Source: Paraphysomonas bandaiensis
Lineage: Eukaryota > Protista > Chrysophyceae
DNA length: 64,000 nucleotides
Direction: 5' to 3'
Assembly: GCA_965644295.1 (NCBI GenBank)
Contig: CBFFRP010000354.1
Coordinates: forward strand, 62,001 to 126,000
Both the position numbers and the translations under genes were made by a program. This document shows, one piece after another, positions 1 through 64,000 of this stretch. The notes beneath the pieces were generated by a model. The model did not search any database and was not told the origin of the DNA. It saw only the letters and a program-made list of their open reading frames with translations. Position 1 is the first letter of the stretch. Each line of letters opens with the position of its first letter.

Positions 1-676
1 TGGTTTGCAAATGCGTTGCAAGTATGCTGCCGATACTGTTCATGCAGCAGTTGACTGTAGTAGCGAAGGAACACATAATTCACGTCGCCGAAATTGTAGT
101 GATGATATAACTACCGCAAACTCTGTGCCAATATTAGACCAGAGTATCAGTGTGAGAGATATAGAAAAGCCCATTTCTTATTCTCATCGCAGACAGTCCA
201 CCAGTGGTACACATAAAATTAATCCAGGTGTGCAGTCTCACCTGTTTTAGAGGAATATTTTATTTTTCTGTCAGGAAGACGACCTTCAAGACACCCGAAC
301 AGGAGAGTATCTATAGGTGAGAAGAGTGGTCGTAGTCATGCGCTGTTTTATATATGTGCCAAACATTAGGTATAACTTCTGACCCCGTTGACTCTCAGAG
401 TATGATATCCTTTTGGTCAGCCTCTGGCACAGGTATTTTTCACTTTTGTATATGCCAAACTTACAATAACACCTTTCAGAACGGCTGATGTCCGACATGT
501 CCAACAAATACGGAGACGATGCCGCAACATATGCTACGGTTATGCAATTGCAGTTAAACGAGGCGAACAGACTCCTTGTAGAGGAAAGAGAGCGCAATGA
601 AGCGCTGGCAAAGAACTTGAAAGAACTGAAAAAAGAACTAGAAGTATTAACACGAAACTTATCGTTAACAGATTGA
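1..676 (+). CDS. 3' part of a spliced hypothetical gene with a C-terminal coiled coil (5' end outside window)
   Basis: ORF 5..250 links through GT-AG introns to ...GITSDPVDSQSMISFWSASGT/ERLMSDMSNKYG... and ORF 488..676 (QLNEANRLLVEERERNEALAKNLKELKKELEVL, heptad pattern). Confidence 0.6.
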
Positions 677-990
677 CTATTTATCTAAGATTGCTAAGCT
701 CTAAGATTATGGTTTATGTATATGCAATAAACCAAGTAGAGTAACTTTCATATGCTGTGAGTTGCTGGTGCATAGTAGTGCCTCAGGGTGAAGTATTTTT
801 GTTGTAGCCATTAATACCTCTTTAAATGAATAAATTCTTGTTAAAATTTCTTTAACGCTTTCGAGACACTACTACATAGTTGAGGCATAAAAAGAAAAGT
901 AACCAGATCCATCATATTAGCATAATATTTTAGATTACAATTGTTCATACAGAGTACGGCACACACACATCAAAGACTTCAAATATATTA

Positions 991-3927
991 TCATTTAAAT
1001 TTACCAACTGTTAATATGGATTTCAGTTTCGACCAACTCGGCCGTCTTCCATTCTGCGATCCATGTCGATTTCTCTTTCCCCGCGCCTTCGCATTTCGAC
1101 CTTCTGCTTTAATATCCACTTCATTTTCCCGTTGATTGTCATCAGCAAGTGGTTCTGATGAATTACCAGGACCATCAGAATTCGTTGTAACCCCACGCAC
1201 TTCACACTCGTGACCATCACCTGTACAATGAAATAAAATTGTTAACACAGTTCACAGCAATTCGAAAATAATTATTTACTAAAAGTAGTAGCATCACATA
1301 ACCAGATGTATGAGGAAGGAACCTGTTTCAGAGTTATTGTCTATTCCGTATCGCGAATCCATTGACCTAAAATTATCAGGATAGTTCTGATCCGACAGTT
1401 GCTCATCTGTCTCATGATTTCGGCCATTTGCTCCTGATGAAACCATGTTATTCCACTCTACTGTACCGCCAGAGTCGCTCCGCGTACGCACATTGCTGTC
1501 TTCGCGGTTTCTGTCATACTGCTCACGCAGTTTAATGATGCATTCGCAGTCCCTATACACATGATTTTACTAGTTATCATGACTGCTATGTACGGGTCAT
1601 ATATCTATCCCGGCTACTGCCATATTAACAATGCCACGGCTACCTGTAGTCATCCTCTGACTGTGGTTCAGCGCCAGGGGGGTACAGACCTAGGGGGCAT
1701 AGCCAGGAGCTATCTCCAAGCAGCTCATTATAGTGATATGGATACCTATGAGGATTATATATATTACAACAACACGAGATGTGCCTAAGCACCAGTTTCA
1801 TTCCCAATATTACGCTAGCACACTGATACGTAGCAGTATACAGACACCTACCCGTCTTCAGTGGTATACACCACCCACGACTGTCGGACCCTATCCTGCA
1901 TCTCGTGGTCTGATAAATCACTAAGCTGAGAGTCGGCTCTCTGAAGACGAGAGTCATTTTTCTGGCCTACATTTTCTTTAGCAGTAACGCCACCAAAAGT
2001 GTCGTACATATCTCCTGTCTGACACTCATATATTCCCGCCTCTGGATATCCATTAGAATTGGAGGAAGCATCATCGAATGCGTTCATAAATGATCCTAGA
2101 TCAGTTCGCAGAACCGCACGGCGTGACGTCTTTTCTGTGTCAACAACGGCATTTGGCTCACGGTGTGAAGAAGAAGTATTAGAAGAAATAAACGCAGGAA
2201 GAGATACTTGTCCACCACCATCAGAAACATCAGGAACAGATGGTCGCCCATAATTACCCAAAGCATCAATTTTTTCATTGCTGTCTTTTGGCTCATGGTG
2301 TGAAGAAGACATATTAGAAGAAGTAGTAGGAAGAGATACTTGTCCACCACCATCAGAAACATCAGGAACAGATGGTCGTCCATAATTACCAGAAGCATCA
2401 AGAATTTCATTGCTGCCTTGATTGATGCGTTCACCCGAATCCATGCAACCATTTTGTACCGGGTCGTTATCAACAGTTTTCATTGGGCCTGGACAAATTT
2501 ATCAAAAGTTCTCACAACATACCTACAACAGGATACTCACCGTCCGGAACTTCAGATAAACTGGGTAAATCAACTACAGTGTCGTATGGCTCATTGCTAT
2601 TAGTACCATCGTCACTATTCCATTCGCTCAAATCAATGAAATCGGACACCAATACATCTCCATTTCCCTGCTCAAACCTTTCATCACATCGATCATCACA
2701 TTCACGAATTTCAAAATACTCGGCGTTTTCCAACTCTTCTGAATTTGTACTTAAATATACTCTGTGAATGCCAGCACTACTATCTTTATTTTCACTAATT
2801 ATCCTGTCTCTGTCTAATTCGTGATTTCGTTGAGTGTGACTCTGGGACACATCAGGATTATGCTGGGTGTGATGCTGGGACATATCAGGTTTTTTCTCAG
2901 TATGACTTTGGGACACATCATTGCTGTAGCCCTGCTCCTTTCGAATATCTCTGTTCCCAGTGAAACTGCTACGCTGAGTAGATAAGGAATAGTTTACGGC
3001 CTGGGAGACATTATATCGTTGTCCGACAGTAATATCCTGAGATGGGTAGCCATATATGGCAGTACGAGGCTGTTTGGGGACATCGGGGACAGAACCTGAT
3101 CGAAACCGATATTCTGATTGCTGTGTCAGAGGTGGATTGGAGAAGGATCCTTCATTCGAACTAGACACACTATTGCCCATATCTCTCAAACCTTTCGCAC
3201 AAAGAGAGTCTACTTTCCCTTTACGTGGGGGTTTATCATCTTTGGACAGACACTTAACAAAATGTGGGGTATGCAGCCCTGTTGGCAACGAATCGCAACT
3301 GCCGATGCTATGGGACGGGGACAAAAGGTGATCTGCACTATAGATATCTTTATTCTGATACGAATGAGATCGATACTGGTCAAACAGCGACTTGTTGTAG
3401 CTGCTCTTATTTTCAAGGCTGTGGGGACCTTTGGCTGAAAGATCAAAGCTCTTGGTTTCGAAATCGACAGGACTAACTGATGCTTGACTAATACCATCAT
3501 ATATACTTCTCTTTGTTGTATTACTATTCAACATAGAATGAGGAGTCGATGAAACATATCCCATATATTGATTCTGTGTATTCGGCTCAATCCGGCTGTT
3601 CTCTCTTCCAGTATGATACGACTGAATTGGAACAGAATTTTCAGATTTTTTACGTAAAGGAAACAATGATACTGGTGCTGTTTCATAATCACGTAATTGT
3701 TGTAATTTCTTTTCAATTGTATCTTCACGATATTCTAATAATTTTAATAATTCAACTTTTAAACAATGAGGAAAATTCCATATATTGGCATCATCTTTTA
3801 AAGCTGCTTGTAAATCATCAGTGGTCACAATGTACTCCTCTGCAAGATAATCATTAAATCCATCATAAAGATCAATAGCATTTAAATTTTGTAATGCATG
3901 AAGTAATATGGATTTAATTTCTGTCAT
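991..3927 (-). CDS. Multi-exon hypothetical, largely low-complexity protein (small helical N-terminal domain, Ser/Asp-rich tail)
   Basis: Consecutive minus-strand ORFs 2512..3927 (471 aa), 1848..2483, 1294..1560 and 991..1248, separated by ~50-nt gaps with splice signals; no recognisable family motif. Confidence 0.6.
2152..2401. repeat. Internal coding tandem duplication (~135-bp period, 2 copies)
   Basis: 2152-2269 vs 2287-2401; encodes GNYGRPSVPDVSDGGGQVSLP twice. Confidence 0.9.
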
Positions 3928-3957
3928 TATGTATGTATGTATGTATGTATGTATGTA
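3928..3957. repeat. (TATG)n microsatellite abutting the start codon of the minus-strand gene
   Basis: tatgtatgtatg... seen directly. Confidence 0.95.
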
Positions 3958-4380
3958 GTTAGATGATCATGATGATCTCTTATAACCGTTAAATGAATGA
4001 AAGTGTATATGAATACATGCTTTATATGAATATAAGATTATATAAGTATGATATGAATGATGAGATGTGTATGTATGTATATGATATGATGATATTTAAT
4101 AGTGTGATGGACTGTATGTACGTATGTATGTATGTATGTATGTAGGAGAATTAACGGGCTTTTAATACTATCGAAGTTCAAATATACGAACAATAGAAGG
4201 AAGTATACGTTCGTACAGACCTGTCTGTCATACTGCTGCTGTATATGTATGTACGAATTGTACATATGTGAGGTATGTATACGACATTGTGTATACCATA
4301 TATTAGATACATATACACAGTACTACAAACAGCTATATTATAGAGCATATACAGCAGGTGTGTATATGCTCGCTGTGCAG

Positions 4381-4425
4381 TATACGGTATACCAGTGTAC
4401 GGTATACCAGTATACGGTATACCAG
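4381..4425. repeat. 15-bp minisatellite x3 (tatacggtataccag)
   Basis: tatacggtataccag tgtacggtataccag tatacggtataccag. Confidence 0.9.
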
Positions 4426-4629
4426 GCTGTCGTTATCAGTTGGACGCCTAATATATGTTTCGTATATGTAAGCACTGTGAGATAGATTTGCATACTATAC
4501 AATAAGATAGACGTTAATTCTGTGTATTTCACAACACTCCACTATCAAACTAAAGATACATCATGCATTTCATTGCATTCAGCATTGCTACCTACTCGTA
4601 TATTATCTAACTATATCGATAACTGCATA

Positions 4630-7600
4630 ATGCCGCCTATAGCTGCACTGGTGCTGTGGATGCTGCTCTCTGCAGGATATGCTGCACCTCACATGGATTT
4701 CTGCTACCCCCCGCTATGCAATATGGAAACAGGATGTATGTATTTATCGTATATGGCCATACATGACAGTGTTTGTGTAGATTATATTAGCAGCACGCAA
4801 AGTACCCGCCTTTTCTATCCTGATTATAGTGATGAATCCACGGTTGGCTGCAATGCTTTTATAGTAATCTTTTATATTGATCCGCCAATAGATGTGCTTA
4901 TCAGTGAGAGCTGTGGGAAATGCGTCGGATTACTGCCTCCCTGTTCTTGATGGTTGGGTTGATATCCCCCTACCACTCTCTGGGGTTCAACGTATCGTTT
5001 TCGAACCGGAAGAGATGGAACGAATATTTTTTATATATACCGTAAGTTTCATGGCACTTCGTGTATGCTAGATAATCTTCAGTTCATAGAAAAGTGATTT
5101 ACCTGTGTCTGATGCATGGAGTGTGTTTACCTATCCATCCTTTGGAACTGTAACTACTACACGCCTAAAGCTGAACTTTCGATCCAACCCACCGATGCGG
5201 AAACATGGTAGCGACATCATTCTATCTTTTCCCTTTTAATTTGTTGTAGTGTCTAGCTTAGGTGTCAATCTTGTCGGCATTAGAGAGATGGTATGTCATA
5301 TTTTGTGTATGTATACTTATGTGAGCTGTTGAACAACTGTATGCAGAACTTTCCCTCCACCTTTACTGACCTCGACTCAGTGGGACATCAAACCATAGAG
5401 CCAGGTACAGAAGAATTTATGCAGCTGATTATATAACATAATTGTTTTGGAAGGGAGCTACTTTATTCAAATATATCCAGCGGATAATCCGTATCTTACT
5501 AGTCACGCATTGACGAATCACGGTAAGAGGATGCTACTTCTGTGAAGCATTGTTTACCTTGCAGTTAGGGTATATTGAATTTGTCCTCCCACCAGCAGAA
5601 ATAGCACAGAACAGAAGGTTTCATACCCCTACAGAGACAAGGAGCTCTGGCACAAACATATATGAGTTAGATGTGGGGAAAAAGAAAAGGGTATGCATAT
5701 GGGGATCTGATGTGATGGACGGTCAGAAGAGCATATGGCTGCAGCAGATGAAACATATGGACCAGGTATGGTCCCTTATTTCTGCACAGTGGGGCATTTT
5801 AATCTTATGTTAATGATGTTTACAGGACCAGTTTGAGTTCACGTACCTGTTATCCCGCGGAGACCCTCCAGGCGATGACGAAGAGGTTGTGATAGCGGAA
5901 ATTATGGGCACGCAAGTAACCTTGAGAGCGGGAGGAATGACTTTGAAAGTGCATCAATTGGGCAATGTTAGAATATCGATGAACCCCTTTGATGGGCTCC
6001 CGCTTAATGTTGACAATTTCAAAGTATGTTCCTGCTGTATATTCGATTTTCAGTGGCATTGATGGATTTCGTGTGAAGGAAATGCCATCTGATGGCGGGA
6101 AACCTCTGTCTGAGGTATGGGATGGAACGGAAGTTGGGTGTGCTGCCTACGTGATCGAGAGACTTGACGCTGCTGAGGGAAACATAATGAATGTAAGTAT
6201 TTTCTGATATGTAAGTCGATTAATTTATACCAACGAATTTGTATAGGTTTCCCCGACATGGTGTAAAGATTTCCTTAATACGGCAGTATTAAAACTTCAT
6301 GACGAGAATTGCGATTTGATAGCCTATGGTGCGTGCATTTGCGACACTTCCGTCATCTGTGCATTAAGTTTTGCCACCTAGGGAACAACAGAGGACACAC
6401 ATCTGATCTACTTTTAGTCTCTCTGGCTAAGTGAGAGTATTCGTGCACTCATTTTGTCACTGACATTACTTCATGCAGAAGGATGCGAATTCCTATTGTT
6501 GGAGAATTACTAAATTTATTTGTTAGTGAAAGTACGTATAGTAATTGTATGCTGAAAGGTGTATTTGAAGCATAAATGTTTTATGTGTACGCTTAAGTCA
6601 AGTGTGCATCACTAAACAATTATGAACATGTAGAAGTTGTCCCCGATGTTTTGGTGGCTCCTTCCCACTACGCTGCAGAGCACCCATCAGTACTGGAAGC
6701 TTTGGTGAGTTCGATATGGTATCATTGTATTTCTTTATGTACGCCGTAGGAAGCAAACAATCGTTATGCTGATCCGAGATACCCTCCTGTAGTTGTCATT
6801 TCGCCAGGTAATGAGATAATATTGCGCTACACGCAGCAATGAGGTGTGAACTGTCTCAGGCATCAGTCCGAAACAACTGATTCGTCCTACTGTCGACCAC
6901 CTGATTATACGCTTTCATCAACAGGTTTGTGGATATGCATGTCTCTCATTGTTAAGTTCGCCTTGTAGCCCGCCTTCGTGATTGGGTATATGGGCCGGCT
7001 TGCAATAGAAAAGAACGTAGCACTCTTTATTCTTGCAGCACATGCTCTCCTACAGAAGTGCCCTTTTTGTCGGTTTGTTATTATTGGAAATGGGGAACTC
7101 ACACCGTATCTGGAGGATCTTTGTGAGAGACTGCAAATAAGGTGGGCGGTTCATTTTACTGGTAAGTATGTGTCTTTTCGCTCGTCCCTACTGATTATGT
7201 ATTTACTGATTAGGCTGGATAAGCAGCGATGTGATGCCGAGAGGTTGACCTTCTGTAATAAATGATATTGTCTAATAGCATTTTTAGTATGGCCTGGTAT
7301 TGACGTACTCGTGAATCCATCTCTTCGGGCCTGGTCAGAAACATTTTGCATCGTTAATATAGAGGCGATGGGGATGAAAGTTCCGCTAGTTACTTTTGGC
7401 GTCGGAGGTCAGTGCTATGGCAGCAGCATCAAGTTTCTTGAGAGTGATGTATGCTTAAATGTAGGGATTGGAGAATATGTTGTAGATCCTGGCGTCGAGA
7501 TTGTTCATGACCAAGATACCAATGACATTCCGTTGTATTCTATTGGTTCTAATGCGATCATTGTAAATGTTGCCACTCCGCAAGCTATTGCGGCTGCAGT

Positions 7601-7736
7601 TCATCTTCTTATGGAAGACTCGGAGCTGAGGAGCCGCATCGGAATAGCAGGATACAATACTGTAAGGAGCTACTTCACAACATCCAGACAGATGAAAGAG
7701 TATGAGAATTTGTATCATAGACTAACTAGAGACTGA
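4630..7736 (+). CDS. Multi-exon GT-B glycosyltransferase (GT4 / Glycos_transf_1) with N-terminal signal peptide
   Basis: Hydrophobic MPPIAALVLWMLLSAGYA start; IGYMGRLAIEKNVALFI, FVIIGNGEL, SETFCIVNIEAMGMKVPLV (E-x7-E motif) and LMEDSELRSRIGIAG are typical GT4 C-terminal domain motifs. Confidence 0.8.
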
Positions 7737-8082
7737 GAAATAGCAAGTAATAAGTATTTATTATTAACCTTTGAATAAACTTGCACGTATAAGATATTTT
7801 GTGCCATGTGCAAGGACTAGGAATATCTATTGCAAATTTATGTGCTCACCAATATAGCTATAGTGAGAGGTTAGAGTATATTCTGTTAACAGCTTCAGAC
7901 TGCATGGAGAATGAAACATGGAGTTAATAATTTACTCCTCAATATGTTTACAACTTCTTTGCTGTACTCTAAGATTAAAGTAGTCGGGACTACTTCTAGT
8001 TTAGTACTGGGAAGTTATTTTGAGCATTTTATTATAAAGCGTTACAATCAAGTTCACAAAATATATACATCATATTCTTTAT

Positions 8083-8450
8083 TCAAGCAGTATCCACTCT
8101 CCATTCACTCTCATCAAAATCATCTTCAAAGTCTACAAATGAATTGGTAAGCTATTGATGATTATGGGCAGTGTACTTACTCTTATAGAAATCATTATGG
8201 ACAACACCTTCCTTGTCACCGATATCCATAGATCCCTTTCATATAATTATATCATATGAATGATAATTATAGTTATGTTAAATACCTTGATACGGTCAAT
8301 GTTTACAGGTTTAGTGTCAGATGTGTCACTTGAGCGCATATATCCAGACCCTGATCACACTAGTGAGATGATGCTTAAATAAATGGTTAAAGATAATGTA
8401 CCTCTCTTATGCATATCACGTGATAAACCACTACTTTTAGCTGATTTCAT
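8083..8450 (-). CDS. COPS9: COP9 signalosome subunit 9 (CSNAP/MYEOV2)-like microprotein, 4 exons, ~72 aa
   Basis: Manual splice gives MKSAKSSGLSRDMHKRGSGYMRSSDTSDTKPVNIDRIKGSMDIGDKEGVVHNDFYKNFEDDFDESEWRVDTA*, with three GT-AG introns in frame. C-terminal VHNDFYKNFEDDFDE resembles the CSN9 motif VHADFFNDFEDLFDD. Confidence 0.75.
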
Positions 8451-8863
8451 AATTGTTGTTCTTAAGAGATTATAGATATATGTATATATATGTGTGTTTG
8501 TTAATAGAGTCACTGTGTACTGTGCAACACATACGTCGTAGTTACAGTCAGGACATGTAAATTCCCACCTTATATATATGCGGTTTTTGTGTAAATTTAA
8601 TTTTCACACCACAGTTTGTACGTGTTTTTGTATCATATTTTCCAATTTCTACATCTTTCACATCTATCCAATAATCATTCCTTTATTAAATTTGATTGGT
8701 CATAGTTGAATAGGAACACCTTCTACAAGCACGTTGTTCCATAGCATAGCTTTGAGAAGTGGGATATGCAGTGCGATTCTATCTATATATATATGAGTAT
8801 CCAACACATACTTCTGCCTACTAGAAACTTCATCCTTGTGATCTATAACTGTGTCCTTATCAT

Positions 8864-9398
8864 ATGATGATAAAGCTCATTACCGTACTCTTCTGCTTTG
8901 CTGCTGCTACAGCCACCAAAGGTTTTAGTATAAATGTCTGGAAAATTAATCCGCTGTAATATTATAATATAGAATTCAACGTTTCTTCATCATCATGTGG
9001 AGGAAACTGTCCTGAAGGTTGTTCCACATGTCCATGTGGATCTACACAGGACCAACAGAGTATTGCGTTTTGGTGTGCGCAGTATTCTTGGAATGCAGCG
9101 AATTGCGAGTGCATCATGAAGCACGAGAGCGGTGGAAATGCTAATGCAATGTATCAAAACAATGATGGATCGTATGATGTCGGCCTTTGGCAGATTAAAC
9201 AGCAGTACTGGTCTACGTGCACTTCTGGGGGTCAAGCTCCATGTGACCCACAATATAACTATCTCTGCGGTAATGAAGAATATCCATTATAGCTTGTGCT
9301 TATATTAAATCGCAGCTACTCAATACTATAAACGAGGCGGTAACACTTGGAAAATGTGGTCTTCATGCTCTATTTGCGGTTGCTGCGATAGCGCCTAA
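8864..9398 (+). CDS. Secreted Cys-rich lysozyme-like protein (c-type/SLT lysozyme fold), 3 exons
   Basis: Signal peptide MMIKLITVLFCFAAATA; CECIMKHESGGNANAMYQNNDGSYDVGLWQIK (catalytic Glu in HES, DGSxDxGLWQI motif); ends GGNTWKMWSSCSICGCCDSA* at TAA 9396-9398. Confidence 0.85.
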
Positions 9399-9559
9399 GT
9401 AGAGGTCGTGTCAATTGATATGTTGTGCTATCAACGTCTTCTCGTACTCTGATGTCTTTATTTGTAACTTGTTCTACACTTAAATTGTAATAAATTTTAT
9501 ATATAAATAATATAAAATAGGGATTTCTGTGTATGAGTGACTAGTATCTTTGATCTCCA

Positions 9560-11300
9560 ACTGATATATCTAAGGGGTTTCTGCTTGGTGTGGAAACGTG
9601 TAAACATACTTGCTTTTTGTTGTCACAGATTAAGATTAAATAGGTTCAACGTCCAAAGTATATAAGCTGGTTATATCCTTCAGAAAACGATACATGAGAA
9701 TATCATCTAAGGCGGACATATTAATACTGGAATTCCAAAATACTGGTACTAAATCAGGCTGCATAACAATATATCAATTAATTGAATTGCATGGGATATA
9801 TAGTACGTGGTATTAGCAATTTTATTGCTCGCTGTAAGGTTGCAATTAATTAGTAATCATTTATTATAAAGACATATTAGAATTAGGACTTGGAAAACAT
9901 TAATGACGATGGTCATTTATTTCACTTAACGGCCTCACCCTTAGTAGCTATTAGCTATTATAATAGCTATTGAAATGGTGGGAGCGTTGGCCTCTCATTA
10001 TAAATTTCTTTACATTTGAAAGGTTCTGTTTCTTTTTACGTACTAAATCCACAGAATTTTTTGTTTTCATTAGCCTCAATACGCAATTAGAAATACTTGG
10101 TAATAATAAACTATGTATTGTATGAGCTTATTTATCCCTTCTCTCTGTATACAATCTACACCGCAAGACCGCAATATCAATCAGTGCGTAAAAGTTTACA
10201 GACTGTATTACACTTGAGGCCAATTTATTCAATAGATAAAAGCCACTACAGTCAAGTCGACTCAAACAATTAAATGCCACGCTTACCACGTTTTATACTA
10301 ATGAAGGCATGGATATACAATTTTCCCTTTCACTTCTCATCACCCTTCCACTTCGTTTAGCATACCCGGATCAATTAGAACCAAATATAATGTAATGACC
10401 TGAAATAACTCTGAGGCCAGAACCAAATACATAGTGAACAAAAGGGTAACCTTCATGTCCTTGTACGTCATTCCTTCGAATTCTCCCAAAAATGTACCGC
10501 AGTGACCAGTACATACCCCATTGTTGGATAGCTCCGCCACGGTCCGCCCGTGATGGTCAGAAATCTAAGACCAAAACAATCAACGGACCACTACTACAAC
10601 CACGATCGGCCAAAGAACAAACAACATACCGTGGCAATCCCCATATCCAGCTTGCCCGCTACTTCATCAACTGAATCTTCAACAATACACTCATTTCCCA
10701 TTTGGGACAAACATCCTAAGTACTCCTCTTGTCTACTCAATTAGAGAGCTAGGTAAGAACAAAAACTACGAATCGAGCAGAAAACATACGCTGATCCAGC
10801 CTCATTAGATTCCATATTGATGTAACCTAGCAATGACTATAGTTATCATGAGTTCCAGAAAATCATATTTCCTCACCTATACAATTTCCGATGTTGTTAA
10901 AGCAGGATCCATCCTTGGAAATATATCCCCGATAGTTACTGAAAGAATCTATATTATAAAACGGCGAGGAACACAATATATATATATTACTTGAATCTGT
11001 CTTTTATATTTACAAAAATGTCGGCATCACTTGGTGGAGAATCCATAACCTCTCCTGTTTCGACTGGAATTTCTATTCATACAAATATAAGGTAAGTTAT
11101 GATTCAAGGGACAGCATTCAACCATGAGTTTCGGATACAGTTTCTACATCTTTAACCCTTGGTTTCATAGGTGGTGCAGTTGGTAGAAAAGCATAAGCAT
11201 TGAATGCTGGAACTGCTACTGATGCATTCCATGTCCCTCTGAATTTCCCCATTGAATATTTCTCTTCTGCCACCTTAACACCACTTGCTGCATTCTGCAT
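9560..11300 (-). pseudogene. Orphan multi-exon gene or degenerate gene, function unknown
   Basis: ATG ORF 11118..11300 followed by short exon-like segments with splice signals (e.g. 10340..10540); I could not build an uninterrupted model. Confidence 0.3.
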
Positions 11301-11400
11301 TTTATATGTTAATACTAATTTTGTAAAGTGAGCAATGTGTATAATCCTCAGTCAGGTTCCAGCTAATAATAATGATGTGAGTTATATCTTCCTGCAAAGA

Positions 11401-11533
11401 CGTATCGGCATCCTTTGTATATTTTTGCTAATATTGAGACAACAATTATCTGTATTCTAGCCGTAGTTGTATTTCAGTAATATAGAGGATTTTTGCTTCA
11501 ATTTATTCCCGAAAAATAAGATGCTGACTGCCG
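11401..11533 (+). repeat. Interspersed ~140-bp repeat family, copy 1 (internal deletion)
   Basis: cgtatcggcatcctttgtatatttttg...ctaatattgagacaacaattat...cgaaaaataagatgc shared with copies at 28169, 30814 (inverted) and 47859. Confidence 0.9.
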
Positions 11534-11642
11534 CTACATGGCTGCTCTGGCTGTATGCTGCTGTATGATGCTCTATAGAGCAGAGCTACTCCGCTTACAT
11601 ATGCAGTATATGTACACTGATATATGTAGGAATCGGATCATA

Positions 11643-11647
11643 GTATT
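11643..11647 (+). other. 5-bp target site duplication GTATT (partner at 16638-16642)
   Basis: ...catagtatt|cgcagag...ctctacg|gtattatg... Confidence 0.92.
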
Positions 11648-11935
11648 CGCAGAGAAAAATACGGTACTCGGTCGAATGTTACGGATGTTACAAATCAATA
11701 AACGGACGGAATACCCCCGTTGCTTTCACACAGTCTACACTACAGGTAGTCAAAGCAAGGTTCTCTTTATAGTTTACTACAGAACTTCTCAGTAAGAGGA
11801 AATTATGCCTCTATTCTACAGCCGTACACTACACACTGCATAATATAACACCATACACCTCTATGTGCCCTATGCATATCTTATACAGTCACTTCAAGTA
11901 CTAAACTGAAAAGAACATCCTCTCATTCCTCTACG
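11648..11935 (-). repeat. 3' LTR (288 bp)
   Basis: Matches 16350-16637 base for base by eye; element-strand termini 5'-CGTAGAG...CTCTGCG-3'. Confidence 0.95.
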
Positions 11936-11944
11936 CACCCCTGT
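11936..11944 (-). other. Putative short polypurine tract
   Basis: Element strand reads ...acaggggtg immediately before the 3' LTR, just after the pol stop codon. Confidence 0.55.
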
Positions 11945-11951
11945 GATGTGT

Positions 11952-14900
11952 CTACTCGTTCCCAACGATCAGACATATCAAATGACGAAACAATTTTCCT
12001 TGTAGGGGTTTAGTCAGCACATCAGCCAACATCTCTCCTGTAGGTAAGTACTGAAGCTTCACGTCTCCCCTATCATGGTGTTCTTCGACTAAAGCCTGCC
12101 TTACTCGTAGATATTTCGATCGGTATTTGCCTCCTCCTTTCGTTACGAGACTGAGATTCGACAAGTTGTCCTGATAAATAACAGGTGGGTCAAGCGCATA
12201 GCCCTGCCCACACACAAACTCATGTAATCTCATTGCATTAGACATCATATCAGATAGGCCGACCAGCTCGGATTCGGTCGAGTCTTTCGTCACGATTCGT
12301 TGCTTAGTTGATCGGCATAGTACTGTGGCCCCTCCAAGCTGTACAACTACGCCTGTATGCCCTTTTCCGTCTTCGTGGGTGGCGAACGAAGCGTCGATGA
12401 AGCTTCTTACCCGCAGCTGCTCTCCAATCTTCAGCTGCAGATCTTGATCCCTTGTGTGCGCAAGGTATTTCAGCACTCGATTCAACTTCTGCTGATCTCC
12501 GATTGTCGGACCCTTCACTCTTGTTGTGAGGTACGCTATACTGAGCAGGATGTCTGGTCTAACTCTTATTGACAGATATAGCAATTTGGCCACCACTGAA
12601 TGGAAATTGGCAGCCTCCTTCCTCCCCAATTTCTGTCCTGCGCCCTCTGCGAACAGTGATGATGTCGCTGGAGATGCTGCTCTGCCAGTGACCGCTGCCT
12701 CCTCCAGCACTCCGTCTAGGTAAGCCCTCATTGACACCACTGCCCTGTCATCTATCATGCTCACATGCATACCTAAATACGACATGTCTTTGTCATCACA
12801 GTATTTTACCTCACCATATTGTTTCTTTAGTTGTTCCACCAACCACTCGGTGTCACGCTTGTCTTGTGATAGCACTAGCAGATCGTCCACGTGTAGTGTT
12901 ATAGTGCACTGCTTGCCGTTGACAGTCCTATTGAGAACACACTGATCCACCGGGTTAGCCACGAAACCAATGCTTTCCAGGTAAGCTCTTATCGTGTCAT
13001 ACCAGAGCTTTGCGCTCTGCACGCATCCATATAACGCTTTGTCTAGGCGCACCAATATTTTGCCTCTTTCATCAACATACGGCTGGATTGTGGGGTCTAG
13101 TTTTCCGAGTATTGTGGCCAACATCGGCTCCAATTCCATTATTACCTCTTCGCCTGACATCTCCGCATTGAGGTATGCACCACCTATATCAATTGTCGAT
13201 ACATGTCTCCCCTCTCTCGCTGCTATTGCTAGGCATGCAAATACTGACTGTATGTCCACAGTGGGTGACGACGTGTCTGGGTACAGTTTCCGGTCCTGCT
13301 GTGCCCCGTTCGCAACCAGCCTCGCCTTGATTTTCTCGAACCTTCCGAGTCCGTCGTATTTCGTCTTCAAGAACATCAGCGATCGAATTGTTCGTTTGAG
13401 TTGAGTCTTTGATAGGTCACTCCGGTGTACTGGGACTATCGCCTTTTTTTCATGCAGCAGCTGCTTCAGCTCCCTTACTATCGCCAGGTAGGCTTCTTTG
13501 CCGTGTTCCTTTAAACCTTTGGTTACGCTTGTGTGATAGGCTCGATACATTACGGGCTTTCTTCTTGTGCCTGCCGCTATCCTTGCTCCGGCTGATGATG
13601 ATGATGATAGTAGTTCGCTTGTGTTATGTGTCATCCCTGCAGTTTCCACCCCTGTAATTTCCGGATCGTCGATGTCGTTGGGTGTTGCAGCGCCCGGTTC
13701 CTGTTCGCTCGGCCCATCAGCCCTGTCGCCATCATCGTCGACTAGTTCCGTGATTTTTGTTCTCTCTCTCTTTTCTGTGTGGCCGTGCCCTTCGTCTGTG
13801 TCAATGGCTGTCATCTGCCCCTCCTCGTGAGGCTCCTTCGGCTTATCGATCTCGTCATTCTCAGCTGGTGGCGTGGTATCCTCGATCTCTCGACTCTCAT
13901 TCTCGCTGGTCGTGACAGGTGAGTGTGACTTGTTGTGCAATGACGATATTCTATTCACGGCGTCTATTACTATTTGCGTGGTCACCATCTTCACCCAGTT
14001 GGTCCTACTCACATATTTATTTGTTTTAAGGTTTAAAAATATCCAACTCCCGTTTGCGTTGCCGGATGGGTACAGCGCGATACATGGTTCTGTTCTGGCC
14101 TGCTCCGCGTTATTGCTCTTGACCTTCGGGTCATAACATTCAACATAGTCCCCGAAAGCCAGTGACAGTTCCTTTTTATAATTGGGTTTCCGACCAGTCA
14201 ATGCCACTCGCGGTGCTACAGTTGTGCCATTGGTGGATGGCCTCCTCAAGTTCATGCGGCTGTTGGCGTATCTCACCAGGTCTCTGACGTTGGCATCTGG
14301 TAGGTTCCATGGTAGCCCTGAATGTACACTGCGTATTGTCTCTTTGAGTCTCCTAATCTTCGCGTCGATCTTGTCCAGGTGATCTCCAGCCCCTGCCACG
14401 TCAATCTCCATCCCTGTGATCTTGCCTCTCAGGGCCTTGAATCCCGGCTGAGGGTCCAGGTAGGTAACTGTCGGTATGTACCCGTAGCTTCTTAACAGGT
14501 TTACTTGTTCCTGTAGGGCCAATCCCAACTGATCCGTTGTTTCGTTTTCGAGTGAAGTAACGATGGTTAGTCCCAATGGTTCCGCTAGCGTGAGCATGAA
14601 CGATTGCTGTCTCACACTGAAGATGTCTGTGTACAGCCTTTGCTCCTTCTGCTGTTCTGCCTTCAGTTCCGGATCCGCGTATTGCCGGCTGACTTTCTTA
14701 TTCGTCTGCTTGCCTCTCACCGCTTCGAACGGTCTCCCATATATGTCAAAAGCTCTTCTGATATCACTCGGGGTAAGTCGCACCCCTGTAACGTTTCCGT
14801 CGCTCACTAGCTGCACAGCATCTCTCTCCGAGTCGAAGCCCGAGTTTCGGATCAGGTCTCGTGCTTCTCGCGCTCTCGCGACTTCTACTTTCGAATATTG

Positions 14901-16337
14901 GGCTTCGCGCTCCGCTACAGTCGTTACGTTGACTTTGGCCGTCGCCCAGTCGCGCATGTCGGCCACATACATCTTGTTCTTTCGATAGAAAGTCAAATCA
15001 CTGTCAGGTAAGTGCACAGTGAAAGACTCTCCCTGCCTATATGTCACTTCATATATGTCTTCTACGTCCGCCTGACATAGTACGCTTGCCCTTAGCTCAT
15101 CTGCTGTCTTACAGGTGAAGAATTGGTCTAGCTCGCCTACATTCGGTAGTTCCAGTGCGTGTCCCGATAATCCCGCCACGGTGCATCCTTTGTACGCCGG
15201 TCTTACATTGTTCAGTAGTCTTGGGTGTACTACCGAGACATCCGCCTGGTTGTCGAGTAATACCTCGTACCATTGGAATGGCTCGCTTCCTGACGTGAAG
15301 GCGTTCAACATTGTTGTCGTGCAGTGCTTGTTTTCTGATTCTTGGCTACTGTCTGGGCATTCGTTCATTCTGTGGCCTGGCTCACCGCAGCCCCAACATA
15401 TGAGCTGCCTTTTTTTTTGACCACGTTTGCTGTTGTGCGACTTCGTGTCGTTCCCTTGTTGCTGCTCTGGTGTATCATCGCTATCTGCTGATTTCTTGCC
15501 TTTGTCAGACTTCGATTTGCTCACGAATGCGGATCCGCCGCCTGCTCTCGTTGCTCTCTTCGGCGTTAGATATTTTGATGCTTTAGTATATATTTCATTT
15601 ACGTGTGTAGGTGCTGCTTGCGTGCCCATTGTTAGATCGTTGAGATAGCTAGTTTTGAAATCGCCATATCTCATGTCGTCCAGCCCTTCGAAGAAATCCA
15701 TCGCGATGTCCTCTTCATTCATTTCCGCGTTGTTCATGTCTTTGTAGGCTTCTAATAGATGATCAAACCTCTCCTTATAAGTAACTATACTCTCATATGC
15801 TCCCTGTTTAGCGTCTTTGTACCTTTTCCTCGCTTCTGCTCGTACCACTGTACTTACGCTGGAGTTAGTGGATACTTTGTGGGTTTGTTTGATAGCCAGC
15901 CATAGTAGTAGAGGATCCTTAGTCCTGTTCATGAGCTCGTATTCATCTAATAGCTTGACTGCATCCATTGATTCGTGGCTCAGATGGTCTACCATGAATG
16001 AGTAGAATGCCGATCTATCGTTCCGCATCTTGTCTATTAATCTCCCTCTGGTCTTGGTCTTGTCCTTCATCAGGTCGAGGTTAACTCCATAGGGGTCGTC
16101 TTCCAAATCAAAATCCTCTGGGTTTATCGCATCGGGCTCATAATATTTGTCCAGCTCTACTAGGCGTGCAAGATCACCGTACTTTTGCATGCCCACCACT
16201 ACAAGCCTCTGTTTGAATGTGGCGAAGTTCGAGTTGGCACCGTATCTTAAAGTCGGTACATGTTCTGGTCTATCGGTGCTCGGTTTCTTGCCGAATCTTG
16301 CAAATCTTGTTGGCTTGTCGTTCGTTGTCTTCTTCAT
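11952..16337 (-). CDS. Copia Gag-Pol polyprotein (Gag zinc knuckle, aspartic protease, integrase, RT, RNase H)
   Basis: CWGCGEPGHRMNEC (CCHC); VLLDNQADVSVV (PR); LYTDIF / YLDPQPGF / HLDKIDAKIRRLKE (IN core); KARLVANG, DIGGAYLNA, KALYGCVQS, LHVDDLL (RT); FIDASFA, STESELVG, YQDN, MLADVLTKPL (RNase H). Confidence 0.97.
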   Translation of the reverse strand: MKKTTNDKPTRFARFGKKPSTDRPEHVPTLRYGANSNFATFKQRLVVVGMQKYGDLARLVELDKYYEPDAINPEDFDLEDDPYGVNLDLMKDKTKTRGRLIDKMRNDRSAFYSFMVDHLSHESMDAVKLLDEYELMNRTKDPLLLWLAIKQTHKVSTNSSVSTVVRAEARKRYKDAKQGAYESIVTYKERFDHLLEAYKDMNNAEMNEEDIAMDFFEGLDDMRYGDFKTSYLNDLTMGTQAAPTHVNEIYTKASKYLTPKRATRAGGGSAFVSKSKSDKGKKSADSDDTPEQQQGNDTKSHNSKRGQKKRQLICWGCGEPGHRMNECPDSSQESENKHCTTTMLNAFTSGSEPFQWYEVLLDNQADVSVVHPRLLNNVRPAYKGCTVAGLSGHALELPNVGELDQFFTCKTADELRASVLCQADVEDIYEVTYRQGESFTVHLPDSDLTFYRKNKMYVADMRDWATAKVNVTTVAEREAQYSKVEVARAREARDLIRNSGFDSERDAVQLVSDGNVTGVRLTPSDIRRAFDIYGRPFEAVRGKQTNKKVSRQYADPELKAEQQKEQRLYTDIFSVRQQSFMLTLAEPLGLTIVTSLENETTDQLGLALQEQVNLLRSYGYIPTVTYLDPQPGFKALRGKITGMEIDVAGAGDHLDKIDAKIRRLKETIRSVHSGLPWNLPDANVRDLVRYANSRMNLRRPSTNGTTVAPRVALTGRKPNYKKELSLAFGDYVECYDPKVKSNNAEQARTEPCIALYPSGNANGSWIFLNLKTNKYVSRTNWVKMVTTQIVIDAVNRISSLHNKSHSPVTTSENESREIEDTTPPAENDEIDKPKEPHEEGQMTAIDTDEGHGHTEKRERTKITELVDDDGDRADGPSEQEPGAATPNDIDDPEITGVETAGMTHNTSELLSSSSSAGARIAAGTRRKPVMYRAYHTSVTKGLKEHGKEAYLAIVRELKQLLHEKKAIVPVHRSDLSKTQLKRTIRSLMFLKTKYDGLGRFEKIKARLVANGAQQDRKLYPDTSSPTVDIQSVFACLAIAAREGRHVSTIDIGGAYLNAEMSGEEVIMELEPMLATILGKLDPTIQPYVDERGKILVRLDKALYGCVQSAKLWYDTIRAYLESIGFVANPVDQCVLNRTVNGKQCTITLHVDDLLVLSQDKRDTEWLVEQLKKQYGEVKYCDDKDMSYLGMHVSMIDDRAVVSMRAYLDGVLEEAAVTGRAASPATSSLFAEGAGQKLGRKEAANFHSVVAKLLYLSIRVRPDILLSIAYLTTRVKGPTIGDQQKLNRVLKYLAHTRDQDLQLKIGEQLRVRSFIDASFATHEDGKGHTGVVVQLGGATVLCRSTKQRIVTKDSTESELVGLSDMMSNAMRLHEFVCGQGYALDPPVIYQDNLSNLSLVTKGGGKYRSKYLRVRQALVEEHHDRGDVKLQYLPTGEMLADVLTKPLQGKLFRHLICLIVGNE

Positions 16338-16350
16338 AATTTCCTCTTAC
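16335..16350 (-). other. Non-tRNA primer-binding site, perfectly complementary to LTR-internal 16494-16509 (putative self-priming)
   Basis: + strand cataatttcctcttac (16335-16350) is the exact reverse complement of gtaagaggaaattatg (16494-16509); no TGG-starting tRNA-complementary PBS. Confidence 0.75.
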
Positions 16351-16637
16351 GCAGAGAAAAATACGGTACTCGGTCGAATGTTACGGATGTTACAAATCAA
16401 TAAACGGACGGAATACCCCCGTTGCTTTCACACAGTCTACACTACAGGTAGTCAAAGCAAGGTTCTCTTTATAGTTTACTACAGAACTTCTCAGTAAGAG
16501 GAAATTATGCCTCTATTCTACAGCCGTACACTACACACTGCATAATATAACACCATACACCTCTATGTGCCCTATGCATATCTTATACAGTCACTTCAAG
16601 TACTAAACTGAAAAGAACATCCTCTCATTCCTCTACG
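16350..16637 (-). repeat. 5' LTR (288 bp)
   Basis: Identical to 11648-11935; TATA-like TTATATTA on the element strand at ~16543-16550. Confidence 0.95.
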
Positions 16638-16854
16638 GTATTATGTAGGAATATTCCTACAGTGTATACCTGGTATACAAGGCATGTGATATCCACCCAT
16701 GTCCCAATATACGAATATATAGTACGTAGGACATGATCTGCATGTCACTCCGATATGCTGTGGCCTCATCTGCATCTATTCATACCAAAACAAGCATTAT
16801 AACACAAGATCATAATTATTATATATCAACATCTTCATTAAACAACAAGATATT

Positions 16855-18319
16855 ATGCCATTCATCTCTACAAAAGAAGAGATTGAGAGATTCCTGGTAG
16901 CTAATCCGGATTGTAAGATAAGGATCATATCTGGAGATGAGCTGCAGAAGATTCGTCGCATTCTCCCAAAAGAATGGACAAAGAGACGCCTCAACAATAA
17001 ATCAGTATTCGTTGAAATGTACCTTGAAAATGACAATAACGAGCGTGCCTATTATGAGGGACCTTTATTGGTAAAGGATAAGAAGATTTGGCGTAATGGG
17101 GTGGGCAATACACTTATGCTCTCCGGCCTCTGGAAAGGAAGATGCTTAATTGGTGTCAATAGAATCACAGATACGGCCAAAGCTTCCGATAATGTGTCAT
17201 TTGTATGGACAGAAAGCTGCGAAGTGTGGAGTCGTAACGTGTTCGACTGGTACCTTAGTAAATTAGCAACGGAGTCCACAAAAATGAGCAATGACGAAGA
17301 GTTAAAGGAACTGACTACAAAGCCATTCAATATATTTAATGTTGAACTTACTGCTGATGGCATCAAAGAAGAACAAAACGTTCGCCTTGATTTCAAATAT
17401 CATACTTCCGTGATGTCTACCTGGATTGGATATAGTTTACGTCGTGTATATCCTATCCAGAATGAGCAGAACCACAATGGCAGACAATCTTCAATATCTA
17501 CAGCAATACCCGCTCGGCCACGGGTATGCTTGTTTTATACTTCAGCTGCTATGAATTAACGATGTACTGCAAATTGTTTAGAATTCTGTGGCTAACAATG
17601 GAAACCAAACCCGAGTCATTCAACATGAGGAGCCGTCTTCAGATCCAGGCCAGTTGGCGTCTCCAGTAGGACCCATCCAACTGCAAGTATGTTTGTTTTA
17701 TACTTCAGCTGCTATAAATTAATGATGTACTGCAAATTGTTTAGAATTCTGCGGCTAACAATGGAAACCAAACTCGAGTCATTCAACATGAGGAGCCGTC
17801 TTCAGATCCAGGCCAGTTGGCGTCTCCAGTAGGACCCATCCAACTGCAAGTATGTTTGTTTTATACTTCAGCTGCTATAAATTAATGATGTACTGCAAAT
17901 TGTTTAGAATTCTGCGGCTAACAATGGAAACCAAACTCGAGTCATTCAACATGAGGAGCCGTCTTCAGATCCAGGCCAGTTGGCGTCTCCAGTAGGACCC
18001 ATCCAACTGCAAGTATGTTTGTTTTATACTTCAGCTGCTATAAATTAATGATGTACTGCAAATTGTTTAGAATTATGTCGTAAACAATGGAGAGGGGAGT
18101 GAATTAAGACGGCGGAATCAATGGGATATTTTGCTAGATAACTTCACGGCAGTCGACACGGAGATTAAGGTTTTGAAGCAAAAGAAGAGATATCTGGAAA
18201 CGGAAATTGGGAATATTGATAAAAAGCTACAAGTATGCGAAGAATTGAGAAAAAAAATGAAGGTCGTGGAGAAATCAGTTTGCGAGATGAATAATACATT
18301 CAAAACAGTAAGGAGGTAG
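16855..18319 (+). CDS. Hypothetical protein with three tandemly duplicated 35-aa exons and a C-terminal coiled coil
   Basis: Exon 16855-17523; phase-0 introns 17524-17581, 17687-17744, 17850-17907, 18013-18070; repeated exon NS(V/A)ANNGNQTRVIQHEEPSSDPGQLASPVGPIQLQ; last exon continues in frame into ORF 18131..18319. Confidence 0.75.
17524..18070. repeat. 163-bp tandem repeat (58-nt intron + 105-nt exon), ~3.4 copies
   Basis: Units start at 17524, 17687, 17850 and 18013 and are nearly identical. Confidence 0.95.
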
Positions 18320-20004
18320 AGAGGTGAAATGGATTGCATCAAATTATTGACTAAGATGCAAAATGGTTGAAGCTAATTTACAAAGTTTGAATATTGAAAT
18401 GAAGTATGATTTACAGTTATTTTAACCTTCTCTTCCTTTGCAAATAGCTACCATACCTAGATCTATTTCTAGCATCAGAGTGTGGTGCTTATATATATAT
18501 ATTCATTCTTAAATATGTACTTATATACACATACAATACTTGTTTTGTGCATATAAACACATGTACCATCTACGATTATGATTACTTTGTGCAATTACTT
18601 CGTACCGCACATTTTTGCATTGTGTATGCCTAGGCCGGAGTATAGTTACATGCAGCTCCAGATGGTACATATTCTCATATTAAATTGAGAGATACGGCTT
18701 CATGGCTTGTCTTGTCATTTAATCAATAGATATATGTGTCAAACATCAAGATTTGACATCACGATAATAAAAACATAAGCACCTGAAAGTTTATCTCACT
18801 CAACAATCAACTATTAAAAATTATAATCAACCTCTCTAATCATTCACTGCTGCTAGCCAAATTTATTCTTTCTCTACTGCCAATTAAACACATAGAATCT
18901 TAAATAGTGTCGACTTTATACAGCCAGAGTAGCTATGCATTTCAGTGTCCCTAAACTATTTCATAGCGTATAAAAGAATTTCAGGCCAATCCTTTATGGT
19001 CCTAAATAAGCTTTATTTGATCACAGAAAGTAAACCTTGTGGTTAACTAGTGAACATCATCATACTCATCATACTAAATGAATAGATATTCTTTTAAGTA
19101 ATCTTGAGATTTTATCACACTCTTACTTAAGCAACAAAAGTTACTGTTCATACATGTGTTGTCGCTTTCTATCGTGCCTTGTATATAGCGTGTCAATTCT
19201 TGGTCTTTATCAAACTATAGTATACAAGTCCTAAACATGCAAGCTCTACTTTTTACCCTTAAATATATGGTCATTCGTAAGCTCAAAATGTAGTGTTAAA
19301 GTAATGTTATTGTACGCACTATCAGTCCATCTGCATTCTGTTTGGGTTAGTGTGCTGATGCTTCATCTAGTTAATCGTGATATCTACAAATGCACTATGT
19401 ATAAGCTGATATATCATCAATGGTCTATCAGGAGATGCTCAAGTCATAGTATATGAGGCTACTCCACTGACCAAACATAATAGCAGATACTGTACATAGA
19501 ATATGATATATATTAGATACAGAGACCCTGTAGCTGCTCTATAGGAGATCTGTTACATCTCTTTATCTTTTCTTCTTCTTTGGTATGCATGTTCGGCTCT
19601 TACTGATACACTGGATACTCCTTTATAATGCATGTCAGATCTGATATAGAATATATGGCAATGTACTATAGCTATACCAGGTATAGCTAGATATTCCTCC
19701 ATACTCTGCATGTTGCTCCATTTTCAGTGTGCGAGGTCTTTTTTACTGAATTTCTGAATACAAAATTCTGAAAATACAGTTTTGACATCTAAAAAAACTA
19801 TTTCCGTAAGCTGAAAACTGTTTGTTTTTGTAAATATCCAGATATACTGAGGCTGGAGGCGCTGCCCTGTATACTCTGTATATGATACTCTGTATGATAT
19901 GCTACAATAGACTGTCCTCGTCTGTATATATGAAGAGTCAGACCTCTTAATAGAAATCAACTAACTCATATATATATATATATACAATCATACACATATT
20001 ATAT

Positions 20005-22342
20005 ATGTTCTCTGGATTAAAAATCTTATTAAGTGGAGGATTTACATCCACTGTAACTAAAACTTATACTAAAAACATAACAGAACATGGTGGAACTGTT
20101 GTGTTAAGGTCCAAACCAGCTCCTATCTTTAAACCCAAATTAACCCCAATTGAGAGTGATATTAATTATATTATTGTCCCTAAATCATCTCAATTAATTA
20201 CATCATTATGTCGACAATTAAACTGTACAGAAATAAAGGATGTAAAAGTACTGACAGATAGATGGTTACAGCAATGTATGAAAGAGAAGAGATTATTAGA
20301 TACATCTCCATATGAAGCTAATTTAATTCATGAAGAAATGAATGTAATTAATGAAAAGGAAATGTTAACACTAGATGAGAAGAAAACAACTGATAGAGAT
20401 GATGTAGAGTGTAAAGAATCACGTCATGCAATCCCTTCCAACCTTGCCAAGAGATCGACAGGTTATTTGGAAGATACTCAAACTGAAAAAAAACAGCGGT
20501 TGGAATGGATGCACTGTTTGGATGCTGCATCTACAGATATTGCAGGGGCAGAAGACAAGGGAGATGGTTGGAGACTTCTCTACACAACAATCGATGGTGC
20601 ACGAAAACCATCACTTCTGTTCAAATTTTCCAATGTAGTTCGTGATTGTAATCGTTTAATTGGTTTTGACATGGATGGAACTATTATCACAACTAAATCG
20701 GGTAGCGTGCCGTAATAGATCAATTGTTTACTTAACTATGAAGGAACAGGGAAGAGTTTCGCACAGAACCCTCAAGACTGGAAGTTCCTTTACGAAGATG
20801 TTCCGGATCAACTGCAGTCGCGATACAACGAGGGTGCATATATAGCTATAATCTCCAACCAACTTGGGTATAATACCGGAAAAGTGTCAATCAATGACCT
20901 GAAGATTAAATTCGATGCTATTGCGGACCAAATAGGTGCTCCAATGCCCATGCTGACGACAAACTAGTTTCATGTCGTTAAATTTTTTGTACAGGCATTC
21001 CACTGGACATCACCTGCGCACTTAGCAAAGATCACCACCGCAAACCATGCCCGGGAGCTTGGGAATTCATTCTAAGGAACCGTGTAAAGGGTGATATTAC
21101 GGGATATGGTCTCTATGTTGGGGACGCAGCCGGAAGACCTAAAGCCCAAGGACGGACAAAGGACTTCTCCGCTTCGGATTATAAAATGGCTCTAAATGCT
21201 GGAATCGAGGTAAACTATATCGGCGAGTGTGTACTGTTAGTGCGACTGATCTGAAATGATACTTTAAACTAATAAATGCAATTTCAGTTTCAAACACCAG
21301 AGCAGTTTTTTCGCAATTCTTCTTTGGCGGTGCATCGGGACAGGAATCTGGCAGATTTAGGCTTCTCCTGGACAGAATTCGTAGCACAGGTAACTTGAAA
21401 TACTGTTACACTTTTACATATATGTTAAAGCTCTTGTGCACATAACCGTGCCTTTGACCCGGCTGATGGCCTAGAGTTATTATTTGAGCTGTATATGTTT
21501 TGTTTCTGTTCATGGCTCGTTGCATTCGTTGTCATACCCGTAACATCTGGGAGCAGCAGAGGGAGGAAGTTGATAGAAGTGTATTCTCTCTTCCAGGCCC
21601 TGAGGAAGCACCTGAGATAGTTCTTCTTATGGGACCTCCAGCTAGCGGGTACGTGTTGAATTACCGATTAACTTATTGCATTCTTATTGTTGACTTCGAT
21701 ATTTTATTATTATCTGTGCGTGCTATATGTTGGGCATGTAATGGTCTCCGCTATTGAGTTACTTTGAATATGTAGCAAATCTACTCTTGCCCGGCGAATG
21801 GTTGCGGATAGGCCGTCAGCGGTACGTGTAAACCAAGACATACTTAAAACACGAGACGCATGCATAAGAGTAGCACGAAAGGCTCTTAATCAGGGAAAGA
21901 GTGTAGTTGTGGACAACACCAACAGTTCGAAGTCTCAAAGACTAGCGTGGATTGACCTCGCTAAGAGCCTTCAGCACAATAGTAGGCCAATTGTCAGTTA
22001 TTTTTGTCAGCCATTATTTCCTTCACTGGTGTTATCACAGAATGTGCGTTGTGTGAGAATTGAGCTGCCCAAGGACGCCTGCTTTCATTTAGCTAGGCAT
22101 CGTCTTGTAAGTCCAGATACGTTAGATGAAGATAGACGGGAAATTCCAACGGTAAGAGTATACATGCCATTTTACATACTGTAATGTTTTGCTATTGCGT
22201 ACAGGTGGTGGTACATACGTTTTTTAAGAGAGTCGAGGAACCATCTCTATCGGAGGGGTTTTGTCGTGTCGACAGAGTTCCTTTTATGCCAGCCATTCCG
22301 GATTCAGAATCGAGTGCCAGATTGCTTGCGTATTATTTATAA
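20005..22342 (+). CDS. PNKP: Bifunctional polynucleotide 3'-phosphatase/5'-kinase with N-terminal BRCT domain (multi-exon)
   Basis: HAD motif FDMDGTIITTKSG, ISNQLG, RKPCPGAW, YVGDAAGR; P-loop MGPPASG(KST), VNQDILKT, VVVDNTN; N-terminal BRCT pattern (EHGG..., VLTDRWLQQCM). Confidence 0.9.
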
Positions 22343-23086
22343 ACGAACGACTATATAATATACTTTTAGTATAATACGTTTGTAGAAACTTCATGGTTGT
22401 CATCTAATAATGTTTTGTGTTACATTTGAGCTACTTCATCCAGGCCTGCGTATAAATTTATCGTCAATTATTGAAATTGTAATGCGAATAATTGGGACAG
22501 CAAGTAATAATTGCTACTATAATGACCACAACCTATGTCAATTGACAATTAATAGTTACGAAGCTCTGACTTCAACCAGCTACAAGGAGTTATTCATGCC
22601 GTACAGGCCACACAACTATATCTACTATCTAGTCTGAAACCTCTGACCCATCATTTCTATTTTTTTTTGTAATACATTGCGTAATCAAGGAACACAATAA
22701 GATATATCAGGCTTCACACCAGATACCAGCACTTCATTCTATGAATTCACTACTTAATTGCATAATATATTCACCATTCACATACGTTTATTACTAATTA
22801 TATGCGTGCTCTAATTACTACACAATGACATCAATGCTGCCTAGATGAGTAGATAGTAGAACATAGGTCCTATGTATTGTTTGAAGTTTACGCATCGATT
22901 TTACCATATGTAGTATACTATCGTTCTACTGGTTATGTGAACTGAATACAATGGGGTATCTGTTGAGAAAGAGAAGTAGCACCAATCTAACATTCTAAAT
23001 CTATTACCCAGAAAAAAATATGAATAGGTTAACACACACACGAGCAGCAGTGACAACCCGACAAAGAAGATGTGAACACATTTATA

Positions 23087-26006
23087 TCAATCGCTTTCAC
23101 ATAAGATACTAGTATCGTATTTCCACAAAAATGGTTCAGACAGAAATTCTGGGAAAAGGTGGTGGCACAAAGTAGATTTCCCGACAGAAACTTGAACAGA
23201 TGCAGAAAGCGTGCCCCTGAAGTGGGTCCAGTAAAAAGAGCAATTGTAGCTTTAATGAGTATCACAGTACCTGTGAGATATCGTGTTAGAGCTCCCGGAG
23301 CAGTCCACTGTGACAGTGATGGGAACGTCTGAACAGTTTTCAACGCAGAGAGACACACCTCCTGGACCATTCTAAAAACGGAGCACAATTAATCAGTGTT
23401 GTGCAACCTACTGAAAACTATACCTTAAATATGAGTAGCCGAGCCTTACCCTCTGCCAATTTATCAATCTGTGCGATCCTGAAGTCGTTCAGAGTCATTC
23501 AGTCCAATTTAATTCAGTTACCTATGATGGACAGAGCTTTCGAGAGCCTCAGTATACGCTGACTCATCAAAGCTTTGTAGACGAACGGCGGCGTCGCACG
23601 AGCTGATAAGGTCACCCCAGTACATAACATGAGTAGAAAGTGGGTAGATACAGAAGACGTATCAATTAAACACACCTGTGTACCACTACAACAGCAGGAG
23701 AAAATCCAATAGGTTCAAGCTGACGGTTGTATCCCTTGGCAAACTATCACTTAACATTCAGAGTAAAAACAAAATCCATACCATGAGTAGGAGGTCATTC
23801 CATACCACCTCGATGTCCTTTCCACTTGTCTGGTACATGTACATTTGTGCCTGCTTGAATCCCCGTCTACTTAGCCCTCCTGCAGTTGAGTCAAAATTGT
23901 TTAGCATCCACTGGTAGACCTGAAAATACTAGTTATACCTACTGCGGTATCAAATTAAAAAGTATATACAGATGTATTTATGCTTCCGCCACCCTCGTTA
24001 ACATGAAGAAAGCTCTCCAGCTCGTCCTTTGCAAGAACCTGTGTGCCTTTCGTCAGAAAAAATAATAATATCATTCTACAATTGTTCGCTCACCCACCCC
24101 GTCCATATCCGCATCGAGACACCTGAAAATATTGTCAAATACCTGCTCTGTCTCCGACGAAAACCCTGTCCCCCCACTATTCAGTAAATGTGCATGTGAG
24201 CTTGAATCATTTCTTTTTAGCATCTTTTGGCGAACCCTGAGGGCTGTCCCTGTGCTTATAGGTACTAACAAGTATACCCCTGCCTCCAGTACAGCAGAAG
24301 TATGCAGTGATTTCTGAATGGCGAGACCCGTGGCACACACTTGTTTAAATGAGAAGTCGTCATTCACACGCAATACTGCCACTCCAATGTCCGAAACTGG
24401 TCCTGTAAGGTCTTGGTGAATAGTGAAATACACATGTGATGGACCACAATCTACTCTCAGTACCATCATACTAGACACTCGCGCATGGACGCATTGCGCA
24501 GATGGAGATTCTGGTACTGACTGGAAGTACACTCGTCGTCGCAAATCCACAAATTTCGTCAAGGCACAAACATCTACGCTGTAGAAGCAGGCACAGAAAT
24601 CTGAGTATGATATCCAGAAGGTCCCGTCATCAATATCGAGATCCACCCCTAGCTCTGTCTGCAACTGTTGCGTCCATTTGTCTGATACATCACTCCAGTC
24701 TCCTGTCCACTCCATGCCACTATGCACTGGCTTCCGTAAGTTGAGCAGACAATCACCCATTGATGTACGGCGAACGGAGAGTACAGTATACGACATATCG
24801 ATGAGTAAGCCCGCTTGAACTGCCTGGGCGGTAGAAATCGTGGAGGAGCCGGTGTGTGCAATACCTATGTTTCCCTCAGTGAAGTAGGAAGTAAGCAGAT
24901 CCCAAAGACCCATGTCCATAGAGTTTACCGCCAGATCAAAGCATGGTGCCCCTGTAATTATTTGCAATATATCCAGTGTCGAGAGAGAGTGAACGGCTCC
25001 ATATGAGCCACAGACTTTTGCAAGTGCCTTCTCCAGCAGTAACGGCCATATCTCATTACCGTGCGTCCGCGTGCAAACCGGACCAGCGGATCCACCTATA
25101 TCCGGAAAGCACGGGAAGAGATCATCCACTGTTACCCATGACAATTCTCCAGAAACAAACAAACGAACTCTGTAAGCCCCGGCAGCCGACACTCCACCCG
25201 ATCTATCTGATGTATCATCAAAAACCTGCTTCAGTACAGCTGGTTGTTCGCATAAGGCAGTGACGGTCGACAGAAATCTATGTGACGACAGAGGTCCAGG
25301 GCGGAGATCTGAGGGCGTGATGCGTTCTTCGTACAAACAGTGCATGCCATTAATGAAATCTCTATACACATGTTAGTCCCATATCTATAAAGAGAATGAT
25401 ATCGTGTACCTTGGTCTCCTCCATGCCACCCCATCAGTAGACATACCAGGTACTTCGTCGACCCCAATAGACTGAGAGGAGGGTGGAAAGGACAGATCAA
25501 TAAAATGAATACCAGATTTATCAAATAAATCTAATATGTCGGCATTTGAAGGCTCATGTACATCCCTCATTTGACTTGAGATGGCATCCATTTGGGTCTA
25601 CATTGTGTGTAGGTAAATCGACAGCAGCCTTGTATATGGCACGAATAGAACTCACCTGTAAATCCGAAGCGTTTTGATCAACACATTTACGGCTTCCATA
25701 TACAGTATTTAAACTCCAAGTATAATTCATTTTCAATACAGCTCGCAATGACGGATCCATTACATGTAATGTAGCAATACGAACCCTTTGAAATGGTGCA
25801 ATTACAGCTTTAAGTACACATTTCTCATCATCATATGAACCATGTATACAATCTACTCTAATATTACATGCTCCCATAAAATTTAATTCAATATTTATCT
25901 GTGAATATCGAGCACATTCAATCTCATAAATTATTCTTAAAGGATTGATATACTTGATAGTATATAGATATATATCTTTGGTTATCACAGATGTCACTCG
26001 GTTCAT
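23087..26006 (-). CDS. Calpain-like (peptidase C2 fold) protein with EF-hand, apparently catalytically inactive
   Basis: FIDLSFPP, WRRP, WVTVDDLFP, IWPLLLEKALAKVCGSY, EWTGDWSD, DDGTFWISYSDF, domain III GVYLLVP, EF-hand-like DADMDG; last exon ends ...ILCESD*. Confidence 0.85.
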
Positions 26007-27069
26007 GGTTTTCTAATGATGTTACTTATAAGATATCATTATAAAGGAGTGTTACTAGTGACTTGGTTCTATTAATAGAGGAGTGTATCCATAATACACA
26101 TCGACATGCATTTAAAATATGAATATATAGCATACTCTTCTGCTTGTATACGTACAGAGTACATATATGTACAGAGGAGTATCTGCATATATCAGTACAC
26201 AGCTGGTTTATTTGTGATCACTAAATACCAAAAATAAGGTTTTTGTATAAAATGGCAGCTTTTATGCAATATACATGTACAATATACTGCTGTACACCAT
26301 CAGTATACCTACCCCAACTGTCCTGACGGACGAAAGGGACAAACACGTTGCATGTCACATCTGGATATCATGATATCATTACTCCAACACAGCAAGCCAA
26401 TAACATAGCACTAATTTGGTGATTGTCTGCATATAGCTTACATTAAGTAGATTCACCCTCTGTTTCTCGCGATTCTATTTGGTACATGCTATAGAGGAAA
26501 TCTCTCCTAAACCATACAAACCTAGGTAAACCTTGTCGATTATCTACTTGAAGTTCTATGGTGCACTTATATCTGACCAATTACCTTCTTTAGCAGCAAA
26601 AGATTGGTTTCTAGCTTTCAGAGATCTCTTGTATCCTCCAATTTCAGTGGTCAAATTTCTTTGGAGCCATGAGTGCTGATGTACAATTGTTTCTCTTATG
26701 AAAAATTTATAATCGACTAATCCTGCAAAAACTAATTTCTTACTTAGTATTCCAATTATTTACGCTTAAAATGTGTGATACTTTCAGTGACACTTACAAG
26801 ACACGCCATTTCACCCCTGATGATGGGCATACCCAAAAATTAGAATTGACAGTGGACTAAAACTCCATATCCGGGGTAAGTAAAGATAGCGAAAAGAACG
26901 ATTCTGGTCACTGTACTCTTTCTTGGCTAAGTTCAGCATATTCTAATAATTTGGGTGATAGTTCTTCTTTGTAGAGGGCTAACCCGACAACAATAGATCA
27001 ATAATTCTTTAATACAAGACATCCAGTTTTGTTTTGTGATGCAATATTGAAAATTGTACATAAAGTATC

Positions 27070-27150
27070 TCGTTTGGAGTAAGCATACTGTATTTGCGGT
27101 TACGAGTATCGTTTGGAGCAAGCATGCTGTACTTGCGGTTACGAGTATCG
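27070..27150. repeat. 39-bp tandem duplication x2
   Basis: cgtttggagtaagcatactgtatttgcggttacgagtat / cgtttggagcaagcatgctgtacttgcggttacgagtat. Confidence 0.9.
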
Positions 27151-27424
27151 AAAAAATATATAGATCTAAAGTTGTAAAGCAACAAATATATATTAGTAGT
27201 GTACGCGTGTGTCGTAACCGTGGTGTTCTAACAGAAGGTATGTTGACGAAGTAAGAATGCTGCAAGGCAAAAGAAGCCACAAGTTGATAGTGCATAGTTC
27301 AATGTACTTGTTACAAATGGTCAAATGAAAATTGTCTTTTCGCTAAGAATACCGATTTCGATGTTCTAGCGTAAGTACACGAACTTCAAAATAGGGTAGA
27401 GATTATATTAATACATCACCAGAG

Positions 27425-28044
27425 CTACCCCCTTTTCAAAATCGAATTTTCATCATTCACTTCATGCAGCGCCTTGATTTCAGCCAATACAAGGTCCCAT
27501 TGATCTTTCGGAACATATTTCTCGTCGTCTGATTTGAATTTCATTAGCAAACAGAGAAGCTGGATGTCATCTATCCAAGAGTTGCATAGATTACACTCAC
27601 TTCTAAAGCAAAGACAGTTACTCGACAGAAGCGATTCTGAGCGCAACGTAGGAATATTTCTTACACCGCAATTACAGCCCAGGCATTTCACTGTGAGTAA
27701 ATTCTGTATATATAAGCAACATCAGAGTACACAGCTTCTACACATACCGGTATACTAAACGATAGTCTGGGCTGACCGAAAATTTTACTTGGCCCAAAGC
27801 AGCAACACTGTAAAAGAAGCATATTGCGGCAACTGCAATCGTTGTAGCAACATATACATTTATTACTGATAGCAACATCTTCATATATATTTGGCAGTTG
27901 CCGAATCCCACATTTGATACACGGGAAATCAATATTTAACAACTGAGGGAAACTTGTAACGAGCATCATAGATGGCAACTGATTCATGTCGACGACCTCC
28001 TCCTCTAGTAGTTCTTGTAATTGTATAATAACTGCCTGATGCAC
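27425..28044 (-). CDS. Possible Cys-rich orphan gene (two related Cys clusters)
   Basis: ORFs 27688..28044 and 27425..27691 can be joined by a GT-AG intron; CIKCGIRQLP...CICCYNDC resembles CNCGVRNIP...CLCFRSEC. Confidence 0.35.
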
Positions 28045-28168
28045 GTAATGAGATTATCATGATATCTATAACTCAATTCACAGTAGAGTATGTATGATCT
28101 GGGTCACACCTCACTTGACCTCTCTTAATTATCATATCAGTGTGGATATTCGAATGTGGACAGCAGCA

Positions 28169-28314
28169 CGTATCGGCATCCTTTGTATATTTTTGTTCAA
28201 AGATGCCTCTAATATTGAGACAACAATTATGTGTATTTCAGCCGTATTTATACTGCAGTTTTATAGACTAATTTTGCTTCAATATATTTCCGAAAAATAA
28301 GATGCTGACCGCCG
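28169..28314 (+). repeat. Interspersed ~140-bp repeat family, copy 2
   Basis: Aligns to 11401, 30814 and 47859 copies; contains stem ggcatcctttg (28175-28185) / caaagatgcc (28198-28207). Confidence 0.9.
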
Positions 28315-28651
28315 ATGCGCAGCCAGAGCAGATATAGCTGTGGGGTACTCCTCTATACACTGGTTCATACAGTATATACATACATACTAGATGCACTGTA
28401 TATATCAAATTCGCATGTACTCCTGAAAATTCCATATTTTTAGATGTTCTGCTGAAATATTTCGCCGATTTTTATGTGCAGAATTCAGTTTGGCTAAAAA
28501 TAAGAATAATAATTAAGCAATTTTTCATATGTCCACGCCCATAATAACTGTCTGCCTCATACACTAGCTGTGTATATCCACACAAGGAACTTGTTGGGAC
28601 TAATTTCATACTTTATCACACAAGGGTTAACTCTCCTAGACAGTAGTGAAT

Positions 28652-29798
28652 ATGCCTGATCTTGTGGGGGCTGCGTTCTCGCCCAGAGTACATCCTCGAC
28701 CTGAATACACTCCATTGACTAAAGCATTGACTCAATTCTCCAAACATGTGTTCTTTCAGTCAGGTGTATGTGGAACTATTGTGGCTGTATTACTTTACCC
28801 ATACTTTCAGGTGATATTTATATTTATCTTGATACCGCAAATTATGTTTGTATCAGATCTTTTGTGAGTTCCTGCGCCACCAACTTGGAGACTATAGTTC
28901 CGATGCTGTAATATTTTCAATTTTCTTATCTCTGGTTCATACTCTCACCTATGTTATTGTTAACGGAACGTTTGGATTGTTCGATGCATATGGATATTTT
29001 CAGGAATACAAGCTGGCTCGAAAGCCTTACATGACTCCTAAAAAGAGCCTGGTTATTAAGACTTTACTTGAGGCAGCCTTCGGGCAGCTTCTTCTCAATC
29101 CAATACTTACGTACTACATGTATTTTGCTGCCAAGAAGTTTGGAATGATGGATATTAATGACCCACTTCCTTCACCATCACGGCTATTCATGACGTTCGT
29201 AATTGCCCATATATTTAACGGCTTCTGGTTTTATTGGGCACATCGTATCTTCCACATGAAGGCACTTTACGCAACCTTTCATAAGCAGGTACTACAACCT
29301 TATAGATTTAGATGTGTCCAATAATAGTGTTATTCAGCACCATGAGTTTACGGGTACGATGGGAATTGCCGCGGAGTACGCTAACCCAGTGGAGCAAATA
29401 TTCGCCAATATGCTACCTTCTCTAGGGGGAGTTATTTTCTTCAGCACGCACCCTCTGGTAGTGGGAATATGGCTGGTATATACATATTTAGAGTAAATAA
29501 TTGTTTTTAATTTGTGGATGTGCTGTATGTTGCTATATAGTTCTTTCGACTTCAGCAAACCTTCGAGGCACATTCCGGATATTGCTTTGCGAACACGTTA
29601 TTGGACCGCCTCTGGCTTACCCACGCAGACGAAGCTATTCACCATGACTACCATCACACCGTCAACTCAGGAAACTTCGGCACCGAGTGGATGGACTGGC
29701 TATGTGGCACACAGGACGGGTATATGGCTCTGGGTGGACAGGAGGGTTACCTCGCGAAGAAGTCCAACCCTAATAAGAGGGAGGTCAAAAAGGATTGA
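28652..29798 (+). CDS. Fatty-acid hydroxylase/sterol desaturase superfamily protein (C4-methylsterol oxidase-like), multi-exon
   Basis: His boxes YWAHRIFH, FHKQ/HHEF, EAHSGY and HHDYHH, plus GNFG..WMDWLCGT; transmembrane segments. Confidence 0.88.
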
Positions 29799-30813
29799 AC
29801 TGCTTCTTTTATATATGTTCAATGTACTTCGCACTCAATAATTGCGTACCGTTATTAAGTAAGTTTACCACCTACCTTTACTGTTGCAATATCTAAGTAT
29901 GAGTAATAAGAGTGTGCATTGAGAGACTATACGATGTATTGTGTGGGTATGAAGGAGATACTTTTGGAGTTGTTCGCATTGCATATACACCACAATAACG
30001 CTCCTGAAAGAAACTAAGAATAAAGAAAGCAAAAACAAATTGGATTTATAAGTTCATAGAGTGTTTACTCGCTAACTCCAGACATAGTGGCAGTAATCAC
30101 TGACTGGCAGTCATCATTGACAAAGGCTCACATCATATATTCTATATCTATAGACTGTTTGTGCTTGTGCTTTCATTCTCTCTGCGTGACATTGGTACCC
30201 AGTCCTTAACAATCAAGCCCCCCTCCAGTAGTCTGTGTGGGACTGCATCGGTACACACATATTGGTAGCATGAGCAGCCTCTTATAGTGTCCAATAAAAG
30301 TGTTTAGTATAAACTTCCAACCGTATACATAACTGTTGTTTGATAGTAGTGAATGTCTGATTATTTAGCAATAGGCGTTGAGACCTTGCATCAATTAGTG
30401 GCTAGAAGAAGTTGTTTGATATTTGCACCTTATTGTGTTTGCTTGTTTCTGGCTGATTGGTTTTTACATGTCAGCTTGATCAGCTACCATTCAAAGAACA
30501 TCAATCGCATCACAAATGGATATACAGGTGACCAAGATCAGAATGCCTACTGGGCAGTGTCAGGCATCCACCCATACTACAATTGTTCTTCCTCTAGTCA
30601 AAGATTTAAGTGCCAGGTGCTGTGCATGTCTTGGTGCAAACTGAGGTACAGTTGAAGTTTACAAGAGCGAATGTATAAAATCTAGAAACTAGATATTTTC
30701 AGCAAATATTTTATAAAATTAGTATTTTTTGTCATAAAAATTCTGTTTTCGGATTTTAGTTATACAAAAACAATGTCCCAAAACAAAGGCATAAAAATTG
30801 CAGACAAACGTAT

Positions 30814-30949
30814 GCATCTTATTTTTCGGAAATATATTGAAGCAAAACTCCAACTATACTCTCTATACAAGTACGGCTAGAATACAGATAATTGTTGTCT
30901 CAATATTAGAGGCATCTTGGAACAAAAATATACGAAGGATACTGATACG
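30814..30949 (-). repeat. Interspersed ~140-bp repeat family, copy 3 (inverted)
   Basis: gcatcttatttttcggaaatatattgaagcaaaa...ataattgttgtctcaatattagaggcatcttggaacaaaaatatacgaaggatactgatacg is the reverse complement of the family consensus. Confidence 0.9.
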
Positions 30950-31219
30950 AAATAATTGCTAAATTCTGAATTGAAGACCGTGAAGAAGTGACGAAAATTT
31001 TAAGATTCGTGGAAGTGAATATCCATATATGTGTAGCATGTATCATACATAGAGATACATACATAGGAAGCTTTGATATGTTGCTATGATCAGTGTAAGT
31101 ATCCTCTATATATATGCAAGTACAGGTACATGTATATGACTATATATATGATTATCATATACACATAGATGTAAACTAACTCTATATCATTTTATTGTTA
31201 TTGAATTGATAATAACATC

Positions 31220-34200
31220 ATGTCTGATGATAAAATTGATGTAATCCGTCGGGCAGTGAAGCAGGCTAGATGGGAAATAGCTCATAAATCAGAATTTATA
31301 TCATCTACAGCTACATTGTCTGCTCCGACCATATCATCCAATACTTCTACTGTTCCTGGGCAGTGTATAGGCGTATCTCCTATGCAGAGATCAATTAATA
31401 AGATGGATATGGATAAACATGCTTTAGTTACTGATACTGATGATTCAAACTCAGTGACTTCTGTGTTTTGTAATGGATATGATGCGTTAGATGTTGCATC
31501 GACTGCAATTGAGGAACCACCACGAACTACAATTGGCACTGCAAATGGATCACTGAACAATAGCGGTGGTGATGAAGTTATAAATAAAACGACAAGATCT
31601 GTGCCAGCGCTGCTGTCCAACCACCTGTCGTTTGCTGTGGTGAAATCGAAAGACAACTTGCACCATCGGCAACATGTGTCAGTTTCCAATAGTGCGTCTT
31701 GGGCAGAACTGACACACAGCATTGCTAAATGCCTGAAACTTTACTCGCCCACATCAGTTTTAGAAATGGAGCTTGTTAATTGTAATGGTGACATATTGAG
31801 TTCTAACATTGCTTGTGCAGTCAAGTTTTTTAATGTCATTGCCAGTTATGAGGAGGGTATGATGTTTCGTGTTGCGATTGATGACGCGACGGAAGTGGAG
31901 CTCGCTAAAGCTAATGCTGTGGAAGAATTCCACTCTCGTGGTCTCTGCCTCACAATACGTAATGCGGAAAGCGGGGAGATAAAACCCATATATTCTCGCC
32001 GTGGCTGTACATGGCAAGAGCTGACCAGTGCTATTGCGGAGGAGTTTACTGATGTCTCTCCACAATGGATCATGCATATCGTTCTAGAAGATGCTGATGA
32101 AGATGAGATCAGTCCTCCACTAAACACTGCCGAGATATTCTGGCAGTTTTGTCGTTCTGCGTCGGCTTACAATGGTGATGTTTTTGTGTTCACCTTAGAT
32201 CAGCAACGAAGAGATAGTGATGTTTCATTAGCTAGTTGTGTGAGGGTGTGTGCCCAGGTCCAGTGTGCTGAGAATCTCAGACCCAAGTCATCAAAGGAAT
32301 ATGTTATGATCCCGCGAGAGTGTAGTTGGAATGATATCAGACGTCACGTTGCATTGGTTTTTCCTGGTAGCATTAAGCACGAAGAATGTATATCCCATAT
32401 GGTGATGGTTAACACGTATGGAGACAGTATTAGTACTTCTATCAACGAAGATCTCACATTCTGGAAGTTCATGAGCACATATGAGCACGATGTGGACATG
32501 ACTCTTTGTATATTCTTGGAGTGGCAAACGACTAGAGTGTGTGAATGCGAATATTCTCATGATACTTGCCGCGCTTCAGTAGCGCATTTTAAAGCGTGCA
32601 TAGCAAACAGTCTAATTGCAGAGACGACAGATATATATCTTCCCATCAACTGTAGCTGGGAGGAACTCTCCAACGAATTGGCATCGTTCATGGGTCTAGC
32701 AGACACATCGTGGATCGATTATATTATTTTTTTGGATGTCGATGGTGACCCTCTTAGTCCGTCAGTGAACACTGACGCCAAGTTCTGGAAGCTCGGAAAA
32801 AAACTGAGCGATAAGGAGGGCGTGATAATCAGTATTCACCTCAAGTCCGATGTATGTCAAAATATTAGGAAAGATGTGATTGTCGCTGATGCATTCTCCT
32901 TCTGTGTTCGATGGAACGCGGATCTCAACAGAACTGCAATCGCTTGTGCAACTCCAGACTGCAGCTGGAGCGATATCTGTCAACGCGCTTCCCATGCCCT
33001 GGAATTGGAAGTCCCAGATAGTGCATTTCACATGGTTCTCGTGAATAAGGAAAATGGAAATATCATCAGTCCCCCTATTGAAACAGTCGAAATGTTCTGG
33101 CAATTTTATAAAAAAATGGCTAGTACCTCTGCCTTTGATTTGTACCAGGATGAGGCCATGATGACGGGAGTCATTTCCGAGAGTGCGAAACTGCATAACT
33201 TACAAGAAAATTGCCTGGCAGAGCTTACTGTTCAACATTCATTTATTTGTAAAGTGTACGACAGTACCAGCACAGCTTATGACCCTTTTCAGATTAGTAT
33301 TGGCCTCAACTGCTGTTGGGATGACATTATTGTAGCAGCCGTGTCTTGCGTCGGACGTATCGAGGTTGACGACATCGATTACTTGCAGCTTGTGGATGCA
33401 AATGGCCTTCATTTGAGCGTACCTATCAACAACTCGAGATTATTTTGGAAACTTGGTAATAGTCTAGGGCCATCATCTGGATACATATTTGAGATACATT
33501 TGACCCACTGCGGCAGCCCCACTAAAAGTATAGAGATGGCACATAAGAAGCCCGTGACTGTAATTAATGTAGCCCTGGGAAAAGATAAACCGGATGAGGC
33601 TAGAATTCCATCGAACGCATGTTGGAATGATATTTTGGATTCGATTGCAGGAGCTGTTTCAAGTAGAGTTATTACGTCTCACATGATAGGCTATGTTGTT
33701 TTGTACGATGTGGAGGGGAGCCAGCTGAGTCCAATACTCGATACCGCCGATAAGTTCTGGGCAGTAGTGCCGATTTATAATGCGCAAGAGTCTATGGTAT
33801 TTTTGATCACGCTCAACAACAATGAAATAAGGTGTGTTGTGGATACGAAAGTAGACGCTGCTGTTGTGGAGCCTGAGGAGCTAATTCCTCTGGTATTGGC
33901 GGGTGGTGTGAATACTCGAGTGCCGATCCACATATCGCATGATATATCGTGGGATATATTGTGCGAAAAAGTGCGAGAAGTATTTGGGATAAATCGTAGT
34001 ATGCGTGTCAGCTTGTTTCTTGCAGATGCAGAGCTAGATGAGCTGAGTCCGGCCATCACCAACGTCGAAAAGTTTTGGAAAATATTTTTAAATAACTTCA
34101 AAGCCAGTACTGGTGCGGTGTTTGTGGTTCACATTTCCAATATACAGGAACCCAATGGAAAATCTCACACTTTATCTCATTATGCTAGCTCAGCGGCTAA

Positions 34201-36691
34201 ACAGTATGAGGGTCGTGCGTTTCGCTCCAATGACCCTGTGCTGGTAGCTGAGTTTTTCAAGTCATGTGAAAGTATTCAAGATATACATTTGCATGTGGAC
34301 GAGAGAGGTGTAGACCCTAATGCACTAAACGAAAACAAGAGTGCAGTGATGCACTTCGCCTGCATGAGCGGCAATCTCGAAGTTGCGAAAGCGCTGTATG
34401 ACCGGGGAGCAGATCCGAATCGTATCAATTCAGCTGGGATGACTCCATTTGACTGTGCATGCATTGCTGGGCACATTGATATCTGTATATGGCTCTTCAG
34501 TTTAAAGTGCGTGGACTCATGTTCCAATTACACAGAGTCTGGAGATGTAGCTACTCCTCCACTGCATCTGGCAGCAACTAATGGACATACGGATATAGTT
34601 GCCTGGCTTATGAAAAATGCTTTTGACAAAGAAATTAGAGGTCGTTTCGATACCACTGCCGTCATGGAGGCCGCGCATAACGGACAATTGGCGTCCGTTG
34701 TGGCATTAGTGGAAGCAGGTGCAGATGTATGTGCTTGTGATAGCAAAGGGGTGACGGGATTTCTTCTGGCTTGTTCCGAGGGACATCTAAGTGTTGCCAA
34801 GTATCTTCATTCCAAAGGCGTTCAAGCAAATAGCGCTGACAAGAATGCAAAGTCTGCATTTATGTATGCCTGCTGTGGTGGACAACTGGAAGTGGCTCAG
34901 TGGCTGGTGAGTGTTGGGGCCAACTATCGTGCCATTGGTGGACGTTATGACATGCTGAATACCCCTGTGCACATGGCAGCCCAGAGCGGCAATGTGGATC
35001 TTTTGCGGTGGCTAGTCGAAGATCTACATCTTGAACCCTGTAGTTTGAATGGAAAAGGTGCATCCGCAATTGCCTTCGCTCGGGCCGCAGGAAGGCCTGC
35101 AGCAGAAGCATATCTGTGCAAGTTTAATGGAAATAGATATTGTTTATATAGCACAGTGGAATGCTTGGATTTAGCTTTAAGCGAGAACAATTTTACATAT
35201 GCCAAAACTATTCTTGAGAGGATAGTTAACAGCGACTCCGATAATATTCAACTCCCTTACGGCACTTCTTCTCTACACTATGTTGCTGCATCTGGTCACA
35301 CTGAACTTGCACAATTTCTTATTATAAAAGGCACCAACGTGAATGTAGAGTCTGCACTTAGGCGTACACCTCTGCACTATGCCGCTTTTAAGGGGCACAT
35401 CGAAATGTGCAAGTACTTATTTAGTGTGGGTGCCAACCTTAATGCTAAAGATGTATATGGCTACACTGGCCTAACCATAGCATCGACAAATAATGACACC
35501 GAACTTATGAACTGGTTTACAACTGTAGCTATGGATTCCCCCGATTCGCAACCGTTTGTTGAACTTGAGGAGTCCAATGGGTCCTCCTTATTTGGTTGTA
35601 TAGGCCAGTCGTCTTTTACGAGAAGCGCGTTAATAGAGTTTCGCGATTGTAATTCGACTCTTACTAGTACAACAGAACAGCAAGGAGAATGTGGCACTCC
35701 CAGCTCTGATGTTCAGCTGTCACCATTCAGCACTGCTTTACAAAATGCATGCATTGTAGGAGACCTGGAACACGTAAAGTCGCTTGTGGAGGGCGGCGCC
35801 CAATTAAATGGTAAACTTGGGCCGGAGGAATTATCTCCACTTCACTGTGCGGTCATTTCAGGAAACCTTAGTTTAGTGCAGTTTCTTTTCAATATGGGTG
35901 CACATCTGAATGCTCAGAATATTAATGGATCCGCCGATTTCGACGGAAGCAGTAGTGTACACGAGGCAATGACACCTCTTCATATAGCTTGCGATAAGAA
36001 AGATGAGAGTATGATAATGTTTTTGATAAAGAATGGCGCTGATATGTACAAAATGAACAAAGTTGGTGACACACCGTTACATATTTTATGCTTGCTGGGA
36101 ATGCATATTGTCTTAACGCAAATTATTGATCTACCTCGTTCCGTTGTTCCTGGCATAAATCTGGATGTTCGATCTAGTCATTTGCTTAACCTATTGCACT
36201 GCGCTGCAGATGCGGGATCTTTGCCAACAGTGCAACTTTTAATTGACCATGAGGTTGCTGTGAACTCATTTGATGATGAAAAAAAAACTCCGCTACATTA
36301 TGCTTGTGGTAAGGGTGCGCTAGATGTGGTGCAGCTTCTTGTCACTAGTGGCGCCATTGTCGACCTTCAAGACACCTCAAGCAGAACTCCTTTTTTATAT
36401 GCCTGCAACTCGGGAAATCTGGACATGGTGGAGTACCTTGCTCACCAAGGAGCTCGCCTGGACTGTAAAACTGATAAAGGAAACAATGCACTGCATATTG
36501 CATGCAAATCAGGATTTCTACACGTGGCCAAGTGGCTGGTATCGAATGGGGTGGACCCATTGGGACAGAATCGTAGTGGTAATTTACCAGCACACTATGC
36601 TCAAGTGAACGGATATATCGAAGTGGTACAGTGGCTTGAGATGACAACTAAAGTAAAGATTTCGGTTAAGCCGAAGGATATCCCACGCTAG
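31220..36691 (+). CDS. 1823-aa single-exon protein: eight tandem ~100-aa PB1/ubiquitin-like domains followed by many ankyrin repeats
   Basis: Repeating (S/T)W.(E/D)L....A.....L.D.DGD.LSP.INT..KFW units in the N-terminal half; TPLHYAA, TPLHIAC and NALHIAC ankyrin consensus in the C-terminal half. Confidence 0.9.
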   Translation: MSDDKIDVIRRAVKQARWEIAHKSEFISSTATLSAPTISSNTSTVPGQCIGVSPMQRSINKMDMDKHALVTDTDDSNSVTSVFCNGYDALDVASTAIEEPPRTTIGTANGSLNNSGGDEVINKTTRSVPALLSNHLSFAVVKSKDNLHHRQHVSVSNSASWAELTHSIAKCLKLYSPTSVLEMELVNCNGDILSSNIACAVKFFNVIASYEEGMMFRVAIDDATEVELAKANAVEEFHSRGLCLTIRNAESGEIKPIYSRRGCTWQELTSAIAEEFTDVSPQWIMHIVLEDADEDEISPPLNTAEIFWQFCRSASAYNGDVFVFTLDQQRRDSDVSLASCVRVCAQVQCAENLRPKSSKEYVMIPRECSWNDIRRHVALVFPGSIKHEECISHMVMVNTYGDSISTSINEDLTFWKFMSTYEHDVDMTLCIFLEWQTTRVCECEYSHDTCRASVAHFKACIANSLIAETTDIYLPINCSWEELSNELASFMGLADTSWIDYIIFLDVDGDPLSPSVNTDAKFWKLGKKLSDKEGVIISIHLKSDVCQNIRKDVIVADAFSFCVRWNADLNRTAIACATPDCSWSDICQRASHALELEVPDSAFHMVLVNKENGNIISPPIETVEMFWQFYKKMASTSAFDLYQDEAMMTGVISESAKLHNLQENCLAELTVQHSFICKVYDSTSTAYDPFQISIGLNCCWDDIIVAAVSCVGRIEVDDIDYLQLVDANGLHLSVPINNSRLFWKLGNSLGPSSGYIFEIHLTHCGSPTKSIEMAHKKPVTVINVALGKDKPDEARIPSNACWNDILDSIAGAVSSRVITSHMIGYVVLYDVEGSQLSPILDTADKFWAVVPIYNAQESMVFLITLNNNEIRCVVDTKVDAAVVEPEELIPLVLAGGVNTRVPIHISHDISWDILCEKVREVFGINRSMRVSLFLADAELDELSPAITNVEKFWKIFLNNFKASTGAVFVVHISNIQEPNGKSHTLSHYASSAAKQYEGRAFRSNDPVLVAEFFKSCESIQDIHLHVDERGVDPNALNENKSAVMHFACMSGNLEVAKALYDRGADPNRINSAGMTPFDCACIAGHIDICIWLFSLKCVDSCSNYTESGDVATPPLHLAATNGHTDIVAWLMKNAFDKEIRGRFDTTAVMEAAHNGQLASVVALVEAGADVCACDSKGVTGFLLACSEGHLSVAKYLHSKGVQANSADKNAKSAFMYACCGGQLEVAQWLVSVGANYRAIGGRYDMLNTPVHMAAQSGNVDLLRWLVEDLHLEPCSLNGKGASAIAFARAAGRPAAEAYLCKFNGNRYCLYSTVECLDLALSENNFTYAKTILERIVNSDSDNIQLPYGTSSLHYVAASGHTELAQFLIIKGTNVNVESALRRTPLHYAAFKGHIEMCKYLFSVGANLNAKDVYGYTGLTIASTNNDTELMNWFTTVAMDSPDSQPFVELEESNGSSLFGCIGQSSFTRSALIEFRDCNSTLTSTTEQQGECGTPSSDVQLSPFSTALQNACIVGDLEHVKSLVEGGAQLNGKLGPEELSPLHCAVISGNLSLVQFLFNMGAHLNAQNINGSADFDGSSSVHEAMTPLHIACDKKDESMIMFLIKNGADMYKMNKVGDTPLHILCLLGMHIVLTQIIDLPRSVVPGINLDVRSSHLLNLLHCAADAGSLPTVQLLIDHEVAVNSFDDEKKTPLHYACGKGALDVVQLLVTSGAIVDLQDTSSRTPFLYACNSGNLDMVEYLAHQGARLDCKTDKGNNALHIACKSGFLHVAKWLVSNGVDPLGQNRSGNLPAHYAQVNGYIEVVQWLEMTTKVKISVKPKDIPR

Positions 36692-36991
36692 TGAATGAGT
36701 TGTTTCTGGCCCTTTCACTTCTTGTATGTCGTGACTTGTGTCGTATGTGTGCAATGACTATTAATATTTAATGGAAGGATTGTGATGATATATGGGTAAT
36801 TTCTATTGACTATTTTGTGTACGTTCATAAGTGTGGAATGATAATGAATGGTGATGTCTTCTATTAGATATAAGACAGTAATAGACAATTATATATCTTA
36901 CAGAATAGTAACTATATAACTATACTAATAATATATCCTACAATCTGTATCGGGAAATTTTATTCAACGAGCATACTTTTCAACGAGAGTA

Positions 36992-38699
36992 TCATATATT
37001 GTCGACTCGCGCATGTCTCGTCTCTAATAAAAATATATCGTACGCCCATTTCTCATCAATTTGGTCAAGAAAAACTGATACGTCAAGATCATCTACGCAG
37101 CGTAAGTAAAAAAACACATTGAATACACAATGAACAATACACTCACCTGATAATATTATGTCATACGCGTCTTTTATTAGGTCACCTCTGAAAGGTAAAT
37201 CATTCCAACGCTCATTTAATGATCGCTTCGCAGTGTGCAAATAGGCAAAGCCGTTCATCCATATCGTCTTAATAAAAGTAAATACGGACTGTTGCTTGTA
37301 GAGTACAGAAGCAGGGTCGTTTACTACATATTCCGAGAGCATACGTCTGACGTGATAGGCCACCAATATACCTCTGCAGAGATCTCTCTTGTTTGCGCCT
37401 TCTTTCATCAGCAAACTGACTTCACACATCTTACGACTAGTTCCCCTCGCACCCACAATGAAATTTTCATTGCGAAAGATATCAATCGCAACCTACAATC
37501 CCCATTGAGTGTATGCAATTTTTTCGATATATGTACCTCTAGTTCTGCTCTGGTTGCAAACACGCGATCAAGGTCCACACCTACTCTGAGAGGGATAGGA
37601 AAGGGGGACGGCGACCCAAGCATCCTCTCCATACTTGTGAATTCCTTAGGACAAAGTACTTTTACTGGGGCACTAAAACAGATAATTGAGTTTTCTAAAC
37701 CCTATACGATGTGCAGACACACATATCTAAGTAAAGCTTACCCGGGATGGGGCCTACAGAGCGCAAAGAGGACATCCAAACGGTCAATGCTAAGAGTATT
37801 TATACTCACAGAGCGAAGAGACAAGTAAGTCAGCAGCAAATTCATGGAGGAGCATCCCAAAAACGTGTAAAACGTAAGGATGTATTCACTGCCTATCTGA
37901 GACGCCAAAAACACACCTAATACCATGAAATTCCGTCAACCTAGGTACAGGAAGTCTTCTGATATTTACCCATTGTAGTCCCCAAAAGAGATGCAAGTAC
38001 TGTTTGAGAGCCACTTTTAGCAGTAATATCCGCTAAATTTTCATGAATTGCAAAAGACTTGTGAATGGCAGCCCTTGAAGCACTTGCAGACAAGAATGAT
38101 ATGTTCTTCCCTATATTTGCAACAGAGGCTAGAGGTAGAAAATATTGTGGCACCAGAGGAGTGAGCAATTCTACCAGTGAACTGATGTCCATCATTACAC
38201 TCGACGCCATCCTCCATCTCTTTGGGTCCGAATCAAACTGATTGTTAACCACACCCGCAAATATTACGCCGCCAAACTGACCAACACCATCCTTTATTAT
38301 CCAATTCAATGTCGCTGCAAGAGGAATAGCCCCTTCTCCTAAACCAACAGCAAACAAAAGAGCCTGCATAGAAAGAACAGATCCAGCAGATGAGAAAACA
38401 TATGCAGTGGATTGTAATCCTGCATATACAGCATAGTTATCATTGACAGATGATGGATATCCTTTTGGCAGAAAATAAGACACAACATTCAATGCATAGT
38501 CACTTATTTCTTTACTATAAACATGTTTAAGAGGTATGATATGTCCTGTTTGTTTATCATATCCATATGAACGTGATCGGTTACTATAATGCTGTGTGAT
38601 CTCATGAGGATTATGTTGAGGGGTTGAAGAGGTTGAGAGATATCGATAGAGACGTCTATTGATGTATTGATATTGTCGTATATTGTGTATGAATTGCAT
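36992..38699 (-). CDS. RUS (root UV-B sensitive)/DUF647 family protein, multi-exon, possible organellar presequence
   Basis: FLPKGYPSSVNDNYAVY, VLSMQALLFAVGLG, ATLNWIIKDGVGQFGG, FDSDPKRWR, SRAAIHKSFA..ENLADITAKSGSQ. Confidence 0.88.
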
Positions 38700-39149
38700 G
38701 GTAATATGGAGGGTTATATGTTCATGATGTAAAAGATGATGTAGTGAGATGTAAAGGTGGATAATGGAACGAACATACTGCACTGTGCTGTTAAACTGAG
38801 AGTTAAGTCAGTGCAACCGTGCAGCATCATTCATGTATATATACAGCCATATGCATATAGTGTACTGCTGTACGGCTTGTATAGCAGTACAATATTATGC
38901 AGTACGTTATCAGCACATACTGCTGGTAGGAACTGCTCTGGAGTACACAGTTTGCATATAAATCCTAGATATTTTAGAAGCGAAACCTGAAAAACGGCAT
39001 TTTCATGCTTCAATCTAAGGGAATGAATGAAAGTATTGCATGGTGCCATGCTGTGCATATATCAGTGCTGTAGAGATTGATTAAGATTACTGCATATTGC
39101 ATACGCAATTCGACCTTATATAACACGAATAAACGAAGAACTATTGATC

Positions 39150-40451
39150 ATGCGACGATGGTTGTGCTCTACAGCTGTAATAGGACCATATTTCATGAAG
39201 AACACCTCATTGATGCACCAGCAGGACCCTCCAGTACAGGGCGGCCTAGATAGCACAGTTGGTAAAACTCCCCTCGTGTATATCAAAAGCCTTTCAGAGG
39301 CCACTGGATGCAATATTTATGCAAAGTGTGAGTTTATGGCACCTACTGGTAGTGTCAAAGGTAAGAGTTTATGGATTCAATTGATAGACATAATTTGTGC
39401 AACGTAGACAGGGCTGCACTGAATATGATTGAAGAAGCTGAAACTTCTGGTGTGTTGAGACCAGGAGGTACCATAGTTGAAGGGACTGGAGGTAATACAG
39501 GTATAGCTCTTGCGCAACTTGGAATAGCTCGTGGGTACAAGGTGGTTTTATGCATGCCGGAAACCATAGCCAAGGAAAAAATTGATTATATGCGGCGAAT
39601 GGGGGCCGAAGTTCATTTGCAACCCATAGTTCCATTTTCAGACCCACGTAACTATGCCCAGCTTGCTGCCAGTATTGCGAAAGAGCGAGGAGCGTATCAC
39701 ACAAATCAGTTTGAGAACATGGCGAACTTTCGAGCTCACTACGGCGGCACTGGTCCAGAGATTTGGAATCAGACAAACCACAAGGTGGATGTATTTGTAA
39801 CTTCTGCAGGAACAGGTTTGTACACACAATAATTTACATTTAGTTGAAGTTGATATTCTTTTTAGGGGGTACAGTTGCTGGGATATCGGCGTACTTGAAG
39901 CAGGTGAAACCAAGCGTTCAATGTTATGTCGCTGACCCGCATGGATCCTCACTTTTCGCCTTCGTGGAGTCAAATGGGCAATCTACAACACCTGTAAGCG
40001 GTAGCACGATAATGGAGGGAATAGGTATCAATAGAATAACCGAAAATTTCAAATCTGCACAGGTGAGCGGCATATACTAATATGACATGCATTGCTTATT
40101 AATGAGCAGCTTGATGGAGCGGTGACTGTCTCTGATGCGGAAGCCGTAGAAATGGCCTATTTTCTGCTCAGAAATGAAGGACTTTACGTTGGCCCGTCGG
40201 CTGCACTAAATGTTGTGGCCGCAACGAAGCTAGCATTGCGTATGGGTCGCAGTGGTGCCAATATAGTCACCATTCTTTGTGATGGGGGTGACAGGTACCA
40301 TTGTACCTACTCTTGATTTTGTGCATTCCTGCGTAATATTTTTATCAGGTACTCTTCTAAAATATACAACACCGAGTGGCTAAAGTCTAGGGATATGCAT
40401 CCTCGTTCGTCTGGAAGTGATATCAATTTTGTATCAGCTGCTAACACGTAA
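39150..40451 (+). CDS. cysK: Cysteine synthase (O-acetylserine thiol-lyase family, PLP-dependent), multi-exon
   Basis: VGKTPLV, AKCEFMAPTGSVK/DR (PLP Lys), EGTGGNTGIALA, NQFEN, SAGT/GGT, EGIG, EGLYVGPSAALN, ILCDGGDRY. Confidence 0.92.
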
Positions 40452-41729
40452 ATGAGTGAAGGTGAAGAAGTCTACATATTGTATTGCATGCTTAGCTGCG
40501 GCTACTTATATCCTATAGAGCAGCAGTAACGCAACTTTTGAATGCCTGCAATGTTGCTTATTATAGACGGACACTGAGTTTTGGAATCAAACATAAAGTT
40601 ACTTTCTCAGTCGTGCTTTCCAACAATCACGACATGTATAAGTATAATTTAATATTTTTCTCGAGGTCATTCGTCAGTACTATGAATAAACTACTACAAT
40701 AATTATTGTTAATTGTATAAGAAGCTGTTATTATTATTGTATTGATAATAAAAGACCAACAATCCCATTGCAATAATATAATACTGTTCTTTAGCCCTGG
40801 GCTACATACTATTCAGAATATAAAACTTGAGTATACCTAGCCCTTTACTAAAAACTTTAAATTTATCTGCTTTGTCATGATACAGTGTAGAAGTTAGTTG
40901 CAATGGTCAAAAGTCATGAAATTAAACAAAATATATACTTTACAATGCCGTCAAGTATACATCAACAAGAAAGCTAGACAATTATGCAGCGTAGCATATT
41001 CCTCTCAAATCTAAGATAGTTACTTCTCAAATTCTACGAGGGACATGTCAGCTTCAGTTGCTCTGAGTTATCTGTATGGGAATATGGACATCACGATGTA
41101 GTTACCCACACTCTGGTTGGGTAGCGCTTCCAGTAGTCGGTCTGCGGACTAGTACAACTCTTTAAATATACTCACAATTACAGCAATAGCCCCAAGATAT
41201 GCGGATACTTATGCATCTCCTTTGGTGTCATTGATTTGATTGATATCTAGAGAGATGCATGCACATTGCATCACTGGATGTGGATCCGTCCAACGGATGG
41301 GTTCATATGTATGTATGTGTGGTGGTCTATATATACACTGTATTTCAGTCTCTATTTGTGACAGTATTCCCACTGTATATCTCTACATAGCACCATATCC
41401 AATAATAGAAATCCTACAGACAGTATATTACTGTATGTATATATAGTGTGAGAACATCTTGAACCTTACGTACTGGTGTACACATATACCATATATGCAT
41501 ACTGCTGTGAATTAACAATACTATGAAGTACTTCATCCATCTGACATCCAATCAGCAATAGATGAAGTTAATAGTATGAAGTGATAATTTTATAGTTATG
41601 AAAAATACAAGATCATAACTATGTATACATACATATACATACATACATATCAGATCACTGTATAGTATAAGTAACATTCAATAAGTTATTAAGTGTGAGA
41701 GTGTGTGTGTGTGTGTGAGAGAGAGAGAA

Positions 41730-44700
41730 ATGAGTTGGGCACAAGATCATATGAATGATAGTTTTCCAACCCCACAAACAAAGAAAAGAAATAGTCGTAT
41801 ACTTGAAAGTAAAGATGATTTTCAAACCTATCATACAGATAGTGATAAATCATACTACATTCCACCAAATACATCATATGATTCTATCCCATCAATTAGA
41901 TCTAGTAATGGTGAGAAGCGTGATAGTGTATTAGCTACAACATATGCACGTGGATCTACACATATGAGAACTACAGGAAAAACGAATATAGGAACGAATA
42001 GCAGTCTTCGAGCATCGTATTTAAGACAAAGTGTAAGTAATGCTCCTACTAGCAGAGGGAAAAAAATTATTGCCGGTGCATCAGTTGCAATCTCAAGTAG
42101 TAGTTCTGGAAGAAGTGATAGAACAAAGAGTGGTTCTTATGTGCGTGAGAGTCTTGTATCTCTTGATAATACGAAGAGTAACTCCTTGAAAGCATCATCT
42201 GCAGCACCTCCATCCAGCGGAACGACATACTCTCGCCCAATCCCGAAGAAGCGGAAGCCGACTCCTAAGCGAGAACCTGAGATTATATGTATTGATGATG
42301 ACAGCGAGGAGGACGGTATATCTCAACTCGCTGCACGTGTGGGCAGTTCTGCCGACACATCCCTACCGAATTCAACTCAGGAAACTGCCAACGTGCCCCG
42401 CAAGCGTCAGTTTGGAGAATATGCAAAAATTTCTGTCAAGATGGTGTTTGTTGGTCGTCGCCTGTTTAAATTTGTTGATAGCAGTGTGTGCTGTACACTG
42501 ACATTGAAAATTCCAAGAAGAGAATTCTCACTGAAACTACCCGATGTATCTACTGCCCCACGGCAAACTCGACATTCAGTAGCAAAAGAACTTGAGATAG
42601 AGGAGAATATTTGTTTTGACTCGATTAAGAAAATAATGTGAGCATGTATTATACACCACTGTTCGTGTTACTCACAGAGTGTGCAGCTATGCCACCGGAC
42701 TTGAAGGAGGCGTGGCTTTCGTTGCCATGAGCCTATCACCAGACTATGTATTTAACGTTCCTGTTACAAGTGTAACTGTGTCAGCGAACGCCAGCAGGTC
42801 TGATGACGGAGATAGTGACACAGATGTCACTGTCGAAGGAGACTACTGGCCGTCATCTGAGAAGCCCATGGATGACCGCAAATATGTCTTGCTGATTCAA
42901 AGTGACGAATCAGTGAAAGAGTTCTCGTCCACGGTGCGAACAGTCGTTGTTTTTGTCATTGATTGAATTGTTGACAACTGGTAACAGGTTGAAAAAGTTC
43001 CAGCGCTTGAAGGCAAGTTGCTGAACCTAAATGCTCAATCGGAGGGTGCAGAGTCATTGTGCAGCCCATATCTAGTAGCCTACTATGCGCACCAACAGCG
43101 GCAGATTGCTGTGAATGAAAAAGGTTTGAGCACGGTAAAGTCTCGTCGTGCCAAGCGGGGAAAGCGGAAAGCGGTAGTTTACGATGATGCAGAGGCAGCT
43201 CGGGTGCTGTTCTGTTACCCAATGGAAGAATATGCCCAGGTGTAAAACTGTATTTGTATATTCATCACTTGGAATGACGTACGTGTAGGATTCCATCACG
43301 ATATCTGTTGGCGATAAGAGAAGGCTCACTGAAGGGGAGTTTCTTAACGATAATATCATAGACCTTCAAATCAAGCGCATTGTCATAAGTATGAACAAGA
43401 AAAATGCACCAACACTTCCTCCCACACCACAAGTGGATGGCGTATCTGCTGCTAAAGATGCTGTTCCTTCGCCGTCGCCACCCCCTGTTCTCAGTGCTCA
43501 TAACACAGCGCCTGTTTACGCTTTCAGCTGTATGTTTTACACGAAGTTGACTGAATTGCCTAAGTATACTAAGGAATCTGCTTATGGAATGGTCAAGAGG
43601 TGGACAAAGAACGTGGATATATTTAGCAAAGATTTTGTGTTTTTTCCTATCAATATTGGGGCACATTGGAGCTTGGTGTGTGTCGTACGACCGGGAAATT
43701 TGTACGAAGATCTTTCCAAAGTACGTATATGTGATATTCTTGATGGTCATTGAGTGTGTATCCAGGTCAGTACCGACCTATCGGAGGATTCACAAACGTC
43801 ACGAAATATGCCATGTATGATTTTCATGGATTCTCTCGGATTACATAATTTTAGGAAAATAAAGAATCATATTTTGGAGTAAGTTGCCGCATCTTACTAA
43901 ACGAATATGGTGTTAATCCACTGTGCAGCTATTTGGAACAGGAGTGGTTAACCGTGAAAAAGAGCCCAAGGACGTTTTCGCCGCAGACGTTTCCCTGTAT
44001 AAACTGCTCCAGAAATGTATTGTATCCATGTGGTGACTTGTCTCCAGTAATCAGCATTCGTAGGTTCCGTCTCAGCAGAACTCCTATGATTGCGGAGTAT
44101 ATGTTGTGAAGTACGTTGAGCTCATCTGCGATATATATCCGAGCTCTACTCACGAGGATATCGACAAGAAGTTCAAAGACCACTTCCACACAACGCTGTT
44201 TACGCAAGTACACATCGACGACCAGAGGCTGCGAATTAGTGAATTTTGTGATGAGTACGATTTGTTTGTATTATGTATGATCTGAGTTAACAAGTACCTT
44301 TACAGATCTGAGAAAGCATGGGAGAGGCTTAAACAGGAGCGTTTGGCAAAGCAGCAGGCCGAGAAGAAAAGAAAGTTGCAGGAGTTAGATAGGCATAATA
44401 ACTTAAGGGTATCAGATGAGTGCAGTGACAATTCAGTTACTGAAACTTCGAATAGCAATGGAGCCAGTGACAATGTCACTCGCTCGCCTGAAGGTTATGA
44501 ACAACCTCAGAGTTCTAGTTCTAATGACACATCGGAGTCAGGTGAGGAAATGGATATCGAGAGGGAGGATTGCACTGGAAAGGGTGAAAGCATGAATGGT
44601 GCTAAAGACTCAGATATAGTTAGCGATAGTGATATGGAAACTTGCAGCGTAGCGGAAGAATCTCCTTGTATCAATGATGTGGCAGCTTCCGCATTTGTTA

Positions 44701-44810
44701 GAACTAATGCGAATGAGATGGCCAAACTCGAATACGACGGCGTTAGGCGAAACAGTTATCGGAGGGGGCACATGGCTAGTCTTGAGGGTGCGTTCATGAA
44801 TAAGGGCTAA
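41730..44810 (+). CDS. Ulp2/SENP6-7-like SUMO protease (peptidase C48), multi-exon
   Basis: EGEFLNDNIIDL, DIFSKDFVFFPINIGAHWSLVCV (His), FMDSLG (Asp), QQNSYDCGVYV (Gln/Cys); SIM-like IICIDDDSEED in a disordered N-terminus. Confidence 0.9.
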
Positions 44811-47800
44811 GTTTTGAGTCGAGTACTATTCGTTTGAACTGAGCGTAGCTTCTTTATTTTATAGTTTCATATCTGGATATTCGTACATTTTGTATCCTGC
44901 ATTAATATAGAGACACCTCCAACAGAAGTGATTGTTAGAATTACCATCACAGTTGAAATTATTCTAGCGGGGACATATTTATCCAACATTACACCAGCGT
45001 GTTGACATATAGCAAGAAAAGTAAATCCAAATTTGTCTTTTGCTACTTTTAATATGTGGTTGGTTATAGTATTGCCTCAGATTTTAGTTTCAACGTTACA
45101 ACGGCTACTTCTTATGGCTACGTTTTCTGTAGCTTTGCTGGTTATTTAGTGTAGCGTGTTGGGAAATGCTCATTTTACTTAGATCAAAGAGAGATTAAGT
45201 TGTTAGACTAGATAGATTTATTAATATCGTTTACACAAATTGTGTTAAACAACACAAGCTCGTTTTGTGCCATGCATAAATCACTACTTCTGTAGACCTT
45301 TCGCTACTAAACATATCTTGAAAGAGCAAACTATTTCAGTTTTCTCAATATCATAACAGCATCTACACATCACCATACTTCACTGTATTCTCGTACATTG
45401 TCTTCAAGTACCACATTGAATATACTAGGATACAGTCCATATTCTAATATAGCGATCCCCTTATTATCAGCAATTGTCGCTTAAGAGACAGCAAGCATTG
45501 CAATTATAATTGACCACAACCTGCACCAATTAATTGATACGCAGCCCTGCTTAAGAGTCAGATCTAATTCGGTATTACAATTTAAGTAACTAGGGCTTAG
45601 CTCTGATATCCTACTATTTAATACGAAAGGTGCATGTGCGTCACTGCAAGCACGACGGTGCTACCAGCTTTCACTCAAAGCAAACGCAGTGAGCAAGCAG
45701 ATCTTGATATACCTGACTTCATGATTTTTGAGTCCTAAAGGTGGACATCCCGGATGCTTGACTTTAGCAGGAAGCCCAATATCCCGGTTACCCCTCAAGT
45801 GGGCCCAGTACCAAAGGGATGCCCTTAAGGTGGGACCCATCCCGAATGCCTGTTTATTCGTCAAATTCCAAAGATGTCTACACAAGTATATATATGAAAG
45901 AGTAACACTTATACTAGTGTCCCTTCTTGTACCACACAAATACTTGGGTATTTGGTTCCCGGAGAAATATCTTCTGTGCTAATTCCCCAGAGCAAACCAC
46001 TAAGAAAACGTACGAGTCCGACTTTGTCGAGGGATGTAGGAGAATTAGAGGTGGTACCTTATCATAACATATTATAAATAGTATATAGATATTATGCACT
46101 CTTCACGCTGTCGATATCTTTATAGTGGCTATGAACTTTGTTAGTGCATAGTTATACATTTTTTCCGAAAATCATCAAAAATTTCACCAGGGTTTGATAT
46201 TACTCCGACTTATGGACAACAATATAATAATCCTCGAGTTTATTTAGATAGTAAAAGAATTTTGTAAAAGTAATTATGAATACACAAGTATATCTGGTAT
46301 CTGGTACTGTCACATATCTTGTATTGTCAGTTGTCAGTTATATAGTTATACAATTTATTTATTGCATATGTATCCTACGTATATTCGTAAAAGTAGTATT
46401 GATATATATGATGGTATAGGTAAACTAATACTATCCAAGGCACTCTCAGAATCTCTATAGATCCTTTCATCGATAAACTTTAGAAATCTGAACAAGCAAC
46501 TATAAGTTATAAAAACTCTTATACCCTTGTGATGAGGCTACTTTCATAGTCTGTAAAATGAATAAGTAGCACATTCGCAACGCTCTTCACTTGTCGCATT
46601 TCTTCACTTCAATGACTAGCCGCATTGGGAATAGAAAAAAAAACATCCCTGTGGTTAATACTTAATACTTAAATACTAAATCCAGATATATGAACAGATG
46701 AGGCATACACGTCCTGTATATTACACTGTCTACGGATATCATTGAATAGAGTTGGGCAATACTCCTCAAACACATCATCTTCCTTCAAATCAATTAGAGT
46801 TCATTGCACCAATAATGATATCAGCAAAGCAAGTAAATAATCTTTCCGGAAGTACCGCTACTTACTTAAGCCAAATATTTATCCAACCCCATAATTTACC
46901 TAACACATGACAACCTACAAAGGAACCGTCACTGGAATGCTCGGGGCTCGATGCAACCGACGACATCTGCTTAAAACGGTCCTGAGAAGGATGTGCATCT
47001 GACTGATCAGAGTCTCTCTGGTTCTGTACCACTATTTCTTCAACGGGAATAAGGGGTTCGGTATATAAACTTGACTTACTACCCTTTGGTGGTGTTGAGG
47101 GTTAATCCGTCGTCACAATTAATTTCACTAACAATTTCCGTACTATCTCGAACATAGTTGATTCACTGTAATAGTATGATGCACACCTGACGCAAAAAAT
47201 TTGTTGATCAAGTTATCCTTCAAAGATGATTCGGACCCACGGCCATGTAGAAGGTTGTGCTCTTTCTTTACTATTTCCAACGATTTCAAGCTTACAAGTT
47301 CTCTAATCCTTCTGCGCTGCTACAGTAGTAGAAGTATAGAAACCCATCGCTCCAGTAATATACATCATAACCTCTTCCTTAAGAGCTCTACTTGACTCTA
47401 GCAATAAACCAGATGATATACTTTCTTCTAATTATTCAGGTGGTGTCCTATACGTGCTTTGGAGATTGACATGTACCAGTAATCCAGCAAACCAGTGATC
47501 CAATTCCAAACAAGAGACAGTTCCACAAGAATTCTTCTACTTCTGCATTCACGCTTACAACTAGCCGTGTAAGATAATAGAGCAGAGCTTGTACAAGTCA
47601 GTAGCTGAAGAAGATGAATAGCATCAAGCATAAGGAGCTAGTAGGGGCCCTGGTTTAACACTAACTCAGCTTCACAACTGCAATTGAGTTATATAATCAC
47701 AGTAATGACGATTGTATGTGATCATAGTGGGGGGGGGTTACTAGACATGATGGGCTGTGTATCGATATCTTTCATAGACATGATAACGAGAGATAGATAA

Positions 47801-47858
47801 GGTTTAAATGATGTGAGTATATCAGTGACTTGTAATCTATGTTCCATATATGTATGTT

Positions 47859-47995
47859 GTATCAGGCATCCTTTGTATATTTTTGTTGAAAGATGCCTCT
47901 AATATTGAGACAACAATTATGTGTATTCCAGCCGTATATGTATTGCAATTATATAGAGTAATTTTACTTCAATTTATACCCGAAAACTAAGATGC
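47859..47995 (+). repeat. Interspersed ~140-bp repeat family, copy 4
   Basis: gtatcaggcatcctttgtatatttttgttgaaagatgcctctaatattgagacaacaattat...cgaaaactaagatgc. Confidence 0.9.
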
Positions 47996-48370
47996 TCTGA
48001 TTGGATCATATCTATCTCTATATGTGTAACCGGATGTAGAGCCGGATGTATTACGGGATCTGTAGCCAGTTGGATTTAGAATGATAATGTCCGTAAGAAT
48101 ACGGGGGAGTTAAATATCCAATCATAATGATGTATTTCATATTTATTCGTTTACATTGCACATATCGTATACGGGAGGTAACTAACGGACATGAACCAAT
48201 GGACATGCTTTTCACTATAGAAGCCGCCCATCTAGACGAAGAATATGCAGCCATTATGGCATTGTTCCTTACAACATGCTCTAATGTACGATCTTTACTA
48301 TATCAACACTTTGTATTGAAGAATGCTATCATACAAGTAACTAAAGTGCAAAACATAACCATTCAAGTCA

Positions 48371-50108
48371 ATGAAATCAAGTGCCACACCACTACCAGTG
48401 CAACAGGTAACTCATTTATATACTGCAACTTTATATAGATGTGCTAATCATCATATATATCAGACACTTGCTGTATTTTTCGTACAAATGTGTGAGGCAA
48501 TGAATATTACGGTACTTTTCCCATTTTTAGCCTTTATGGTAGAAGATTTCGGCTATACGGGACACCGATTGGGCTCACATGCAGGGATACTGGCTGCAAT
48601 GTTTTGCGGGGCTCAGTTCTTTTCAGCGGTGCCTTGGGGAAAATTTTCAGATACATACGGTCGGAAACCAGCAGTAATACTGGGCGTATTGGGTACTGCT
48701 ATTGGTATGTTGGTTTTAGGCACTGCGTCTAGCTACAGCCAAGCCATAGTAGGTCGTGCAATAGCTGGAATTCTGAGTGGGAATCTAGGAGTTTTGAAGT
48801 CTTTTTTAACTGAAATAACCGATGATACGAATAGAGGGTATGGGTTTTCCTTTCTTTCTCTCGGCTGGTCTTTGGGGGCTGTTGTTGGCCCTCTAGCTGG
48901 AGGTCTGCTCTGCTATCCTGCGGATAAGTACTCCACCACCTTTGGCCCACCGAGTATTTTTGCGACGTATCCGTTTTTGCTGCCGTGTCTAATATGTGTT
49001 GGGGCCAATATTATATCTGGAGTATATTGCTGCATTTTTATGAAAGAATCTCGATGGGCTAAAGAACATAAAGAAGACAACTATGCAACCCCAGGGAGCA
49101 GGGGTGCTTATGCTCCAGTATCTGAAGAAGATGATAACATTGAGATGATGGACTCCAGCAGTCATCTCACGGCGTCATCATGCGAGAATTCAGAACTTAC
49201 TGGTGACTGTGAAGAAATACAAACTATACCAGTCGCAGTTAAAAGTGCCAATATTAGCAATTCCCAATCATTGCAACCGGCAATTAACAAAACGTCCATT
49301 CTTGCTATCATGTCATACGGTCTTTGCTGCATGACGTTTATTATAGTGGATGAAACTGGTCCACTCATGCTGAAGTTACACCGTCAGTATGGAGGCTTGT
49401 CATATAGTAGCTCCGAAATAGGATCTGTACTGTCTGTGTCTGCTGGAGCGATGCTCCTTTGGACACTATTTCTACTTCCATTGCTATCTCCATATAGCAA
49501 ATTGATGTTGTTCAAAATATCTAGTGTACTTTGTATCCCAGTTATACTCATGTACCCCATTTTGTCTGTCTACAGTAGTCAAATAGCTTCAGCTGCTGGG
49601 CCGCAATGGGGCGATGGAGTTGTATATATCCTCCTTGTGATTGTAATTACTCTCAGAAACTGTTTGGCAACCATTGTTTTCTTAGCGGTAAGTGATTCGT
49701 TTGACTGTGTATGGAATGAGTAAGGTTGCCACTATACTCCTAGATTTATACATGTATCTGAGTAACGTTGACTGTTGTGCGTAGGTATGTCTCTTTGTTA
49801 ATCACAGTGTTTACGACAAGGACCTGGGTCTAATCAATGGCCTTGGCCAGAGTGTTGCTTCTGTCGCCAGAGCTGTTGGCCCTGCTATTGGTGGATTCAT
49901 GTGGTCTTTAAGCGTTAAAGTGCATATCATATTCATTAACTACATTGTATCGATATTAATAGTTGTAGTGATGTATATTATTGTTCTCCAATTACCCCCA
50001 ACTATTGATAATGCCAAGGAGAGGAGTGTGTCAAATCCAAGTTCTACAACATCTGGAAATAAATTATCAGATAGTGTAGTTGACAAATATGAATTACCAC
50101 AACCATAA
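48371..50108 (+). CDS. Major facilitator superfamily transporter (ZIFL/drug:H+ antiporter-like)
   Basis: PLPVQQ start, LFPFLAFMVEDF, WGKFSDTYGRKP (motif A), GRAIAGILSGNLGV, GAVVGPLAGGLL, NGLGQSVASVARAVGPAIGG. Confidence 0.9.
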
Positions 50109-50482
50109 ATGTTTACGCTATCACTGCCGTGAAATTTAATTATTACTTTTATCATTTACTGGGGTTAAAATACTTGTTGTTGTTTATTATCTACATTATA
50201 GTATACTATATATGGTGCAGATCTTGTAGTCCTGCGCGCGTCCGACCATATGAATGCAATTCATGTCAAGGTTGTGGTGATACTGACATTACATTCGAGA
50301 AATTATTAGTCGAAATGACTTGGTAGTTTAGCCAACAAACTATCATTCTAAAAGTGCTTCAATCCTATATCCACAGTCAGATTGCAGCAAACCTTACACA
50401 ACATTCAACAGTACAGTTCAAAACTATCATTTCATAACCAATAAATTCTGCAGTCAGAATGGTGAGATATATATTATAATAC

Positions 50483-52481
50483 TCAACGATCCTGATGTCT
50501 CATCTGAGCTGCAGAGCGCTGCACATTCCGTGCCATCTGCGCCTGCTGCCTCCGCAAATTCTCTTGCAGAAGCAAGTCCCTTTGCTGATTTTCCTGTCGT
50601 TGCTTCTCCACGTCCTGGAGCTTCTTATCCAGTGCACTGAACTGATCTTCGTGTTGTTGCATTAGCCGCTGTTCTTCGGACTCCAGCAAGGATTGCTTCA
50701 TCCTACGAGCAAGAGCCATGCGCATGATGGATCGCTGTTGCTCCTGGGCATCTGGCTCATCGTCATACGCCCCCTTCGCGTCTTCTTGTCTGGCTCGCTC
50801 TGCAGCTCGTTTCCTGTTTTCGTCCTGAATTTTCGCCTGTCGTTCCTCCTCCAACCTAACTTTTTCCTCTCGCTCCTTCTTCTTCAGTGCAATGAGACGG
50901 TCTCTCTGTTCAGCCATATACTTGGCTCTTCTTTCTGCCTCCGCCGCAGCAATAGGGATATCCTTCGTAATTTCGTCATGTTGTTGTCGTTTTTGAGATA
51001 AGTGAGCCTGGTTGCGTCGAAAGGCCTCTTCAGCTTGCTTACGCTTGCCTGCACACAATAGAGTATTCACAGGGCATACATTAAGAGATAAATTGCACCC
51101 ATATGGAAAAACATACCTTGATACTGAGCATTGAGTTCTACTAAATCAGGTTTCGGTCCTTTGCTAATTGGCGGCAGAGCCTTCATAGGAGAAAGGCTGG
51201 AGCCGCCAGCACCAGATCGAAGGGGTTTCGGTTCCGCAAATTCTTGTTTCGGTTCCGAAGCATTCGAAGTGGAATTGAATGTGGACTTCGATGATGGTTT
51301 TGACGGAGAAGATGAAGTACGTGTAGATTTCGCCCCGGCAGATGATTGTCCTTCAGAAGGTGTGTCCTACGAATATATAAAGTAATCAAACCGTCTTACA
51401 CAAGAAAGTTTTGAAAAAGTATTCATAATCATACTTGCAGTGCATGATAGTTTACAACACACCATTCCAGAGAGAAAAGTGCGCATTATATAGTACCATG
51501 TGCTGTAGCATGTAAGTGGAGAGATACTACGCATTCACTGTACATGATGACTGCATTCTATATTCATACACAGGATACCACATACACCAGACAATTATAA
51601 CACTAATTTGGGAATTGTAGAGTATACCTCATCATCATCGTCATCTGGTGCACATTTCGCTTCTACTCTTGCTCTTCGTAGTCTTTCCTCCTCTGCAATA
51701 AGAGACATGGCTAGCGCCTGCTCAAGCTCCAGCTGCTCCATTTCCTCCTGTTTGTGGATCATCTCTAACTCAAGAAGACTCTCCCTGTAGATAGCCTCCA
51801 GCTACATACAAGAGGGAATAAAAGTCAAGTACACGAGCATATATACAGACATATCTACCTCCTCCGCTGTTTTTTCCATGGTATCATCCTTCTCATCTTC
51901 CCTGTCCTGTTGCTGCCTGTCGTCTAACATCTCCTCAAGTTCTTCTGCATCAGGCAGACCCGATAAATTACTCATATCATTTTCCAACTCCGCATATGAC
52001 TTGTACGACATCATGGCTTCATACTGAAGCTCCATGTTTCGTTTAACCATGATTTTCTTGAAGACAGTGAAGTCTTCCATGGCAACGATTTTTTCGAATA
52101 CTCGACGATTAATATCTCGACTAGAACGGCTAGTTTGACAAGCTTCATAAAATGTATCCGTACTGATATCTAACTGTGCCAGATTTGAGGAAATAATAGA
52201 CTCCATCTACAAAACATAAAGTCATTGTAAATATATGCACGTTACTTTCATACTGACATGATCGAGAAACTCGAGATGTATGTCCGTGTATATAAACTTA
52301 TTCTCCTCATCGTTATCAAATACATAACACTTCTCATCAACAAAATCCATAACAGCTGCATCAAATCGATCTGATTCAAGAAATTGTAACACATAATCGA
52401 ATATCCAGTCTGCAAAGTATGACATGAGTGGAATAGATATATATATCTAGTGCTAGTTAACTTACCATTATCATCTGCCAT
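50483..52481 (-). CDS. CFAP36: Cilia- and flagella-associated protein 36 (CCDC104/BARTL1): BART domain + coiled coil, multi-exon
   Basis: DWIFDYVLQFLESDRFDAAVMDFVDEKCYVFDNDEENKFIYTDIH, AMEDFTVFKKIMVKRNMELQYEA, LEQALAMSL and RAKYMAEQRDRLIALKKKER match the family pattern. Confidence 0.8.
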
Positions 52482-53191
52482 GATTGTATGGATTAATAGA
52501 GTTCTTAATTAAATAGCACAAGTTCTATGTATTGAATGAAATGGTTTGTATAGTGTGATGAGGGAGAAGCTAGCTAGCTAGTGTATATGAAGCAACTCGA
52601 ACCATTCTTGTACATAGAGTACGATGATAGTACTTGGCAGTCATGTATATACAGTACAAACTACGATATAGAAGAAGAGGTACGTATACACCTACTTAGA
52701 AAACACTGTGTACATATGGTAGAAAAAAGTACTATTCTACACTACAAGTAGGTGTTTTCCTGATTTTTTATTGTAAAACCTCGATTTTGTTATAAAAATA
52801 CAAAATACTATGGAAAAACAGATAACATACATCTTGCAACGTCTAAAAATCATAGAAGTATGGAAGTTCTTTTTATAACGTCGTATTTATCTCACTTCAC
52901 CTCCTCTACGAAGTACTCTGTAGATACATGTCCATTTCACTATATATGTATGTATGGAAGTGTAGGTATCACAGTCCACTATACTCTTAAGTATATATAT
53001 ACATATATATGGACATTCTTACAAAGAATTAACCAGGAATGAACACAGTATGATATCATGATATTAATAACGATACACTGTATTGTGATAACCATTTTAT
53101 ACTACTTTACATGAGATTTCAACTGAGCTGATTCCTACTATACTTAGAATCATTATATAGATTTCAGTGTATTAACAAGGACGTTATCACG

Positions 53192-56100
53192 ATGAATTTT
53201 CAACAAAGGGATGTTAGATATGCTGCAATATTATCCAAATTTTGTAAACTATTAGATTTATCATTACCAACAATATTTTGTTGTAATACTATTCAAATTC
53301 AACATATAGTTGATGTTATATGGTATAATCATCCGTATATTCGTTGTTTATATCCATATGTTAATTGGGAGATTCTATTTGGATTGTTTAATATAGTATG
53401 TACTGTGGGATTTATTGCTGCACTGATTTTTGAAGTGGGTGATTCATGTGGACAGTATATTACTGAGTCCTCATGTGAACTTCAGCGTTATAACTCGTTG
53501 CAATGCCAATGGAGCGACAGTGGAACAAGGTGCACATCATCAGGTGCTGTGTCTATCAAAACTATTGCTAGAGTTTCTCTCTTTCTCACATTAGTTTCAA
53601 CCCCCGCGACCCTCGTTATGTACAACTTCTCTTGTTATGCATACAGGATACTTATTGCGGCAGTAAAGTTTCCGTACAAGGGCTGTAAAGATTTGAAACC
53701 CAGTAATGCTGATGTATACACTGAGTACAATAAGCTGATGAGAGCTCTGGAAGTAGAGTTAAAGTCGCAAATGATTTATCAAGACTACTTTCGAGGTTAG
53801 TTATTTATTTGCGTATACACAGCAGTGATTTGCCAGTACCATTCTACCTGTCGGGATATTCTGTAGATTTAATATTATTGACTAATGTGTTGTTATTCGT
53901 AGATGTATGGGGTGACGTAATTCCTTCTGACATTGAAGGTGGCAATCATTCAAATACGCCACATCCACCAAATACACTGCGTATGGATAAGAGTGAAATT
54001 TTGTATTGGCTTCGTCGAACGGTTCACGTTTGGAGAAGTGTGTGTCACTCTAGCTCTAATAATCGGTTACCGGAGTATAATGAACCAGGAACTATTAAAG
54101 CAGTTAGGCCATCGGAGCTTCCTGATAATATTCGACCACCAGAATCTGTTGAATCAGCTACACAGAACAGTAGATCCAACCGCCCATGTATTTCACGTGG
54201 ATCTAGCATATCAGTAGCAGCAATCGAGCAGCTCAGTCATTCCAGTTCCAGTGAACGTACTAGGCTGCTTCTGGGATTATTTTTCTTTGATTTGTGCCCT
54301 CTTGACGTCCAGTGGATGTTGCAATATATGAGGCGCTTCTCACCAGTAGTTAACAGCCCCCATATCCATTCTCTGGATAACCTATCCATGATAGGGCACT
54401 ATGATTCTGAGATGAGTGTAGGGCTGAAGGAACGGATACATTTAGTCCTATATTTTATGATTTTATGCTCACTAACGACATATTTAGGCGTATTTGTGCA
54501 TAGTTCCAATGTTGTATTACATTGGGTTAGTACTTTAGCACTATGGATGTTGATGCATGTAGTCGTGTTTCAACCACTGTCTACACTCACTATACAGTAT
54601 TGCATTCCATATATACTACGCAATGAAGTGCACTCTATTCGTCGAGGTGTAATACGTATATTACGGAGTCATATGTTATCTGGCCTTTTCGATGTCGTAG
54701 ATCACACTCCAAGTTCATTGCTATTCCCGTCAAAGAGATTGTCTCAAGTACCCAGTGACCTTGTGCTCAATTCCTTGATACGAAAGTATACACCTCTAAA
54801 CCCATTGTTTTATCCTCTGCACCGCTTGCACATTAAGAGTCCATACTCAGAATATATGTTGAAATTCTTAAATCAATTTTTGATTGATTCTCAAGTTGAT
54901 AATTGCAGTATCGTTGGAGAGGCGGAAAACGAAAATGAAGATAATCAAAGTTCTATTGCTGGTGAATGTAATGTTCCAGCTCCCACTCTTGAAAGTAATA
55001 TGCTCGAAAGTAAAGAGCAAGAGTTAATTTCTCCATATATTCCAGTTACTAATATGAGATCGCCTAACAATGAACGGTCTGTTGCTTGCATTATATCAGC
55101 TCTTGCACAACAGCAGTACTCCACTTTTTCTTCTACGGAGCCCACATCAGACACACTGTCCATAAGATATATGATGTCGATTTATGTACAATGTATGGAT
55201 TATATGAAAGTTTATTGGAGATTCAATGTCAGCACTGTCGATACAATGAGTTATATGGGAATGGATATATTGATTAATACAATTTTGTGGGGCCTCGTCG
55301 TGTGCATAATATTACTTCACCTGAATCTCATTTATATTCACCCTTCCGCTGTTGCCATTCCAATACTGGTATGCATAGTATGTAGTACTTGTTATTTCTA
55401 TGTATGGTATAGAAATCGTGTTCGAAGTGGAAAAGAGATGCCAACCTGCACGTGTGCAGATAGGAACAACGAGCTTCTCAAGACTGCTTTTGGCACTCGG
55501 CTTCAGTGTGGTTGCTGCTATTGTATTCGTCACTACGTAAGGGATGACACGTGTGTATATTGCCAGCATAGTGATTTTATATGTGATTTGAGTGATAATG
55601 AGTTGCTGCAAGTGAGTGATGTAGGAAACACCCCACCATGGAGTCGTGTTGAGACCTCTGCAGAGCCTAATCTCGGCATCTCATCTGTCGAACTGGTGAC
55701 GAGCGGTGCTGCTGCATCCATAGGTGTTATACCTCCAGGCCATAAAGGATTAGACTCCATTCTTGGTAGTTCTAGTAAGGACTCGGCACGTAACGTTATT
55801 CCAAATGGAAAAGTGGACGAAACTGTAGGAAGAAATAACTCAGGTCTTGAAATTTCTAGCGAAGTCGATAGTCTTAGTTCCGACGATGAGAGTGTAGTTA
55901 TACGAGTCATTGATAGAGAGTACCACTATTCTTCAGTTGAACAGCGAGCCAAGGAAGCAATTGGAAGTTGGCTAGCGAATATAAATATGTCCAGTCCGTC
56001 ACCGGGAAAGCGAAGCAGAAGTCGAAGAGGTAGCTCTTGTCAGAGCGATTCTCCGTCCCCATCAAAGGGAGGTCGAAGTGAATCACTCGTGCGTCGTCAT

Positions 56101-57021
56101 TCATTCTCAACGTCTCAAACGGATAGCGGGAGTTATGGTATATCGGTTGACTGTTCTTTTAGTGGTAATATCCTCACAGCTGTTGCGCCTTCTCCGCACA
56201 AGATTCTCGCTGCCATAAACTCTTTGTCCGGAAACGAATTGGATGTCTCGTCCCCAAAATTGGAGGAACTCGAAAGTGTAGGGAAAAGAGAAGATGTGTG
56301 TAGTCTTCCCCCAGCACCTGGAGTGAAGGATACATGGAATCCACGTGATCACATGATAAGTAATGAGGCCGCTATTTCACGATATGAAGTGACTCCTCAA
56401 ACTTCGACATCGCAGATACTATCATATTCTTGTACATCTACTACTGATTCTTTCTCATCTCCATGTGAGAAGTTGTCTCCGGCCAGACTGAGTGTGGACT
56501 CTCCTTCTGAGCACTTAGACTCCTATAAGAAGGCATTTACAGTTCGTGAAACTTTTAATTCTGATCGTATGACGCTCTATCAAGATATGTTATTAAAGAA
56601 AACTGTAGCTCGCTTGCAGTTAAAAACACGTAGAAAAACTCGTTCAGAGAGTGATGATTCAACAGACCGTAGTAAACGGACCAACTCTTCGCTCAAGAAC
56701 AAAGGAGCAGATGAGGCTGTCCTGGCACTTAAGAACCGGCTCTTACGAGGAAAAAATATTACATCGGTGCCGCCAGATTGTAATGGCAGCGTGACTAGTG
56801 GTACTTTGGAAGTCGAATGTGATGCGCGAGAGGTGATGATTAAGAAGCAAGTTGTGCACGAGGGCTTTAGAGCCAGTGTTGCAGGACTTCAGGAAAATAT
56901 GGACAAAGAGAAGCAGCGATCACAGGATCTCCTAAATAGAAGATTGCGAGAAAGAGCTGCGGGGAATTCGAATCGACAGCAGCAACAGCGGGAAGAAGAA
57001 AATGTTGTGGCGGAAATATAA
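53192..57021 (+). CDS. Large hypothetical multi-pass membrane protein with Ser-rich disordered C-terminus
   Basis: ORFs 53192..53800 and 53809..57021 joined by an intron; several hydrophobic segments; Cys motif SCGQYITESSC..CQW....RC. Confidence 0.65.
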
Positions 57022-57238
57022 GCTCGAAATTCTTTTCAGTGTGCGTTATTGTAAATATCTATTTGATGTTTTCGTTATCGATATTAAGTGTTCGTAATTT
57101 TTTATTAAAATATTTTTATTTATTACTCAATTATTTACAAAGCACATTGCACAGAAATTCAAACAATAGGAACAGACGTTTATTTCATTGAATGCACAAC
57201 TATTTACAAATACTCGCAAGTTTGTTTAAAATGTTTGT

Positions 57239-60200
57239 CTAATTCTTCTCGAGGTTAATGTCGTCCTCGCCGTCTTCAAAAAACTTCTTTCGTTTCTCTT
57301 CTTCAGCATCTACGAGTAACTGTACTACATGCCTGGTTACTTTCAAAATCCAATCGTCAAGCTCGCCACTGAGGTCACGTATCCATACATCAATTACCAA
57401 TCTTACCGCTGACAAGTATTCCGGTTCAAACAGGTAACAATGTATATTCTGCAAACAAAAGTTAATGGCCTATTTCCCGACTCGCTTTACAGTGATTAAT
57501 ATGCGGCATCTAGCGTTCACAAAAATACAGTCCTTTGAATTCAGTACATCATCATGGTACACAAGTGTTTCCTATTCAAAGCATAAACAGTCATAGCTAT
57601 GTTTTCTCCGCAGCTCTGAGCATACCAACCTGAAGAATGTCGTAAGGTGGTCTACGCTGTAATAAGTTTGATTCCAGTTGATTTAACTCTTGGTCTTTGG
57701 CCATATAATCTGTTCCCATCACACTGTCCAAAGTATCTGACAACCAACCCAAAACTTTATTCGGCTTGTCATTGCCCCCCCCTGCTCGGGGAGTAGAAAT
57801 TTCATCTTTACTTTCGCTGGGGTCTAATACCTTTGGGTTGTCCTGTGCACCATCAGATTGCTTCATTTTTCGACGTGGTTTCTTCCTGTTATATATAATT
57901 AATGATCAATTCAATGTCCACATGCCATAATGACGTAAAGTCAGTGTATTTGTAGCAAATCAGACATACGCATTTTGAAGTGTTTGATATACCGTACTCA
58001 CTTTGAAACGTGTACAATATTGGGGAAATCCTCATCTGTGAAGGCCAGGATCTCATACATGACAGTGGCCACCATCCGTAAGTTAAAGAGTACGTCGCTG
58101 GTTCCCACCTTGGGTTCATGACACAGCCCATGGTGCCATGGCGCCAACAGAATGTTATTGACGAGAACTCTGTCAGTGAATAAAATGAAGATATTAAAAA
58201 TGTTTTCAGACAAGTCGTAATGAAAGTAGGTACCTTTTCGACACAACGATCACATGACATTATAGGAATATACAGCATGATAGAAAATAATTTGATATAC
58301 CTTGTCAGTAAAAAGTTTTTTATCAGAATCTTGGCTCGATTTATCTTGTACGCTTTGCCACCATATGCAAATATTGCCTTTTGTGCTCTTTCTGACGACT
58401 GTAAAACGCTTAATAAATCTTGTTCGGGAGCAGGTTCAACCACATTTCTTGTTGCTCCTATACTGTAACGCAATGACCTCAACACACCTCGAAACAGAAA
58501 ACAGTATTTACCTGTTGAATTCCAAGCGTTGCTGCTCGAAATCAAAGAGGAACCCATCCCTAAAAAAATTTCCATCCGATATCAAATTCTTTAAAAACTC
58601 ACACACATGAGGGGAGGGAAGCTCCAGACCACATATTCCCCTCACTATGGAGGTCACTCGAACCTACATTACACCAAATCCATTTCGTTAAAATACGCAC
58701 GCACTACTAGAAAGAATACAAAATTATACCAAGAGGCTACATTCAGAATAAACGATACGAATAAATCTATATTTATTGATGAATACATAGTGGGTACCCA
58801 ACTTGTACTGCTACGGTTTTCAGGAAGTCATTGTAAGGCACTAAAGTAGTTTACTTATACAGTCTACCTTTAATTGTAGCATTCGTCCTTGTAAATTAGT
58901 AGCTCGGCCACGGCGCCTCATGATATTGCGCTCCACAGGGCAGAAATTCAACGTATTATCCTGTATATGCTGTGATGGAGCGTTCGCTAAACATATTGCC
59001 AGCACCACACCGAGAGTTTTGTACACAATATAGTATAAGATACAGATATCACAGAGTGCAGTGTCAATACTGCGCATATGAATGCACTGTGAAATAACAG
59101 CGTACATACTTGAATAATTGACGAAATCGGTAACTTAACAGCTCGCCCAATCCATATCCCACATGAGTCTAGGAATAGCAAAATATTTTTGTACAGAGCA
59201 TCAGCATCCAAGTGCTTGCGTAACTGCTGCTTCAATTGCAATGATAGCATGGGCTTCACGTAAAAATCTAACACCATGCGTCCCACCACGCGGAAGAGTT
59301 GTTTCCCTTTCATAATATGCTCTGGAAGGGGATTGTGATTGCCTTTTAGTTTGTGTCTCCACAACGGTTTCTTCTCGTGTACTGTAGACTGTAACAACGA
59401 ATCAATGCGACTCTTTAATTCTTGCCTTCGTTTCTTATCTTCAGCTTTCTTCTTCGACTTTTCTTGAATAGAGGCTTCTGATTTACCTGGTTCAAGGTTC
59501 GAATTCGAGTTCAGATCACCATTGAGTGCTCTTTTGTTCTCTTCTATGGCGGCATCAACATGTTGTGCAAGCTTTCTTAGTTCTTCCGTTGAACTGCTGT
59601 CTCTCCGCTTACGTGTTTTCTTTCTTGACTTTCCTTTCGATACTATGCTGTCACTATCATTATCAGAAATTGATTTCGCTATACTTTTTTTGCGATAATC
59701 TGACGTCATTGCTTCTCTTCCAGTCATGGAATCTGCATCAGAGATGGCATCCTTACTTTGGTGGTCTTCAGTTTTTTTTATATCCACATTTGCTTTTTTC
59801 CGCTCACTCAAAGCTTTCCCTTTTGACGCAGATGACGCTAATGATGCAAATGATTGCTTGGATACATCTCTCGTGATCTCAGGCTCACTAGATAAGCTCG
59901 ACAATGTGGACTTCGAGGGAGTAGCCGACATGCCGAAATCAGAGTTAGAAAACTCAGGTATCTCGGAATAAGATCTCTGTGCTGACTGCTCATTATTTGT
60001 ATGAGCAAGATTATTGAGCTGCCCTTTCTCTTGCTGCTGAAAAAACTCGTGTTGCTGCGCCAGACTCTTCTGTACGATGGCACGCTTCAATGCCAAATTC
60101 TCTTTACGTGCACGAAGAATGCGATTTTGTATTTCTGATGCATTACTCACTTGTTTTTTTCGTTGATTGACTTGACGATTATAATTAGGATATACTTGTA

Positions 60201-60327
60201 CAGGTAACTGAACTTCTGGTTTAGCAAACGTATATGATGAACTCACAGTACCAGTATCATCTCTTGAATATTTTTTATCAGCCCATTGCATAAAATTATT
60301 TAATCCATGTGATGAATTTCTATCCAT
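57239..60327 (-). CDS. Multi-exon hypothetical protein (charged low-complexity N-terminus, helical C-terminal region)
   Basis: ORF 58987..60327 (446 aa) followed by exon-like ORFs 57889..58575, 57998..58246, 57597..57866 and 57239..57454 with splice signals. Confidence 0.6.
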
Positions 60328-61280
60328 TTCTATAAATCTCTTGTCTTATTAATGCTATGAATGATATAATCTCCACTTAATTAAAGTATGAGTGATACTA
60401 TGAAACAACACACTCATGTGTGTGATAAGTAAGATCTAATGGAAGAGACTGTATCAGTTATGTCAATAGATGATCTGATATATACCAGAGAGAGAGATGT
60501 GATACATACTACTCCTTTATCGAGTTGTTATATATAGATTTCTATCTAGAGTTTGTACAGGCAGCATGTCATAGTTTGGACTGTCACTCTGCCTCTCTCT
60601 ATATACATACTACGGTACGTACATACACTGCTCTGATGATATATATACGAGTGATGACAATTTCCGTAATTTTATGGGCATGTATAAATATCGGGGGTTT
60701 TCATAAAAAAAACTAAAAAATTGATTATCTTTAAAAATATAGAATATTTTAAAAAGTTACATGTACATGGTTGGAAAGTTCATGTCATGAGCTTCAAAAA
60801 ACCTATATATATGCTGTAGAAATTATGTCGGCAATATGGTGATATTTTTGTTCTCTACAGCGAATTGTCATCACTCGTAGTACACTCTTGCCGTTTTATA
60901 GCACTATCACTCAAAAATTTACAAAAACCAAAGGTTTTTAATGAACAAACTATTGCAAAAAACAAACAGTTAATTTTAGATTCCACAAAATCCCTAGTTA
61001 TCACAATCTCAAAATCAATGTACAACAGAAATAGCCTTCTGGAACGTAATTTTAAATCTAGAAGTACAGTAGGATCTCTACTGAAAACAATGTAGATATA
61101 AAAATAGGGGGTTTTGTTATTTTTAGCAAAGGCAAAAGAAAACCAGCTTTGCTTCAATGCCGTTACAGAGACTGACTGTATGCTTGCATTTGCTTCTAGT
61201 AAAGTTGCAGAGTTGCAGAGTTGCAAGAAATTTAGCATTTCTCTTTAGACTGTAGAGTTCATTGATTCACCAAGCGAATC

Positions 61281-62528
61281 ATGCTTTATACTTTGATTGT
61301 AGCAGTGTTATGGGTCATTCAGGGTGTTGGAGGGTTGCTTATTGAAGACGTTTACATTCCAATGGACTGTCACAGTAAGTACTATTGTACTGACATTGCA
61401 AATGGGATAACGTATTTCACCCATAGAGCACGCGTCCCCTTCCGACCATCTTTTGATGTATTTAGTTTGTGCTATATTTGATTTTCGTTGACTTTGTTTG
61501 CAGAGAATTTGTCGTGAAGCAGAGCAACGGTGAGGTGATCAAGCCTGTATACAAGAAACCTGGCAATTTGTTTCATGTTTTGTTAGAACAGTCGGTAAGA
61601 CTTCATATTTTGAATGATATATATAATTCCAACGTTCTAGGATGCCCCTGTTCATAGAGCTCTAAAGGGAATGTGCGAGAACGGCACCCGCATTATGACA
61701 TGGGAAAATGGACATGAGCTAAACTTAGCCCCACTTCCAGTGTCGAAATATGCTGTAGAGAATATTGACGAAAGTATTACTGTAGAAATAACTCTCCAAC
61801 ACATCACTCCGCAAGTGGATTACCAAGTGTTTAACTTATTTAAAATGGGGAATATCTCCCAGGTGATGACAATGGTTGAGGAACATAAAGGAGTGAATGC
61901 TATGGACGAATGGGGAACCACACTGCTTATGCAAGCGACGAAAAAAGGAAACCTTCCCGTAGTGGCAGCCTTACTGAACACACGCATGCCAAAAGTAGAT
62001 ATCAACATGGCGAAATCTGTGAGTTATCAAGTGCTTGTACGCTGTGCATGTCTAAAATGTTCTTAGAACGGATACACGGCACTTTTTTATGCCGTTGAGC
62101 TCCACACCACAAATATTCTCAAGGCTTTGCTCAGAAGAGGAGCAAACCCCAATGTAGCATTAACACAGAAGGTTCATTTTATATTGTATGTTCTTTTGGC
62201 TGTTCATATATTCCCTGCATAGGATGCTGTTGGAAGTACACCTCTACATTTCGCTTGTATGCTTGAAAAATCGAAGCATGCGGAACTGCTTCTGGAATAC
62301 GGTGCGGATGTAATGGCAGTCAATGAACACGGACAGTATCCGTTGCAGCTCTTGCCACGTGATGCTGTGACGTCCACGAAGCTATACTTCAAACGCATGT
62401 TCGAGGTTTGTCATCAAAATTTCTTGTTTCGTTAGGATCTTTACTGTCTATTACTTCAGGATGCTTTGGCACGAAAGGAAAAAGAATGGAACGCTGCCAA
62501 TGGTAAAACTGCTAGAAATGATCTTTAA
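61281..62528 (+). CDS. Signal peptide + degenerate FKBP-like domain + ankyrin repeats, C-terminal RNDL (possible ER retention)
   Basis: MLYTLIVAVLWVIQGVGG; DCHKHASPSDHLLIEF and RALKGMCENGTRIMTW resemble ER FKBPs; WGTTLLMQA, GYTALFYA and GSTPLHFAC are ankyrin repeats; ends ARNDL* at TAA 62526-62528. Confidence 0.75.
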
Positions 62529-63408
62529 TGCAAGGCTGACTTCGACCAGCGACTAGTATACATACTAAAAGGCTGGTTTGCAGTATTCAAAAGATCAGAC
62601 TTGACATAGTTTTGTTGTGATTTATTGTAATGAATCTTGTTCGTTTTTGCTTCATAAATTTAGTGCAGGCTAATGTCTGCAGTACGAGCTAGTTCTGCAC
62701 ACGAACTATTTGGCATATAATTTATAGTTTATAGTGTGTCAATAGTCAAAGGTAGATTGTATCAATTCGACAGATATGTATTGTACGTTTTAAATGCCAT
62801 ACTGAATCTATAGCCAACCAAGGTTTAAAAATCACGCCATTGAGATTGTATATAGCATAGAGTTGATATTTTATAATTGAATATAATTATATATATTATA
62901 AATATGAGAGCACTGTGCCTCTACATGCATAACACGCTATGCGAATGTTGCAGCACACGTTACGTATGTATATATACAATGGTGGTACGTTTATATACAA
63001 TATACAGTATTCATTCGTTCATACGTATGCACAGTATACGTTGAATTGAAGAGTTGAATTGACGGATCTCATACTCCAACTTATAAAGTGAGTTAGCATT
63101 TTACTGTATTGGCAAGCAGCAAGTAGTGTGTTGCATGTATACAAACATACAAACACCGATGTGAGAAATTAAAGCCCGTTTGATTCAAAAATATATTTAG
63201 TACTTCGAGATAGGCCAGTAAGAATAATCCAGATTTCACTATATAATTTCTACTGAAGTACAGCGCTAACGTTTAGAATCTGACACGGTGTCACAGTATG
63301 AGGTAGAGGTGTGTATGCGTGATTGATACGATTGATGTGTTATCAAATTGGAAACACAAGTTGCTAACAGCAGAAGTAGTAAACTCCATTCAAAAACGAA
63401 ATCGCCAA

Positions 63409-64000
63409 TTATGACTGAACTTCCAAGCTGCACTGCTTTACCATAACCTAACACAGATGTAAAACACAAGTGCGTGGTACCACTGGATGTACAATAACCT
63501 GAAGCAAACGCACAAGTACAGTCGGGTGATCCTCCATTAAAGCTTCTAAAGACTTCTCACTGAGATAATAGGGTTATAAGCTCATCGTACGTATCAGACG
63601 ACAAAACACATACGTAAAAATAGCGACGACACTTGTCGTCAGCGCCCGCGCAAAATACTTTCTGTGAGCCTGAAGTTGCATATCGACGTATCCGAGAAAT
63701 GACCCTTCATTATCATGAGGTGATGTACAACTTTATATTTACTTTTATAACCTTTGTGAAAGTGTATAGATTTAGATGACTGTGGATCAAAGGGGGATAG
63801 TTCCAGAATAATTTCTCCCTATCATCTGTATATGACAACGTGTTCCGTGGCAGAGATAGTTATGGCACCACTTACCTCTAGCAAGACATAAAAGTCGGAG
63901 GCAGTGTCACCTTTGTTAAATAGAATATCGTCCCTGTTCAGAAGTACTGTGGTATAGTACTGCGCCGACAAATTAGCCAGTACCTATTGTGAAGATATGA
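63409..64000 (-). CDS. 3' end of a gene with a C-terminal cyclic-nucleotide-binding domain (SulP/STAS-cNMP-like); 5' part outside window
   Basis: Spliced: LNRDDILFNKGDTASDFYVLLE ... EGSFLGYVDMQLQAHRKYFARALTTSVVAIFTEKSLEALMEDHPTVLVRLLQVMVKQCSLEVQS*. Confidence 0.65.

Follow-up and report, generated by a model that had tools for sequence, protein, structure and literature searches.

A Copia-type retrotransposon with CG…CG termini and a clade of relatives carrying Asp in place of the catalytic Glu of integrase

Introduction

The reasons for the strict CA-3′ requirement of integrases have been described as poorly understood (in the accessible parts of 10.1101/137141 and PMC5659011). The question is raised by a locus in a 64,000-nucleotide stretch of a Paraphysomonas bandaiensis contig (the whole stretch analyzed, hereafter the window), where two long terminal repeats (LTRs) begin and end with CG. 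Are these ends genuine, do they belong to a lineage, and what might hold a G at the joined ends? Our preferred reading, which we put at a probability of roughly 0.6, is that the locus is a recent, intact Copia element of a clade with CG ends, in which a Glu to Asp replacement in the integrase active site likely aids the joining of a 3′-G and reverse transcription is likely primed by the element's own RNA.

Organization of the element

Positions 11648–16637 of the window are an intact Copia-type LTR retrotransposon of 4990 bp. The integrase fold (residues ~560–715) precedes the RVT_2 reverse transcriptase (residues 984–1219) in a single polyprotein, and the element has the LTRs, the polypurine tract and a target duplication within the 4–6 bp range that characterize the Ty1/Copia group. 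The features are as follows.

11643–11647, plus strand: left GTATT of the target-site duplication (the empty allele has one GTATT)
11648–11935, minus strand: 3′ LTR, 288 bp, CG…CG
11792–11807: predicted self-primer, second copy
11936–11943, minus strand: polypurine tract plus 2-nt tail (CAGGGGTG), abutting the 3′ LTR; canonical relatives have the identical tail before TG
11952–16337, minus strand: gag-pol single open reading frame, 1461 aa (P0001), with gag, CCHC, protease, integrase, reverse transcriptase and RNase H
12681–13388, minus strand: Copia-type reverse transcriptase, RVT_2, residues 984–1219 (E 1.1e-26, above cut-off)
13938–14945, minus strand: integrase, residues 465–800, of retroviral integrase fold, without the HHCC zinc ligands
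14364–14366, minus strand: Asp658, in the place of the catalytic Glu (aligned with Glu190 of Ty1 integrase)
14454–14456, minus strand: Asp628, catalytic residue 2
14625–14627, minus strand: Asp571, catalytic residue 1
15240–15263, minus strand: VLLDNQAD, putative aspartic protease motif, read from the sequence and without a Pfam match; we take it to be the likely protease motif
15354–15398, minus strand: Gag CCHC zinc knuckle, residues 314–328, under the Pfam cut-off
16335–16350, minus strand: primer-binding site of the predicted self-primer, comprising the last G of the 5′ LTR and 15 further bases, with the start codon at its end
16350–16637, minus strand: 5′ LTR, 288 bp, CG…CG
16494–16509, minus strand: predicted self-primer, LTR positions 129–144, a perfect complement of 16335–16350 that begins at a CA initiator-like site
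16638–16642, plus strand: right GTATT of the target-site duplication (the empty allele has one GTATT)

The two LTRs are identical at 288 of 288 bases and diverge at the first base past each end, so that the repeat alone places the ends at CG/CG. On the minus strand, which is the element strand, the termini read CGTAGAG…CTCTGCG, an inverted repeat matching at 6 of 7 positions, and GTATT is duplicated outside both ends. A weak TATA-like motif lies at positions 89–96 of the LTR in the window element. Six RNA runs contain 0.15–0.37 of the words, a figure for word content only.

The empty allele and other copies

Contigs from two of the four sequencing runs compared, X3 and X9, which come from different studies and carry different organism labels, connect position 11642 directly to 16638. 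The gap of 4995 bases is accounted for by the element (4990 bp) and a single GTATT (5 bp), with a junction overlap of 5 in X3 and 3 in X9. X1 and X5 carry the filled allele; they may be the source sample. With both alleles observed, the insertion is a polymorphism, and the empty site defines its ends without recourse to the repeat. The first-pass annotation had described 288-bp CG…CG LTRs with a 6/7 inverted repeat and a flush GTATT, all of which is confirmed by the repeat comparison and the empty allele; it had also predicted an empty allele with a single GTATT, which is what the contigs of X3 and X9, from two studies, contain.

Its further expectation that other copies share the CG ends holds in the contigs examined, with one exception. 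Nine X3 contigs depart from the reference at 16637–16641, just past the CG (4 + 2 + 3, one being an internal junction), unitigs of X1, X3 and X12 start at 16350/16351, and a relative with its own duplication, L010, is described below. The exception is a diverged contig of low depth (3.2) from the metagenome X12, in which C>T at 16350 gives CA at the junction of the 5′ LTR and the primer-binding site. Element depth is ~10–20 times flank depth in four runs, which is not a copy number and suggests a multi-copy family. Close matches were found in seawater and marine metagenomes, and a search of a viral contig collection returned zero relatives. An apparent target preference, based on flanks starting with GTAT, was rejected, as such contigs match longer and are more easily placed.

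LTR ends and phylogeny of the relatives

The relatives comprise 78 metagenome loci and 12 genome-bin loci, most of them collapsed contigs without flanks, and the LTR start was taken as the position after the polypurine tract, in several cases by hand. The end of RNase H is followed by a G-rich tract, usually ending in GGGGTG, and then by the LTR. LTR starts fall into two groups, CGTTG-like and TGTTG-like, and this split follows the identity of catalytic residue 3 in the integrase. In the clade with a D-D-D integrase, 31 loci have DNA at this position: 27 start with CG, two with CC and none with TG, and two are unreadable. Among the 35 loci outside the clade, TG is found in 27 (and probably in one more), CG in one (L077) and an unreadable start in six. 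L077 has an intact D-D-E integrase, yet reads CG…CA.

The opposite end (the end of U5) shows the same division. In 38 loci with a priming duplex of at least 10 nt (see below), the last base is G in 19/19 clade members (18 CG, 1 AG) and A in 19/19 others (18 CA, 1 TA), although these ends were called from the duplex by a rule that knew CG/CA and are thus partly circular. Flanking DNA fixes the end position in five cases (the window element, L004, L018, L075 and L010). L010 is bounded by its own 5-bp duplication, TCCAG; its outer 5′ end is TG and the inner copy CG, and its LTR pair has further CpG-type differences. The 5′ LTR of L004 ends in CA. From these sequences, we tentatively read the outer TG of L010 and the CA of L004 as later CpG decay, both copies being older ones. 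The second base is variable, with L003 ending in AG and L058 and L061 starting with CC.

A tree of the reverse transcriptase–RNase H region, with the integrase excluded, was rooted on four distant Copia-like sequences and obtained by quick searches without bootstrap. The D-D-D sequences are recovered as a single clade (SH-aLRT 99) that lies within D-D-E sequences with TG…CA ends, so that CG is derived and has a single origin. Reverse transcriptase divergence across this clade is about one change per column. CG ends and the D-D-D triad share one branch of origin and, judged from the sequences, could be hitchhikers. L034 and L046 were unplaceable, and L082 is a duplicate of L080. L035 was considered as a second D-D-D origin and rejected, as it sits within the one clade.

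The integrase

Since the Pfam rve profile matched none of 43 integrase sequences, fold comparison and a PDB-derived profile were used. In the structural model (pLDDT 90), the first catalytic residue lies on strand 1, the second follows strand 4 and the third is carried by the helix that comes next after strand 5. The model matches the cores of retroviral integrases (Foldseek E 5e-11; Z 14.1, rmsd 2.6 for 149 residues). The spacing of Asp571, Asp628 and Asp658 is D-D(29)-D and not D-D(35)-E. Position 658 is Asp in 77 of 79 homologue sequences, and Asp571 and Asp628 are also conserved. The profile aligns Asp658 with Glu190 of Ty1 integrase, in a weak match (E 0.013) for which the residue number was counted along the alignment as printed. 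Mariner D,D34D transposases, which belong to DNA transposons without LTRs or reverse transcriptase, likewise have a natural D-D-D triad on an integrase fold.

The N-terminal HHCC zinc finger was also sought. Residues 480–545 of the window protein contain no His or Cys, the CxxC of Ty1 is aligned to residues other than Cys, and the conserved set is absent across the 43 sequences, including the D-D-E sisters. Further columns track the clade: Glu723 is found in 19/19 clade versus 3/24 other sequences, Asp652 in 19/19 versus 4/24 and Arg667 in 0/19 versus 21/24.

In foamy virus integrase, Glu221 binds metal B, and metal B binds the viral 3′-OH (PMC3395085 and PMC6784120, in the text available). 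The Glu to Asp change may matter because the residue concerned would bind the metal that holds the 3′-OH of the terminal nucleotide. By analogy, it is plausible that the shorter Asp side chain could re-seat a terminal G.

Self-priming

The start codon of the window element lies 12 bases past the 5′ LTR, and a TGG-type tRNA primer site was not seen in this interval. LTR positions 129–144 are instead perfectly complementary, over 16 nt, to the final LTR base and the 15 bases that follow it; folding of this 5′ region gives z = −3.9. An Rfam scan returned a chance match only. The same arrangement was examined in 42 loci (the 78 loci and the window gave 48 with a gag start, minus L007, L013, L026, L045, L063 and L074, in which upstream DNA was lacking or the start was wrong). 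Complementarity between the LTR and the primer site exceeds that of shuffled sequences at p ≤ 0.05 in 36 of 42 loci, by a crude shuffle, and 39 have a duplex of at least 10 nt (range 10–28 nt), the exceptions being L004, L030 and L039. The mirrored match of L011 was removed, leaving 38 loci.

No two of the 38 primer sites are the same (mean identity 0.44). When primers and sites are exchanged between loci, a 10-nt duplex is reached in only 16 of 1406 combinations. Thus, primer and site co-evolve. That all 38 duplexes match themselves is circular and was excluded from the evidence, as was a Fisher test based on rough counts made by hand and on sequences that are not independent. Of the 38 primers, 32 start at a CA, compared to 5.8 expected (the sequences are not independent), as would be expected if the primer is the 5′ end of the RNA. 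Pairing begins with the final base of the LTR (G) in 16 of the 18 D-D-D loci and one base earlier in the other two; among 17 D-D-E loci it begins with the final base (A) in 12 and one base earlier in three. All 18 D-D-D duplexes include the last LTR base, which pairs with the primer and co-varies with it (G:C versus A:U). As the duplex is present in both groups, it predates the switch to CG. These patterns indicate that the D-D-D clade likely primes without a tRNA, from its own RNA.

Proposed mechanism

Transcription would start at the CA at LTR positions 129–130. The first ~15 bases of the RNA would fold onto the sequence that follows the 5′ LTR, and RNase H would free the primer for the minus strand, in the manner of Tf1. 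By analogy with that system, we consider this first step very probable. The plus strand would be primed by the G-rich tract together with its TG, so that U3 begins with C. Both cDNA ends would then finish in CG-3′, and the D-D-D integrase would join them 5 bp apart. Joining of 3′-G ends with a 5-bp stagger, with G favoured over A, is in our judgment probable.

The Glu to Asp change would act probably together with the clade-specific Asp652, the loss of Arg667 and Glu723. That it caused the change of ends is an analogy to which we give slightly less than even odds. A little more tentative still is the fuller proposal that the D-D-D site joins a 3′-guanosine and not a 3′-adenosine, with matched changes in the first base of U3, the last base of U5, the last base of the self-primer and the catalytic Glu, in which the terminal C of the self-primer may template the G that is joined. 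Were this fuller reading true, the contact most conserved in retroviral-type integration would have been remodelled in a widespread Copia clade of the plankton.

The main rival is an integrase that is simply tolerant as to the terminal base: CG would have been fixed once by drift, the right end would be held by the G:C pair with the self-primer, and Glu to Asp would be an unrelated marker of the branch. We regard this as less likely than our preferred reading, with several points in its favour. CG and D-D-D have a single origin, L077 has a CG start beside a D-D-E integrase, AG and CC variants occur, and the last LTR base is paired in 18/18 D-D-D duplexes; many plant Copia also have non-TGCA ends without monophyly (PMC9804982, in the part available). 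However, the left end lies outside the duplex, yet TG is found at the junction with the polypurine tract in 0 of 29 readable clade loci, which makes the integrase the likeliest source of selection on G. TG starts are also absent over a depth of reverse transcriptase evolution that amounts to about one change per column, and in spite of CpG decay, by which CG becomes TG or CA. The maintenance of CG at both ends over so deep a clade, despite this decay, argues for selection on G.

The first-pass proposal of a lineage with altered end recognition thus stands as regards the lineage trait, which is accompanied by a D-D-D integrase; the altered specificity is suggested by sequence comparison along one branch, with the CG start of the D-D-E locus L077 weighing against it.

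A shift of register is far less probable. The cDNA would still begin with TG (the internal junctions read TG/CG…CG/TA), and two extra bases would be trimmed from each end before joining; the window element does have TG before its 3′ LTR and TA after its 5′ LTR, and retroviral integrases are described, in the sources as available, to trim two bases. But GGGGTG precedes TG starts as well (GGGGTG/TGTTG in canonical relatives), so TG is the tail of the tract, and what has changed is one terminal base pair and not the register. The CGTTG…CAACG of the relatives differs from canonical TGTTG…CAACA by that one pair, and aligns base for base with the conserved LTR terminal repeat TGTTRNR…YNYAACA (given in the accessible text of PMC3601003). 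Trimming may happen, yet it leaves the origin of CG unexplained. Finally, a mutation or assembly error in one copy, for which the low-depth diverged contig with CA at the internal junction might speak, is refuted by the identical LTRs, the empty site, the boundary shared by other copies and more than 25 distant relatives with CG.

The preferred reading, a D-D-D integrase that favours a 3′-G, can be tested by single swaps of enzyme or DNA, since nature provides sisters (D-D-E with TG…CA and D-D-D with CG…CG) and an intermediate, L077. The element offers a usable starting point, being intact, polymorphic and apparently multi-copy.

Comparison with known elements

The element shares with Ty1/Copia (Pseudoviridae; Ty1 integrase, PDB 7z0h) the order protease–integrase–reverse transcriptase–RNase H, the RVT_2 domain, a 5-bp duplication, the polypurine tract and the core of the inverted repeat. 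It differs in a terminal C:G rather than T:A pair, in D-D(29)-D rather than D-D(35)-E, and in the absence of the HHCC zinc finger and of a TGG-type primer site.

Presumably, the element resembles the CoDi elements of diatoms; none of the matches returned was a named CoDi sequence. CoDi are likewise stramenopile Copia of similar size, and the available part of Maumus 2009 (PMC2806351) reports TG/CA as present in 23 of 26 families and missing in CoDi3.2, 4.2 and 4.3. The ends of these three families, compared here by description alone, may bear on the newness of CG ends.

Departures from TG…CA are also known in plants, where the accessible portions of 10.1101/137141, PMC9804982 and PMC5659011 list Tos17 (TG…GA), AtRE1 (TA…TA), TARE1 (TA…CA), TGTT/AACA and the lotus types. 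These descriptions give T as the first base, apart from AACA, and A or T as the last. Plant non-TGCA Copia resemble the present element in their short LTRs (~270–320 bp) and non-canonical ends; as far as described there, the element differs in having G at both joined ends, a palindromic repeat and a trait that marks one deep clade. The Zam clade of errantivirus-type Gypsy elements offers a parallel case of a clade-wide departure, with LTRs reading AGTTA…TAATT/TAACT (PMC3601003, in part), but these are Gypsy elements with a terminal T rather than G. In view of the plant and Zam-clade ends, as reported in the sources at hand, the first-pass statement that integrases almost universally join CA was too strong.

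Tf1/Tf2, Tcn1 and, by prediction, the TAR/Houba Copia elements likewise have a primer site just past the 5′ LTR with its complement within the LTR (Tf1, PMC7175516; TAR, PMC6317226; both as far as accessible). Compared with the 11 nt given for Tf1, the duplex here is 10–28 nt and includes the last LTR base, and lineage and hosts are different. Fungal GalEa elements, in the accessible text of PMC5445492, are a different case of a missing primer site. Elements with likely self-priming are few, and our analysis would extend them by a large Copia group associated with stramenopiles.

The available text of PMC8147415 and PMC12477816 contains nothing on termini. Within the open literature (Repbase and subscription journals lay outside the scope), there was no report of CG ends, of G at both joined ends or of D-D-D LTR integrases, and the CG/D-D-D Copia clade is apparently undescribed in the open literature searched. 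LTR finders that use the TGCA motif are expected, from their settings as far as these are documented in the sources available, to miss CG families and thus to overlook such families in plankton genomes.

Two observations concern hosts. In the window, the named close matches of the transporter gene neighbouring the element are from ochrophytes (Ectocarpus, Mallomonas and Ochromonas); this one gene makes an ochrophyte stramenopile the likely host, perhaps a chrysophyte. Among the D-D-D homologues, one carries the label Chaetoceros sp. GSL56.

Likely self-priming and terminal variants among the Copia relatives

A duplex like that between the predicted 16-nt LTR self-primer (window 16494-16509, minus strand) and the primer site after the 5′ LTR is also present in canonical TG…CA relatives (D-D-E loci L011-L080), which lack the N-terminal HHCC zinc finger, as does the D-D-D clade (CG-ended relatives with Asp as the third catalytic integrase residue). 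Self-priming is thus likely to be common to a large stramenopile-associated Copia group. At window 16501, the sole listed variant within the primer, C is replaced by U opposite G in a family variant, and a wobble pair is preserved.

Locus L077 has an intact D-D-E integrase and CG…CA ends, with its LTR starting at ~4674 and its U5 end (the last LTR bases) near the gag start; its sister, L066, has TG…CA ends. L077 is possibly an intermediate between the two end types. Within the D-D-D clade, L058 and L061 start with CC and L003 ends with AG, such that the second base varies and the terminal base pair is retained.

Eukaryotic Copia elements were also identified within bins labelled as bacterial genomes (L079-L090), probably through binning contamination.

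Other features of the window

Dispersed repeat of ~140 bp, four copies:
11400-11533
28168-28314
30814-30954
47853-47996

The copies are 80-90% alike, with inverted ends (GCATC…GATGC). Read depth over the repeat is ~1000x that of the flank in mapped runs, and it is therefore likely to be a very high-copy MITE-like element.

Open frames and tandem repeat:
16816-17559, plus strand, open frame of 247 aa adjoining the insertion
17524-18091, tandem repeat, 163-bp unit, 3.4 copies
31205-36691, plus strand, intronless frame of 1828 aa

The 247-aa frame has no match in Pfam and extends into the tandem repeat. The 1828-aa frame, as read by eye, contains repeated N-terminal modules and ankyrin-like repeats.
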